From: a virus
Length of the DNA stretch: 21,656 bases
Virus genome (UHGV): UHGV-0374425
Strand: one strand, 5' to 3'
Shown here: one piece after another, positions 1-21,656 of the stretch
Numbering within the stretch: position 1 is the first letter of the stretch
Layout of the letters: each line of letters opens with the position of its first letter
Translations under genes and position numbers: made by a program
Notes under the pieces: generated by a model
The model's input: only the letters and a program-made list of their open reading frames with translations
What the model was told of the DNA's origin: nothing
Database searches by the model: none

Positions 1-1
1 A

Positions 2-139
2 GCCGGTGGTTTTTCTGCCACCACGATGCTGTTTTCACTGGGTGCCAGCATGATTCTGGGCGGTGTGGCCCAGATGCTGGCCCCGAAGGCAAAAACACCG
101 GATTACCGCGCAACGGATAACGGCAGACAGAACACGTAC
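2..139 (+). pseudogene. I: Inverted internal fragment of tail assembly protein I (about 46 codons) encoded on the opposite strand from the rest of I
   Basis: Plus-strand translation from nt 2 gives AGGFSATTMLFSLGASMILGGVAQMLAPKAKTPDYRATDNGRQNTYL, matching the middle of lambda gpI as recalled; similarity stops at about nt 139. Confidence 0.55.
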
Positions 140-146
140 TTGCTGA

Positions 147-524
147 ACCCCATAACGCCATCGTGGCTCCGGCCGTGAAGAACGACCCCACGATGGCCGC
201 CGCCCCCAGCACAATCTGCAGTCCGCCCTTTCCGGCACCGGCCAGTCGCGGCACAATGTGGATGACCGTTCCCTCACCCAGCTGTTCGTGAAGGCGGGCA
301 TACACCGCCTCCGGTGCCGTGTCCTCACCGGCAATACGTATCTGGTACCAGCCTTCGTTCATCTGACGGCGAAAGCCCGGCACCTGCATCGACAGTGCGC
401 GGATGGCTTCCGCTGCCGTGTTCACATACAGGCTGAGGCGGCGGCCAAATCGTTGTAAATCCCCGTGAAGGCAGATGCGTGCCAGTGGCGGTGACGCCAG
501 ACTGAATGCGTTCGTCGTTGCCAT
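147..524 (-). CDS. I: Tail assembly protein I, N-terminal 126 codons (lambda gpI-like); truncated at an inversion junction near nt 140-146
   Basis: Minus-strand ATG at 524 with GAGG upstream; translation MATTNAFSLASPPLARICLHGDLQRFGRR...GSFFTAGATMALWG matches lambda gpI N-terminus; overlaps the 3' end of K by about 100 nt as recalled for lambda. Frame not in ORF track; nt 1-146 continues without a stop. Confidence 0.65.
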
Positions 525-1159
525 TTTTCGGAATACCTCTCCCGTTTACTCAGTTGTTCAGGCAGATGGTGAAGCAGTTCACCGTTGCCGCAGTAAATGG
601 CGGCATGGTTGGCCACCGATGCGCCAAAGCAGCACAGCAGAATATCGCCCGCCTGTGCAGAGGACAGGGGCACCCGGTAAAAGCCCGTGGCCTCCATATT
701 GTCCAGGTACAGGTTCTGGCCGTTGCGCCACCACTCATCCTCGCGGTGAAAATCCGGCATTTCAGTCCCCGCCAGATGGTATGCATCCCGGAACAGCGTG
801 TAACAGTCCGTCACCCCGTGCGCAAAGCGCCGTCCGGTCAGGTGCGGAACGCAGCGGAATTTGTGAATGTCACCCCGGCAGACCAGCCACCAGGGCAGGG
901 CACTTTTTATCTGCAGTCGCCGGTCTGCCTCACTCAGCCAGGGCAGACCACCGGGATGACTGTGGACCAGCGCCACAATCTCACCCTGCATCTCCGCCCG
1001 CAGCCAGTCTTCCGGGGCAATACGAAAATACGCCTCCGGCGCTGCGGAGATATTCACACAGGGCAGGTACCGCTCGCCCTCCGTCGTGGTTATCACGAAG
1101 CCGCACGACTCCGCAGGCGCACACCGCCGGGCATGCGCCAATATATTGCTATAGAGCAT
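422..1159 (-). CDS. K: Tail assembly protein K (JAB/MPN metalloprotease-like plus NlpC/P60 domains)
   Basis: 245 aa ORF with HSHP (JAMM-like) motif N-terminally and a Cys...His NlpC/P60-like region (DCYTLF ... NHAAIY); sits between L and I; CAGGAG 6 nt upstream of ATG. Confidence 0.9.
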   Translation of the reverse strand: MLYSNILAHARRCAPAESCGFVITTTEGERYLPCVNISAAPEAYFRIAPEDWLRAEMQGEIVALVHSHPGGLPWLSEADRRLQIKSALPWWLVCRGDIHKFRCVPHLTGRRFAHGVTDCYTLFRDAYHLAGTEMPDFHREDEWWRNGQNLYLDNMEATGFYRVPLSSAQAGDILLCCFGASVANHAAIYCGNGELLHHLPEQLSKRERYSEKWQRRTHSVWRHRHWHASAFTGIYNDLAAASACM

Positions 1160-1172
1160 GAGAACTCCTGAT

Positions 1173-1200
1173 AAAAAACCCAGCCGAAGCTGGGTTTGTT
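1173..1200 (-). terminator. Stem-loop (CCCAGC-ttcg-GCTGGG) plus T-run immediately upstream of the K ribosome-binding site; terminates arc-ant transcription or is a late-operon linker hairpin
   Basis: Minus strand reads CCCAGCTTCGGCTGGGTTTTTTATCAGGAGTTCTCATG; an A-run on the other side makes it potentially bidirectional. Confidence 0.6.
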
Positions 1201-1213
1201 AAGTTGTCAATTG

Positions 1214-2128
1214 TCAGTAGCGATGCAGTGAAGGCGGCAACTCTTTGTTCTTAAGCCTTTCCCATGCCAGAAGGTTCGTCGGCCCGTCAGGCTCATAAAT
1301 ATCTATATCCCGCGTGTGATTAATTAAAACGCCCCTCGCCCTCCCGATGGTATACGAGAACTCATAGCCGTAGTCGTGGCATATGCCGGAATAGCCAGAC
1401 TGAATCAGTTTTAATGCGGGATACAACTCACGGAACAATGCCTGTGAGCGGTTAGCATAATCCCATAGCCATACAAGGCTGTCTGTTTCTTTTGCGGAAA
1501 GCTCGTTGGTGCTCTTCTCTTGTTTGCCGATTAACTCTCCTTCAAGCGGAACGCGAGCAGCAAGTGACAGAGCTTCGGTAAACTGCTCCTCGCTGATTTC
1601 TTTGTACGAACATCCAAAATGTGATTTCAGTGACGACCACATGGTGATCATCGCCTTCGCCTGTTTTTCCTTTGGCAGAGACTGACCGCGACTCATGACG
1701 AGTTGTTTAATGGCTTCCTGCTGTTCAGTAGTGATTTTCCCCGGCAACGCCTTTTTAGCTTTCAGTGTATTTCCGTAAGACCCCGTTTTACGAATGGATG
1801 GCAAAACTTCAGCTGTCACCCATTTGCGGAATTTGTGCGGGACTGAACCTTTATTGACGGCATCGCGGCAACGCAGAACCAATGTATACATACCTGATTC
1901 GCTCACAATGCTTAAATTCTGCTCACCACCAAGGGTGTAACTTAAAGTTACTCCCTTTTCATCGTCATCAAGTGCAGTAAGCGCCTTGCGTGAGTTAGTC
2001 AGATTTAAAGCATCACAAACATCTTTTGCTACAAACCACGGCTCACCGCACTTGTTGATGACGCGGATTTCACTGTCGCCGAATTTGAAGATGGTGAAAT
2101 CGTTTTGTGCCTTTGCTATACTTTTCAT
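1214..2128 (-). CDS. ant: Antirepressor Ant (P22 Ant-like, BRO-N type N-terminal domain)
   Basis: 304 aa; N-terminal [16 protein letters not shown]...LDDDEKG...GGEQ...IVSESGMY...[15 protein letters not shown] closely parallels P22 Ant as recalled; AGGAAA RBS; follows the arc-like gene. Confidence 0.85.
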
Positions 2129-2200
2129 GTCAATATTTCCTAATCCGATTTGTTGATACCGAAGCCCTGACTGTTACAGCAGTTGGGGCTTCAACTTTTT
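2129..2200 (+). ncRNA. sar: Candidate sar-like antisense RNA covering the ant ribosome-binding site
   Basis: Plus-strand hairpin GAAGCCC(2161-2167)/GGGCTTC(2186-2192) followed by AACTTTTTAGG in the arc-ant intergenic region, antisense to the ant RBS; possible -10 TATACT at 2117-2122. Matches the position of P22 sar. Confidence 0.4.
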
Positions 2201-2331
2201 AGGCTGCGAATAAGACGCTGCACTATTTCTGAATTTAAAGACCTGCCCTCCTCCTTAGCCTTTTCCTTCAATTTTTCTTTAATCTCTGGCGGGATACGAA
2301 TCCCTAATGGAGCGATATCTCTAACTTTCAT
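2191..2331 (-). CDS. arc: Arc-like ribbon-helix-helix repressor (46 aa)
   Basis: MKVRDIAPLGIRIPPEIKEKLKEKAKEEGRSLNSEIVQRLIRSLKS: strand-helix-helix pattern with GRS.NSEI motif as in Arc/Mnt/CopG; directly upstream of ant. The 87 aa version in the ORF track would run across the operator region and the mnt start, so the internal ATG at 2331 is preferred. Confidence 0.7.
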   Translation of the reverse strand: MKVRDIAPLGIRIPPEIKEKLKEKAKEEGRSLNSEIVQRLIRSLKS

Positions 2332-2345
2332 TTCTTTCCCAATTG

Positions 2346-2430
2346 CTACACCGTGATAACTAAATACTACACCGTGCTTATTTAAAGTCAAAGTTTTTTT
2401 GCCTACACTGTGTAGCAATGCTACAGCGTG
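2346..2430. promoter_or_regulatory. Divergent promoter/operator region with four copies of a CTACAC(C/T/G)GTG motif, one extended to the palindrome CTACACTGTGTAG
   Basis: Motif at 2346-2355, 2367-2376, 2403-2412 (palindrome 2403-2415) and 2421-2430. Candidate -35 TTGACT / -10 TAGTAT on the minus strand for arc-ant; candidate TTTAAA / TACACT on the plus strand for mnt. Confidence 0.55.
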
Positions 2431-2441
2431 CAGGAGGAAAA

Positions 2442-2690
2442 ATGAAAGGTGCAAGAGATATCAGTCCCTTGGGAATTAGGATTCCAGACTATTTAAAGAA
2501 ACGCATTCAGCAGGAAGCGGATAAAAACGGCAGATCAATGAACTCAGAGATTGTGCTTATCCTTCAAAAACATGTTGATAATCTTGATGGCCCTCGCTCA
2601 CTTGAAGGATTCGCTAACCAAGAAGCTGACAAATTCAAAGAGGCGCTGCTTGAGACGCTAAAGACCATGTATGGTAAGGATGAAAAATAA
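2442..2690 (+). CDS. mnt: Mnt-like ribbon-helix-helix repressor (82 aa)
   Basis: MKGARDISPLGIRIPDYLKKRIQQEADKNGRSMNSEIVLILQ...: same length and RHH pattern as P22 Mnt, with C-terminal extension; strong RBS CAGGAGG at 2431-2437; the upstream ATG at 2418 lacks an RBS. Confidence 0.75.
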   Translation: MKGARDISPLGIRIPDYLKKRIQQEADKNGRSMNSEIVLILQKHVDNLDGPRSLEGFANQEADKFKEALLETLKTMYGKDEK

Positions 2691-3226
2691 TGCTGCACAC
2701 AATTCATTTCTTATGCCCCGTTAACACTGCCACTGTTGGGCAACTTCAGAACCACTGTCTCACCGCATTATCTCAAGGCGCAACTGAATTAAATATCCAT
2801 ATATCAAGTCAGGGAGGGGAAACTGCCGCTGGCTTTACTGCGTATAACTTTCTTAAGTCACTCCCTGTTACCGTTAGAACTCACAACATAAGCAATGTTG
2901 AATCCATAGCTAATATCGTTTTCCTGGCTGGCTCAGAACGTTTCGCAAACCCATTATCAAGATTCCTGTTACATCCTCTATTATGGGTCTTTGCCACCCC
3001 AGCCGCCGACCATGCCAGATTGAGAGAGTACGGGAAATGCCTCGATAACGATCTTGATCGCTTCGTTGAGACGTTCAATATCGACATCGGAACCCATATT
3101 AGGTGGGCATCCCTGATAGCAGACTCGACCATTTTGGATGCTAACAAGGCTCTTGAGCATGGCATAATTAATTCCATAAAAACTGCAAGGCTGGCATCCA
3201 ATCAGGCAAACTGGTGGGTTGTTTGA
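2690..3226 (+). CDS. ClpP-family (S14-like) serine peptidase homolog, translationally coupled to mnt
   Basis: 178 aa; NIHISSQGGETAAGFTAYNFLKSLPVTVRTHNISNVESIANIVFLAGSERFANPLSRFLLHP aligns by eye with ClpP [62 protein letters not shown]; candidate Ser, His and Asp at ClpP-equivalent positions; start ATG overlaps the mnt stop (TAATG). Confidence 0.6.
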   Translation: MLHTIHFLCPVNTATVGQLQNHCLTALSQGATELNIHISSQGGETAAGFTAYNFLKSLPVTVRTHNISNVESIANIVFLAGSERFANPLSRFLLHPLLWVFATPAADHARLREYGKCLDNDLDRFVETFNIDIGTHIRWASLIADSTILDANKALEHGIINSIKTARLASNQANWWVV

Positions 3227-3251
3227 TGGGTAAATCATGATTACTCCTTAT

Positions 3252-3273
3252 AAAAAACCCACCTGACGGTGGG
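3252..3273 (-). terminator. Rho-independent terminator-like hairpin downstream of L
   Basis: Minus strand reads CCCACCGTCAGGTGGGTTTTTTAT directly after the L stop. Confidence 0.6.
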
Positions 3274-3282
3274 CATAATCCA

Positions 3283-3981
3283 TTACTGCGAAAGTTTATT
3301 AATGGAAAGGAAACCGCCAAAATTGCCGACATTCCTGCGCAGTTCACACCCGCGCATGCACTTGCTGCATCTGTCCTTACGGATATCCGTGGTGGGTTTA
3401 TCGAACTCATCCGCCACAGCCCCGCCCGTGTAACCACACTCATCAGAGCGGTAAGTCCACATACAGGTATTCGCCAGCATAATGCGACCGGGAAACAGCG
3501 CACCGTCCGTCTCCGTCGGTGTCGCCAGCACAAACGAGGCCGTCATGGCCGTCAGCGCTGATAACTGCTCCACCACCCACCGGTCCGTCAGCTCCTGCTC
3601 CGGGTCTGCCTCCGGATTCCCCGCCACAAAGTTCACCGCATCAAGAAAACGCGCATACACCCGGCGGCGGACCACCGTGGCACCCACCAGGCTCTGCAAA
3701 TCCTCCGCCATCCCGGTGACAAGGCCGAAAAGATTGGACACCGTCAGCGACGGGCGGGCACTGCTGCCCTTTCCGTTCATCTCAAAGCCGCTGCCCTCAA
3801 TCGGGTACGCCTGATATTCACGCCCCTGCCAGGTCACCGGCTCCCCTTTTTCATTCAGCTCATTACAGAAAAAATACCGCTCACCACCCTGCACCGTCAG
3901 GTCAATTTCCCAGAGTACCACCCGCGGTGACTGCTCTGATTTAACCGACTCATTCAGGCTTTCTTCGTTGATCTCCTGCAT
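3283..3981 (-). CDS. L: Minor tail protein L
   Basis: Translation ...VVLWEIDLT..GGERYFFCNE.NEKGEPVTWQGR.YQ.YPI.GSGFE.NGKG...GNFGGFLSINKLSQ parallels lambda gpL along its length; start placed at the ATG of MQEINEESL (3981), preceded by GGTGGA, rather than the upstream ATG of the track ORF. Confidence 0.9.
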   Translation of the reverse strand: MQEINEESLNESVKSEQSPRVVLWEIDLTVQGGERYFFCNELNEKGEPVTWQGREYQAYPIEGSGFEMNGKGSSARPSLTVSNLFGLVTGMAEDLQSLVGATVVRRRVYARFLDAVNFVAGNPEADPEQELTDRWVVEQLSALTAMTASFVLATPTETDGALFPGRIMLANTCMWTYRSDECGYTGGAVADEFDKPTTDIRKDRCSKCMRGCELRRNVGNFGGFLSINKLSQ

Positions 3982-3993
3982 AAACATCCACCC

Positions 3994-4020
3994 ATAAAAA
4001 AAGGGGCGCAATGCGCCCCT
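3994..4020 (-). terminator. Strong rho-independent terminator (GGGGCGCA/TGCGCCCC stem plus T7) ending the porin transcription unit, immediately upstream of the L start
   Basis: Minus strand reads AGGGGCGCATTGCGCCCCTTTTTTTATGGGTGGATGTTTATG. Confidence 0.7.
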
Positions 4021-4177
4021 GATAAAATAGTTCAATTAAAAAATCAAAAACGATGAAGGTAATAAAATGAAAATTAAATCAGCTAATAGCTGATCGCAGT
4101 GACCAGTGGAAATATAACTTCCACTGATACAGGCCATCTGTGAGGGCAGATGGCCTGTATTTATTTACCAGTAATCA

Positions 4178-5341
4178 TCAGAACTGATAAGTCATACCAA
4201 CAGCAACGATATCATCCGTTGCAATGCCCGCATCCCTGGTAAACTTATTCTCATCAACCAGATTGATTTTATAATCAACATAGGTGGACATATTTTTATT
4301 GAAGTAATATTTCGCACCTACGTCAACATACTTAACCAAATCCTGGTCACCATAGTTTTTACCACCTACAATGACATCCTGAGCACGAGACTGCAGGAAT
4401 GCCAGAGATGGACGCAGACCGAAATCAAACTGATACTGCAGTACCGCTTCAAAGTTTTGCGCTTTATCTGCAACTCCTTTATCACCAAAGGTCGTCAGAT
4501 TCTGAGTTTCGGAATATGTTGTAGCCAGGTAAAGGTTGTCAGCATCGTATTTTAGTCCGACTCCCCACATCTCAGCGTGTTTACCTTTTGCAACACTACC
4601 GGAATCAACAACGATCTGCTTTTCAGTCACTTTACCGGTTAAAGGATCAGTTTGTTCAATCGTCAGAGTACCATTCAGACCTTTTTCCTGATTATTGGTT
4701 CGGTCCGCATTAATATATGCGGCAACGATACCAAAACCTTCATATTCATAACTGGCTGAGAAACCGTGACCATCACCATTAGCTTCCCGGAGATCACCCC
4801 GATCATTTTTACCCTGGTACTGTGCCGCAAAATTCAGGCCATCGACAAGCCCAAAGAAATCTGTATTACGATAGGTTAATACCCCGGAAGTACGGGCTGT
4901 CATGAAGTTATCGGTCTGGGTCCAGCCATCACCGCCAAACTCTGGTAATACGTCAGTATAAGAACCAACATCGTACGCAATACCATAGTTACGACCATAA
5001 TCAATGGTGCCAAACTCACCAAACTTCAGACCTGCAAATGCAAGACGGGTTTTATTACCCGCAGCACCCTCTGATTCAGCTTTATTACCAGAGAACTGAT
5101 ATTCCCACTGACCAAAACCAGTCAACTGGTCATTAATCTGAGTTTCACCTTTAAAGCCCAGACGTGCGTATGTCTTATCTCCATCATCCCCCTTATCACT
5201 GGAGAAATAATGGAGTGCAGTTGCACGCCCATACACATCAAGTTTATTGCCATCTTTATTGTATACTTCTGCAGCCTGCGCCCCCGCTGCAAAAATTACA
5301 GCTGCTGCCACAGCTGAAAGTGCCACTGTCATTTTTTTCAT
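4178..5341 (-). CDS. OmpC/OmpF/NmpC-family general porin (prophage moron) with signal peptide
   Basis: 387 aa; signal peptide ending [51 protein letters not shown] and C-terminal ...YVDYKINL...GMTYQF match E. coli OmpC as recalled; AT-rich upstream region; hairpins downstream. Confidence 0.9.
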
Positions 5342-5439
5342 GATTTAATCCTTATTTAAACTGAACTATTCATGCATAGAGATGTCATGAACAAAACTCA
5401 AAATATTGTAAATTAAATTACGGGTTCAATTTTTATTTT

Positions 5440-5454
5440 GTTTCAAAATGTAAA
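5440..5454 (-). promoter_or_regulatory. OmpR-box-like sequence TTTACATTTTGAAAC in the porin upstream region
   Basis: Minus-strand TTTACATTTTGAAAC matches the core of E. coli ompC OmpR sites as recalled; lies about 100 nt upstream of the porin ATG in an AT-rich region (5342-5547). Confidence 0.45.
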
Positions 5455-5547
5455 AAAACAACTTTGATAGCACTTTATGTCAAGACAAAACAAAAATAAC
5501 AAGCAAGCAAATTAATAAACGATGCTTTTAGGTTTTTTCTCAAAAAC

Positions 5548-5889
5548 TTATCTTATTACCTGTTCCATCATACAACTGAAATCGCTGTACCTGGCGTTAT
5601 CCGTAATACTCCACTCCCGGCACACCACCCTGACCGTCCGGTTATGTTTCGGGGGTTTCCACAAAAAGGCACGGTAACCACCATGCCACGATAAAAATTC
5701 ATCCAGCCAGCGCCGGGTCGCCTCATCCGTCACCCGGAACACTGCCTGAAATGTCTTCAGTCGGGCATTCAGTCCCGTCGGTCGGCGCTGTTCATAACCG
5801 TCACCAAACCGGACCCTCACCACCGACGGTTTCTCACTCACCTGCATCCCTTCACGCGGGACCAGATGCAGCGTTTTTATCTCAGCCAC
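5548..5889 (-). CDS. M: Minor tail protein M
   Basis: 113 aa; VRFGDGYEQR...GLNA.LKT...FLWKPP pattern matches lambda gpM; GTG start overlaps the end of H. Confidence 0.8.
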   Translation of the reverse strand: MAEIKTLHLVPREGMQVSEKPSVVRVRFGDGYEQRRPTGLNARLKTFQAVFRVTDEATRRWLDEFLSWHGGYRAFLWKPPKHNRTVRVVCREWSITDNARYSDFSCMMEQVIR

Positions 5890-14934: not shown

Positions 14935-16872
14935 TCAGCCGCCGGACGCACTGCCGTAGTTCACTCCGGTGATCACCGCCACCGCCGCGGTACGGCGACG
15001 ACGCCAGTTGATCCAGCGCTCCGCACGGATGGCCACGCTGCCTGTCTGGAACATGGAAACCAGCTCCACCGGCGACGGCGTGGTACTGTCGCCGGTCGGC
15101 TCAGACTGCATTTCCAGTGATGCCTCGCGGGACATATCCACTGCCACGCCGCCGTCATCCGCCAGATAAATATCCGGGGCATTCACCAGCACCAGCTGGT
15201 CACCCACGTACTGAGAGACAATCACCGGCAGCCCCTGGAAGGTCCCCCCCAGCAGGGTCATGTCCGGATATTCCTTCTGACCCAGCGCATTTTTACGCAT
15301 GGACAGTGCCAGGGCATTTGTGCTGGACATCAGCCAGACCGCACCGGTGGGCTGCAGGTTTGCTGCCACAAACTGTCCAAACGCCGCCTCTGCATCCGCA
15401 TCCGGGTTACCGCTTGATGCCGTGCCCTTCACATCATGGGTGATGGACGCCGGGGAGACATCTGCCACCGCCGCTTTTTTCGGGTCCACAAAGTCTGTAT
15501 CCAGACGCGCCACCACCGCTTCCGCCAGCGCATTACGGACCAGTGCATCAGCAGCCGGACTGGAAAAACGGATCAATTCTTCCGTCAGTACCGCAATGGC
15601 CGACACCTTCGCATGACTGAAGGTGATGGATTCAAAATCAAACTTCGTCAGGGGTTTTGCCTTACCCTCCCCCACCCAGCCGGCAGCACCGCCGGACACC
15701 TGGGCGTGCACACGGATATTGAACGGCACCTGACGAAGTGCAGGGATCCCGCCCTGACCAAATCGCCCGATAATGGTCTGAGGACGCAGGTAATCAATAA
15801 AGTCCTGTGCATATTCCTGATATTCAGACAGGCTGCCTGCCCACTGCGGATCCGTGGTGGTCCCCGCGCCCACTGCCGATTTCAGGACATGATGCAGACG
15901 ACTGTCATCAGGATACTGACGACGGGCCACTTCCAGGGCTTCAGAGCGGACACCTTTAGCCGCAGCCAGTGATTTGGCAAAGCGGGCGAAGCCAATCCCC
16001 TTATCCAGTTTCTGCTCCACACGGATCACCGGCGCAGAAGCCACCGCGGCCACATTCCCGTTACCGGCCTGTTTCACCGGCTGCGCCGTGGCGGCCTTAC
16101 CGGCTTCCAGTTCACGCAGGCGCTTCAGGTGCGCATCCACCTGACGGATTTCCGCTGCGGTGTTGTCGTAATGCTCCTCCTCCTCCACATCCAGCGTGCG
16201 CCCTTCCTCTGCGGCTTTGGTCATGACCTCCTCAAGGGAGGCTGCCAGCGCTGCACGCTTGTTTTCAAAACTTTTAATCTGTTCGCCAATATTCATTATG
16301 GTCTTTTCCTTATGAAAAACGGTTGTTGACTGTGCCGCAGCGCCGGCAGAAGATGCGATTTTCACCACCGGTTTCCGGTTGCCGGACGCGGCAGAAAACG
16401 GGCGGTCGTAAGATTTAATGGTCCGGATGGTGCATTCCGCATTCGCGGGCACGGTAACGGCAGACACCTCCATCAGTTCCCAGCGCAGAAAATGCAGTCC
16501 ACCTCCGTCCAGAAAGGTGTATTCATGGGGACGGAAGCCCACGGACAGCCCCCTGACCAGCCCGGTCTTAATGGCCGCCCAGACCTCATCCAGCCGGGCA
16601 GCCAGTTGCGACGGCATATCCGGTACGGGCTTCACCAGTGTTGCCGTGATTTCCAGCCCTTCGCTGACCCGGCGCACCGTACACTGCCCCACCGGGCGGG
16701 AATGGTCATGCTGCCAGAGAAACGGGATCGCACTGCCAAACTCCGCGCCCTCCGGCTCCAGGATGTCACCATCCCGATCCGGAGAAGGCGTTGACGCAAT
16801 CCCGGTGATCACCCGCTCATCCTCACTGAAGGATTTCACCGTCAGCAGGGAGCAGGCCCGTTTAAGAGTCAC
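14935..16872 (-). CDS. Fused prohead protease (HK97 gp4-like) / scaffold-like coiled coil / HK97-family major capsid protein
   Basis: 645 aa; N-terminal about 170 aa has the prohead-protease pattern (...GIASTP..DRDGDIL..GAF...GLSVGF...ELMEVSAVTVPAN); then a charged coiled-coil segment; C-terminal about 400 aa capsid-like; GTG start with AGGAGG RBS. Confidence 0.8.
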   Translation of the reverse strand: MTLKRACSLLTVKSFSEDERVITGIASTPSPDRDGDILEPEGAEFGSAIPFLWQHDHSRPVGQCTVRRVSEGLEITATLVKPVPDMPSQLAARLDEVWAAIKTGLVRGLSVGFRPHEYTFLDGGGLHFLRWELMEVSAVTVPANAECTIRTIKSYDRPFSAASGNRKPVVKIASSAGAAAQSTTVFHKEKTIMNIGEQIKSFENKRAALAASLEEVMTKAAEEGRTLDVEEEEHYDNTAAEIRQVDAHLKRLRELEAGKAATAQPVKQAGNGNVAAVASAPVIRVEQKLDKGIGFARFAKSLAAAKGVRSEALEVARRQYPDDSRLHHVLKSAVGAGTTTDPQWAGSLSEYQEYAQDFIDYLRPQTIIGRFGQGGIPALRQVPFNIRVHAQVSGGAAGWVGEGKAKPLTKFDFESITFSHAKVSAIAVLTEELIRFSSPAADALVRNALAEAVVARLDTDFVDPKKAAVADVSPASITHDVKGTASSGNPDADAEAAFGQFVAANLQPTGAVWLMSSTNALALSMRKNALGQKEYPDMTLLGGTFQGLPVIVSQYVGDQLVLVNAPDIYLADDGGVAVDMSREASLEMQSEPTGDSTTPSPVELVSMFQTGSVAIRAERWINWRRRRTAAVAVITGVNYGSASGG

Positions 16873-16935
16873 ATCAGCCTCCTGAAAATAAAAAAACCGC
16901 CGCAGCGGTCCATGATGGTTACAGGGTGAACAGGG

Positions 16936-18597
16936 TTATATGAAAAAAACCGCATATTCTTTCTTTTTGGGCTCCGGATTCAGGGACATCAGGGATACCG
17001 CATTGAACAGCGCCATCAGCGGGTCAATTTTCCCCCGTCCGCTGGCCTGTTTGGTAATAAGGATGGCGTTACCTTTAGGCTCCACCCGGGCATTGCCAAC
17101 GCACCAGGCCATCAGTGGCTGACCACCATGCACCAGCACTCCCTCAGCCAGTTTGCGCTCGGTGGTTTTGATGGCCCCGCCCAGCTTCCAGCCCTGGCTT
17201 ATCCCCACAACAATTCCGTCGGGGATCCCGGCTTCCGCCAGTGAATCCAGAATCTGCCCCACACCTGACGGGTCAATACCGATATGATCCAGTAACTCAG
17301 CCTCATGAATACGACGCACATACTCCGCCACTTCCGCCGTGTCATCCCCGACCCGACGGACAATCGTCATGTCTCCACAGGCCACAAAATCCTGAAAACG
17401 GGATGCCTCACTCTTCCGTCTGACCACCGCGGTTTCATGCGCCCAGGCATGGCCCCAGCCCAGCCATTCGCGGGTTTCCCTGTCACGGCCAATCACGTAC
17501 ATTCCCAGCAGATCATCCAGGCCCCCGCCGTCAATCCCCACCGTCACCACATCAGCGCGCTGCAGGATATCGTCCAGGCTGACGCGCCTGCCCTGCTGCT
17601 CCCAGAAATCCGCACCCGCCCAGCGGTCAGAACGCAGGGCAAGACCAATTTCCACATTGGCGTGTTTTGACATGAACCCCCGGAATGTATCTTCACCGGC
17701 TTCCCGGGCTTTACGGTACTCCCGGCACAGAAAAGCCTCATCCACTGAATAGCCGAGATTCGGATTGACCATGGCGAGGTTTTCCATCAGCAGGTGAGCT
17801 CCGCTTTCCACCATTTCAGGAGGGTGTTCAAATATCACCGGCAGAAAGTGCGGATCATGAATTTTGCCGTCGCGCACATCCCGGGCGTACTGCAGTTTCT
17901 GTCTGAACACCCCGGCGGGCGGTTCATTCGACTGGGTGGTCGTATACACCACAAATCCTTCCGGACGGGAGGCAAGCCCGCCGATGGCTTCACGTAACAT
18001 GTCTTCCGCTTTGTACTGCTTGCCAAACAGCCACAGTTCATCAATCAGTGTCCCCACGGACTTGATACCGGACACCGTATTCGGATCGGCTGCCACCACC
18101 TTCAGGGTGGTGTCCGTCACCCGATGGGTGATGGTCCGGATATGTGTCTGCACCTGACAGAGGTCATCCAGATCATCGTCCCGTCGAACCATATCCCTGG
18201 CAGGGTTGAAGGCGTTAGCCGCCACCTCCACGGTCGGGGCCAGAATGGTGTAGCCCGCCGCCTGCCGCCAGTTCAGTAACAGCGCCGTCATCATGATCCC
18301 GGCAGCCAGCGTGGACTTGCTGTTTTTCTTGGGGATAAGGATAAAAACTTCCTTGATATGGCGTACACCGGTCTGCGCATCGTAGGAGCCAAACAGGGCC
18401 GCCACCAGGTCAAACACCCACGGTGCACAGGACTCCCCGAACGTAGGGCTACCAGGTGCATCCACTATCCGCAGTTGTTTAAAAATCGCCAGGGCATGTG
18501 CGGCCTCGTCCGGATAAATCGGATCCGGAATAATCGACAGCCCCTTTTTCAGGCGCTCTGCCCAGTCCGGGCAGGCTGTGCTCCATACAGGTATCAT
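16936..18597 (-). CDS. Terminase large subunit
   Basis: 553 aa; Walker A-like PKKNSKST near the N-terminus and a nuclease-like C-terminal region; downstream of and overlapping the small subunit. Confidence 0.9.
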   Translation of the reverse strand: MIPVWSTACPDWAERLKKGLSIIPDPIYPDEAAHALAIFKQLRIVDAPGSPTFGESCAPWVFDLVAALFGSYDAQTGVRHIKEVFILIPKKNSKSTLAAGIMMTALLLNWRQAAGYTILAPTVEVAANAFNPARDMVRRDDDLDDLCQVQTHIRTITHRVTDTTLKVVAADPNTVSGIKSVGTLIDELWLFGKQYKAEDMLREAIGGLASRPEGFVVYTTTQSNEPPAGVFRQKLQYARDVRDGKIHDPHFLPVIFEHPPEMVESGAHLLMENLAMVNPNLGYSVDEAFLCREYRKAREAGEDTFRGFMSKHANVEIGLALRSDRWAGADFWEQQGRRVSLDDILQRADVVTVGIDGGGLDDLLGMYVIGRDRETREWLGWGHAWAHETAVVRRKSEASRFQDFVACGDMTIVRRVGDDTAEVAEYVRRIHEAELLDHIGIDPSGVGQILDSLAEAGIPDGIVVGISQGWKLGGAIKTTERKLAEGVLVHGGQPLMAWCVGNARVEPKGNAILITKQASGRGKIDPLMALFNAVSLMSLNPEPKKKEYAVFFI

Positions 18598-19157
18598 CCG
18601 TTTCCCTCATTATCGTTATTCACCACCAGTCGGGGTGGCGGTGGCACAGCAAAACGGTTAGCCGCTTTTTTCGCGGCATCACCTTTTGCCGATTTTTTCC
18701 CGGTATCCCCTTTTTTATGGTGCGTGAACTGCGCCAGACGCCAGGCCGCATCCAGTGCCAGTTTCGGATCAATGCAGAGGTTTTCCACCAGGATCCGCCC
18801 CATGGCTTTCACCGGATCGGGAAGACCATCCTCCATATATTCAATACCAGGAGACATCACCGCGGACGGTGGCATCTCCGGATTGTTTTCGTCCGGCTGT
18901 GGTATTGCAGCCGCCTCACGGCGACGGGGTTTATCCTCCTGCTCTGATTTTTTCTGCCGGTAAACAGGAACCTCATCCACCTCCACCGTCTCGCATTGTT
19001 TACGGGCTATAAACGCAAGCACCTCCGGATCTTTTGCCAGCTGTGAGCCTTTAACCCTGGCGGTCTTCGCCGAATAACCGGCGGCAATGGCTGACGCTGT
19101 TTTGTTTTTCCCGGACATGAGCGCCAGCGCAAATTTTCGTTTTTGCGTTGTCAGCAC
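18594..19157 (-). CDS. Terminase small subunit
   Basis: 187 aa; N-terminal HTH-like region KRKFALALMSGKNKTASAIAAGYSAKTARVKGSQL typical of small terminase DNA-binding domains; basic/Pro-rich C-terminus; start overlaps TerL. Confidence 0.75.
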   Translation of the reverse strand: MLTTQKRKFALALMSGKNKTASAIAAGYSAKTARVKGSQLAKDPEVLAFIARKQCETVEVDEVPVYRQKKSEQEDKPRRREAAAIPQPDENNPEMPPSAVMSPGIEYMEDGLPDPVKAMGRILVENLCIDPKLALDAAWRLAQFTHHKKGDTGKKSAKGDAAKKAANRFAVPPPPRLVVNNDNEGNG

Positions 19158-19229
19158 AGCCTCCTCCCGGGTCCAGAACGCACTCAGCCGGGTATGGTTC
19201 AGCCCATTTTTCCCGGCGTCTCATGCCGC

Positions 19230-19360
19230 AAATGTTAACTGCTGCCTGGTTAACATTTGCTGAAAAAGCCAGTTAACATTTTTTCCGCACAACAAACTGA
19301 ATAATAAAGATAAAAACCGCAAAAATGCCCGGGCAGCCAGTTAACATGTTAACTGCCCTG
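19230..19360. promoter_or_regulatory. Cluster of five GTTAAC-containing boxes between HNH and TerS; candidate terminase recognition (cos-proximal) sites
   Basis: AAATGTTAAC(19231-19240)...GTTAACATTT(19250-19259) inverted pair; GCCAGTTAACAT at 19268-19279 and 19336-19347; palindrome GTTAACATGTTAAC at 19340-19353. Confidence 0.4.
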
Positions 19361-19446
19361 AAACGGGAATTTTTTCTCTGCGTGAGAGGGGGCGCGGTGT
19401 CCGGAGCGATCGTTTTTTACGCCGGATGATCCCCCCCCGGGTCGGG

Positions 19447-19812
19447 TTACAGTCCGATGATGTCGTCCGCTCTGCCACTACCTCCGGACACCTCCGGCAG
19501 CGTCGGGTCCGGCATACCACCCGCCGCTTCACGAGCAGACTTTTGTCGATGGCATTCGGTACAGAGCGTCCAGAGATTCGTCTCCTCATTACCACCACCG
19601 AACTGAAGTGCAATTCGGTGATCAAGTTCACTGTCACAGAGGTCAACCACACGACCACAGAGACAGCACTGCCCGGCGTCCCTGAGCCAGATATGACGCT
19701 TGAGGGAAACACGTGCACTGCCACTGACACGACGCTGTTCCCCCTTCAGAATATTCACCCGTCGGGTATTCAGTGTTTTGATTCTGCTCTGGAGTGTACG
19801 AAGCTCAGCCAT
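19447..19812 (-). CDS. HNH endonuclease (packaging-associated type)
   Basis: 121 aa; CCLCGR...ELDHRIALQFGG.NEE.NLWTLCTECHRQKS is a clear HNH/zinc-finger motif; sits upstream of the terminase genes. Confidence 0.85.
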   Translation of the reverse strand: MAELRTLQSRIKTLNTRRVNILKGEQRRVSGSARVSLKRHIWLRDAGQCCLCGRVVDLCDSELDHRIALQFGGGNEETNLWTLCTECHRQKSAREAAGGMPDPTLPEVSGGSGRADDIIGL

Positions 19813-19853
19813 GTAAAATCCCCGTCATATGACAATCAGTAAAGGAAATAAAT

Positions 19854-20054
19854 ATGTCATCGAAAAACCGGACCCGCAGAACCACAACCCGCAATATCCG
19901 TTTCCCCAATCACATAATTGAACAAATCAACATAGCCCTTGAGCATAAAGGGTCCGGTAACTTTTCAGCGTGGGTTATTGAAGCCTGCAGGAGAAGGCTG
20001 GCAACAGATGCAACGCATCTGCGCCCGGCCAGCATGAAAAATAACGAGAAATGA
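19854..20054 (+). CDS. Small ribbon-helix-helix-like protein, possibly YlcI/DUF3950-like
   Basis: 66 aa; basic N-terminus then NIRFPNHIIEQINIALEHKG.GNFSAWVIEACRRRL (strand-helix-helix pattern); good RBS AAGGAAA; divergent from HNH; family assignment from memory only. Confidence 0.5.
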   Translation: MSSKNRTRRTTTRNIRFPNHIIEQINIALEHKGSGNFSAWVIEACRRRLATDATHLRPASMKNNEK

Positions 20055-20244
20055 ACGTTCGGTTTCTTCCACCATCGCACCGGACAGGCGACTATGAGGG
20101 GACAACGCCGCGCTCCGTTAACGCGGTAAACCCCGGTGTGCATCGTTTTTGATTATCCCCGCACACTCGCGCAGAGGAGTCTCCCTGTCGGGCTGCGGTC
20201 TCTGTTAATGCAGGAATACGGCGACGATACGGCGCATGGCTATG

Positions 20245-20793
20245 TCAGGCTGAAATGCCTTTATCAAATCCGGGTAACGCAATCTGCCCCTGCTGCTCCA
20301 GCCTGTCCAGCCTTGCCAGCAACTGAGGCTTCTTCACCCTGCCCCAGCGATTGAGCAAACGACCTGACATACTGGCAACATCTTTCTCTTTCATGTACTC
20401 CAGCATTACAGCGTTGCGTTCAGCTTCATAACTTTCACTGAACTTACGGAGTTCAGCGGACATCCAGTTAAAGGCATTAATATAGGCTTCTTTAACGGCA
20501 TCAGCTTTTGCCCCGTTAAATCCCATAACCAGCATAACGAAGCCGCTAAAGTCCATGCGGTAGTAAATCTGCTTCTTGTCGAAAATCCCTAACTCATTGA
20601 TTTTTTCGGCAACGCAAAAATGCGCTCTCCGGAAATCTTCAGAGCAATGGCAATTTTTCAGCGCCCTCAATACGTCCGCATGACGCTTACCAAACGCCTT
20701 AGCGATCTGAAAAGAGTCTGTTATTGGTTCGCCATCTGCCGCTGTTACCAGTTGGCGAAAATCAATACCGTCAACAATCGTCGGATAGTTCAT
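20245..20793 (-). CDS. Rha-family phage regulatory protein
   Basis: 182 aa; N-terminal ...DGEPITDSFQIAKAFGKRHADVLRALKN... is the typical Rha N-terminal domain pattern. Confidence 0.8.
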   Translation of the reverse strand: MNYPTIVDGIDFRQLVTAADGEPITDSFQIAKAFGKRHADVLRALKNCHCSEDFRRAHFCVAEKINELGIFDKKQIYYRMDFSGFVMLVMGFNGAKADAVKEAYINAFNWMSAELRKFSESYEAERNAVMLEYMKEKDVASMSGRLLNRWGRVKKPQLLARLDRLEQQGQIALPGFDKGISA

Positions 20794-20807
20794 CGCGTTT
20801 TACCTTT

Positions 20808-20893
20808 CAGAAAATTGAGCCTGTCTCACAGAAAAGCCGCCCCGAGATGGTCGCCACCATATACGGCAGTTCTCAGGCTCAACTTTCTGAAAG
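20808..20893. repeat. 21-bp inverted repeat (one mismatch) with about 45 bp spacer upstream of Rha
   Basis: CCTTTCAGAAAATTGAGCCTG at 20808-20828 versus CAGGCTCAACTTTCTGAAAGG at about 20872-20892. Confidence 0.6.
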
Positions 20894-20942
20894 GCTCGGG
20901 GATGTGATATGCGCGTGAGATGCGCGGTGAAATTCAGATATG

Positions 20943-20965
20943 AAAAAGCCAGCGATTAAGCTGGC
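20943..20965 (-). terminator. Rho-independent terminator immediately downstream of Rz
   Basis: Minus strand reads GCCAGCTTAATCGCTGGCTTTTTCAT, starting 5 nt after the Rz stop. Confidence 0.65.
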
Positions 20966-20969
20966 TCTG

Positions 20970-21437
20970 TTAATTCAGGCACTGAGTGCGGATATAGTCC
21001 TGTGCCCCTTCCAGCTGCTTCTGCATCAGCATCAACCGCTCTCTGAGGGTGAAATAATCCCGTTCAGCGGTGTCTGCCAGTCGGGGGCCGGTTGCATTAT
21101 CCACGCCGGAGGTGCCGGTGGCTTCACGCACGGTACCGTGGCAGGTGGCGTTGATCCGCAGGCGCTTACGACCAGCGGCAACATCAGCACGCAGAGTTTC
21201 ATTTTCAGCTCTCGCATCAGCTAATTCCCTCGAGTATTTTGCATCGAGCGCAGCAACATCGCGCTGGCGCACCTGCATATCAGTAATGGTGGCGTTTGCC
21301 AGCTCCAGCTCTCTGGCTTTTTTATCGCGCTGCGCTTTGTAGGTGATGGCGTTATCGCGGTAATGGTCTGTTGCCAGCCACAGCGCACCACAGCCACCCG
21401 CCAGGACAATAATCACCACACACAGAACACGGCTCAT
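20970..21437 (-). CDS. Rz: Spanin inner-membrane subunit Rz
   Basis: 155 aa; ...[62 protein letters not shown]...[29 protein letters not shown] matches lambda Rz closely. Confidence 0.9.
21032..21217 (-). CDS. Rz1: Spanin outer-membrane lipoprotein Rz1, embedded in the +1 frame of Rz
   Basis: [19 protein letters not shown]...[32 protein letters not shown] matches lambda Rz1; lipobox-like VSAC; proline-rich; entirely inside Rz. Confidence 0.85.
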
Positions 21438-21444
21438 CTCTCTT

Positions 21445-21576
21445 TCACCCCACCAGTCCCGATAACGTCAGGACTCGCCAGGCGGTGGAAAAGAAAATGG
21501 CAACCAGCATGAGTGAAAATGAAATGCCGACAATTACACAGAGGATCTTCGCCAGCGTTATGAGTTTGTCTGACAT
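21445..21576 (-). CDS. Hypothetical small membrane protein (43 aa) just upstream of Rz
   Basis: [43 protein letters not shown]; strong RBS GAAGGGAGGATTAAGC before ATG; one predicted TM helix; not in ORF track (below length cutoff). Confidence 0.35.
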
Positions 21577-21590
21577 GCTTAATCCTCCCT

Positions 21591-21656
21591 TCACGATTTC
21601 AACGCAATGACCAGTTTTGCCAGCCCATACAGCATCGGGGACACAGCAACACCGAC
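21591..21656 (-). CDS. 3' end of an unidentified ORF running off the window edge (possible lysis-cassette gene)
   Basis: Open frame ending ...VGVAVSPMLYGLAKLVIALKS-stop at 21591; hydrophobic C-terminus; only 21 codons visible. Confidence 0.25.
   Translation of the reverse strand, partial: VGVAVSPMLYGLAKLVIALKS

Follow-up and report, generated by a model that had tools for sequence, protein, structure and literature searches.

A private head-to-head junction inside tail assembly gene I of a lambdoid prophage in E. coli, most likely an artefact of sequencing or assembly

The stretch of viral DNA analysed here (UHGV-0374425, 21,656 nucleotides, hereafter the window) begins inside a tail assembly gene, gene I, whose two visible pieces are encoded on opposite strands. 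Our analysis revealed that this gene is colinear with its relatives only as far as its nucleotide 383, and that the next 141 nt, which reach to the very first letter of the window, stand in the opposite orientation, so that the window offers no full-length colinear I between K and J. We regard the junction as a private strand-switch join that is not programmed, and a sequencing or assembly artefact, in-silico pasting included, as its most likely origin, a judgement that we hold with little more than even confidence. As a whole, the window covers the late head and tail genes of an E. coli prophage of lambdoid type, which lie mostly on the minus strand in the order I, K, an Ant/Arc/ClpP insert, L, an ompC-like porin, M, tape measure, portal, capsid and terminase according to the annotation of colinear references. 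The features around the junction are listed below.

1 to 141, plus strand: inverted block, comprising the third base of codon 130, codons 131-176 (AGGFSATT...RQNTY) and the first 2 nt of codon 177 of gene I, with 141/141 identity to the reference gene.
141 to 142, no strand: head-to-head inversion junction, L002 position 24817 joined to 24670, blunt and without microhomology.
142 to 524, minus strand: 5' part of tail assembly gene I, with ATG at 524, codons 1-127 plus 2 nt, identified by a PF06805 match and by alignment to lambda gpI.
422 to 1159, minus strand: intact tail gene K (C40 peptidase, 245 aa), overlapping the start of I by 103 nt.

The identity of the two pieces is clear at the protein level. 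Translated on the minus strand from the ATG at 524 (MATTNAF...ATMALWGS), the first piece is identical to the reference prophage gene and aligns with residues 1-127 of lambda gpI at 65% identity, and the PF06805 Lambda_tail_I profile gives window 144-524 on this strand 61.8 bits against a gathering cut-off of 23.8 (E = 8.5e-17). Moreover, its overlap with K has the same length, 103 nt, as in lambda (K 14276-14875, I 14773-15444). An earlier note on this DNA, made from its letters, had described the piece as 126 codons running from 524 down to about 147; the strand and the start are kept, while the length becomes 127 codons and 2 nt, down to 142. On the plus strand, positions 2-139 encode AGGFSATTMLF...DNGRQNTY, the next portion of gpI, which is identical to the reference prophage and 77% identical to lambda gpI, so that the plus-strand gpI match proposed there is genuine. 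The same note had written this portion as AGGF...NTYL, correctly as a continuation of gpI except for the final L, which comes from the junction codon TT|G at a place where the native residue is F.

A separate observation concerns the start codon of I. In the reference prophages RefSeq begins the gene at a GTG overlapping the stop of K, giving 193 aa (window 425-524; L002 24288-24390). The lambda-type ATG (window 524, 103 nt inside K) gives a 226-aa product, whose N-terminal alignment with lambda gpI starts at residue 1, and it lengthens the Pfam match of I from profile position 26 back to 3. The RefSeq version of I therefore seems to lack about 33 codons at its start.

At the DNA level, window 1-141 matches the I gene of E. 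coli SCU-106 and CP55_Sichuan at 141/141 nt (E = 8e-69), which as an alignment result is far beyond chance, and its orientation is opposite to that of the sequence from 142 onward, which is 100% identical to and colinear with both strains. The orientation break within I is thus real by DNA and protein alignment of both pieces, and the segment to its left is inverted, as had been claimed. Its breakpoint, formerly given as about 140-146, is confirmed in its location and can now be placed exactly at 141|142, after nucleotide 383 of gene I, the second base of codon 128. The junction is blunt, since extension of either block by one base produces a mismatch and the BLAST blocks abut without overlap. 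Beyond it the frame of I runs into antisense nonsense (ASTCSVCRYPL...), which is stop-free up to the window start.

In the L002 frame, 24670 is joined head-to-head to 24817, and the 6 reference bases between the two pieces (GCCAGG in window orientation, belonging to Leu-Ala codons) are missing from the window. A simple inversion would be exactly 147 bp long (L002 24671-24817) with its other end 6 nt to the left of window position 1, and a fold-back with a 147-nt spacer fits the window equally well. This agrees with the expectation of a second breakpoint outside the window, which, if it exists, lies at least 6 nt to the left. If the inversion took place in situ over 147 bp, '...TTATCCAGCGAGGAA CCTGGC' would stand directly before window position 1; if a fold-back or inverted duplication is true, '...GGCGTTATGGGGTTCAGC CCTGGC' would stand there, and leftward of the window one would find the sequence from 142 onward in reverse-complemented form. 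Two other geometries were rejected. One is a plain palindromic fold-back in the visible part, a form of the misassembly that the earlier note had considered: positions 1-141 have no inverted copy elsewhere in the window, and their only pairing is a 71% chance match of 34 nt with 21620-21653. The other is a chimera with the I gene of a different prophage: compared with the cognate allele in the nearest relatives, the block shows 100% identity, and a divergent allele (L024) reaches 96.5%. [quoted passage not shown]

The junction in I has a companion in the portal gene, and the earlier note was right to connect the two, as the portal lesion bears the same signature of a reverse-complement copy. 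In the coordinates of a joined copy of the CP55_Sichuan record, which serve as the portal reference, the feature is as follows.

14159 to 14400, plus strand: reverse-complement block in the portal gene, 242 nt, reference 10869-11110 reversed.

The window is native down to 14158 (reference 11008), then passes through the reversed block, and is native again from 14401 (reference 10959). The block replaces a 48-nt stretch (10960-11007), and the portal flanks are duplicated in inverted orientation, over 91-98 nt on one side and 103 nt on the other (arms 14056-14158 and 14401-14498). The resulting structure is A-C'-B'-A'-C, where A has 91-98 nt, B 48 nt and C 103 nt, with 194 bases more in the window than in the native arrangement, and the portal ORF is split by the reversed block into pieces of 111 aa and 332 aa. 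At the first join, J1 (14158|14159), there is a 6-nt microhomology, ACGGAT, one base before the join; the second, J2 (14400|14401), is blunt. The switch points are ordered 10869 < 10959 < 11008 < 11110, that is, in the 3-1-4-2 configuration, and the return to the forward strand is present. The switch distances are 139 and 151 nt in the portal and 147 nt in gene I. Sharing one signature in this way, the two lesions probably go back to one cause.

The junctions were then compared with public sequences, among which they appear to be private to this window. All of the 4,399 matching E. coli records begin their match at 142 or later, and none of 5,426 complete E. coli genomes contains the I junction. 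Window 1-290 is spanned by none of the 1,859 genomes with a match there, and this orientation is seen in none; likewise, the portal junctions are spanned by none of the 1,244 genomes with a match. No phage record spans the I junction, the exact 32-mer across it is not in the viral, genome or metagenome contig collections, an exact look-up of four junction-spanning ORFs gave no record, and the chimeric gpI tail has no matching protein among 5.8 billion protein clusters. The relatives of this prophage are colinear, as seen in 20 contigs with identical capsid or Ant protein: the native portal arrangement is found in ten contigs with identical capsid protein, and gene I is colinear in the covering loci, namely nine contigs with identical Ant protein and three reference loci. 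The I segment itself is multi-copy in E. coli genomes, with a median of 2 and up to 22 places per genome.

Truncated gpI variants did emerge from the protein search; these are same-strand frameshifts and differ from the junction described here. In fact, the public gpI entries of E. coli assemblies include many such truncations, with tails like ...SRRFFCHHDAVFTGGQHD... (entries P0001, P0002, P0004, P0006, P0010, P0015 and P0032), which suggests frequent indel errors or real frameshifts in the G/C-run-rich part of I. The NCBI draft contig JBMIQG010000012.1 (L015) was tried as a second break at the same place and rejected: the contig is colinear across the junction, and only N-masking is involved, with masked runs at 4989-5801 and 6023-6164 inside K, I and J.

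Outside the lesions the window is very close to its relatives. With both lesions excluded, it differs from CP55_Sichuan by 3 substitutions in 14,017 nt without indels and from three other contigs by 2 substitutions in 9,418 nt, and window 142-5537 is 100% identical to SCU-106. A decaying prophage, one of the two readings that the earlier note offered, is not borne out: once the two rearrangements are set aside, the sequence is free of indels and departs from its relatives by 3 substitutions or fewer over 14 kb.

A phage inversion placed among tail genes calls to mind a programmed invertible segment of the Gin/Hin/Cin/Pin type, of which the Mu G, P1 C and e14 P segments are examples and which here would operate on a tail gene; the location is the one point that speaks for it. 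However, the would-be breakpoints 24670|24671 and 24817|24818 are not bracketed by an inverted repeat, and the hix/gix consensus gives 0 matches in the window at up to 3 mismatches, where sites of about 26 bp would be expected at both ends. No recombinase is annotated in the colinear references over the whole window plus 7 kb leftward, a span that is represented by the DNA of the references. The check for an invertase or flanking inverted repeats, which the earlier note had proposed, thus returned no flanking repeats, no hix/gix-like site and no recombinase gene in those references. Moreover, the inverted orientation leads to a nonsense tail instead of an alternative C-terminus or reading frame, and all other genomes show one orientation. 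A programmed segment is effectively refuted, and we give it next to no credence.

A genuine mutation is a possible, if doubtful, origin of the junction. It would be a real short-range replication template switch in the resident prophage, following the four-point model: the nascent strand would leave at nucleotide 383 of I, copy the opposite strand from 147 nt ahead and return to the left of the window, and the outcome would be either a pure 147-bp inversion (1-3-2-4) or an inverted duplication as in the portal (3-1-4-2). The portal event has exactly the 3-1-4-2 configuration, and in a study that applied a 14-bp lower filter on fragments, both this type and pure-inversion 1-3-2-4 events are documented as genuine mutations in real genomes (PMC5453318). 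The same origin is favoured by the 6-nt microhomology at J1, by a consensus that runs through both portal junctions, and by the identity of the block to the cognate I against 96.5% for the divergent allele, which indicates an intralocus origin. Against it, two rare events would have to stand beside at most 3 substitutions and no indels in 14 kb, the junction is found in none of the thousands of genomes with the same prophage, and the exact distance of 141 nt to the sequence end would be left unexplained. Two of the three junctions (the I junction and J2) are blunt, which also counts against it: template switching is normally microhomology-based, and E. coli is not known to have classical end joining. 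The size of the copies is a further difficulty, since short-range template-switch fragments are typically tens of bases and the copied ones here (at least 141 and 242 nt) lie far above that norm. Quasipalindrome switching, reportedly the subject of work by Ripley, is said to be the classic form in bacteria.

If the template switch were real, gene I would be inactivated, and together with the portal lesion this would leave a defective prophage. Taking both junctions as real, one would have a burst of unusually long-range template switching, in which reverse-complement copies of at least 141 nt and 242 nt were taken 140-150 nt ahead of the fork, twice in 21 kb of DNA that is unchanged elsewhere; this we hold to be unlikely. 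Such a burst could arise, for example, in abortive induction or in rolling-circle replication, and it would point to a fork geometry with about 145 nt of exposed single strand and to a measurable mutational signature in E. coli prophages.

The reading we prefer, a sequencing or assembly artefact, would describe both lesions by the same kind of course. Gene I would be read forward to nucleotide 383, followed by a jump 147 nt ahead to the opposite strand and a reading back; the portal would be read forward, with a jump 151 nt ahead, 242 nt copied backwards, a jump back of 139 nt and a resumption of the forward reading. Both junctions would then be absent from the chromosome of the organism and would represent chimeric molecules or misoriented fragments, such chimeras being made in amplification, library preparation or assembly and gap closing and afterwards fixed in the consensus. 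With two complex rearrangements of one type in 21.6 kb that otherwise show 99.98-100% identity to relatives, beside at most 3 substitutions and no indels, ordinary mutation is in fact not the expected cause, and the absence of the junction from all other sequences compared likewise speaks for an artefact. Published artefacts provide a scale for comparison: adjacent chimeric fragments derived from single-stranded DNA or hairpins lie 50-200 bp apart (PMC8458033), and inverted chimeras of MDA occur about once per 10-22 kb between sites under 10 kb apart, with complementarity of 2-21 nt at 93.5% of the nearby inverted junctions (PMC1855051). The distances in the window, 139, 147 and 151 nt, fall within the 50-200 bp of the former; as to microhomology the window departs from the pattern, the I junction and J2 being blunt and only J1 having 6 nt. 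The jump sizes, a density of lesions comparable to that of the MDA chimeras, the scarcity of other differences and the blunt joins in a species without known classical end joining jointly suggest a technical origin.

For the start of the window, the artefact may be specified further. The window probably represents an entire contig, terminating within the multi-copy tail-gene region of lambdoid prophages; positions 1-141 would then correspond to the last k-mer vertex in a MEGAHIT graph built at k = 141. From the junction to the sequence end there are exactly 141 nt. The final default k of MEGAHIT is 141, and a unitig that enters a k-mer also present natively elsewhere terminates with exactly that k-mer. 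Independent contigs of this prophage end less than about 1 kb away, at window-equivalents +362 (k141_125694), -619 and -647. The coincidence of 141 nt counts only on the assumption that the window is a whole MEGAHIT contig, and we infer both this account of the window start and the artefactual origin as such. With 98 and 103 nt, the inverted arms of the portal stay below 141 nt, which would allow a graph at k = 141 to pass through the portal event. If a de Bruijn assembler passed through both portal junctions, the native adjacency would be absent or rare in the reads; sporadic chimeric reads would account for this less well than a real structure or a clone from early amplification. Another graph error, the misorientation of a spacer flanked by inverted repeats, was tried and rejected: it needs arms of at least k-1 at both breakpoints, and none are there.

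In-silico pasting, a sub-case of the artefact in which gap closing, scaffolding or polishing inserts a read or merged fragment the wrong way round, is quite unlikely when taken by itself. For the portal, a fragment of about 249 nt, centred on a 48-nt gap, would have been reversed untrimmed, and the block in I would be similar and cut by the window edge. Such pasting would suit the portal block of 242-249 nt with its near-symmetrical flanks (98 and 103 nt) around the 48-nt replaced core, as well as the block in I, which measures 141 nt or more and shows a jump of the same size, and blunt joins are what pasting should leave. However, one would have to put the 6 nt of microhomology at J1 down to chance, and we know of no specific tool that pastes fragments reversed in this way.

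The event or artefact is of an ordinary, already known kind and reveals no new mechanism or system. Its main value lies in quality control, since annotation taken at face value would report a broken I and a broken portal gene, and hence a 'defective' or 'decaying' prophage. As every relative is colinear in I and in the portal, the junctions need a check at the level of reads before biological conclusions are drawn from them. Should they prove real, they would provide clean cases of short-range template switching in a bacterial prophage, of unusual length and of modest interest for the mechanism of mutation.

Besides the junctions, several features of the window merit attention. Just downstream of the portal gene, an ORF of 353 aa contains three tandem repeats of 162 nt (54 codons each) at 12561-13046, and since the versions in relatives have 353 aa or 407 aa, prophages differ in the number of repeat copies. 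Non-structural genes interrupt the series of tail genes: by colinearity with L002 19471-23598, the region between L and K (about 1214-3230) holds genes for an Ant antirepressor, YlcI/YnfO, an Arc-family protein and a ClpP-like protease, and the region between M and L (about 4000-5200) holds an ompC-type porin gene. Moreover, three similar ATAAAAAACCC-stem-loop motifs, at 1171-1198, 3250-3277 and 10588-10615, form a family of direct repeats (D3); they are terminator-like hairpins and sit after minus-strand genes, namely K, L and the tape-measure region.

Compared with known systems, the window shares with Mu Gin/G, P1 Cin/C, e14 Pin/P and Salmonella Hin/H the appearance of an inverted segment in the tail region of a temperate phage. 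Those systems invert the C-termini of fibres by means of an invertase and crossover sites, whereas in the window the assembly protein I is hit and neither of these was found. With respect to lambda gpI and PF06805, the pieces in the window are consecutive parts of the homologue with the same K/I overlap, although a break at codon 128 leaves the reading strand without the C-terminal third of the gene. The chimeras of MDA and single-stranded DNA are inverted joins within the same locus, at distances and at a density (one per 10-20 kb) similar to those in the window; they are, however, minority reads with complementary joins, while the window has two blunt joins and carries the structure in its consensus. 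Relative to the usual four-point events, the fragments in the window are longer, the jumps measure 139-151 nt and there is no pre-existing quasipalindrome. In configuration the resemblance is nevertheless close: among the events described by Loytynoja & Goldman 2017 (PMC5453318), the portal corresponds exactly to 3-1-4-2, with two inverted repeats and an inverted spacer, and the junction in gene I fits either 1-3-2-4 or 3-1-4-2.

What the first reader, a model, noticed from the sequence alone, without database searches (positions are those of the whole stretch)
1157..3280. immI-like/ClpP-like moron bounded by two copies of a hairpin + T-run + Shine-Dalgarno + ATG linker
The 2.1-kb accessory block between L and K is flanked by two near-copies of the same about 40-nt element on the minus strand: CCCACCGTCAGGTGGGTTTTTTATAAGGAGTAATCATG (ending at 3236) and CCCAGCTTCGGCTGGGTTTTTTATCAGGAGTTCTCATG (the real K start at 1157). 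The stems differ by compensatory changes. The upstream copy carries a perfect translation-initiation region that now opens only an antisense ORF across the ClpP-like gene. This looks like the ancestral L-K junction duplicated when the module was acquired, marking the linker as a recombination site for moron exchange.
Basis: seen in the sequence. Interest (0 to 1): 0.5.

Follow-up and report, generated by a model that had tools for sequence, protein, structure and literature searches.

The report
Two phage terminators flanking an antirepressor module
The two look-alike elements are not a duplicated gene junction. They are the end terminators of a P22-type antirepressor module inserted between two tail genes, and the start signal behind the upstream one opens a short antisense gene, hidden inside a ClpP-like gene, that appears to be conserved.

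Summary
Two 38-nt units (hairpin, T-run, Shine-Dalgarno, ATG) lie on the minus strand at 3273-3236 and 1194-1157 and match at 31 of 38 positions.

The duplicated-junction reading fails. In 75 of 83 related L-K junctions, L and K are 5-10 nt apart, with no hairpin and no SD, and K starts MTQTESAI rather than MLYSNI. No single-linker form was seen.

The downstream hairpin is the annotated phage P22 ant terminator. At this site it is joined to a new SD, ATG and five new K codons.

The upstream hairpin is a portable terminator core. I found 52 instances, with 19 left and 9 right flank types in 24 combinations.

The module is P22 immI-like: a divergent RHH gene, arc, an Rfam-confirmed sar RNA, and ant.

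The upstream SD and ATG are probably not a relic. ClpP-like genes only 44-79% identical also carry an antisense SD and ATG at their stop codon, followed by a 61-97-codon open frame. Codons that would create antisense stops fall from about 35% of Leu/Ser codons outside the overlap to 0-5% inside it. Third-position divergence is also suppressed, mainly where the antisense ORF is intact.

Translation of this ORF is untested.

The parts
3283..3981 (-). Tail tip gene L; stop codon TAA at 3285-3283.
   Evidence: Pfam Phage_tail_L, E 1e-92. RefSeq annotation of the 100% identical E. coli SCU-106 prophage.
3274..3282 (-). 9-nt filler TGGATTATG between the L stop and hairpin 1. Probably the tail of an ant gene fragment carried in from the donor.
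   Evidence: The same GGATTATG directly abuts hairpin 1 at the end of a short ant fragment in L236 and L248. It is absent from empty sites.
3250..3273 (-). Hairpin 1 core CCCACCGTCAGGTGGGTTTTTTAT. An intrinsic terminator facing the late-gene direction. It sits at the mnt-side end of the immI-like module and is a portable module joint.
   Evidence: Terminator scan. Fold of the 50-nt unit -15.8 kcal/mol. Annotated 'terminator' in phage Emek. 52 distinct instances with 19 left and 9 right flank types.
3236..3249 (-). Initiation region AAGGAG-TAATC-ATG of the antisense ORF. It lies outside the ClpP-like coding sequence.
   Evidence: Read. The whole element 1, including this SD and ATG (39 nt identical), starts the annotated orf61 in phage Emek. 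It stays with the ClpP-like gene across at least 8 outer contexts.
2981..3238 (-). Antisense ORF (asORF), 85 aa, nested codon-for-codon in the 3' half of the ClpP-like gene. A candidate late-expressed overlapping gene.
   Evidence: phrog_7758, E 2e-61. Depletion of TTA/CTA/TCA codons in the overlap, conserved SD and ATG, and suppressed third-position divergence.
2690..3226 (+). ClpP-like serine protease gene, 178 aa, lacking the N-terminal region of canonical ClpP. Its ATG overlaps the RHH gene's stop (ATGA).
   Evidence: Pfam CLP_protease, E 2e-11. Closest solved structure 9UXT, P. plecoglossicida ClpP1, E 2e-35.
2418..2690 (+). Mnt-position ribbon-helix-helix repressor gene, transcribed divergently from arc. 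RefSeq uses a start 24 nt further in.
   Evidence: Pfam Arc-like RHH, E 7e-8. RefSeq 'Arc family DNA-binding protein'.
2332..2417 (.). Divergent control region. It holds a sigma-70-like promoter towards arc/ant (TTGACT-16-TAGTAT, 2391-2364, minus strand) and repeated GGTGTAG motifs that are candidate operators.
   Evidence: Promoter scan. Repeats read. No functional test was done.
2191..2331 (-). Arc-like repressor gene, 46 aa.
   Evidence: Pfam Arc, E 5e-13.
2130..2196 (+). sar-type antisense RNA spanning the arc-ant junction, with its own terminator hairpin (2161-2192).
   Evidence: Rfam RF00262: 69.4 bits against a gathering score of 43, E 1e-13, full-length match. Terminator scan.
1214..2128 (-). 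Antirepressor gene ant (BRO-N plus P22AR_C domains).
   Evidence: Pfam. phrog_245 'anti-repressor Ant', E 1e-103.
1171..1194 (-). Hairpin 2 with T-run: CCCAGCTTCGGCTGGGTTTTTTAT. This is the P22 ant terminator.
   Evidence: The hairpin and T-run are identical to the stretch annotated 'terminator' in P22 BK000583 at 16012-16035. It follows the 3' end of ant in all contexts examined. Fold of the 59-nt unit -17.9 kcal/mol.
1142..1170 (-). Junction-specific segment CAGGAGTTCTC-ATG-CTCTATAGCAATATA: a new SD, a new start codon and five new codons for K. It replaces the native 10-nt spacer and the first eight K codons.
   Evidence: Comparison of occupied and empty sites. The segment is absent after the same hairpin in P22-like contexts.
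422..1159 (-). Tail tip gene K (JAB/MPN plus NlpC/P60 domains). N-terminus MLYSNI here, MTQTESAI at empty sites.
   Evidence: Pfam. Junction comparison.
3979..4020 (-). A third unit of the same design with an unrelated hairpin: the terminator of the OmpC-like porin moron (4020-4002), followed by GGGTGGA and the L start ATG (3981-3979).
   Evidence: Terminator scan. Fold -17.8 kcal/mol. Empty M-L junctions have the M stop overlapping the L start (TGATG).

Best explanation
A 2.14-kb P22 immI-type immunity module sits at the L|K boundary of a lambdoid tail operon. Its layout is: RHH repressor and ClpP-like gene on one strand, arc, sar RNA and ant on the other. The module (window 3282-1142) replaces 34 nt of the empty site.

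The two look-alike elements are the outer ends of the module's two divergent operons. Each is an intrinsic terminator with its U-tract on the late-gene strand, followed by a ribosome-binding site for the next ORF on that strand.

Element 2 is the P22 ant terminator joined to a new SD, ATG and five codons for K. At empty sites K has no SD and starts 5-10 nt after the L stop, so it is presumably translated by coupling to L. The insertion breaks that coupling and supplies an independent start.

Element 1 is a portable terminator core that recurs at module joints in many enterobacterial temperate phages. Its SD and ATG open a short ORF nested antisense in the 3' half of the ClpP-like gene, and this ORF appears to be maintained by selection.

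Inferred mechanism. In the lysogen the two terminators insulate the module. Hairpin 1 blocks read-in towards ant, and hairpin 2 stops ant-promoter transcripts from running into K-I-J. During lytic growth, antiterminated late transcription reads through both. Ribosomes then reload at the two SDs, translating the antisense ORF and K.

What is shown: the anatomy, the empty-site comparison, the identity to the P22 terminator, the reassorted flanks, and the codon signatures. What is inferred: termination, read-through, coupling, translation of the antisense ORF, and its function.
For: Empty versus occupied sites: 75 of 83 junctions are empty and none has a hairpin. Occupied sites always carry both elements.

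Base composition: tail genes 58-62% GC, the module 39-48%.

immI identity: Arc, RHH and Ant domains, sar RNA above Rfam's gathering score, and hairpin 2 identical to the annotated P22 ant terminator.

Hairpin 2 follows ant everywhere, but the SD-ATG-K segment appears only at L-K sites.

Hairpin 1 with its SD and ATG is constant next to the ClpP-like gene, while the outer flank changes in at least 8 ways. The core has 19 left and 9 right flank types, with four-gamete combinations. The same 39 nt precede a different small gene in phage Emek, where the hairpin is annotated as a terminator.

Antisense ORF, start and open frame: of 17 ClpP-like clusters at 85% identity, 10 have an antisense SD and ATG at the stop codon, with open frames of 61-97 codons (9 of 10 reach 75). 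The 7 clusters without a start have open frames of 22-83 codons (1 of 7 reaches 75).

Antisense ORF, codon usage: Leu TTA+CTA falls from 35% outside the overlap to 5% inside, and Ser TCA from 34% to 0%. Control codons are unchanged: TTG+CTT 38 to 41%, TCT+AGT 32 to 32%, four-fold A-ending 28 to 28%. Pooled Fisher p = 9e-14.

Antisense ORF, divergence: third-position differences are 0.31 in the overlap versus 0.56 outside for pairs with both antisense ORFs intact, but 0.50 versus 0.58 when one has decayed. First-position differences are not reduced.

Genome records from four further Enterobacterales species show both states. Two of the six loci have an SD, an ATG and an 84-89-codon open frame, including a Pantoea dispersa gene only 44% identical; one repeats a lineage already sampled; three have no start and an interrupted frame.
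Against: No transcription, termination or translation data exist here.

The antisense protein has no homologues outside the overlap: only 7 near-identical clusters in 5.8 billion proteins. It has no Pfam or PDB match. Its single-sequence AlphaFold2 model is poor, pLDDT 42.

The N-terminal half of the antisense protein is poorly conserved and rich in Cys, Gly and Pro, as antisense translations often are.

The commoner L-K module, which lacks ClpP, has hairpin 1 but no SD or ATG. Translation at that point is therefore not needed for the tail operon.

The lineages compared are related, so the pooled p-values overstate independence.

On the ClpP-like strand, hairpin 1 lacks a U-tract at this site. 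How the RHH/ClpP-like transcript ends here is unclear.
Confidence: 0.78

Rival explanations
1. One reading: the ancestral L-K linker was duplicated when the module inserted, in the manner of a target-site duplication, so both copies descend from one junction.
For: 31 of 38 positions are identical, the elements are in direct orientation, and they flank the insert.
Against: Empty sites have no hairpin, no SD and a different K start, and no single-linker form was found. Both elements occur far from any L-K junction, each tied to a different gene. The commoner L-K module has hairpin 1 without the SD and ATG. The hairpin resemblance is at background level for this class of terminator.
Confidence: 0.03
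2. The antisense ORF is not functional. The SD and ATG after hairpin 1 are a leftover of another late-strand gene start, such as Emek orf61, kept after a crossover at the ATG. The open frame would be a by-product of codon usage in the ClpP-like gene.
For: The same 39 nt start a different, ordinary-looking small gene in Emek. The antisense protein has no homologues or confident fold. The codon-aligned antisense frame is the frame most prone to spurious long ORFs (general knowledge).
Against: Lineages with different hairpins and different SD sequences (44-79% protein identity) also have an SD and ATG at the ClpP-like stop codon and an open frame. The depletion is specific to the three antisense-stop-generating codons, not to AT-rich codons in general. 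Loss of the start goes with loss of the open frame. Third-position constraint appears mainly where the ORF is intact.
Confidence: 0.2
3. Translation of the antisense frame matters, but the peptide does not. For example, ribosomes on the late transcript could shield it from Rho or RNases, or could disrupt pairing with the ClpP-like mRNA.
For: The open frame and the start are conserved, while much of the peptide sequence is not. At high divergence, synonymous differences in the overlap reach the same level as outside it.
Against: The ORF covers only about 255 of roughly 900 antisense nucleotides before arc. The ClpP-less module manages without any start there. Suppressed third-position divergence at moderate distances points to constraint on the peptide itself.
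Confidence: 0.12
4. The hairpin cores are active recombination sites: homologous exchange within the 24-39-nt identical cores drives module shuffling. The alternative is that they are simply boundaries that survive selection after illegitimate recombination. This rival is compatible with the best explanation.
For: Sequence identity breaks exactly at the core edges in many contexts, and all four combinations of two left flanks with two right flanks exist. Hairpin 2 shows the same promiscuity.
Against: 24 nt is at the lower limit for RecA-type exchange (general knowledge). Selection to keep a complete terminator would give the same pattern. Part of hairpin 2's spread may be convergence on a stable UUCG tetraloop hairpin.
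Confidence: 0.3

Closest known systems
Phage P22 immI region (mnt, arc, sar RNA, ant and the ant terminator), embedded in the late operon upstream of tailspike gene 9
   Same: Divergent RHH repressor genes, arc followed by ant, a sar antisense RNA (Rfam match above the gathering score), and an identical ant terminator hairpin. The module also lies inside a late operon just upstream of a tail gene that must be reached by read-through. P22 late transcription reading through the ant terminator to express gene 9 is established knowledge (Berget, Poteete and Sauer 1983, from memory).
   Different: The host operon is a lambda-type tail-tip operon (L|K), not a P22 operon. A ClpP-like gene with a nested antisense ORF follows the mnt-position gene, where P22 has orf59a. 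The mnt-side terminator is a different hairpin with its U-tract on the late strand, whereas P22's faces the mnt strand. The downstream gene's start was rebuilt.
Morons of lambdoid phages (Juhala et al. 2000; Hendrix et al. 2000, from memory)
   Same: Extra DNA lies between two genes that are adjacent in relatives, has lower GC, and has its own promoter-like site and terminator. The OmpC-like porin between M and L in the same window is a second example.
   Different: This is a two-operon regulatory module rather than a single lysogenic-conversion gene. It brings a replacement initiation region and new first codons for the downstream structural gene.
Conserved boundary or linker sequences proposed as recombination joints between lambdoid phage modules (for example the HK620 analysis of Clark et al. 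2001, from memory)
   Same: A short identical sequence is found with many different neighbours on both sides, including reassorted combinations.
   Different: Here the joint is a functional terminator, so selection alone could explain why it is retained. No mechanism was tested.
Antisense overlapping protein-coding genes reported in E. coli O157:H7 (such as nog1 and laoB, from memory), and overprinted genes of viruses
   Same: A short ORF lies fully inside a longer annotated gene on the opposite strand, has its own SD and ATG, and has no homologues outside the overlap.
   Different: The support here is comparative: conserved starts, specific depletion of stop-generating codons, and lineage-specific third-position constraint across lineages down to 44% identity. 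There is no expression evidence.
Translational coupling of adjacent phage structural genes
   Same: At empty sites K starts 5-10 nt after the L stop with no SD, and M and L overlap as TGATG.
   Different: At the occupied site the coupling is replaced by an independent strong SD placed 5 nt before the ATG.

Membership tests
P22-type immI module | Arc-family repressor gene immediately upstream of ant on the same strand | tested here: met
   Pfam Arc, E 5e-13, at 2191-2331 (minus). Ant (BRO-N plus P22AR_C) at 1214-2128 (minus).
P22-type immI module | Divergently transcribed second RHH repressor in the mnt position | tested here: met
   RHH protein at 2418-2690 (plus), Pfam Arc-like E 7e-8. It is not a close orthologue of P22 Mnt.
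P22-type immI module | sar antisense RNA across the arc-ant junction | tested here: met
   Rfam RF00262: 69.4 bits against a gathering score of 43, full-length match, 2130-2196 (plus).
P22-type immI module | Intrinsic terminator after ant that late transcription must read through | tested here: met
   The sequence is identical to the annotated P22 terminator. Read-through itself was not testable.
P22-type immI module | Arc and Mnt operators overlapping the divergent promoters | tested here: inconclusive
   A promoter-like site and repeated GGTGTAG motifs lie in 2332-2417. No binding evidence.
Moron | Flanking genes are adjacent in close relatives | tested here: met
   75 of 83 L-K junctions are empty.
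Moron | Base composition differs from the surrounding operon | tested here: met
   39-48% GC against 58-62%.
Moron | Own promoter and own terminator | tested here: inconclusive
   Terminators are predicted, and annotated elsewhere. The promoter is only a 9-of-12 consensus match, and the region's promoter count is no higher than in shuffles.
Duplicated junction or target-site duplication | One copy of the repeat is present at unoccupied sites | tested here: not met
   No hairpin or SD at any empty site.
Duplicated junction or target-site duplication | The repeats are specific to this insertion site | tested here: not met
   Both occur in many unrelated contexts.
Recombination joint (boundary sequence) | The same short sequence occurs with different neighbours on both sides, including reassorted combinations | tested here: met
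   19 left and 9 right flank types in 24 combinations. Four-gamete sets are present.
Recombination joint (boundary sequence) | Crossovers occur preferentially within the sequence | not testable with these tools
   This needs marked-phage crosses.
Antisense overlapping protein-coding gene | Conserved start codon with SD in diverged lineages | tested here: met
   10 of 17 clusters at 85% identity, with unrelated hairpin and SD sequences.
Antisense overlapping protein-coding gene | The open frame is longer than synonymous-codon shuffles allow | tested here: met
   Per-lineage p = 0.003-0.11. Specific codon depletion.
Antisense overlapping protein-coding gene | Purifying selection in the antisense frame | tested here: met
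   Third-position differences 0.31 against 0.56 where both antisense ORFs are intact, and 0.50 against 0.58 where one has decayed. No formal overlapping-gene dN/dS was run.
Antisense overlapping protein-coding gene | Evidence of translation or of a protein product | not testable with these tools
   No expression data. RefSeq never annotates it. It is called in a few phage records, giving phrog_7758.

The most novel reading that the evidence does not exclude
The ClpP-like moron, found in late operons of temperate Enterobacterales phages and usually oriented against them, carries a second, unannotated protein-coding gene of about 77-99 codons. It is nested codon-for-codon antisense in the gene's 3' half. 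It starts at an SD and ATG placed right behind a late-strand terminator, so it should be made only from antiterminated or read-through late transcripts. Its likely role is to modulate the ClpP-like protease or its mRNA when the phage turns lytic. The 24-nt terminator core in front of it also serves as a reusable joint for shuffling immunity modules.
Probability: 0.6. Interest if true: 0.7.

Novelty: new variant of a known kind. Interest (0 to 1): 0.5.

Why it matters
As first stated, the finding reduces to known biology. A P22-type immunity module sits as a moron in a lambda-type tail operon and is bounded by ordinary terminators, one of them the classic P22 ant terminator.

Three points go further.

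1. It gives a base-level picture of how a moron can enter a translationally coupled operon without killing the downstream gene: the insert brings a replacement SD, start codon and first codons for K.

2. It gives a countable example of a short terminator core with reassorted neighbours. This bears on the old question of whether phage mosaic joints arise by homologous exchange at boundary sequences or by illegitimate recombination followed by selection.

3. It gives comparative, codon-level evidence for an antisense gene nested in a ClpP-like gene. Most claims of antisense overlapping genes in bacteria rest on expression data from a single strain. Here the start codon lies outside the ClpP-like coding sequence, so it can be knocked out cleanly.

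The cassette is present in about 128-155 of 5,426 complete E. coli genomes, so strains for testing are available.

Tried and rejected
1. Duplicated ancestral junction. Rejected by the empty-site survey.

2. Single-linker deletion products from recombination between the two elements. None was found in about 150 loci. The longest exact run the two elements share is 12 nt.

3. Homology of the two hairpins. It cannot be shown; their distance is within the background for this class of terminator.

4. Defence-system identity for the RHH, ClpP-like, Arc or Ant proteins. No PADLOC hits.

5. Function of the antisense protein by homology or fold. No Pfam or NCBIfam match, no PDB profile hit, no Pfam hit for any diverged member, only near-identical database relatives, and a low-confidence AlphaFold2 model.

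6. The genome-contig scan with a ClpP-like profile returned only 6 loci. These were useful but too few for a broad test.

7. Literature searches for a ClpP-like gene in immI modules, or for an antisense gene in it, found nothing relevant.

8. The extended pairing of GAUUAU with GUAAUC around hairpin 1 in the predicted fold. I treated it as chance, because the upstream arm is specific to the L-K context.

9. The idea that translation behind hairpin 1 is needed for the tail operon. Weakened by the commoner ClpP-less module, which has no start there.

Full report
WHAT IS THERE

The window is the late region of a lambdoid E. coli prophage, read on the minus strand. It is 100% identical to a prophage of strain SCU-106.

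Gene order on the minus strand is as follows:
- H, then M.
- An OmpC-like porin gene.
- L (3283-3981).
- A block that is about 2.1 kb from the L stop to the K start; 2,141 nt of it (3282-1142) is foreign.
- K (422-1159), then I.

The foreign block holds these features:
- A ClpP-like gene (2690-3226, plus strand).
- An RHH repressor gene (2418-2690, plus strand).
- An Arc-like gene (2191-2331, minus strand).
- An antirepressor gene ant with BRO-N and P22AR_C domains (1214-2128, minus strand).

Tail genes are 58-62% GC. The block is 39-48% GC, and the porin segment 36-45%.

THE OBSERVATION

- Element 1: CCCACCGTCAGGTGGG-TTTTTT-AT-AAGGAG-TAATC-ATG, at 3273-3236.
- Element 2: CCCAGCTTCGGCTGGG-TTTTTT-AT-CAGGAG-TTCTC-ATG, at 1194-1157.

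They share 31 of 38 positions and one compensatory stem pair. Both fold stably, at -15.8 and -17.9 kcal/mol, well beyond shuffled controls. The upstream ATG opens an 85-aa ORF antisense to the ClpP-like gene.

A third unit of the same design, with an unrelated hairpin, precedes L behind the porin gene at 4020-3979.

IS THE RESEMBLANCE MORE THAN GENERIC?

Hardly. Among 22 distinct perfect terminator hairpins (6-bp stem, 4-nt loop) in 1.69 Mb of related phage DNA, 22% of pairs are as close as these two or closer. That set includes close variants of the same hairpins. After masking the paired arm, the T-run, AGGAG and the ATG, 13 of 19 free positions match by my count. This is suggestive only.

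TEST OF THE DUPLICATION MODEL

I fetched 80 viral contigs that encode an L protein at least 93% identical to this one. I added annotated phages with and without the module.

Of the 83 L-K junctions I could read, 75 are empty. They read L-TAA, then ATCCCGGTTT or ATCC[A/C], then ATGACACAGAC... There is no hairpin and no SD, and K starts MTQTESAILAHARR.

Occupied sites always read L-TAA-TGGATTATG-hairpin 1 ... hairpin 2-TTTTTTATCAGGAGTTCTC-ATGCTCTATAGCAATATA-TTGGCGCA. K then starts MLYSNILAHARR. No single-linker form exists in the sample.

So both hairpins, K's SD, its ATG and its first five codons after the ATG all arrived with foreign DNA. Nothing was duplicated from an ancestral junction.

Only 15 of 5,426 complete E. 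coli genomes have this module version at L-K. A smaller version without the ClpP-like gene is commoner and occurs in many Stx phages.

WHAT ELEMENT 2 IS

The hairpin and T-run follow the 3' end of ant in every context examined. They are identical to the stretch annotated 'terminator' after ant in phage P22 (BK000583, 16012-16035) and in phages epsilon34 and Emek.

In P22-like phages the hairpin is followed by TATGCCCAAAATTCACC..., the leader of tailspike gene 9. Only at L-K sites is it followed by CAGGAGTTCTCATG plus the new K codons.

At empty sites K has no SD and begins 5-10 nt after the L stop. I infer that it is normally translated by coupling to L, and that the insert supplies an independent start to make up for the broken coupling.

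The M-L junction shows the same logic. Empty sites have the M stop overlapping the L start (TGATG). The porin insert ends with its terminator directly in front of L's ribosome-binding site.

WHAT THE MODULE IS

It matches the P22 immI layout:
- Two divergent RHH repressor genes.
- arc followed by ant.
- The same ant terminator.
- A sar antisense RNA at 2130-2196 (plus strand), which scores 69.4 bits against Rfam's gathering score of 43.

P22's immI also lies inside a late operon, just upstream of a tail gene. From memory, antiterminated late transcription reaches that gene by reading through the ant terminator (Berget et al. 1983).

The differences here are the host operon, the ClpP-like gene in the position of P22 orf59a, and a different mnt-side terminator. 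P22's mnt terminator has its U-tract on the mnt strand, whereas hairpin 1 has its U-tract on the late strand.

WHAT ELEMENT 1 IS

Copies of the ClpP-like gene that are 98-99% identical always carry the same 3' flank, including the SD-ATG complement and hairpin 1. The sequence beyond the hairpin changes in at least 8 ways. Most of these contexts are P22-like phages, where the upstream gene's stop codon lies 0-6 nt from the hairpin.

An exact search for the 24-nt core CCCACCGTCAGGTGGGTTTTTTAT found 52 distinct instances. They have 19 left flank types and 9 right flank types in 24 combinations. All four combinations of two unrelated left flanks with two unrelated right flanks are present.

Right-hand partners of the core include:
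- The ClpP-like cassette.
- A different small late-strand gene, orf61 of phage Emek. There the identity runs through the SD and ATG, and the hairpin is annotated as a terminator.
- Mnt-like genes whose coding sequence ends inside the hairpin loop (...KKPT-stop), as in the ClpP-less L-K module.

The hairpin 2 core is equally promiscuous, with 134 instances, 25 left flank types and 27 right flank types.

The terminator cores are recurrent exchange joints. These data cannot say whether crossovers happen inside them or whether selection simply preserves whole terminators.

The 9-nt filler TGGATTATG to the left of hairpin 1 matches the end of a short ant fragment that abuts the hairpin in two other contigs. 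This hints at the donor arrangement.

THE UNEXPECTED PART: A CONSERVED ANTISENSE ORF

ClpP-like genes that are only 44-79% identical to this one lie in other phage types, and in the seven contexts I examined they are oriented against the late operon. Some lie between the tape-measure gene and the next tail gene, and others between the lysis genes and terminase. Their hairpins and SD sequences are unrelated to those here. Most still have an antisense SD and ATG at or overlapping the ClpP-like stop codon (typically TGACAT...TTCTCC), followed by an open frame in the same codon-aligned register.

Start and open frame go together. At 85% clustering there are 17 lineages.
- 10 have the start, with open frames of 61-97 codons; 9 of these reach 75 codons.
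- 7 lack the start, with open frames of 22-83 codons; 1 of these reaches 75 codons.

Codon usage is specifically shifted. In this window the ClpP-like gene has 11 TTA, CTA or TCA codons in codons 1-98 and none in codons 99-178. These are the only codons that read as stops on the antisense strand. Across the open-frame lineages:
- Leu TTA+CTA falls from 35% outside the overlap to 5% inside.
- Ser TCA falls from 34% to 0%.
- Control codons do not move: TTG+CTT 38 to 41%, TCT+AGT 32 to 32%, four-fold A-ending 28 to 28%.

The pooled Fisher test gives p = 9e-14. This overstates independence, because the lineages are related. Synonymous-codon shuffles give p = 0.003-0.11 per lineage.

Divergence by codon position also fits a second coding constraint.
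- For pairs in which both antisense ORFs are intact, third-position differences are 0.31 in the overlap and 0.56 outside it.
- For pairs with a decayed antisense ORF, the values are 0.50 and 0.58.
- First- and second-position differences are not lower in the overlap, which argues against simple recent recombination.

This is the pattern expected if the antisense frame is under purifying selection. The ORF matches phrog_7758, so a few phage records annotate it. RefSeq never does.

CAVEATS ON THE ANTISENSE ORF

- There are no expression data.
- There are no homologues outside the overlap, no domain or structure match, and only a low-confidence single-sequence model.
- The N-terminal half is poorly conserved.
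- The ClpP-less module has no start behind hairpin 1. Whatever the ORF does is therefore tied to the ClpP-like cassette, not to the tail operon.

HOW IT MOST LIKELY WORKS

Shown: the anatomy, the empty-site comparison, the identity to the P22 terminator, the reassorted flanks, and the codon signatures.

Inferred for the lysogen: hairpin 1 stops stray transcription coming from L before it runs antisense over the repressor operon and on into arc-ant. Hairpin 2 ends ant-promoter transcripts before K.

Inferred for lytic growth: Q-modified polymerase ignores both terminators. Ribosomes reload at the two SDs and translate the antisense ORF and K. Because the antisense ORF sits behind a terminator with no visible promoter, it should be a late product. 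My best guess is that it modulates the ClpP-like protease or its mRNA once the phage commits to lysis.

VERDICT

The duplication story is wrong. The elements are ordinary terminators, one of them already annotated in P22, with initiation regions behind them.

The immI-type module at L|K is a variant of a known kind. Two things give moderate interest: countable evidence that a 24-nt terminator core acts as a module joint, and a candidate conserved antisense gene nested in the ClpP-like moron.

Noticed in passing
window 4178-5341 (minus) and 3994-4084 (minus): An OmpC-like porin gene (Pfam Porin_1, E 3e-139) sits as a second low-GC moron between M and L. The stretch between its stop and L gives a sub-threshold MicF match (28 bits against a gathering score of 79) that ends in the porin terminator. 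This recalls the IpeX small RNA downstream of prophage porin genes (from memory).
   Followed up: partly
window 2690-3226 (plus): The closest solved relative of the ClpP-like protein is P. plecoglossicida ClpP1 (PDB 9UXT, E 2e-35). That protein is an N-terminally truncated paralogue with low intrinsic activity. It does not bind ClpX and forms mixed rings with canonical ClpP (PMC12900304). The prophage protein may likewise co-assemble with host ClpP. Ser72 and His95 are invariant in the 10-sequence alignment.
   Followed up: partly
window 2687-2693: The RHH repressor gene's stop codon overlaps the ClpP-like start codon (ATGA). The two are probably translationally coupled in one operon, in the position where P22 has mnt and orf59a.
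   Followed up: no
L003 1210-1245 (Stx2a_WGPS6) and several IMG/VR loci: In ClpP-less modules the Mnt-like coding sequence runs through the A-run and the 5' arm of hairpin 1 and stops in the loop (...KKPT-stop). The terminator there is partly coding.
   Followed up: partly
L201 2636-2821 (phage Emek orf61): The same hairpin 1, SD and ATG start a 61-aa ORF on the late strand that looks like a coiled coil. Its 3' end overlaps a convergent gene by 26 nt. It takes the place of the ClpP-like cassette.
   Followed up: partly
L236 about 2726-2806 and L248 about 2815-2943; window 3274-3282: A short ant fragment ending in GGGATTATG directly abuts hairpin 1 in two contigs. The 9-nt filler after the L stop in this window (TGGATTATG) looks like the last trace of that fragment.
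   Followed up: partly
L008, L015, L086-L088 (PhiR12_1-type copies): A variant of element 1 has GGTGGG changed to GGTGGT, which weakens the stem and lengthens the T-run. It also has AAGGAGT changed to AAGGAGC. The ATG and the 85-codon frame are kept.
   Followed up: no
L241 6663-7910; L133; L147: Some contigs carry two hairpin 1 cores 1.2 kb apart with a truncated ClpP-like gene, or a ClpP-like gene split by an insertion. This shows ongoing rearrangement at the locus.
   Followed up: no
window 1142-1159 versus empty sites: K proteins come in two N-terminal forms: MLYSNI with the module and MTQTESAI without it. The origin of the 15 new coding nucleotides was not traced.
   Followed up: no

Follow-up and report, generated by a model that had tools for sequence, protein, structure and literature searches.

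A probable sar-type antisense RNA gene opposite the ant leader in an immI-like module of an Escherichia coli lambdoid prophage

The sar RNA of Salmonella phage P22 was reportedly characterised by Liao et al. 1987, Wu et al. 1987 and Schaefer and McClure 1997, and the last of these studies is said to have found that the structure of the target matters for sar pairing in P22. sar pairs with the leader of the antirepressor gene ant and blocks initiation of its translation, thereby serving as a post-transcriptional brake beside the repression exerted by Arc and Mnt (PMC12197685, PMC7968456). It has been detected by small-RNA sequencing in P22-infected cells, and P22 is the only phage for which sar expression is documented (PMC13397905). 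An ‘ant moron’ has been described in Salmonella phage epsilon34 and P22-like phages (PMC2629481). Like the locus analysed here, it is an independently expressed ant module with sar that is inserted into a late operon, and its sar was annotated on the grounds of likeness to P22, an inference of the kind also made here; however, epsilon34 carries stem-loop I, Arc and Ant of the P22 type, whereas our locus has another class of stem-loop I and other partner proteins. Lambda OOP, P22 sas and IS10 RNA-OUT are likewise short structured antisense RNAs with a terminator hairpin, and RNAs of this type mask the ribosome-binding site or trigger decay, acting at the 5' or intercistronic part of their targets (PMC5415839, PMC12197685). 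These three RNAs are without sequence or structural homology to the element considered here, which lies in a window that matched the sar family only.

The window, by which we mean the whole stretch of 21,656 nucleotides of UHGV virus genome UHGV-0374425 that was analysed, very probably holds at 2129 to ~2200 on its plus strand the gene for a sar-type cis-antisense RNA, within an immI-like module (mnt / arc-ant) located between tail genes K and L of an E. coli lambdoid prophage.

The immI-like module and its surroundings

The module has the same gene order as P22 immI (mnt / arc-ant). As judged from Pfam matches and from alignment to P22, arc is followed by ant on the same strand and mnt is divergent, with the Mnt-like protein aligning to P22 Mnt over its full length. 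The genes and candidate control sites are as follows.

1214-2128, minus strand: ant antirepressor gene, 304 aa (Pfam Bro-N, 2.5e-20, and P22_AR_C, 2.2e-25)
2191-2331, minus strand: arc-like repressor gene, 46 aa (Pfam Arc, 5.2e-13; aligned with P22 Arc)
2442-2690, plus strand: mnt-like repressor gene, 82 aa, divergent from arc (Pfam Arc domain, 6e-08)
2364-2391, minus strand: candidate Pant, TTGACT-16-TAGTAT (from the promoter scan only; position as that of P22 Pant upstream of arc)
2344-2430, no strand assigned: four copies of CTACAC(C/T/G)GTG (CTACACNGTG), from a repeat search (family D1, inverted pairs I1-I3)

The module is flanked by tail genes of the lambda type, K at 422-1159 and L at 3283-4035, and its host element is an E. 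coli lambdoid prophage of the long-tailed, siphovirus type. A prophage of E. coli CP55_Sichuan matches the window at 100% identity, and Escherichia phages PhiR12_1, PhiR12_4 and PhiR12_5 match the module at 99.8%. The site of the module between lambdoid tail genes K and L differs from that in the P22-like podovirus, in which the module lies upstream of the tailspike gene. The proteins differ as well: Arc is 39% identical to P22 Arc, and Ant shares 61% identity with P22 Ant over its C-terminal 170 aa, whereas the N-terminal domain, Bro-N here, is unrelated. Ant is in this sense a domain chimera relative to P22 Ant, and the two nevertheless have in common the first five codons, M-(K/N)-S-I-A, in which the -10 element of Psar lies.

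The candidate Pant would drive arc-ant, the presumed target transcript of sar; in P22, transcription from Pant is reported to stimulate Psar. All four copies of the CTACAC(C/T/G)GTG motif lie in the 110-bp spacer between arc and mnt, one of them forming a 13-bp palindrome, and we regard them as candidate Arc/Mnt operators. Arc and Mnt of P22 have different DNA-reading strands and different operators. In our locus, unlike in P22, the N-terminal DNA-reading strand PLGIRIP is common to the Arc-like and the Mnt-like repressor, so that both may read the same sites, and the occurrence of one motif together with the common strand suggests shared rather than separate operators.

Three further features of this part of the window lie outside the arc-ant region. 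A 178-aa ORF of the ClpP family at 2690-3226 on the plus strand (Pfam CLP_protease, 1.6e-11) begins at the stop codon of mnt (ATGA overlap), and the lysogen would co-transcribe the two; orf59a and sieA take this place in P22. A hairpin resembling a terminator, with its T-run (GCCCACCGTCAGGTGGGT TTTTTT), is found on the minus strand at 3257-3274, where the inserted immI-like module borders on tail gene L; it directly follows that gene and may shield the module from any late-operon transcription lacking antitermination. An OmpC-type porin gene encoding 387 aa (4178-5341, minus strand) is inserted between tail genes L and M; the RefSeq record of the identical CP55_Sichuan locus names it ompC, and the PhiR12 phages, similar in other respects, lack it.

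The sar element and its predicted promoter

When the whole window was compared with all 4,227 Rfam families, the sole match was RF00262 (sar RNA) at 2130-2196 on the plus strand, with 69.4 bits (gathering score 43) and an E-value of 8.5e-13. This match spans model positions 1-68 of 68 and is not truncated. The element and its associated sites can be listed as follows.

2094-2122, plus strand: Psar-like promoter, GTGAAA-17-TGcTATACT (promoter scan; aligns with the annotated P22 Psar)
2129-2200, plus strand: predicted sar RNA, ~70-72 nt (RF00262 match, alignment to the annotated P22 sar, fold)
2129-2135 with 2151-2157, plus strand: stem of stem-loop I, 7 bp, with a 15-nt loop (MFE fold)
2161-2192, tail to 2200, plus strand: stem-loop II, predicted intrinsic terminator, 14-bp stem, loop UACA (terminator scan)
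2136-2141, minus strand: ant Shine-Dalgarno AGGAAA, ~7-9 nt upstream of the ant ATG and opposite sar loop I

The predicted 5' end, G2129, adjoins the ant ATG (2128-2126, minus strand), and the 3' end is expected within the T-run at 2198-2200. Nucleotides 2136-2141, in the loop of stem-loop I, read UUUCCU and constitute an anti-Shine-Dalgarno sequence. Stem-loop II contains GAAGCCC (2161-2167) and GGGCTTC (2186-2192), the latter being followed by AAC and by TTTTT at 2196-2200; the terminator scan of the plus strand returned it as a stem of 14 pairs (7 G-C, 4-nt loop) followed by AACTTTTTAG. The 72 nt of 2129-2200 reach a minimum free energy of -29.8 kcal/mol, compared with -11.5 +/- 2.5 kcal/mol for dinucleotide shuffles (z = -7.4), and none of 200 shuffles folded as well. 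The region contains three terminator-like sites where 2.1 are expected, which is not above chance by itself, and three promoter-like sites in the consensus scan where 3.8 are expected; as these counts are within the shuffled expectation, the promoter and terminator matches alone prove nothing.

The structural and positional features by which the sar family is recognised are found at this site. Two stem-loops with helices of 7 and 14 bp are present, the 3' one being a rho-independent terminator with a U-run, and the element is positioned antisense over the arc-ant intercistronic region and the ant ribosome-binding site. A Psar in the 5' end of ant that is convergent with Pant is found as well, as far as geometry goes, with its activity predicted, and the predicted length stands next to the ~68-69 nt that the family calls for. 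One PhiR12 phage record and two E. coli chromosome records carry no RNA gene annotation at this site, and our search of the literature on RF00262 or sar in E. coli prophages returned nothing specific to the locus.

The sar RNA, promoter and terminator of P22 are all annotated in its RefSeq record, and we aligned that part of the record to window positions 2080-2215. P22 sar (1517-1586 of the P22 locus, L001) aligns to 2129-2198, such that the P22 +1 G falls on G2129 and the annotated P22 3' end on 2198. Since the ends of P22 sar map to these two positions, the interval 2129-2200, which an earlier note on this DNA had proposed as a ~70-nt plus-strand element antisense to the ant ribosome-binding site, is essentially the homologous transcript, and both the end-to-end family match and the P22 register bear this proposal out. 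Promoter, +1 and terminator all lie in the register annotated in P22, so that the likeness to the P22 arrangement that had been suggested extends over the entire unit. The hairpin with GAAGCCC at its start and a T-run at its end also reads exactly as had been described, on the plus strand between arc and ant. The element is, however, not purely intergenic, because the arc stop codon (TGA, 2191-2193, minus strand) is inside the 3' arm and the T-run encodes the last arc codons.

P22 sar and the RNA predicted here are both antisense to the stretch that begins beside the ant ATG and reaches the 3' end of arc, and since sar stops there, arc itself is hardly covered. The two-hairpin architecture with the anti-Shine-Dalgarno sequence in loop I is the same in both, and the P22 terminator differs from hairpin II of our locus by one loop base and is otherwise identical. 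By contrast, stem-loop I, the part facing the ant ribosome-binding site, reads GUUGGU...ACUGAC in P22 and GUCAAUA...UGUUGAU here, with pairing kept through compensatory changes; the ant Shine-Dalgarno differs correspondingly (AGGAAA here, GGAGAA in P22), and the loop is 1 nt shorter here than in P22. The T-run consists of five T here compared with three in P22, and the arc stop codon, which is inside the terminator stem in our locus, lies within the T-run in P22. In this comparison with P22 sar forms an island of homology, the flanks of which are unrelated or diverged.

The Psar-like promoter consists of a -35 element GTGAAA (2094-2099), a 17-bp spacer, an extended TG (2114-2115) and a -10 element TATACT (2117-2122). 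It is located inside ant codons 3-12, and TATACT corresponds to ant codons 3-4 on the other strand. A possible -10 within the first ant codons had been pointed out before, and it proves to occupy the same columns as the -10 of P22 Psar. P22 Psar (L001, 1482-1510) aligns column for column with 2094-2122, in the same register, and the block TTGCTATACT, which includes the -10, is identical in the two phages. The -35 element is weak and agrees with the consensus at 4 of 6 positions. As Psar lies within ant codons, its conservation could be a by-product of coding; the variation of the encoded residues argues against this. Although Ant codons 2-4 differ, 17 homologues retain the pattern nTGnnA-17-(TGn)TAnnnT, and the residues encoded across the -10 vary between S-I, S-L, I-V and T-I. 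The -10 hexamers of the homologues are TATACT, TAAGCT, TACAAT, TAAACT and TATAGT, with T1, A2 and T6 present in all. A TG upstream of the -10 is found in most homologues and a TG-containing -35 at 17 bp in all of them, and the predicted +1 is a purine that adjoins the ATG in 17/17 sequences. Codon usage gave no independent support for the promoter: ATA accounts for 3 of the 17 Ile codons in ant, and the idea that TATACT forces a rare ATA codon was not decisive, since ATA also accounts for 9 of 43 in neighbouring genes.

By positional homology with P22 Psar, the extended -10 promoter inside ant codons 3-12 would start an RNA at G2129, opposite to arc-ant, and this RNA would probably end at the 14-bp hairpin and U-run of 2161-2200, which would make it ~70 nt long with two stem-loops. 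Loop I would then present UUUCCU opposite the ant Shine-Dalgarno AGGAAA. If the P22 mechanism operates here, pairing over the ant leader from -1 to ~-70 would hide the ribosome-binding site and lower translation of Ant while leaving arc unaffected, and the RNA would act as a post-transcriptional brake on the antirepressor on top of transcriptional repression by Arc and Mnt. Complementarity between sar and the ant mRNA is perfect by construction, as in any cis-antisense RNA.

Conserved pairing, strand and alternative readings

A sar match adjoins ant in 11/11 other phage loci that were fetched (P22, epsilon34, N7, phiv205-1, S.Kent, EC.P3, Emek, Cronobacter ES2, SPN3UB, a Klebsiella phage and Edwardsiella GF-2), with 32-98 bits. 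The gathering score of 43 was reached by nine of these eleven, and the two below it are Klebsiella phage ST101-KPC2phi6.1 (38.6 bits) and Edwardsiella phage GF-2 (32.1 bits). Matches were also obtained at E. coli O157:H7, Entomohabitans and Pectobacterium loci, and in 80/80 IMG/VR loci encoding relatives of Ant a sar element is found directly upstream of the ant ATG.

We examined the structure in an alignment of 22 distinct sequences, counting pairs on the two-helix structure (21 pairs). Standard pairs are formed by 97% of the cells, and sliding the partners by 1-3 columns lowers this to 37-48%. In nine of the 21 pairs both members have changed, and the observed values were reached by none of 500 shuffles, a control that overstates significance because many of the 22 rows are close relatives and the pairing signal is partly inherited rather than independent. 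What remains convincing is the control with slid partners together with the double changes in the P22 type, SPN3UB, Klebsiella and two of the further loci (L048 and L110). Considered separately, 94% of the cells pair in stem-loop I, where 4 of 7 pairs change on both sides, and 98% pair in stem-loop II, where 5 pairs do so. RNAalifold independently returned the same two helices from this alignment.

A cis-antisense pair is self-complementary on both strands, and covariation alone therefore cannot pick the strand. The same conservation might be read as that of a sense-strand hairpin in the arc-ant mRNA, either a stem-loop with a stabilising or processing role or an attenuator, without any antisense RNA. 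Indeed, the reverse complement does form a hairpin in the ant leader, as is inevitable for any cis-antisense pair. The two strands are nonetheless far from equivalent. Folding energies average -29.6 kcal/mol on the plus strand and -19.3 kcal/mol on the minus strand, so that the minus strand is ~10 kcal/mol worse, and the plus strand folds better in 22/22 sequences. At five stem positions the plus strand has predominantly G-U pairs, for which the minus strand would have A-C mismatches. The sense-strand ant leader has z = -1.1, with its Shine-Dalgarno unpaired in the fold, and upstream of the element there is a plus-strand promoter in the P22 register. The U-run follows the hairpin only on the plus strand (the minus strand reads GGUAUCAAC), so that the hairpin cannot serve arc-ant as an intrinsic terminator; with this missing U-run and the weaker fold, a sense-strand terminator or attenuator was ruled out, and a sense-strand hairpin of any kind seems to us highly improbable. 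Covariation, the strand asymmetry of folding and the conservation of key promoter bases instead support a functional plus-strand RNA, as far as sequence comparison and folding models can indicate. That the stretch encodes a small protein is scarcely credible. A 31-aa ORF with a GTG start at 2107-2202 on the plus strand does appear in the program-made ORF list, but it begins upstream of the homologous transcription start, has no apparent Shine-Dalgarno upstream of its GTG and lies antisense to ant and arc; indels of 1-3 nt in loop I of the homologues break its frame, and this reading was ruled out.

It is also conceivable that the element descends from a sar gene and is inactive here, with a silent promoter, its conservation reflecting recent descent together with the coding or ribosome-binding needs of arc and ant. 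The sar version of the window is 97-100% identical across many E. coli prophages, which leaves little time for decay to become visible, the -35 fits the consensus at four positions of six, and the prophage carries inserted cargo, namely the porin gene and the ClpP-like gene. However, the promoter geometry and the -10 are identical to those of the functional P22 Psar, the -35 of which (GTGTTA) is no better. In more distant homologues compensatory changes maintain both helices and the key -10 bases are retained despite residue changes, and the T-run is longer here (five T) than in P22 (three T). We consider such a loss of function improbable, although somewhat less so than the sense-strand hairpin, and favour a sar RNA gene that would be expressed in this prophage.

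Mosaic junction and distribution

Just past the T-run, on the arc side, identity collapses in every comparison made, and this is the sole sharp boundary. Comparison with O157-type loci, in which the Bro-N half of ant next to sar is 92-100% identical as well, did not bear out the view of sar as an isolated island of conservation. An identical or near-identical sar hairpin abuts at least ten unrelated upstream genes (loci L043-L122, at ~1427-1440), among them seven Arc-like types, a Cys-rich ORF and an 89-aa ORF of membrane type, and the terminator is therefore a recurrent mosaic junction. It often supplies the upstream gene with its stop codon, either TGA within the stem or TAA within the T-run, and with its last residues, (K/E)S.

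Stem-loop II is nearly invariant among the homologues, whereas stem-loop I falls into several sequence classes. From this combination sar RNAs could act in trans in a class-specific manner. We tentatively raise the idea, which we think has a small chance of being right, that the sar cassette, comprising Psar with the first codons of ant, the body of sar and its terminator, is a portable unit with sharp mosaic boundaries, joined by unrelated Ant N-terminal domains at one end and by the unrelated upstream genes at the other, where the terminator even provides their stop codon and last two residues, and that sar RNAs exert a class-specific ‘RNA immunity’ in trans between co-resident or superinfecting phages. 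If so, a prophage would use its sar RNA to silence ant in incoming phages of its own class, and ant of another class would be unaffected.

The element is a member of a known RNA family in its canonical context, and its recognition is a matter of correct annotation that opens no new question. The modestly novel angle is confined to the cassette-like mosaicism and the possible classes of trans specificity in stem-loop I. The antisense control of the antirepressor known from P22 since 1987 would not be peculiar to P22-like podoviruses but would travel with ant modules in long-tailed E. coli lambdoid prophages, and sar is a candidate regulator for studies of prophage induction and cross-talk in pathogenic E. 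coli.

The version of sar present in the window was found in 478 of 5,426 complete E. coli genomes, O157:H7 included, and identity was at least 90% in 455 of the 483 matching E. coli records. A scan of 596 Gb of genome sequence with the hairpin 17-mer GAAGCCCTGACTGTTAC returned 28 matches, nearly all in unrelated taxa and in a number consistent with chance; these were rejected as sar loci except for Pectobacterium and Entomohabitans. In E. coli O157:H7 FRIK2533 (L041, 2545-2846), the sar region is 97% identical and scores 66.7 bits against the Rfam model; this copy occupies 2546-2612 of L041, corresponding to ~1610383-1610449 of NZ_CP015842.1. At this locus ~230 bp without an annotated gene separate sar from a truncated-looking 36-aa ORF of the Arc family, and the arc partner may have been degraded there while sar and ant were kept.

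Follow-up and report, generated by a model that had tools for sequence, protein, structure and literature searches.

Putative shared operators for an Arc-like and a Mnt-like repressor in a P22 immI-type module of an Escherichia coli prophage

Do two repressors that flank one regulatory region share its operators, or does each read its own, as Arc and Mnt of phage P22 do? The question was raised by a viral genome (UHGV-0374425), in which the genes of two ribbon-helix-helix (RHH) proteins, one Arc-like (46 aa) and one Mnt-like (82 aa), diverge from a 110-bp region at positions 2332–2441. The whole stretch of 21,656 nt that was analysed is referred to as the window. Arc and Mnt of P22 are textbook models of DNA recognition by a β-sheet and of the secondary immunity control of an antirepressor. 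The arc-ant genes of P22 are under repression by Mnt; Arc is the repressor of mnt and also moderates ant, to which sar is an antisense RNA (PMC11016777). The Mnt and Arc operators are annotated as separate sites in the P22 genome. All mechanistic knowledge of such 'ant morons', as the modules of P22-like phages were named by Villafane et al., comes from P22 (PMC2629481). The original prediction, made from the DNA letters of the window, was that both repressors use one array of operators in the divergent region. We computed the identity of the module, the positions, conservation and spacing of the sites, the identity of the protein heads and the covariation of heads and sites across module types.

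The locus is a complete P22 immI-type module, consisting of ant, the sar antisense RNA, arc and mnt (Table 1). The bounds of the divergent region had been predicted correctly, with the arc-like ATG at 2331 (minus strand), the mnt-like ATG at 2442 and the mnt-like Shine-Dalgarno sequence AGGAGG at 2432–2437. Gene order and orientation were those annotated for P22 immI, with mnt-like (+) diverging from arc-like and ant-like (−). The two modules also have in common the RHH repressors (Pfam Arc), full-length Mnt homology, sar and the C-terminal domain of Ant. The ant-like protein matched PHROG 245, 'anti-repressor Ant' (E 1.5e-103), as well as P22_AR_C (89 bits), and by its domains it is predicted to be a P22 Ant-type antirepressor. 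Its N-terminal domain is Bro-N, unlike that of P22 Ant; several relatives carry P22_AR_N instead. The sar match (69.4 bits, gathering score 43) was identical to P22 sar at 55 of 67 nt. The RNA covers the arc–ant junction and the ant ribosome-binding site, and its terminator was recovered in a terminator scan as a stem at 2161–2192 with a T-run. The Psar-like promoter lies antisense within the start of ant, in the same position as the annotated P22 sar promoter.

Table 1. Features of the immI-type module and its divergent region (positions are those of the window; a dot marks features without strand)
Feature	Position	Strand	Basis or remark
ant-like antirepressor gene, 304 aa	1214–2128	−	ORF; Bro-N and P22_AR_C (Pfam PF02498, PF10548)
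Psar-like promoter, GTGAAA-17-TATACT	2094–2122	+	Promoter scan; TG before −10
sar antisense RNA, including intrinsic terminator	2130–2196	+	Rfam RF00262, full-length match
arc-like gene, 46 aa (MKVRDIAPLGIRIP...; MKVRDIAPLGIRIPPE...)	2191–2331	−	ORF; Pfam Arc; first gene of arc-ant operon
Putative operator S1, CTACACCGTG	2346–2355	.	Core CAC-C-GTG at 2349–2355
Putative operator S2, CTACACCGTG	2367–2376	.	Over Pant-like −10 and spacer
Pant-like promoter, TTGACT-16-TAGTAT	2391–2364	−	Promoter scan, 9/12; −35 at 2386–2391, −10 at 2364–2369
T7 run (A-tract on minus strand)	2393–2399	.	Seen in sequence; 2 nt upstream of Pant −35
Putative operator S3, perfect 13-bp palindrome CTACACTGTGTAG	2403–2415	.	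2403 (+) and 2406 (−) copies combined
Doubtful site S4, degenerate palindrome CTACAGCGTGCAG	2421–2433	.	One mismatch; abuts mnt Shine-Dalgarno
mnt-like gene, 82 aa (MKGARDISPLGIRIP...; MKGARDISPLGIRIPDY...)	2442–2690	+	ORF; Pfam Arc; RHH head and long C-terminal helix
ClpP-like gene, 178 aa	2690–3226	+	ORF; Pfam CLP_protease, E 1.6e-11

The prophage that carries the module, from E. coli, is in essence phage PhiR12_1, which is lambda-like and has cI, cro, O, P and Q. Both in the window and in PhiR12_1, the module was placed between the lambda-like tail genes K and L, whereas that of P22 lies between gene 16 and the tailspike gene. The module of the window is thus outside the P22-like podoviral setting (between a gene 16 homologue and the tailspike gene); the same cassette holds the podoviral position in CE10, W4 and loci L011–L016. 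Since its ATG overlaps the mnt-like stop codon, the ClpP-like gene is probably prophage-expressed cargo of the mnt operon, and it was also present 3′ of mnt in EC.P3, phiv205-1, L012 and L014. PADLOC returned no match for the ClpP-like gene, ant or the porin, and a role of these genes in defence was rejected on that basis.

Both regulators belong to Pfam Arc (PF03869), with 49.1 and 32.8 bits against a cut-off of 20.4, and their PDB matches were 1MNT and Arc (1ARQ/1BAZ). The Arc-like protein (E 5e-13 to PF03869) was aligned to residues 9–46 of P22 Arc. It is also a member of NCBIfam YlcI_YnfO_N (NF041551; 33.2 bits, cut-off 30), as in the RefSeq annotation; the name of the YlcI/YnfO family carries no functional information. 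The Mnt-like protein showed full-length homology to P22 Mnt (32.5% identity, residues 4–79) and was aligned to residues 1–69 of 1MNT. Its AF2 model contained three helices (16–29, 33–49 and 54–81) and an extended N-terminus. The top Foldseek matches were Arc, AmrZ and CopG; their E-values were weak (0.28 at best) because the domain is tiny, so these matches serve as consistency evidence only.

The N-terminal strands of the two proteins were near-identical, as originally predicted, with DIAPLGIRIP in the Arc-like and DISPLGIRIP in the Mnt-like protein. Over the RHH cores, the identity was 57%. The head pattern R-x-I-x-P-x-G-x-R was retained by both partners in all type-A pairs recovered, and the inward-facing strand positions varied (L/M/F/T, I/V/L and I/V/L/M). 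P, G and R of the head align with H6, N8 and R10 of Mnt and with Q9, N11 and R13 of Arc, and the arginine of the arm aligns with R2 of Mnt. Going by the Arc–operator structure and the genetics of Mnt, we take the first three to be the base-contacting positions of the sheet, as has reportedly been established for both P22 proteins. The heads are thus P-G-R in both proteins here, compared with Q-N-R and H-N-R in P22. The sheets of P22 Arc and Mnt are said to differ at only one DNA-facing position, and yet their operators differ. Among the 11 strand codons for RDI(A/S)PLGIRIP, four were identical between arc-like and mnt-like, six differed synonymously and one non-synonymously. Recent gene conversion or duplication was discarded as the source of the identical strands because 6/11 codons differ synonymously, with a similar picture in other lineages. 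As the strand is largely written in different codons, its identity appears to be kept by selection rather than by recent conversion. The arms differ by one residue (MKVRD in the Arc-like, MKGARD in the Mnt-like protein), and the strand difference is A7/S8.

In the divergent region, exact copies of CTACACNGTG lie at 2346, 2367 and 2403 (plus strand) and at 2406 (minus strand). The last two copies combine into the perfect palindrome CTACACTGTGTAG, which confirms that one copy is extended in this way. S1 and S2 are half-extended (CTACAC-N-GTG) and S3 is the full palindrome. The centre-to-centre distance is 21 bp between S1 and S2, which form a tandem unit, and 36 bp between S2 and S3. Four copies of CTACAC(C/T/G)GTG had been predicted; three of them are solid sites (S1–S3), while the fourth (2421–2430, CTACAGCGTG) has a C→G change at its position 6, which that formula does not allow. 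The clustering of sites was beyond chance, with four distinct sites (at most one mismatch) in 110 bp compared with never more than two in 300 shuffles. In the 50 kb of PhiR12_1, four of the six matches to TACACNGTG lay in this intergenic region, and 0.8 matches were expected for the entire 50 kb. The motif was dismissed as a global phage regulatory site, given that only two isolated TACACNGTG matches fell outside the intergenic region in the 50 kb of PhiR12_1.

No second conserved operator class was detected in the intergenic region, where the other conserved blocks corresponded to the Pant −35, the Pant −10 region and an A/T tract. The predicted contrast with P22 was therefore supported: in place of separate Oarc and Omnt, the region has one conserved motif class (CAC-N-GTG), and the two proteins have the same heads. 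P22 has two different operators of 17–21 bp, each for one protein, whereas here one short type of palindrome is present three (or four) times at spacings of 21 and 36 bp.

The head-plus-operator cassette is rare. Among 5,426 complete E. coli genomes, 19 carried it, in two allelic forms (100% and ~93% identity), either in the siphoviral K/L position or in the podoviral position beside the tailspike gene (CE10, W4). The Arc-like protein had only 16 relatives among 5.8 billion clustered proteins. Loci of these relatives were recovered from Pluralibacter, Salmonella, two Serratia, Photorhabdus, Tatumella and metagenomes, and more were obtained from IMG/VR. The sites were compared among E. coli (two alleles), Pluralibacter, Salmonella, two Serratia, Tatumella, Photorhabdus and the metagenomic loci L015/16 and L020. 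The cores of S1–S3 and the 21/36-bp spacing were kept in at least ten diverged lineages. Every compared lineage had three CAC-N-GTG sites, with 21 bp between S1 and S2 (22 bp in L015/L016) and 36 bp between S2 and S3. In an alignment of nine lineages, invariance was seen in 26 of 30 columns across the S1 core, S2 and S3, versus 15 of 80 elsewhere in the intergenic region (Fisher p = 7e-11). The S1 core was invariant in all nine, as were 8/10 columns of S2 and 12/13 of S3. The other invariant block in this alignment was AAGTCAA, which is the −35 (TTGACT) of the minus-strand promoter. The centre base N of S1 and S2 was C, G or T across lineages, as expected for the dyad axis of a site for a symmetric dimer. 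The 9-bp palindrome ACAC-N-GTGT (13 bp in S3) was the conserved unit in most lineages, and the flanks beyond it varied.

S4 was the sole non-conserved copy, with invariance in 0/10 columns. A true CACAGTG was present at its position only in L011, L015/L016, L020 and L040. S4 was rejected as a true fourth operator, given that the second E. coli allele is deleted in it and that it is absent from Salmonella, Serratia and Photorhabdus.

The comparison of lineages also bears on whether both proteins bind DNA. Only one of them might be a functional binder, the Arc-like protein being a decaying or accessory form or entering mixed oligomers with the Mnt-like protein, and the likeness of the heads would then reflect descent. 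The Arc-like protein is indeed 7 aa shorter than P22 Arc, and heterodimers are conceivable with RHH cores as similar as these. An IMG/VR variant (L034) with an R→H exchange in the strand and with mutations in S2 and the −35 further indicates that such modules can decay. However, the head and the 46-aa length have been retained across genera over many synonymous changes, which points to purifying selection on a functional strand. In addition, arc-like heads the ant operon in all lineages and always has a ribosome-binding site. We consider a single functional binder to be improbable.

Related modules with other heads were informative about which protein reads which site. Several alternative heads are found in the Mnt-like family on a near-invariant C-terminal domain (FAQQEADKFKEALLETL..MYGKD). 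Loci L023, L024 and L061 combine a Mnt head P-Y-S/G-V-R (PSR/RLR in L023 and L061) with an unrelated Arc head, S-R-I-L-V-R-M-P. In this type, CACNGTG or CATNGTG was kept at the S2, S3 and S4′ positions, again with 36 bp between S2 and S3, and the S1 position was taken by another palindrome, TT(G/A)TGAATCACAA (L023/L061 type). In EC.P3 (PTR/KLR; Mnt head P-T-T-V-R), the S2 and S3 positions were filled by an inverted pair, CAAAGTG/CACTTTG, at the 36-bp distance, and the palindrome near arc was a different one. The motif at S2/S3 thus tracks the Mnt head, and that at S1 the Arc head, across module types. All three sites were alike only where the heads were alike, which is the strongest non-experimental argument that both proteins read CAC-N-GTG.

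The gene layout of the module was also found in EC.P3/phiv205-1, Kapi1, the Stx-phage WGPS6 type and a second Photorhabdus module. The EC.P3 type additionally has in common with it the Mnt C-terminal domain, the −35/T-run block and the 36-bp spacing at the S2/S3 positions. In contrast to the module studied here, the heads were unlike each other in EC.P3 (PTR/KLR), the L061 type (PSR/RLR) and Kapi1, and EC.P3 and L061 had two motif classes.

An alternative to full sharing is a partitioned array, in which the motif family is common to both proteins and each has a preferred subset of sites (the Arc-like protein mainly S1 and the Mnt-like protein S2/S3, or some other split). Discrimination would then depend on flanking bases, arm length (MKVRD or MKGARD) and A7/S8, and the array would be functionally a two-operator system like that of P22. 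The hybrid modules, in which the S1 palindrome goes with the different Arc head and S2/S3 with the Mnt head, are consistent with this, as is the difference between the half-extended S1 and S2 and the fully palindromic S3. The specificity of P22 Arc and Mnt is reportedly switched by small N-terminal changes, and single substitutions in Arc/Mnt hybrids are said to change it dramatically, so that A7/S8 and the extra arm residue of the Mnt-like protein could bias the preference among S1, S2 and S3. These small differences in P22 are the chief ground for caution about full sharing. Against partition, S1, S2 and S3 have one and the same conserved core of 7–9 bp. The flanks of S1 and S2 are unconserved between lineages and therefore hold no conserved information for such discrimination. 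The DNA-facing residues and the arm arginine, moreover, are identical in both proteins in every lineage. A partitioned array is accordingly regarded as unlikely. The hybrid modules point to S1 as historically 'Arc's site' and to S2/S3 as 'Mnt's sites', and some partition through flanking bases may have been retained.

The sites were also compared with the predicted promoters. The −35 of the Pant-like promoter was invariant (6/6 columns) and its −10 region was conserved across lineages. Counted from the predicted Pant-like start, S1 covers approximately +2 to +11, where Omnt lies in P22, and S2 lies over the −10 and spacer, the position of Oarc. P22 likewise has one operator immediately past the Pant +1 and another within the Pant spacer/−10. 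The best candidate for the mnt promoter was TTTAAA-17-TACACT, with its −35 at 2381–2386 and its −10 at 2404–2409 within S3; it reached 8/12, was unlisted by the scan and had a −35 (TTTAAA) that is not conserved. Since the mnt promoter could not be placed with confidence, the role of S3 is uncertain. The sites had been predicted to overlap −10 elements of both transcripts; this was found for S2 on the Pant-like TAGTAT, while on the mnt side the overlap is with the candidate TACACT in S3. A Pmnt fully overlapping Pant as in P22 was rejected because that place offered no acceptable hexamers. Whereas the P22 promoters overlap fully, those predicted here overlap only at their −35 regions. Every module type, EC.P3 and L023 among them, had the T7 run, which is possibly an UP element. 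Because the −35/T-run block is common to all module types, it may be a recombination joint between the module halves.

The overlap of S2 and S3 with −10-like hexamers (TAGTAT and TACACT) implies that part of their conservation could be a promoter constraint. The repeats might then be promoter architecture, or sites for another host or phage factor, and the similarity of the heads would be irrelevant. We think this highly improbable. The S1 core is invariant though it lies outside any promoter hexamer, and between module types the motif varies in step with the Mnt head, the −35 and the T-run being constant. The palindromic CAC-N-GTG with its free centre is also typical of a dimeric binder, unlike sigma-70 elements.

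The reading of common operators by the Arc-like and Mnt-like proteins is well supported by comparison. Head identity, sites at fixed spacing and covariation support this part of the original prediction, whereas competition between the proteins and a different regulatory logic are what we infer from it. In our estimate, it is rather probable that 2332–2441 is the operator–promoter core of a P22 immI-type 'ant moron' with putative operators S1–S3, and that both proteins read all three sites and differ in oligomeric state and cooperativity. The distance of 36 bp, which is a non-integral number of helical turns, counts against this explanation. A register with one RHH dimer per site is most likely and is favoured over the two dimers on a 17–21-bp operator of P22. 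A P22-like register (a tetramer on a 21-bp operator, with dimers ~5 bp either side of N) was disfavoured because conservation is confined to the central 7–9 bp, with free variation in the right flanks of S1 and S2.

We propose a mechanism whose binding steps, stoichiometry (one dimer per site, with bridging by a tetramer), transcription starts and order of site occupancy are inferred. The Pant-like promoter (−) would serve arc-ant, and a divergent one (+) would serve mnt and the ClpP-like gene. Each palindrome with the core (T)ACAC-N-GTG(T) would most likely take one RHH dimer, with the β-ribbon centred on N, and the same head, R-x-I-x-P-x-G-x-R, would let both the Arc-like and the Mnt-like protein read S1–S3. 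Pant would be blocked through S1, just past +1, and through S2 in the −10/spacer, and mnt transcription would be blocked through S3, at the candidate mnt −10. In the lysogen, S1 and S2 would be taken by the Mnt-like protein, so that arc-ant stays silent. The C-terminal helix of P22 Mnt is reported to tetramerise. The Mnt-like protein is probably a tetramer via helix 54–81 and could bridge S1 and S2, which at 21 bp (two helical turns) are in phase. At higher concentration it would reach S3 and autoregulate its own synthesis. After infection or derepression, Pant would fire and the 46-aa Arc-like dimer would be made; on the same sites, this dimer would turn mnt off through S3 and damp Pant through S1/S2. 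As in P22, sar would limit ant translation post-transcriptionally. If the operators are shared in this way, the two repressors would be told apart by stoichiometry, cooperativity and timing.

Such a logic would resemble that of CI and Cro at lambda OR (OR1–OR3, PRM/PR) more closely than the two private operators of P22. As in lambda, and subject to the site assignments proposed above, two repressor genes would flank three common palindromic operators, of which two lie over one promoter and the third over the other, and one repressor would have an extra oligomerisation domain while the other is a minimal dimer. Unlike at OR, the proteins are RHH rather than helix-turn-helix proteins and what they control is an antirepressor in place of the lytic early operon; the analogy is one of logic only. 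A more far-reaching reading, which we put forward tentatively and hold to be possible rather than probable, is a lambda OR-like bistable switch with three operators and two RHH paralogues of the same head, the shared-head state perhaps being ancestral. Promoter choice would in that case be set by oligomeric state and site geometry alone: S1/S2, which are in phase, would be bridged by the Mnt-like tetramer, and the perfect palindrome S3 would be preferred by the Arc-like dimer. The two proteins might also enter mixed oligomers. The two-operator design of P22 would be derived, through recombination at the −35/T-run joint, and shared heads would be common.

Modules of this type are known, with the classic case in P22. 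The literature searched contained no description of a shared-operator Arc/Mnt pair or of the PhiR12 phages and dealt only with the P22 version; a version with one head and one operator family in a fixed three-site geometry was absent from it. MetJ (metboxes), CopG, omega and ParG are RHH proteins that act on arrays of short repeats, with a unit of 7–13 bp per dimer and cooperativity between adjacent dimers. These systems use one protein, whereas here two paralogues with the same head flank the array.

The cassette and its relatives suggest an alternative wiring, in which one head serves the maintenance repressor and the early autoregulator on a fixed array of three palindromes. If this is true, the module would be a compact natural example of two regulators with common operators that are differentiated by dimer-versus-tetramer architecture alone. 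It would also provide natural sets of head/operator covariation (P-G-R with CAC-N-GTG, P-T-R with CACTTTG, and others), which would be useful for deriving rules of RHH recognition and for orthogonal synthetic repressors. There would further be a bearing on how antirepressor modules, including those of Stx phages, control prophage induction and cross-talk.

Like heads were also observed with other repeats. The Stx-phage WGPS6 type has K-x-N-x-R in both proteins and repeats of the TGGCA/GCCA type, and the second Photorhabdus module has Q-x-N-x-R in both and the repeats TGGCTACCAT. The heads of each pair are thus alike, as here, but the repeats are quite different. The presence of like heads together with a single repeat family in these two modules makes the design more general, and the case described here less surprising. 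As a separate observation, the S1/S2 core CACCGTG is the central heptamer of P22 Omnt (AGGTCCACCGTGGACCT).

The arc–ant junction of the window module is spanned by a complete antisense RNA gene, sar, with its own promoter and terminator, and the RNA layer of the P22 immI region is therefore also present here. A further likeness to P22 was found in the operators. The Mnt operator of P22 is AGGTCCACCGTGGACCT (L003, 1724–1740), and its central heptamer, CACCGTG, is also the core of the putative operators S1 and S2 (window 2349–2355 and 2370–2376). The P22 operator is located just downstream of the start of Pant, the arc–ant promoter, which is equivalent to the position of S1 relative to the predicted Pant of the window; the likeness may be ancestral or coincidental.

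Matched N-terminal DNA-reading strands (heads) in the Arc-like and Mnt-like proteins were also observed in other modules. The module of the Stx2a phage WGPS6 (L001, 2681–2787) occupies the same K/L position as that of the window, and modules of this type occurred in >100 Stx phage records. Its heads, KLNLRLP and KFNLRFP, are matched to each other at the DNA-facing positions but are quite different from those of the window module. The intergenic region is filled with TGGCA/GCCA-type repeats (e.g. ATGCCACCAT and ATGGCACCAT); this may be another shared-operator module. The Photorhabdus contig L017 encoded a second immI-like module (5087–5628). Its heads are again alike, PPQVNIRMP being paired with DPQINIRLP (Q-N-R in each), and it has its own repeats (TGGCTACCAT); thus two shared-head modules lie within one element. 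The two are presumably orthogonal to each other.

The immI cassette (window 1214–3226; comparison loci L009, L010 and L011–L016) was found at two kinds of phage position. In one it separates the lambda-like tail genes K and L; in the other, in P22-like podoviruses, it is flanked by gp16 and the tailspike gene. This indicates that the whole module moves between phage morphotypes. The block AAGTCAAA-(T)7-8-G, comprising the Pant -35 element and a T-run (window 2386–2402; L004, 1940–1962; L023, 2445–2462), was near-identical across modules whose heads and operators are unrelated. It looks like a recombination joint for swapping the arc-side and mnt-side halves. Escherichia coli MS 196-1 (L007, 2671–3179) contained a tandem pair of Mnt-like genes. 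The first carried the head of the window protein, but its product is truncated at ...MYGK. In the second, the same C-terminal end (TLKTMYAKDEK) is joined to another head (KNPQVNLRLP). The arrangement resembles a recombination intermediate.

An IMG/VR locus (L034, 1380–1510) appears to be a decaying copy. The Arc-like strand had an R to H change (GIHIP), and S2 (CTATACCGTG), the Pant -35 element (GTCGAA) and the T-run were mutated. These changes strike the very elements here proposed as functional.

The mnt-like gene is translationally coupled to a ClpP-like gene, which is probably expressed in the prophage as part of the mnt operon. This gene accompanies mnt in podoviral and siphoviral settings (EC.P3, phiv205-1, Salmonella L012 and Serratia L014). 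Its place is occupied in P22 by orf59a/sieA. A PADLOC search with the ClpP-like gene gave no match.

Coordinates of features in the window
Feature	Position	Strand	Remarks
sar antisense RNA gene	2094–2196	+	Complete, own promoter and terminator; Rfam RF00262, 69.4 bits
ClpP-like (head-maturation-protease-like) gene	2690–3226	+	178 aa; TAATG overlap with mnt-like gene
Tail gene L	3283–4035		
OmpC-family porin gene	4178–5341	-	387 aa; moron between tail genes L and M
Tail gene M	5548–5889		

The porin gene was annotated as 'porin OmpC' in an identical prophage in RefSeq. In phage PhiR12_1 (L022), an isolated TACACAGTG was observed between genes of the early-left operon (8110–8118), and a second antirepressor gene was annotated in the nin region (15719–16432).

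Follow-up and report, generated by a model that had tools for sequence, protein, structure and literature searches.

A gene for a short ClpP paralogue overlaps an mnt homologue as optional cargo in the immI region of a lambdoid prophage

PpClpP1 of Pseudomonas plecoglossicida (PDB 9UXT; PLoS Pathog 2026) is a ClpP with a truncated N-terminus. It assembles into a homotetradecamer with a pore of 42.7 Å, and was purified from E. coli in that form (PMC12900304). Its peptidase activity is 13-fold below that of ClpP2 and requires both Ser and His. Alone it neither binds ClpX nor degrades casein or GFP-ssrA, while its stable heterotetradecamer with the canonical ClpP2 has higher activity and does bind ClpX (PMC12900304). 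A similar division of labour is found with ClpP2 of P. aeruginosa, ClpP1 of Listeria and ClpP1P2 of M. tuberculosis, where the second ClpP is weak or inactive by itself and works when mixed with a ClpX-binding paralogue (PMC12900304).

The other system with which the present locus must be compared is the immI region of phage P22 (the 'ant moron'), in which orf59a and sieA are located downstream of mnt (PMC2629481). In the annotated P22 record mnt is followed by the co-directional orf59a, a terminator, a separate promoter and then sieA. This record does not bear out the description of mnt as monocistronic in P22, made in the initial annotation of the present sequence.

The window analysed here is the whole stretch of 21,656 nucleotides from UHGV virus genome UHGV-0374425. 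It contains a complete immI of the P22 type, comprising mnt, arc, the sar RNA and ant (Table 1). The order and orientation of mnt, presumed operators, arc, sar and ant are the same as in P22, and there is likewise a cargo slot downstream of mnt. There are two differences. The region is flanked here by tail genes L and K of a lambdoid siphovirus, whereas in P22 it precedes a tailspike gene, and the cargo is a ClpP paralogue coupled to mnt, where P22 has orf59a and sieA instead.

Table 1. Coordinates of the immI region and its cargo in the window (position 1 is the first nucleotide)
Feature	Position	Strand	Evidence or comment
ant antirepressor gene, 304 aa	1214..2128	-	Pfam Bro-N E 2.5e-20; P22_AR_C E 2.2e-25
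sar antisense RNA gene of immI, between arc and ant	2130..2196	+	Rfam RF00262
arc-like RHH gene, 46 aa from ATG at 2331	2191..2331	-	Pfam Arc E 2.7e-12
arc-mnt intergenic control region		2344..2430		four copies of CTACAC(C/T)GTG (repeat search); presumed Arc/Mnt operators
Pant-like sigma-70 promoter, TTGACT-16-TAGTAT, into arc-ant	2364..2391	-	consensus scan
mnt-like RHH repressor gene, 82 aa	2442..2690	+	Pfam Arc, 1MNT, identity to P22 Mnt
Shine-Dalgarno AAGGA of clpP-like gene	2676..2680	+	9 nt before second ATG
short clpP-like gene, 178 aa	2690..3226	+	Pfam PF00574, 9UXT match, AF2 model
terminator-like hairpin + T-run	3257..3274	-	between tail gene L and cassette; terminator scan

The 82-aa protein contains an RHH/Arc domain (Pfam PF03869, E 6e-8). 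Among solved structures it is closest to P22 Mnt (1MNT, E 1.6e-5), to which it is 32.5% identical across nearly the full length, and the start codon matches that annotated in phage PhiR12_1. The Mnt C-terminal region (PF11423) was matched on the Pectobacterium copy of Mnt; the 82-aa protein also matches FitA-like and RelB-like antitoxin models weakly. For the arc-like gene, PhiR12_1 and identical loci of E. coli have an annotated gene of 141 nt, named YlcI/YnfO or Arc. The sar RNA matches its Rfam model over the full length (69.4 bits, where the gathering score is 43; E 8.5e-13), and ant matches phrog_245, anti-repressor Ant (E 1.5e-103). Matches in the sigma-70 consensus scan are no more frequent than in shuffled sequence, so that support for the Pant-like promoter is solely positional.

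The stop codon of mnt and the ATG of the clpP-like gene overlap by one base in the sequence TAATG. The Shine-Dalgarno sequence of the second gene sits within the conserved 3′ end of mnt (...ETLKTMYGKDEK). This 3′ end doubles as a recombination junction that is kept across different mnt alleles. In MS 196-1 the mnt/clpP-like junction is duplicated, and multiple alignment reveals a 255-bp insertion (i.e. a second RHH gene) that separates mnt from the protease gene and disrupts neither. Tail genes K, L, M and H are on the strand opposite to the two genes, which diverge from arc-ant. Both the overlapping reading frames and this opposed orientation had been proposed in the initial annotation, and are confirmed here. 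The terminator-like site marks the downstream edge of the cassette, whose DNA identity between loci stops ~20-50 bp past the clpP-like stop codon.

The assignment of a ClpP fold to the 178-aa protein, also made initially, is well supported. The sequence scores well above the cut-off of Pfam CLP_protease (PF00574; 44.9 against 20.2 bits, E 1.6e-11). An AF2 model of the monomer (pLDDT 89.7) has the ClpP α/β fold with its handle helix, and Foldseek superposes this model on E. coli and S. aureus ClpP with TM values of 0.72-0.78 at a probability of 1.00 (0.72 for E. coli), and on 9UXT with a TM of 0.88 and an rmsd of 2.5 Å. The closeness to PpClpP1 is also seen using phmmer (E 2e-35 over residues 3-175), with ~40% identity compared with ~25% to E. 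coli ClpP, while the best solved chains of the heterocomplex ClpPs are matched at E values around 5e-7 or worse. This widespread family numbers 224 clusters at 50% identity (E<=1e-30), nearly all of 180-200 aa. Taken with the model, these comparisons indicate that the 178-aa protein is a phage-borne member of a family of short ClpP paralogues whose characterised member is PpClpP1. The dN/dS of 0.077 against a 79%-identical Pectobacterium copy reveals purifying selection, and points to a functional gene.

The 178-aa protein resembles PpClpP1 in its length of ~180 aa, the ClpP fold, the lack of a gate, the retention of Ser and His, and a third residue that is not acidic. The third residue itself differs, being Pro in PpClpP1 and Ser146 here, and the 178-aa protein has a conserved C-terminal NWWV tail that is absent from Pseudomonas. 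The genetic settings are also different; the PpClpP1 gene is chromosomal and lies beside KGG stress-protein genes in many Pseudomonas species, whereas the 178-aa gene is mnt-coupled phage cargo. While the biochemistry of PpClpP1 is known, the phage clade is known from sequence and model. The other heterocomplex ClpPs share the principle of a second ClpP that works in mixed tetradecamers with a ClpX-binding paralogue, but they are full-length, chromosomal and distant in sequence.

On alignment with E. coli ClpP (MEROPS S14), Ser72 corresponds to Ser97 and His95 to His122, and both are invariant in 21/21 family members, while Gly43 of the oxyanion hole is invariant in the short ClpP family. The best match is thus not to a non-peptidase in which the Ser and His have no counterpart. 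The column of Asp171 is occupied by Ser146, with Ala in 10, Ser in 9 and Gly in 2 of the 21 members. The Asp that had been put forward to complete a catalytic triad is Asp145, but this aligns with Arg170 and varies within the family. The alignment therefore upholds the Ser and His of that proposal and rejects its Asp. It had also been suggested that the sequence SIA in place of SMG at the nucleophile makes activity uncertain. This matters little, because Ile or Val at that position is the norm for the family and PpClpP1 has low but Ser- and His-dependent peptidase activity.

Met1 of the 178-aa protein aligns with Lys25 of mature E. coli ClpP, so that residues 1-24 have no counterpart and the N-terminal axial gate (i.e. 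the axial loops) and helix A are absent. At the level of sequence the docking pocket carries the changes Y60N, Y62H, F82S, I90H, L114N and L189K (ClpP to 178-aa protein), and L23 and L24 are missing. The hydrophobic pocket that accepts the IGF/IGL loops of ClpX and ClpA thus appears not to be kept, with six of its residues polar and a surface predicted to be mostly polar. Ser57, His65 and Asn87 hardly vary across the short ClpP family, a polar THN surface is conserved, and the handle helix is longer than that of E. coli ClpP by an insertion of 6 residues. In contrast to canonical clpP, moreover, the gene is not beside clpX. We note that the missing gate, the missing unfoldase-docking pocket and the existence of a characterised homologue were all overlooked in the initial annotation.

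At all of the ~40 retrieved loci with at least 79% identity the clpP-like gene has the same one-base overlap with mnt, and these loci come from two genera, with at least six DNA-binding types of Mnt. Of 5426 complete E. coli genomes, 126 (~2%) carry the cassette, ExPEC/APEC strains among them. Its DNA is 98-100% identical between lambdoid and P22-like phages, falling sharply at both edges. In the tree, however, the mnt-coupled set forms a single terminal subclade (E. coli and Pectobacterium). All phage relatives at 74% identity or below have no RHH partner, and are stand-alone antisense genes at other cargo sites. The nearest of these (74% and 68% identity) lie away from immI and are not directly preceded by an RHH gene, and relatives in prophages lie antisense at the lysis/terminase site, the tape-measure/baseplate site and elsewhere. 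Klebsiella prophages commonly carry a divergent variant. The versions in Pseudomonas and Massilia are chromosomal and also lack an RHH partner; long + strand open reading frames immediately upstream of the Massilia genes were considered as partners, but are antisense shadows of minus-strand genes (for a polysaccharide deacetylase and a xanthine-dehydrogenase-like protein) in high-GC DNA. The pairing of mnt with the protease gene is strictly conserved within the subclade, but the idea of a dedicated pair is not supported.

The same immI is found without the clpP-like gene in many phages, relatives in O157 carry mnt without it, and in other prophages unrelated genes are coupled to mnt in the same slot. 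The clpP-like gene is therefore optional cargo in the immI ('ant moron') of a lambdoid prophage. The phiv205-1 prophage has effects on adhesion and on the formation of biofilms, and no gene-level link to the clpP-like protein has been reported. Apart from the 9UXT paper, a search of the literature on ClpP encoded by prophages and phages, on ClpP-like defence and on ClpP as a moron brought up no work on this family, and no description of a gate-less phage ClpP ring as a lysogenic-conversion factor.

What might such a protein do? Its effect is probably exerted on the ClpP of the host, or through it. The specific model that we prefer, and that we consider about evenly balanced between right and wrong, is that it is lysogen-expressed cargo that modifies host Clp proteolysis by forming a mixed complex with host ClpP. 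Transcription from the mnt promoter and translational coupling to mnt would mean that the protein is made continuously in the lysogen alongside the maintenance repressor. We infer this expression from the coupling to mnt, which maintains lysogeny according to the annotation of P22. The protein retains the ClpP core and the Ser72-His95 pair, but lacks the gate, helix A and an acidic third residue and presents a mostly polar docking surface. It is expected therefore to be a weak peptidase alone, and one that could not be fed by an unfoldase. By analogy with PpClpP1, its ring would most likely stack with a ring of host ClpP to generate a mixed tetradecamer. In lysogens ClpXP and ClpAP would then differ in activity and in how many faces they offer to an unfoldase. 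Both the mixed complex and any benefit to phage or host are inferred.

A number of observations weigh against this model. The 6 residues inserted in the handle helix could impede the pairing of rings. PpClpP1 was isolated from E. coli as a homotetradecamer, and therefore capture of E. coli ClpP is not automatic; moreover the 178-aa protein is only ~40% identical to PpClpP1 and ~25% to E. coli ClpP. The consensus scan found no strong sigma-70 promoter on the + strand upstream of mnt, and mnt transcripts were undetected in one E. coli P22-like lysogen (PMC12922286).

Alternatively the protein might be an effector of superinfection exclusion or anti-phage defence, for example by degrading unfolded proteins as they are ejected or by disturbing Clp-dependent steps of an invading phage. 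The position downstream of mnt is where P22 carries orf59a and sieA (PMC2629481), relatives are found at classic sites of lysogen-expressed cargo antisense to late genes, and the patchy occurrence in E. coli would be in keeping with such a role. Yet no family in PADLOC-DB 2.0.0 matched either the 178-aa protein or its RHH partner at E<=0.1, and scans of Arc, Ant and the alternative cargo genes gave nothing meaningful. Nor did the literature search link the short ClpP family to defence. Furthermore, the failure of PpClpP1 alone to degrade casein or GFP-ssrA (PMC12900304) and the vertical inheritance of the chromosomal copies of Pseudomonas and Massilia in non-defence contexts make this explanation unlikely.

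We consider it improbable that the protein is a dedicated proteolytic switch of immI, tuning induction by degrading Ant, Arc, Mnt or the primary repressor. Such a switch would account for the coupling to mnt at every locus of the subclade across at least six Mnt specificity types, and for its position adjoining arc-sar-ant. But the coupled set is one terminal subclade, neither the relatives at 74% and 68% identity nor any remoter phage copy lies in immI or directly follows an RHH gene, and immI regions exist with other cargo in the slot or without the clpP-like gene.

It is similarly doubtful that the protein is a ClpP mimic whose catalysis is irrelevant, one that poisons or sequesters host ClpP rings and so inhibits, and does not enhance, ClpXP and ClpAP. 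The non-acidic third residue, the lack of a gate, the polar pocket and the low intrinsic activity of PpClpP1 would all fit with this. Against it, Ser72, His95 and Gly43 are invariant in the family, and PpClpP1 needs its Ser and His and forms a mixed complex that is more active, not less (PMC12900304).

A toxin-antitoxin-like pair, with the RHH protein as antitoxin or regulator and the protease as toxin, is suggested by the overlapping two-gene layout with the RHH gene first, and by the weak matches to FitA-like and RelB-like models. It is nevertheless very improbable. The RHH protein is a full-length homologue of Mnt with the Mnt C-terminal region, facing arc-sar-ant across shared presumed operators. 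In most phages and chromosomes the protease is alone, the pair is not conserved among homologues, and MS 196-1 tolerates a second RHH gene between the two.

A displaced or remnant ClpP-type head-maturation protease, to which a phage-encoded ClpP fold, weak matches to profiles (best PHROG phrog_94, E 1.5e-20; NCBIfam NF045542, E 3.7e-13) and the annotation of one phage record might point, can effectively be discarded, as the NF045542 score of 49.7 is far below the cut-off of 120, the similarity to the cellular PpClpP1 is far closer, the gene is antisense to and far from the head genes, between tail genes and with no scaffold or capsid partner, it occurs in phages with quite different head modules, its homologues are not head proteases, and this phage has, as noted in the initial annotation, its own HK97-type protease fused to the capsid protein (14935-16872), which is unrelated to the 178-aa protein.

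Members of the family are annotated as 'ATP-dependent Clp protease proteolytic subunit' or as 'head maturation protease'. Judged from its sequence the 178-aa protein should be neither ATP-dependent by itself nor a head protease, and the annotation may be corrected in this sense. The place of the gene behind that of a lysogeny repressor makes lysogens the natural setting for its study.

Phages are known to act on host proteases through inhibitors and adaptors, such as T4 PinA, lambda CIII and SPO1 Gp53. A ClpP subunit supplied by the phage would reach the same end in another way. More broadly, we suggest as a tentative possibility that a ClpP ring without a gate serves temperate phages of the Enterobacterales as a lysogenic-conversion factor, one that hybridises with the host ClpP and reprograms ClpXP and ClpAP. 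If this is true, a phage proteolytic subunit would be working inside the host protease, neither as an inhibitor nor as an adaptor, and would affect stress physiology, the stability of lysogeny or resistance to other phages.

In this window, which represents the late region of a lambdoid E. coli prophage, every structural gene lies on the minus strand, including the HK97-type protease-capsid fusion reported in the initial annotation. Between tail genes K and L there is a P22-type immI insertion, complete with ant, sar RNA, arc, putative operators and mnt (window 1214-3226), which lies within a lambdoid siphovirus tail cluster and not before a tailspike gene. The coordinates originally given for the Mnt-like ribbon-helix-helix (RHH) and ClpP-like genes are exact. 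Of 5426 E. coli genomes, 2238 match parts of the K-L stretch (query 1200-4100, flanking tail genes included). Between tail M and L there is a general porin gene of full length (4178-5341, minus strand; 387 aa; Pfam Porin_1, E 2.9e-139), which is missing at that position in phage PhiR12_1 and the O157 relatives; this is probably a second lysogenic-conversion cargo.

Features of the immI insertion and the surrounding late genes (window coordinates)
Feature	Coordinates	Strand	Identification
tail K	422-1159	-	tail gene call
ant	1214-2128	-	Bro-N + P22_AR_C; phrog_245, E 1.5e-103
sar antisense RNA	2130-2196	+	Rfam RF00262, 69.4 bits (gathering score 43)
arc-like gene	2191-2331	-	
arc-mnt intergenic region, putative operators	2344-2430		CTACAC(C/T)GTG, four copies
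mnt-like gene	2442-2690	+	RHH protein, 82 aa
ClpP-like gene	2690-3226	+	178 aa
tail L	3283-4035	-	Pfam Phage_tail_L, E 1.5e-92
tail M	5548-5889	-	tail gene call
tape-measure gene	5882-9124	-	
HK97-type protease fused to major capsid protein	14935-16872	-	
portal gene		-	window late region

The RHH protein is, as judged from its sequence, a genuine Mnt homologue. In keeping with the identity first proposed, P22 Mnt (1MNT, E 1.6e-5) is the best match among solved structures, and the alignment extends through the C-terminal region, with 32.5% identity over residues 4-79. The gene shares one base with the ClpP-like gene in the TAATG overlap initially described, and an AAGGA Shine-Dalgarno sequence lies 9 nt before the ClpP-like ATG. 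The PHROGs-derived label 'partition protein ATPase' carried by the Mnt homologue (phrog_2685, phrog_795) looks like a propagated misnomer. The N-terminal DNA-reading strands of the Arc-like and Mnt-like proteins, MKVRDIAPLGIRIP and MKGARDISPLGIRIP, are almost the same; because the putative operators also contain a single repeated motif, this suggests that the two repressors read one common half-site, in contrast to Arc and Mnt of P22. A promoter scan gave no strong plus-strand promoter ahead of mnt in the window, and mnt expression was not detectable in one E. coli P22-like lysogen (PMC12922286).

The 178-aa protein scores above the Pfam CLP_protease cut-off, bearing out its assignment to the ClpP family, and falls short of two NCBIfam cut-offs, one for cellular ClpP and one for the ClpP-related head protease. 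Its alignment shows it to be a short paralogue of ClpP: the Ser-His pair is intact, and gate, acidic third residue and hydrophobic docking pocket are missing. By a wide margin its closest solved relative is PpClpP1, the short ClpP of Pseudomonas plecoglossicida (PDB 9UXT; phmmer E 2e-35, the next being ~5e-7), and its AlphaFold model (pLDDT 89.7) superposes with a TM score of 0.88 on 9UXT and 0.72 on E. coli ClpP. Met1 aligns with Lys25 of mature E. coli ClpP, so that the protein has neither axial loops nor helix A. Ser72 and His95 align with Ser97 and His122, as had been proposed, and are invariant across the family, as is Gly43 (ClpP Gly68). The catalytic Asp proposed at the same time does not hold, since Asp145 aligns with ClpP Arg170 and is unconserved; the Asp171 column is occupied by Ser146 in the window protein, by Ala, Ser or Gly in the family and by Pro in PpClpP1. 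The hydrophobic pocket of ClpP takes the IGF/IGL loops of ClpX and ClpA, and six of its positions are polar compared with E. coli ClpP (Y60N, Y62H, F82S, I90H, L114N and L189K); Ser57, His65 and Asn87 are nearly invariant within the family. Compared with E. coli ClpP, six extra residues are inserted in the handle helix.

In the family alignment (A1) a nearly invariant polar T-H-N motif (residues 64-66 of the window protein) replaces hydrophobic pocket residues, and a C-terminal NWWV tail (174-177) is common to the phage and Massilia clades and missing in Pseudomonas. Each of these two features is a possible binding surface for another partner. Public annotations of the gene vary between 'ATP-dependent Clp protease proteolytic subunit', 'head maturation protease' and 'hypothetical protein'.

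PpClpP1, in 2026 the first member of the short ClpP family to be characterised, is a ClpP of 183 aa without the N-terminal region, forming a homotetradecamer with an axial pore of 42.7 Å. Its site is Ser-His-Pro, activity requires the Ser and His, and its peptidase activity is 13-fold below that of the canonical paralogue. It does not bind ClpX, and alone degrades neither casein nor GFP-ssrA; with canonical ClpP2 it forms a stable heterotetradecamer that is more active and binds ClpX (PMC12900304). The window protein is only ~40% identical to PpClpP1, and differs from it at the third catalytic position.

The family comprises 224 clusters (50% identity) matching at E<=1e-30, almost all members being of 180-200 aa. 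We compared 54 reference-genome loci, 80 IMG/VR loci and several found by exact-protein look-up. These fall into three clades in a neighbour-joining tree that has no bootstrap support. The Pseudomonas clade is chromosomal, spans many species and adjoins genes for KGG stress proteins and DUF6555; in loci L145-L150, which include both synteny types examined, PpClpP1 orthologues (5001-5552) are flanked by small genes for KGG-repeat stress proteins and by one for DUF6555. These neighbours hint at a stress or stationary-phase role of the orthologues, which the 9UXT paper does not take up. The second clade consists of chromosomal copies with conserved synteny in Massilia and other Oxalobacteraceae. 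The third is phage-borne, in Enterobacterales and Chromobacterium, the gene being nearly always antisense to the flanking late genes. It occupies the interval from Rz/endolysin genes to terminase or HNH genes (Klebsiella and E. coli; ~25 loci), which is the position of bor in lambda, the tape-measure to baseplate interval of myovirus-type tails, and other cargo sites. In E. coli loci L127-L133, carrying variants of ~52% identity between HNH/terminase and lysis genes, a conserved 182-aa ORF (~3374-3922, plus strand) lies on the same strand 78 nt upstream of the ClpP-like gene; it has no match in Pfam or PADLOC, and the two may form a two-gene arrangement of another kind.

Copies coupled to mnt group in a single terminal subclade of the same unbootstrapped tree (>=79% identity), found in E. 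coli lambdoid and P22-like phages and one Pectobacterium P22-like prophage, and the stop/start overlap is identical in all ~40 loci. Among the retrieved copies at <=74% identity, none is preceded by an RHH gene. The coupling point is a mosaic junction. The Mnt proteins encoded before it belong to at least six DNA-binding types that differ widely, one of them near-identical to P22 Mnt, and all end alike, in ...ETLKTMYGKDEK over the last dozen residues. E. coli cassettes are 98-100% identical in DNA over the ClpP-like gene, dropping to ~50-60% within 50-100 bp upstream of the ATG and right after the stop. In E. coli MS 196-1 (L002, 2994-3245) a second, unrelated RHH gene lies exactly at the junction, and since its 3′ end duplicates ~40 bp of junction sequence (compare window 2650-2690), the 3′ end of mnt behaves as a site of recombination at which cassettes are exchanged.

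The slot itself is variable. In O157:H7 relatives the same immI lies between L and K, and mnt is present without the ClpP-like gene; other E. coli P22-like prophages have unrelated small genes of unknown function joined to mnt by a 4-base overlap (L154 2038-3076, L155 2048-2365; in L155 a Panacea-domain protein gene is close by); and in P22 mnt is followed by orf59a, a terminator and sieA, all co-directional with it. The ClpP-like gene is thus one of several alternative cargoes riding mnt expression, and is not part of the immI circuit. The region had been named the 'ant moron', and called hypervariable, in 2008 (PMC2629481). Strong purifying selection acts on the ClpP-like gene (dN/dS 0.077 when compared with the Pectobacterium copy of 79% identity).

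The gene is conserved, mobile as a tight cassette, and placed behind a repressor of lysogeny maintenance. Its product would be made in lysogens and, by analogy with PpClpP1, may form a mixed tetradecamer with the single canonical ClpP of the host; each particle would have altered peptidase activity and only one unfoldase-docking face. We give this mode of action an even chance; the points that speak against it are the modest identity to PpClpP1, the insertion in the handle helix, the lack of a strong plus-strand promoter ahead of mnt in the scan, and the one lysogen with no detectable mnt expression. The chief alternative is superinfection exclusion or defence, to which only position, in the sieA slot and at other cargo sites, points; neither PADLOC nor the literature lends this support and we consider it unlikely. 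Less probable still, in descending order, are a dedicated immI protease, a dominant-negative ClpP mimic, a toxin-antitoxin pair and a remnant head protease.

The immI module, cargo slot included, is already well known; the 178-aa protein is a new phage-borne branch of the short ClpP family. In the literature searched we found no description of Enterobacterales temperate phages with a gate-less ClpP as lysogen-side cargo, and such cargo, hard-wired to mnt in one lineage, appears to be undescribed. More tentatively, and less likely than not, a ClpP ring supplied by the phage would reprogram Clp proteolysis in the host; if true, this would make the finding of greater interest.

Follow-up and report, generated by a model that had tools for sequence, protein, structure and literature searches.

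The closest described relatives of the locus reported here are two porin units of lambdoid phages, nmpC-ipeX of DLP12 and lc-ipeX of PA-2. In each, a phage general porin gene with its own promoter is followed by a long structured 3' untranslated region (3'UTR) that ends in a GC-rich terminator, and the unit lies in the Q-S interval on the strand opposite to the late genes. Castillo-Keller reportedly found in 2006 that ipeX reduces the levels of OmpC and OmpF and that a porin swap takes place in PA-2 lysogens. The porin swap in PA-2 lysogens is also described in reviews, according to which IpeX is made from the porin transcript and lowers OmpC and OmpF, though with no base pairing to either ompC or ompF. 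The "OmpD/NmpC" porins of many lambdoid phages are of the same known kind, and LF82 lysogens express one of them, the porin in the Q-S interval of prophage Perceval, 10-fold above background (PMC9928086). Plasmid-prophages of the P1/P7 family, a different phage family, carry an nmpC gene between other neighbors (odaA and ssb), again with a 3'UTR of this kind after the porin. Classical lambdoid morons (lom, bor, and those of HK97/HK022) are likewise promoter-gene-terminator units of deviant GC content placed between adjacent genes, but with a cargo other than a porin plus a regulatory RNA.

Here we analyzed a window of 21,656 nucleotides of viral DNA (UHGV virus genome UHGV-0374425), a prophage of Escherichia coli, in which a porin gene stands between the tail genes M and L. 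We interpret it as part of a lysogenic-conversion (moron) cassette of the nmpC/lc-ipeX kind that occupies a new site, M/L, and has a different 5' control region, a reading to which we give a probability of about 0.6. Phage porin cassettes with an ipeX-type element are already known from nmpC and lc; what is new here is the M/L position and the 5' control region.

The insert and its porin gene

An insert of 1,576 bp at positions 3982 to 5557, on the minus strand, separates the lambdoid tail genes M (gpM minor tail protein, 5548 to 5889, minus strand; PF05939, E = 5.1e-28) and L (gpL minor tail protein, 3283 to 3981, minus strand; PF05100, E = 1.5e-92, and so annotated in an identical record). 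Lambda was dropped as the reference for the empty site because its M is too diverged and L alone aligned, so E. coli prophages with contiguous M and L were used instead. Against these, homology stops at 5558 and picks up again at 3981. The junction comparison also shows that the insert provides the final three codons and stop of gpM (5548 to 5557) and a new Shine-Dalgarno-like GGGTGGA (3987 to 3993) for gpL. The insert has a GC content of 40%, compared with 54% for the window, and is carried by about 90 of 5,426 complete E. coli genomes, while at least 1,198 complete E. coli genomes have an uninterrupted M-L with a TGATG stop/start overlap. The cassette lies on the same strand as gpM, gpL, and the late genes. 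In the identical RefSeq record, a frameshift is annotated in the portal gene, and this prophage copy may be defective.

The sequence-only reading had proposed a porin moron within the tail operon, and all the elements it described were found at or near the positions it gave. The flanking genes are adjacent in most related phages, the base composition is foreign, and the comparisons establish, at the level of sequence, that a foreign segment of 1.6 kb is inserted here, that its porin gene is intact and subject to purifying selection, and that it has both a promoter-like region that is conserved and a strong terminator of its own. That the location is unusual was borne out as well: in all phage records with a porin (42 of 42), the gene lies in the Q-S interval or in P1/P7, and its product is at most 69% identical to the window porin. 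In the literature searched, we found no description of a phage porin inside a tail operon or of the M/L junction as a moron site.

The porin coding sequence (4178 to 5341, minus strand; 387 amino acids) matches PF00267 over profile positions 1 to 337 of 337 (E = 2.9e-139). Residues 1 to 23 (5273 to 5341) form the signal peptide, as solved mature OmpC chains align from residue 24 through the C-terminal YQF with about 64% identity; the full-length general porin with a signal peptide that had been read from the letters is therefore upheld. The open reading frame is intact, with the loop-3 PEFGG motif and a C-terminal Phe, and from the roughly 64% identity to solved OmpC a trimer of 16-strand beta-barrels is the inferred fold. 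Compared with five diverged M-L cassettes, dN/dS is 0.03 to 0.08, which indicates strong purifying selection, with dS between M-L cassettes at 0.5 to 2.9, that is, with saturated synonymous sites. The main indel region of the clade is a long variable loop at about residues 218 to 250 (4592 to 4690, minus strand), the sole gapped segment in the M-L clade alignment, with about 30 residues that have no counterpart in solved OmpC chains. An AlphaFold2 model was set aside for loop mapping because it was poor (mean pLDDT, 59.5).

The porin had been called OmpC-family, which holds in the broad sense only. It passes the NCBIfam "porin OmpC" model marginally (496.6 bits against a cutoff of 484), and that model is of the subfamily type, not an equivalog. 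Orthology to OmpC does not stand: identity is 63.6% to K-12 OmpC and 70 to 76% to OmpD/NmpC/Lc porins, the gene resides in a prophage and not at the ompC-micF locus, and a neighbor-joining tree places the protein in a separate M-L clade, closer to OmpD/NmpC/Lc and outside the OmpC/OmpN branch. By identity and tree position, it is a general porin of the OmpD/NmpC/Lc lineage and not an OmpC orthologue. It is nonetheless only 68 to 73% identical to the nmpC/lc porins and 64 to 71% identical to P1/P7 NmpC. All relatives with at least 78% identity are in the M-L position, in prophages with differing tape-measure and M types and also in Citrobacter, while relatives with at most 73% identity are in the Q-S position. 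The nearest chromosomal proteins are an OmpD-context porin of Citrobacter amalonaticus (76%) and Salmonella OmpD (71%). The ompD genes of Salmonella and Citrobacter have a similar Shine-Dalgarno region (AUAAGGAUUA) but their 3'UTR is short, has a plain terminator, and lacks an IpeX-like element. They have no OmpR tandem site either, and they sit, unlike the window gene, in the fixed chromosomal context EamA-ompD-GFA-MFS.

Two other distinct porins were considered as counterparts. Enteroaggregative strain EAEC 042 has a "phylogenetically distinct porin," Ec042-2121 (PMC2808357); this gene was not located, and the lambdoid prophage of EAEC 042 at 2.22 to 2.27 Mb has a contiguous M-L. The porin P0104 adjoins a sulfatase gene and is not in a tail operon.

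The 5' control region

The insert was said to have an AT-rich upstream region of its own, and the spacer indeed has a GC content of 24.8%. It contains the motif TTTACATTTTGAAAC at 5440 to 5454 on the minus strand, for which the chance expectation is 0.02 per window at up to two mismatches. The motif had been taken for the core of OmpR sites at ompC, correctly: the box matches the C1 region upstream of K-12 ompC at 16 of 16 positions. It is part of an OmpR-type tandem site, TTTACATTTT GAAACAAAAT (5435 to 5454, minus strand), that is kept in all 35 M-L loci, commonly reading TTTACATTTTGTTACAT. This common form agrees with the published OmpR repeat GTTACATTTTGTTACAT (PMC5438342) at 16 of 17 positions; across the M-L relatives, the boxes have one to four mismatches to the consensus, and most variants are nearer to it than C1 is. 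Among 17 porin upstream regions, the tandem site was found only at M-L cassettes, ompC, and ompF. It was not found, with up to four mismatches, upstream of lc, nmpC, or P7 nmpC, and it is absent from the ompD, phoE, and ompN upstream regions scanned. The cassette has a single site, compared with three each at ompC and ompF.

Five nucleotides downstream of the OmpR-type site is a predicted -35 hexamer, TTGAAC (5424 to 5429, minus strand). TTGAAY occurs in 17 of 18 distinct upstream regions, and the 5-nt gap is invariant. K-12 presumably has the same geometry, with C3 5 nt from TTGGAT at ompC and F3 5 nt from TAGCGA at ompF. The predicted -10 region (TATTTT) lies within AATATTTT (5400 to 5407, minus strand), which is invariant in the upstream-region alignment; the -35 to -10 spacing is 16 nt, but 14 nt in three loci. 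We infer this -10 assignment, because a consensus promoter scan did not call it, the match reaching only 8 of 12. Transcription is predicted to start near 5393, which gives a predicted 5'UTR (5342 to 5392, minus strand) with the conserved blocks TGACA, TGAATAGTTCA, and an AAGGA Shine-Dalgarno sequence. The same blocks are seen upstream of lc, nmpC, and P7 nmpC.

Farther upstream is a marbox-like element, ATAGCACTTTATGTCAAGACA (5467 to 5487, plus strand), homologous to the Rob/MarA/SoxS site before K-12 micF. Positions 5463 to 5491 match K-12 at 25 of 29 positions, collinear with the C1 match, and the matching K-12 sequence is the micF DNA that was cocrystallized with Rob (PMC8279559). The element is held 14 to 15 nt from the OmpR box in the 18 distinct upstream regions. 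The window thus has, in the same order and orientation as K-12 ompC-micF, an ompC/ompF-type OmpR site and a micF-type marbox, both of which lc and nmpC lack. The two loci also share the logic of coupling a porin gene to an anti-ompF RNA. The window differs from ompC-micF in that about 100 bp between the two blocks are missing, as are C2 and C3, and there is no divergent micF gene; a MicF-like module is found instead in the 3'UTR, on the same strand. At the M junction, AACTTATCTTATT|ACC looks like micF AACTTTATTTATTACC and lies at the distance that collinearity predicts, which made it a candidate 5' remnant of micF. It is unproven, as the ACC is part of the conserved gpM coding sequence and the spacer is not conserved among cassettes.

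A scan of the cassette for CRP and PhoB boxes found none, but it also missed the annotated CRP sites of PA-2 lc and so has no power. OmpR wiring of a prophage porin would not in itself be new, since nmpC is already a member of the OmpR regulon; because nmpC is listed there as OmpR repressed (PMC5438342), any OmpR effect on the cassette may be of either sign. A near-consensus tandem site fixed 5 nt before a conserved -35, like C3 and F3, makes OmpR control plausible, and on balance we would expect the cassette to be OmpR responsive.

The structured 3'UTR and its MicF-like seed

The porin gene was said to have its own terminators. A strong intrinsic terminator is indeed present, AGGGGCGCAUUGCGCCCCU followed by U7 (3995 to 4020, minus strand; hairpin, 4020 to 4002), with a stem that is invariant in the 3'UTR alignments; the cassette transcript would end 14 nt before the gpL ATG. 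Terminator-like sites in the region number 6, compared with 1.1 expected. The term, however, undersells what lies downstream of the gene, an IpeX-family structured RNA with a MicF-like seed. This 3'UTR of 183 nt (3995 to 4177, minus strand) spans from the porin stop (4178 to 4180) to the Rho-independent terminator (4020 to 3995), as IpeX does. Its minimum free energy is -67.1 kcal/mol (z = -8.5). RNAalifold shows 12 covarying pairs (6 sequences), 32 of the 48 model pairs have double changes, and 94.5% of the alignment cells are paired, compared with 39 to 46% in slid controls. The predicted structure has three hairpins, all on the minus strand: hairpin 1 (4127 to 4160) with compensatory changes in 12 of 14 pairs, hairpin 2 (4104 to 4126) with such changes in 9 of 10 pairs, and hairpin 3 (4077 to 4095), followed by a U-rich run, which is supported by the terminator scan, RNAalifold, and covariation. 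A long-range GGUAA/UUACC helix inside the 3'UTR was rejected, having weak support and an A-C mismatch at one pair in 10 of 18 sequences.

We built a covariance model, R1, solely from the 3'UTRs of M-L cassettes. It matches the ipeX region of DLP12 and PA-2 over the full length (31.7 bits, E = 0.0024), with the match beginning at the stop codon, and its best nonself match is P7 (47.7 bits, E = 3e-6); these E-values are approximate, and similarity to the DLP12 and PA-2 elements at the sequence level is low. Every porin 3' end of the Q-S type is matched, directly 3' of the phage porin. A search of 209 kb gave nothing beyond the DLP12, PA-2, and P7 regions, and none of the chromosomal porins searched was matched. 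The R1 matches establish homology of the 3'UTR to IpeX in sequence and predicted fold, and we regard a functional porin moron with an IpeX-family 3'UTR as very probable.

Between hairpin 3 and the terminator lies a MicF-like single-stranded seed, UUUUCAUUUUAUUACCUUCAUC (4052 to 4073, minus strand), with a core, UUAUUACCUU (4056 to 4065), that does not vary in the 3'UTR alignment, whereas the stems on either side show compensatory changes. The predicted fold of the 85-nt 3' fragment leaves the seed unpaired and includes the terminator; in the fold of the full 3'UTR, the seed is partly paired with GGUAA just past the stop codon. The layout is of the MicF type, with a 5' seed complementary to the ompF Shine-Dalgarno sequence and AUG and then a terminator hairpin. 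The Rfam MicF model (RF00033) aligns weakly, but over its full length, to 3994 to 4084 with 28.3 bits (E = 0.16), below its gathering score of 79, so the 3'UTR is not a member of the MicF family; K-12 micF scores 114 bits. The 3'UTR may nevertheless work like MicF.

Against a background of 165 start regions, the best duplex of the seed is with the K-12 ompF start region (-17 to +9; -18.9 kcal/mol), although AU-rich seeds readily give favorable energies. The duplex with ompC has -15.9 kcal/mol and that with its own mRNA -7.5 kcal/mol, while MicF itself pairs with ompF at -27.4 kcal/mol. A UAUUACC core is common to the DLP12, PA-2, and P7 elements, so that nmpC/lc-ipeX share with the window both this single-stranded core and the proximal 5'UTR blocks; the seed is longer and more MicF-like in the window than in nmpC/lc-ipeX. 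The seed of P7, UUAUUUAUUACC, matches 12 nt of MicF exactly, and its duplex with ompF has -20.5 kcal/mol. Each of the four seeds compared has ompF as its best target among the 165 start regions and spares the start region of its own gene. We put direct base-pairing repression of ompF by the 3'UTR seed at even odds. Elsewhere in the 3'UTR, the motif GUCACUGC shows perfect pairing with P7 and lc-type 5'UTRs, but not with the 5'UTR of the M-L cassettes themselves.

Proposed function and alternatives

In a lysogen, the late operon would be silent and the cassette transcribed from its own weak promoter, controlled by OmpR bound between about -61 and -42, where the near-consensus tandem site lies; activation would be likelier than repression, and the marbox-like site farther upstream may add input. 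The protein made from the mRNA would be a general porin from the OmpD/NmpC/Lc lineage, its surface bearing a long variable loop. Its 3'UTR would act in the manner of IpeX and MicF, either while still in the mRNA or as a cleaved-off RNA of about 85 nt, with the UUAUUACCUU seed pairing with the Shine-Dalgarno sequence and AUG of host ompF, less well with ompC, and not with its own start region. Since the seed would pair with ompF and ompC but spare its own gene, we propose that the phage porin would replace the host porins. The likely benefit would be the loss of OmpF and OmpC as receptors for other phages and colicins while diffusion is maintained. The terminator would insulate gpL in the lysogen, and Q-modified late transcription should read through it in the lytic state.

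The moron could be real and its OmpR-like box still not an OmpR site in vivo. The box might be a piece inherited from an intergenic region of the ompC-micF type, an AT-rich element that is UP-like or bound by H-NS, or the site of another regulator, with expression being constitutive or set by H-NS, CRP, or pH. A spacer of 25% GC is a typical H-NS target, there is one site only and an uncertain core promoter, CRP sites are annotated for the related lc gene, and the collinear marbox block shows that the upstream region was inherited as a unit. Yet the box and its fixed geometry have persisted in cassettes whose dS exceeds 1, most variants lie nearer the OmpR consensus than C1 does, and other phage porins and ompD lack such a site, so we find this alternative doubtful. 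Unlikely, and somewhat more so, is that OmpR represses the cassette, with the phage porin appearing at low OmpR~P. The precedent would be nmpC, listed as OmpR repressed (PMC5438342), but the cassette site lies upstream of the predicted -35, clear of the core promoter, and at the 5-nt distance seen for the activating C3 and F3. Neither nmpC nor lc is a close model here, because their upstream regions lack an OmpR-type site at up to four mismatches. About as doubtful as a non-OmpR box is a 3'UTR that merely stabilizes or terminates the porin mRNA, with no effect in trans and a coincidental seed. The MicF model score is below threshold, AU-rich sequences pair promiscuously, and reviews say that IpeX does not base pair with targets. 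Such a role in cis would leave several observations aside: a single-stranded 10-mer without variation between stems that have compensatory changes, a UAUUACC core that recurs in the DLP12, PA-2, and P7 elements, ompF as the best of 165 start regions for all four seeds with their own starts spared, and the reported lowering of OmpC and OmpF by the homologous ipeX region.

We consider it quite improbable that the cassette matters mainly in lytic growth, where it would strip OmpF and OmpC receptors from the dying cell and its debris and spare progeny futile adsorption. Its orientation would allow high-level expression after induction, as it is on the same strand as the late operon and the tail genes, unlike the opposite-strand Q-S porins, and Q antitermination lets late lambdoid transcription pass terminators. 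However, a conserved promoter region, regulator sites, and a terminator would then be unneeded, and porin turnover is slow relative to the lytic cycle. The gpJ tip is identical to that of PhiR5_1 and long-tailed Stx2a phages, a tip type for which no receptor assignment was found in the literature searched. Decaying, nonfunctional cargo in a defective prophage is already disfavored and very hard to credit: the frameshift annotated in the portal gene would fit, but the open reading frame is intact with its signal peptide, PEFGG motif, and C-terminal Phe, dN/dS is 0.03 to 0.08 over deep divergence, and the noncoding elements are conserved.

Returning to the lysogenic-conversion cassette, a wider and tentative generalization, which we hold to be somewhat less probable than not, is that all phage porin cassettes (M-L, Q-S nmpC/lc, and P1/P7) carry a MicF mimic in the 3'UTR. 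IpeX would then be a base-pairing small RNA, its conserved UAUUACC seed binding the ribosome-binding site of ompF and, imperfectly, that of ompC. The M-L cassette would be the most complete, portable porin replacement module, joining promoter control of the host type, by OmpR and possibly by MarA/SoxS/Rob, to a surface-variable porin and an RNA against host porins. The prophage would take over the osmotic and stress logic by which the cell sets outer-membrane permeability and receptor display. The conserved MicF-like seed offers a directly testable base-pairing model for IpeX, which has been held since 2006 to have "no complementarity." Porins set the entry of antibiotics and nutrients, are receptors for many phages and colicins, and are major antigens. 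If the proposal is true, host OmpF and OmpC would be swapped for a phage porin with a variable loop under the host OmpR circuit, and drug permeability, phage susceptibility, and serology would be changed in the carriers, about 1.6% of sequenced E. coli, with STEC and clinical isolates among them. The PGAP label of the gene is plainly "porin OmpC," so that resistance or typing studies can confuse it with the chromosomal gene.

A porin cassette between tail genes M and L

The window represents a lambdoid Escherichia coli prophage. Strains CP55_Sichuan, LZSFT34, SCU-106, and JNEC-KY177 carry chromosomal sequence 100% identical to its M-porin-L stretch; in CP55_Sichuan, the prophage adjoins yecD/aspS, with the gene order terminase, capsid, tail, J, tail fibre along the minus strand of the window. 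Profile matches identified the ORFs flanking the porin gene as gpM (PF05939) and gpL (PF05100), in agreement with the sequence-only reading, which had placed the gene inside the tail operon between M and L. Homology to an empty site stops at 5558 and restarts at 3981, the L start codon; the insert is therefore 3982-5557. It provides the last three M codons and a new Shine-Dalgarno sequence for L, which at empty sites is translationally coupled to M via TGATG. The GC content is 40% in the insert and 25% in the upstream spacer versus 54% in the window, so the gene does have its own AT-rich upstream region, and it has its own terminator as well, a strong one at 4020-4002 followed by U7, which ends 14 nt ahead of the gpL ATG.

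The porin ORF (4178-5341, minus strand, 387 amino acids) has a complete Porin_1 domain (E 2.9e-139). In alignments to solved OmpC structures, the mature chains begin at residue 24 and extend to the C-terminal YQF, which makes residues 1 to 23 the signal peptide and bears out the description of a full-length general porin with one. The solved OmpC chains lack an equivalent of some 30 residues (roughly 220-250). The protein barely passed the NCBI "porin OmpC" subfamily model (496.6 versus 484 bits) and failed both the PhoE and OmpF equivalog models. Its identity to the K-12 porins is 63.6% (OmpC), 61.7% (OmpF), 61.5% (OmpN), and 60.9% (PhoE).

The closest tblastn matches in 50,697 phage records have 64 to 69% identity, and all of these best matches are either Lc/NmpC/"OmpD" genes, which occupy the opposite strand between Q and the lysis genes, or P1/P7-type nmpC. 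No porin at the M-L site was found among these sequenced phage isolates or described in the literature searched, which upholds the earlier view that the location is unusual. Relatives with 78 to 93% identity were found in a large protein database, in E. coli and Citrobacter farmeri. All those that could be located occupy the M-L interval, in the orientation of the tail genes, in prophages that differ in tape-measure and M types; about 30 further M-L loci came from IMG/VR. Two located relatives with 62 to 68% identity, P0022 and P0020, sit between Q and S. In a neighbour-joining tree, the M-L porins form their own clade, nearer to OmpD/NmpC/Lc and to porins in the Citrobacter OmpD context (70 to 76%) than to K-12 OmpC, OmpF, PhoE, or OmpN. 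The name "OmpC family" thus stands as a family label but not as a statement of orthology.

We joined the 3' end of M to the 5' end of L as a query against complete E. coli genomes. M and L are contiguous in at least 1,198 of them, and about 90 of the 5,426 genomes carry the porin. Between cassettes, dN/dS is 0.03 to 0.08 with dS of 0.5 to 2.9, which indicates ancient divergence under strong purifying selection, and most variation lies in the long loop (residues 218-250). In one relative, L020, the sequence ahead of the M-L cassette (2640-2800) contains, in order, a junction of M stop and L start, about 80 nt from the gpL 5' end, and a second gpM 3' end. This duplication appears to be a recombination scar, and the cassette appears to have spread among lambdoid prophages via the flanking M/L homology.

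Two other groups of porins were noticed. A porin that is annotated "OmpC" and has about 72 to 74% DNA identity to the window gene is encoded on about 99 P1/P7-like plasmids among the complete E. coli genomes. A further distinct porin, P0104 (378 amino acids, 63% identity), has a sulfatase gene and a transposase as neighbours (locus L031) and may correspond to Ec042-2121, the "phylogenetically distinct porin" of EAEC 042 (PMC2808357).

The upstream control region

Since synonymous sites are saturated between cassettes, conserved noncoding blocks are meaningful. We compared the upstream regions of six diverged cassettes and those of 35 loci, which comprise 18 distinct sequences. They share a block with the plus-strand reading nnnGCACTTTnTnnnAAGA; a 20-mer, TTTACATTTTG(T/A)(T/A)(A/G)CAnnnn, 14 to 15 nt past it; TTGAA(C/T) exactly 5 nt past the 20-mer; and an invariant AATATTTT 14 to 16 nt further on. 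The motif TTTACATTTTGAAAC at 5440-5454 (minus strand; chance expectation, 0.02 per window), which the sequence-only reading had taken for the core of the ompC OmpR sites, indeed matches the C1 region of K-12 ompC at 16/16 positions. With TTGAAC as the predicted -35 and TATTTT as the predicted -10, transcription would start near 5393, and the OmpR-type site would lie at about -61 to -42. A consensus promoter scan did not call this weak promoter, and three loci have a hexamer spacing that deviates by 2 nt. The same 5 nt that separate the cassette site from its -35 separate C3 from TTGGAT in K-12 ompC and F3 from TAGCGA in K-12 ompF, in the registers we assume for C3 and F3.

In most relatives, the 20-mer reads TTTACATTTTGTTACAT, which matches the OmpR repeat GTTACATTTTGTTACAT, derived from ChIP-exo and earlier work (PMC5438342), at 16/17 positions. 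A scan of porin upstream regions with the consensus from that study, allowing up to 4 mismatches, was positive for all M-L cassettes and for K-12 ompC and ompF; it found no site ahead of lc, nmpC, P7 nmpC, a Q-S phage porin gene, Citrobacter or Salmonella ompD, phoE, or ompN. The phage porin nmpC is a member of the OmpR regulon, listed as repressed (PMC5438342). For the cassette, activation by OmpR seems more likely than repression because of the site geometry. The first block matches the Rob/MarA/SoxS box ahead of K-12 micF, as quoted for the micF-Rob crystal DNA (PMC8279559), at 25/29 positions and is collinear with the C1 match. An ompC-micF type intergenic region is thus the apparent source of the 5' control region, after loss of micF and of about 100 bp.

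A structured 3' untranslated region

The 183 nt from the stop codon to the terminator fold far better than shuffled sequences (-67.1 kcal/mol, z -8.5), a structure that the sequence-only reading did not see. Three hairpins and the terminator make up the paired part of the predicted fold, and a long AU-rich stretch is left single stranded; RNAalifold found 12 covarying pairs in the six cassettes. The same layout is visible after DLP12 nmpC, PA-2 lc, and P7 nmpC; this is the region that genetic work defined as ipeX. A covariance model trained on the M-L cassettes alone gave one full-length match per phage porin gene searched, beginning at the stop codon: 47.7 bits for P7 nmpC (E 3e-6), 31.7 bits for DLP12 nmpC and PA-2 lc (E 0.0024), and 29 to 38 bits for Q-S type porins (E 0.00018-0.0076). 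Chromosomal ompC, ompF, phoE, ompN, and ompD gave no match. The model-based alignment covers 19 distinct sequences; paired cells make up 94.5% of it versus 39 to 46% in slid controls, with double changes in 32 of 48 pairs, counts that lean towards structure because the alignment was fitted to the model. We thus recognise the 3'UTR, from sequence and predicted structure, as a member of the IpeX family. Reviews describe IpeX RNA as a product of the porin transcript that reduces OmpC and OmpF.

The Rfam MicF model aligns full length to 3994-4084 (minus strand) with 28.3 bits versus a threshold of 79 and 114 bits for K-12 micF, which places the element outside the MicF family. A single-stranded 10-mer, UUAUUACCUU (4065-4056), is invariant across all M-L cassettes and resembles UUUAUUACCGUC of MicF; P7 carries UUAUUUAUUACC, 12 nt identical to MicF, and DLP12 IpeX carries AUAUUACCCUU. 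Among 165 background start regions, ompF included, ompF was the best predicted target of the three seeds and of MicF. The window seed pairs from -17 to +9 of ompF at -18.9 kcal/mol, with -15.9 for ompC and -7.5 for the window porin start. In the same order, the values were -15.8, -15.5, and -7.4 for DLP12 IpeX, -20.5, -16.3, and -9.9 for P7, and -27.4, -14.1, and -12.4 for the MicF control. In an 85-nt 3' fragment, the predicted fold leaves the seed unpaired and forms the terminator alone, an architecture typical of Hfq-dependent sRNAs. The original IpeX work reportedly looked at ompC, and the ompF effect is said to have needed Hfq. In reviews, IpeX acts without complementarity or base pairing to its targets; pairing to the ompF ribosome-binding site, as modeled here, would be a testable alternative.

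A UAUUACC core is also present in known IpeX and its P7 counterpart (DLP12, L003 3363-3537; PA-2, L004 2582-2756; P7, L006 3648-3801), and for DLP12 ipeX and P7, the best target predicted among the 165 regions is the ompF Shine-Dalgarno/AUG. In each of the six diverged cassettes, an invariant GUCACUGC (4096-4103, minus strand) lies single stranded between hairpins 2 and 3; its complement, GCAGUGAC, is found in the 5'UTRs of the lc, nmpC, and P7 porin mRNAs and only partly in that of the M-L cassettes. The P7 nmpC 3'UTR (L006 3612-3798) gave a weak full-length match to the Rfam GcvB model (30.5 bits versus a threshold of 42, E 0.0032), probably due to its U-rich, terminator-rich composition.

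Proposed role and other features of the window

In a lysogen, the cassette would be transcribed from its own OmpR-controlled promoter; the transcript would yield the phage porin, and its 3'UTR would lower host OmpF and OmpC, so that the porins of the cell are swapped. The terminator would shield gpL from read-through, and Q-antiterminated late transcription would pass it. The swap would probably serve to exclude phages and colicins that depend on porins and to alter permeability and antigenicity, which is how Lc in PA-2 lysogens has classically been explained. Among analogous Q-S porins, which are expressed from prophages, NmpC of Perceval was 10-fold above background in LF82 (PMC9928086). Phage porins, the OmpR link of nmpC, and IpeX were already known, and PGAP annotates the window gene as "porin OmpC." What appears to be new is the separate M-L clade with its fixed tail-operon site, the predicted combination of an ompC/ompF-type OmpR site with a micF-type marbox, and the recognition of the 3'UTR as IpeX family, with its conserved MicF-like seed.

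A terminator-like hairpin, GGCATGGTGGTTACCGTGCC then TTTTTGTGG, inside the gpM coding sequence (5668-5687, minus strand) is probably due to chance or coding constrained. The identical RefSeq record annotates the portal gene (12107-14529; L001 28825-31247) as a pseudogene with a frameshift, and in the window the gene is split into ORFs 12107-13168 and 13165-14163; this could reflect either a defective copy of the prophage or an error in sequencing. A second tail-operon insertion (1214-3226), resembling the P22 immI region, lies between gpL (3283-3981) and gpK (422-1159), where lambda has a gap of only about 150 nt. It contains a Bro-N/P22AR_C antirepressor-like ORF (1214-2128) and a YlcI/YnfO ORF (2191-2331) on the minus strand, divergent Arc-family (2442-2690) and ClpP-like (2690-3226) ORFs on the plus strand, and a plus-strand sar antisense RNA (2130-2196; RF00262, 69.4 bits) overlapping the antirepressor 5' end.

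Follow-up and report, generated by a model that had tools for sequence, protein, structure and literature searches.

The viral genome UHGV-0374425, analysed here as a stretch of 21,656 nucleotides (the window), raises the question of what five copies of one short motif do in front of a small terminase gene, and of which protein reads them. The copies lie in a gap of 289 bp between the genes for an HNH endonuclease and the small terminase subunit (TerS), both on the minus strand. A preliminary description, which had put the gap at about 290 bp, proposed a candidate cos region of the HK97 type, with the boxes as plausible terminase binding sites. Among 5426 complete E. coli genomes, 1278 contain the same gap, with as many as seven copies in one genome and 3001 copies altogether, and no feature is annotated on it. 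Our literature search found no paper describing the boxes or the palindrome sequence, and an article on chi hotspots in lambdoid phages (PMC12315714) holds nothing on this type of cos. [quoted passage not shown] As far as our literature search shows, a TerS address of the cosB kind has not yet been described for this group of HNH-dependent 3'-cos phages.

Packaged ends and flanking genes

The genes on the minus strand follow the order HNH, 289-bp gap, TerS, TerL and a fused protease-capsid gene. The HNH gene (19447-19812) matches PF01844 (E 7.5e-7) and phrog_589 'HNH endonuclease' (E 8e-45), the accessory nuclease of HK97-type cos packaging. The TerS gene (18594-19157) is of the Terminase_2 type (PF03592; phrog_641, E 2e-68) and begins with a GTG behind GGAGGAGG, at +230 if counted from the packaged left end defined below. 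Some public annotations (Lys8385Vzw CDS 185-793; P0001) place the start at a CTG 15 codons upstream (19157-19202), which gives proteins of 202-203 aa. By alignment, the GTG at 19157 is the better start, because GGAGGAGG precedes it and because it coincides with the Met-Leu-Thr start of all relatives. TerL (16936-18597) contains an ATPase domain (PF03354, E 1.6e-11) and a nuclease domain (PF20441, E 1e-9). Further along, a single ORF of 645 aa (14935-16872, minus strand) encodes a fusion of the prohead protease (Peptidase_S78) with the major capsid protein (Phage_capsid). A small DUF3950 gene of the YlcI/YnfO type (19854-20054) lies on the opposite strand, divergent just upstream of HNH and within the late region. 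In this region the window shares 95-98% identity with the head modules of many Stx1- and Stx2-converting phages, among them BP-4795, 2851, YYZ-2008, 1717 and the Pankowvirus phi330; the gap belongs to a Shiga-toxin-type prophage of E. coli.

The position of the packaged ends was taken from Lys8385Vzw, a near-identical phage whose virion reads were typed by PhageTerm as cos, with a 10-nt 3' overhang CGCCCCCCCT (PMC7946995). Its deposited record starts with CTCACGCAGAG / CTCACGCAGAGAAAAAATTCCCGTTTCAGGGCAGTTAACATGTTAACTGG and ends with GGACACCGCCCCCCCT. The first 240 bases of this record match the gene strand of the window from 19386 downward (239/240 identical), and its last 70 bases match 19456 to 19387 (65/71). 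Because the Lys8385Vzw ends align to 19386/19387, the cut falls within the G/C tract, at a distance of 31 bp from the nearest box. By this proxy, a single PhageTerm report on another isolate, the packaged left end (+1) of the window would be 19386 and the 10-nt 3' cohesive end would occupy 19387-19396 (minus strand; gene strand CGCGCCCCCT). The window thus carries the CGCGCCCCCT allele of the overhang, and 14 of 50 IMG/VR haplotypes carry CGCCCCCCCT. Lys8385Vzw was the sole record beginning at cos that was found in the phage collection searched; the phi330 record, tried as another end marker, is cut inside TerS and was uninformative.

The proposed cos region is therefore borne out by the alignment of the Lys8385Vzw ends, which belong to a cos and not to a headful phage and map within the gap. 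The G/C-rich tract said to adjoin the boxes is real, and the inferred cleavage falls there (19387-19396), close to the boxes and not in them.

The left end opens with the core CTCACGCAGAGAAAAAATTCC (19366-19386, minus strand; +1 to +21), which includes an A6 tract at +12 to +17 and is conserved in phages and satellites. On the other side of the cut, a run of eight G followed by ATCA (19431-19438, minus strand) forms a conserved upstream cos element, which every relative and also the satellite-like loci described below possess; 43 nt (19430-19388) lie between its last G and the cut. Since the core is conserved whatever the type of TerS, the stretch from G-run to A-tract is probably read by shared machinery (TerL/HNH) or through DNA shape.

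Two further observations concern the surroundings of the cut. An 11-nt perfect inverted repeat, GGTGTCCGGAG / CTCCGGACACC, occupies 19396-19406 and 19482-19492. Its proximal arm borders directly on the cos overhang; the distal arm, at the 3' end of the HNH gene, was not seen in distant relatives. In the PPompW_132418 locus (LC567822; L264, 746-2204) an IS110-family element, ISEc20, directly adjoins the cos G-run (window about 19431-19438), which is reduced there to GGGGG. The PPompW prophages have the order Q, tRNAs, IS, cos, TerS and are missing the lysis genes and HNH; they are probably defective, with the box array still intact.

Box array and its variation among relatives

All five GTTAAC boxes that had been noticed were found within 19234-19353. 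The hexamers start at 19234, 19249, 19272, 19340 and 19348 and make up five of the eight in the 21.6-kb window, for which shuffled sequences give an expected mean of 3.0. An extended box, CAGTTAACAT(T/G)T, occurs without mismatch at 19230-19241 (-), 19270-19281 (+), 19338-19349 (+) and 19344-19355 (-), and with two mismatches at 19247-19258 (+). Boxes 5 and 4, the proximal pair, form a perfect palindrome, CAGTTAACATGTTAACTG, which the repeat search extended to 18 bp (19338-19355; +32 to +49) from the 14 bp first reported. Box 3 (19270-19281, +; CAGTTAACATTT, gene strand ATGTTAACTGGC) follows at +108 to +119. Boxes 2 and 1, at +131 and +148, lie in the inverted pair recognized earlier (19228-19260; +127 to +159), whose arms GCAAATGTTAAC / GTTAACATTTGC (19228-19239 and 19249-19260) are perfect over 12 nt and are separated by a 9-nt spacer. 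The two direct copies that had been described correspond to AGCCAGTTAACAT at 19267-19282 and 19335-19350. Altogether the boxes span about 125 bp, from +32 to +157, and their hexamers are spaced 8, 68, 23 and 15 bp from centre to centre. These distances match no simple helical register, a point that weighs against the reading preferred below.

Between the proximal and the distal cluster lies a spacer with recurring T-tracts (19282-19337, minus strand), which we propose to be an intrinsically bent linker. Seven diverged lineages with an expanded array (the window, L169, L172, L178, L260, L261 and L262) have T-tracts near +52, +62, +71, +79 and +91, at a period of about 9.7 bp and with different bases in between. 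Among the IMG/VR haplotypes the spacer length varies by at most 3 bp, so that box 3 lies at +108 to +111, and the distal spacings of 23 and 15 bp are constant. This phased recurrence suggests an intrinsic curvature of the spacer, which would replace the IHF-induced bend of lambda cosB; the IHF consensus WATCAANNNNTTR has no match within one mismatch in 19158-19446.

On the gene strand each copy of ATGTTAAC opens a mini-ORF with Met-Leu-Thr (24, 9 and 11 codons; 19349-19275, 19281-19252 and 19258-19223, minus strand), and the product of the 24-codon frame is hydrophobic (MLTGCPGIFAVFIFIIQFVVRKKC). Small hydrophobic peptides were considered as products of these mini-ORFs and rejected: the 24-codon frame is open at the same length in L169 and shortened in L172, and this truncation makes coding unlikely.

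All 34 IMG/VR haplotypes retain the five boxes. These relatives all belong to what we call type A and are at least 94% identical to the window; their boxes never vary, and since their spacer hardly varies either, boxes and spacer can be told apart only with distant loci. The diverged type-A lineages (the window, L169, whose TerS is 66% identical, and L262) agree in layout and in their GTTAAC cores but have drifted apart in the spacers, with 36 of 38 box columns invariant (95%) versus 80 of 160 other columns (50%). Box 3 is moreover identical to the right arm of its own lineage's palindrome over 12-16 nt, in the window (CTGGC), in L169 (CCACC) and in L172 (TACCC).

A second set of lineages, type B (L172/173, L260, L261, L168 and L263), has a TerS with the changes A25E, T32S and V35C. 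All five boxes read (A/G)TAAAC in L172/173, L260 and L261, in the layout of the window; the cut contigs L168 and L263 cover only the distal one or two boxes, again (A/G)TAAAC. The type-B palindrome is TATAAACATGTTTATA, in which the dyad is kept through three symmetric double changes, and the inverted pair has become GTTTAC / GTAAAC around an unchanged GGCAGC spacer. Similarity in TerL, in the C-terminus of TerS or in HNH does not go along with box type: the type-B L261 is identical to the window at 230/234 positions of TerL and 82/85 of the TerS C-terminus, the type-A L169 at 330/396 and 55/76.

A third type of box was found in E. coli and Salmonella contigs reached through the TerS homologues P0064, P0055 and P0113 (L170/171, L174 and L176). 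These loci contain the complete cos core, including the G-run, next to other genes: a primase (D5_N/AAA_25) in L170/171, AlpA in L174 and SSB in L176. Their TerS proteins are 45-47% identical to that of the window and have KG(W/C)QL in place of KGSQL in the helix discussed below, and their boxes, which begin at +33, read AAAGTTACAC; a locus has one or two of them or about seven, as direct or inverted repeats. L170 and L176 encode a capsid-domain homologue of 307-309 aa, 23% identical to residues 291-629 of the protease-capsid fusion of the window (E 8e-20), and no HNH or TerL gene was seen in the stretches fetched around the TerS genes. The loci look like satellites of the cos type that could make use of phages of this group and that bring a Ccm-like homologue of the capsid protein. 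An identity with cf-PICIs was rejected, the gene order given in the preprint (capsid genes, then hnh-terS-terL) not matching that of these loci.

For a more distant comparison we fetched 23 relatives from other genera, with TerS proteins 33-49% identical to that of the window, among them Salmonella phage FSL SP-016 and prophages of Enterobacter, Kluyvera, Citrobacter and Erwinia. Nearly all of these canonical relatives have the same core, composed of a G-run, about 35 nt and then GGACACCGCGCCCCCT, CTCACGCACAGAAAAAATTCCCCTCTGGAGGGTGTAAAC and ATGTTAACAGC in succession, the last ATG being the TerS start at +40. About 20 of them, including FSL SP-016, have one GT(A/T)AACATGTTAAC palindrome at +34, which overlaps the ATG of TerS (Met-Leu-Thr encoded as ATG TTA AC); some of the palindromes combine a GTAAAC with a GTTAAC half-site. 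Compared with these loci, which share with the window the cos core, the TerS family and the palindrome but have it in a single, ATG-containing copy, the window lineage is derived: palindrome and TerS are now some 190 bp apart, with three more boxes, the T-tract spacer and a displaced GTG start. Smaller, independent expansions were found in Pantoea (L104) and Morganella (L106). A box-type hexamer is present at about +33/+34 in 30 of 30 loci, whether canonical, expanded or satellite-like, the positions being +35/+36 in L104 and L106.

The codon usage at the overlap is informative. In the canonical loci, whose TerS start lies within the box, Leu2 is encoded by TTA in 20 of 21 cases; in every locus with a start away from the box it is encoded by CTG or TTG. 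Elsewhere TTA is rare (1 of 126 other Leu codons in the canonical TerS genes; 4.7% of the Leu codons in the large ORFs of the window). Since this rare codon is fixed solely at the box overlap, the box is held at the DNA level and not by coding.

These data also bear on a different origin of the array, namely that the boxes are neutral relics of duplication or slippage of the TerS 5' end, left behind as the 190 bp were added between cos and TerS. The Met-Leu-Thr openings of the gene-strand copies would fit such a history, as would the present TerS start GTGCTGAC, itself a degenerate copy of the box, and the single copy at the start codon of the canonical relatives. Neutral relics are, however, hard to reconcile with the near invariance of the box columns in diverged lineages, with the same change in all five type-B boxes, with a proximal box at about +33/+34 even where it is non-coding (in the window, L104, L106 and the satellite-like loci) or with the fixation of TTA at the overlap, and we consider this explanation very unlikely.

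The small terminase as candidate reader

The window TerS scores 36 bits against PF03592 (gathering cutoff 26.1), its sole Pfam match, so it does not belong to the gpNu1 family. Residues 1-55 are modelled by AlphaFold with pLDDT >92 as four helices (4-14, 19-25, 30-41 and 44-55), and the best Foldseek matches are the DNA-binding domains of SF6/SPP1-like G1P (4zc3 and 2cmp; TM 0.84, rmsd 1.6 Å, probability 1.0), followed by the small terminases of PaP3 and NV1. A sequence search of the PDB agreed weakly with the G1P-type matches. From the predicted structure we are confident that TerS starts with a DNA-binding domain of 55 residues, a helix-turn-helix with the G1P fold.

Residues 32, 35 and 38, in which the box types differ, all fall within helix 3 of the prediction (30-41), which in the G1P fold is the recognition helix. 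Type A pairs the helix KTARVKGSQL with GTTAAC, type B pairs KSARCKGSQL with (A/G)TAAAC, and the satellite-like loci pair KG[W/C]QL with GTTACAC. The rule for T32/S32 has one exception, L100, which combines Ser32 with ATTAAC, and the mixed half-sites of canonical palindromes count against it as well. Because no more than 230-330 bp separate the boxes from the codons of the TerS DNA-binding domain, the pairing could also reflect the linkage of two old haplotypes rather than co-adaptation. The suggestion that the boxes are terminase binding sites nevertheless gains comparative support from their conservation, their fixed distance to the cut and their change together with the recognition helix. 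We infer from these alignments that TerS reads the boxes and that the extra copies may raise affinity or specificity.

On this preferred reading, TerL and the HNH protein would cut in the G/C tract, leaving the overhang 19387-19396, and packaging would run from 19386 toward TerS. The helix-turn-helix domains of a TerS oligomer would dock on the palindrome at +32 to +49 as the primary site, whose distance from the cut is constant in the relatives. In the window lineage TerS would also dock on three half-sites some 60-100 bp further in (+108 to +155), the phased T-tract spacer letting the DNA curve so that several subunits could be engaged at once. The docked TerS would bring the nuclease to the cut, at a distance of some 35 bp, and mark the DNA as 'self'.

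The boxes might instead be read by HNH, TerL or a host DNA-bending protein, with TerS reading the conserved A-tract element at +4 to +20 as in HK97. HK97 TerS has a single 15-bp site with an A/T tract, at +15 to +29, and acts downstream of the cut (PMC11331095). This is the sole mapped TerS site of HK97, and the A6 tract at +12 to +17 of the window, which is conserved in the whole family, could for this reason be the real TerS site; the connection of TerS with the boxes is itself drawn from comparison of loci. Such a division of labour is at odds with several findings, though, and appears unlikely. Box type is independent of TerL or HNH similarity; it varies within one host species, which makes a host factor an unlikely reader; and the gap has no IHF consensus. 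The satellite-like loci have a box type of their own, and the stretches fetched from them show TerS and a capsid-like gene while HNH and TerL are absent. Finally, HK97 gp1 is not homologous to the window TerS: a comparison of the TerS family profile with gp1 gave an hhalign probability of 0.1.

The boxes could also control the expression of TerS and the head genes, as operators, promoter elements or hairpins of the late-mRNA leader. They do sit in the TerS leader, the compensatory changes in the inverted repeats would suit an RNA or DNA hairpin as well, and boxes 2 and 3 give a weak antisense promoter-like match (9/12). The predicted fold of the leader RNA is ordinary, however (z = -1.44, with 17 of 200 shuffles folding as well), the leader has no Rfam match, and the promoter/terminator scan showed no terminator-like site. 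Box 3 co-varies without an adjacent partner, and the direct repeats of L104 and L170 are unable to form hairpins. In lambdoid phages, transcription of the late genes starts at the late promoter pR' and continues through them under Q antitermination, so that no local TerS promoter is needed. A role in expression is thus quite unlikely.

Relation to known cos and pac systems

The parallel with HK97 drawn in the preliminary description stands for gene order and, by proxy, end type and fails for TerS. The order HNH, cos, TerS, TerL is shared, the ATPase and nuclease domains of TerL are HK97-like, and both phages have an A/T tract just within the left end; HK97 has a 10-nt 3' overhang, as Lys8385Vzw suggests for the window. 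HK97 has one site and a TerS gene at +50, whereas the window has five boxes over 125 bp, TerS at +230 and a Terminase_2 protein unrelated to gp1. By gene order, TerL type and probable end type, the module belongs to the HK97-type HNH-cos class.

In its mode of action the array would most resemble lambda cosB (R3-I1-R2-R1, bound by gpNu1), by analogy and not as a member of that family. Lambda cosB extends from about +50 to +170, with Nu1 near +190, and the specificities of lambda and phage 21 differ along with the DNA-binding domain of TerS. In both lambda and the window, several copies of one motif in mixed orientation lie between the nick site and the TerS gene, and a bend-prone segment, deduced from the T-tracts in the window, parts proximal from distal sites. 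The box sequence of the window family likewise co-varies with the TerS DNA-binding domain, with the exception of L100. The two systems differ in that lambda has a Nu1 winged helix, 12-nt 5' overhangs and an IHF site, while the window has a Terminase_2 protein with an SF6-like helix-turn-helix, probable 10-nt 3' overhangs that would need the HNH protein, and phased T-tracts where no IHF consensus is found; the proximal site of the window is, in addition, a perfect palindrome.

The presumed reader shares its TerS family (PF03592) and its N-terminal DNA-binding fold with G1P of SPP1 and SF6. The targets of G1P are short boxes, repeated several times on intrinsically curved DNA near the cleavage site, and its family is otherwise known from headful phages. 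SPP1 and SF6 package by the headful mechanism (pac), have no HNH partner and carry boxes on both sides of the cut, in contrast to the window, which has a probable cos, and boxes on the packaged side only.

Taken more widely, the comparison allows a tentative reading, which we hold to be possible rather than probable. The cos of HNH-dependent 3'-cos phages of Enterobacterales might consist of two parts, a cleavage core common to many phages and satellite-like elements, and a swappable TerS address made of GT(T/A)AAC or GTTACAC boxes beginning at +33. The address would first have been a single palindrome over the TerS start codon, later uncoupled from it and multiplied into the array of the Stx-type prophages, and its types would act as packaging barcodes. 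If so, the A, B and satellite types would stop the many co-resident prophages and the satellites with capsid homologues in one E. coli cell from cross-packaging each other's DNA. Knowing the cut site and the address boxes would help to predict which prophages and satellites are packageable and how toxin genes spread, to design cos plasmids for transduction and to interpret virion sequencing data. The array would also extend the single-site picture of HK97 to a multi-site, specificity-switching design in another TerS family, and the natural series of one, two, five and seven boxes would lend itself to the study of DNA reading by TerS rings.

Two resemblances to HK97 go beyond gene order and ends. 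A G-run followed by ATCA precedes the cut in both HK97 (G10, 42 nt; NC_002167, about 39680-39694) and the window (G8, 43-44 nt; 19421-19438 with ATCA), despite the unrelated TerS proteins, and may be a shared TerL/HNH or end-of-packaging element. In Pantoea sp. BAV 3049 (L104), the region from +31 to +75 contains three to four direct repeats GT(T/A)AACCC, which resemble the HK97 TerS site CTAACCCGA (+15 to +29); the TerS proteins being non-homologous, this likeness may be a coincidence.
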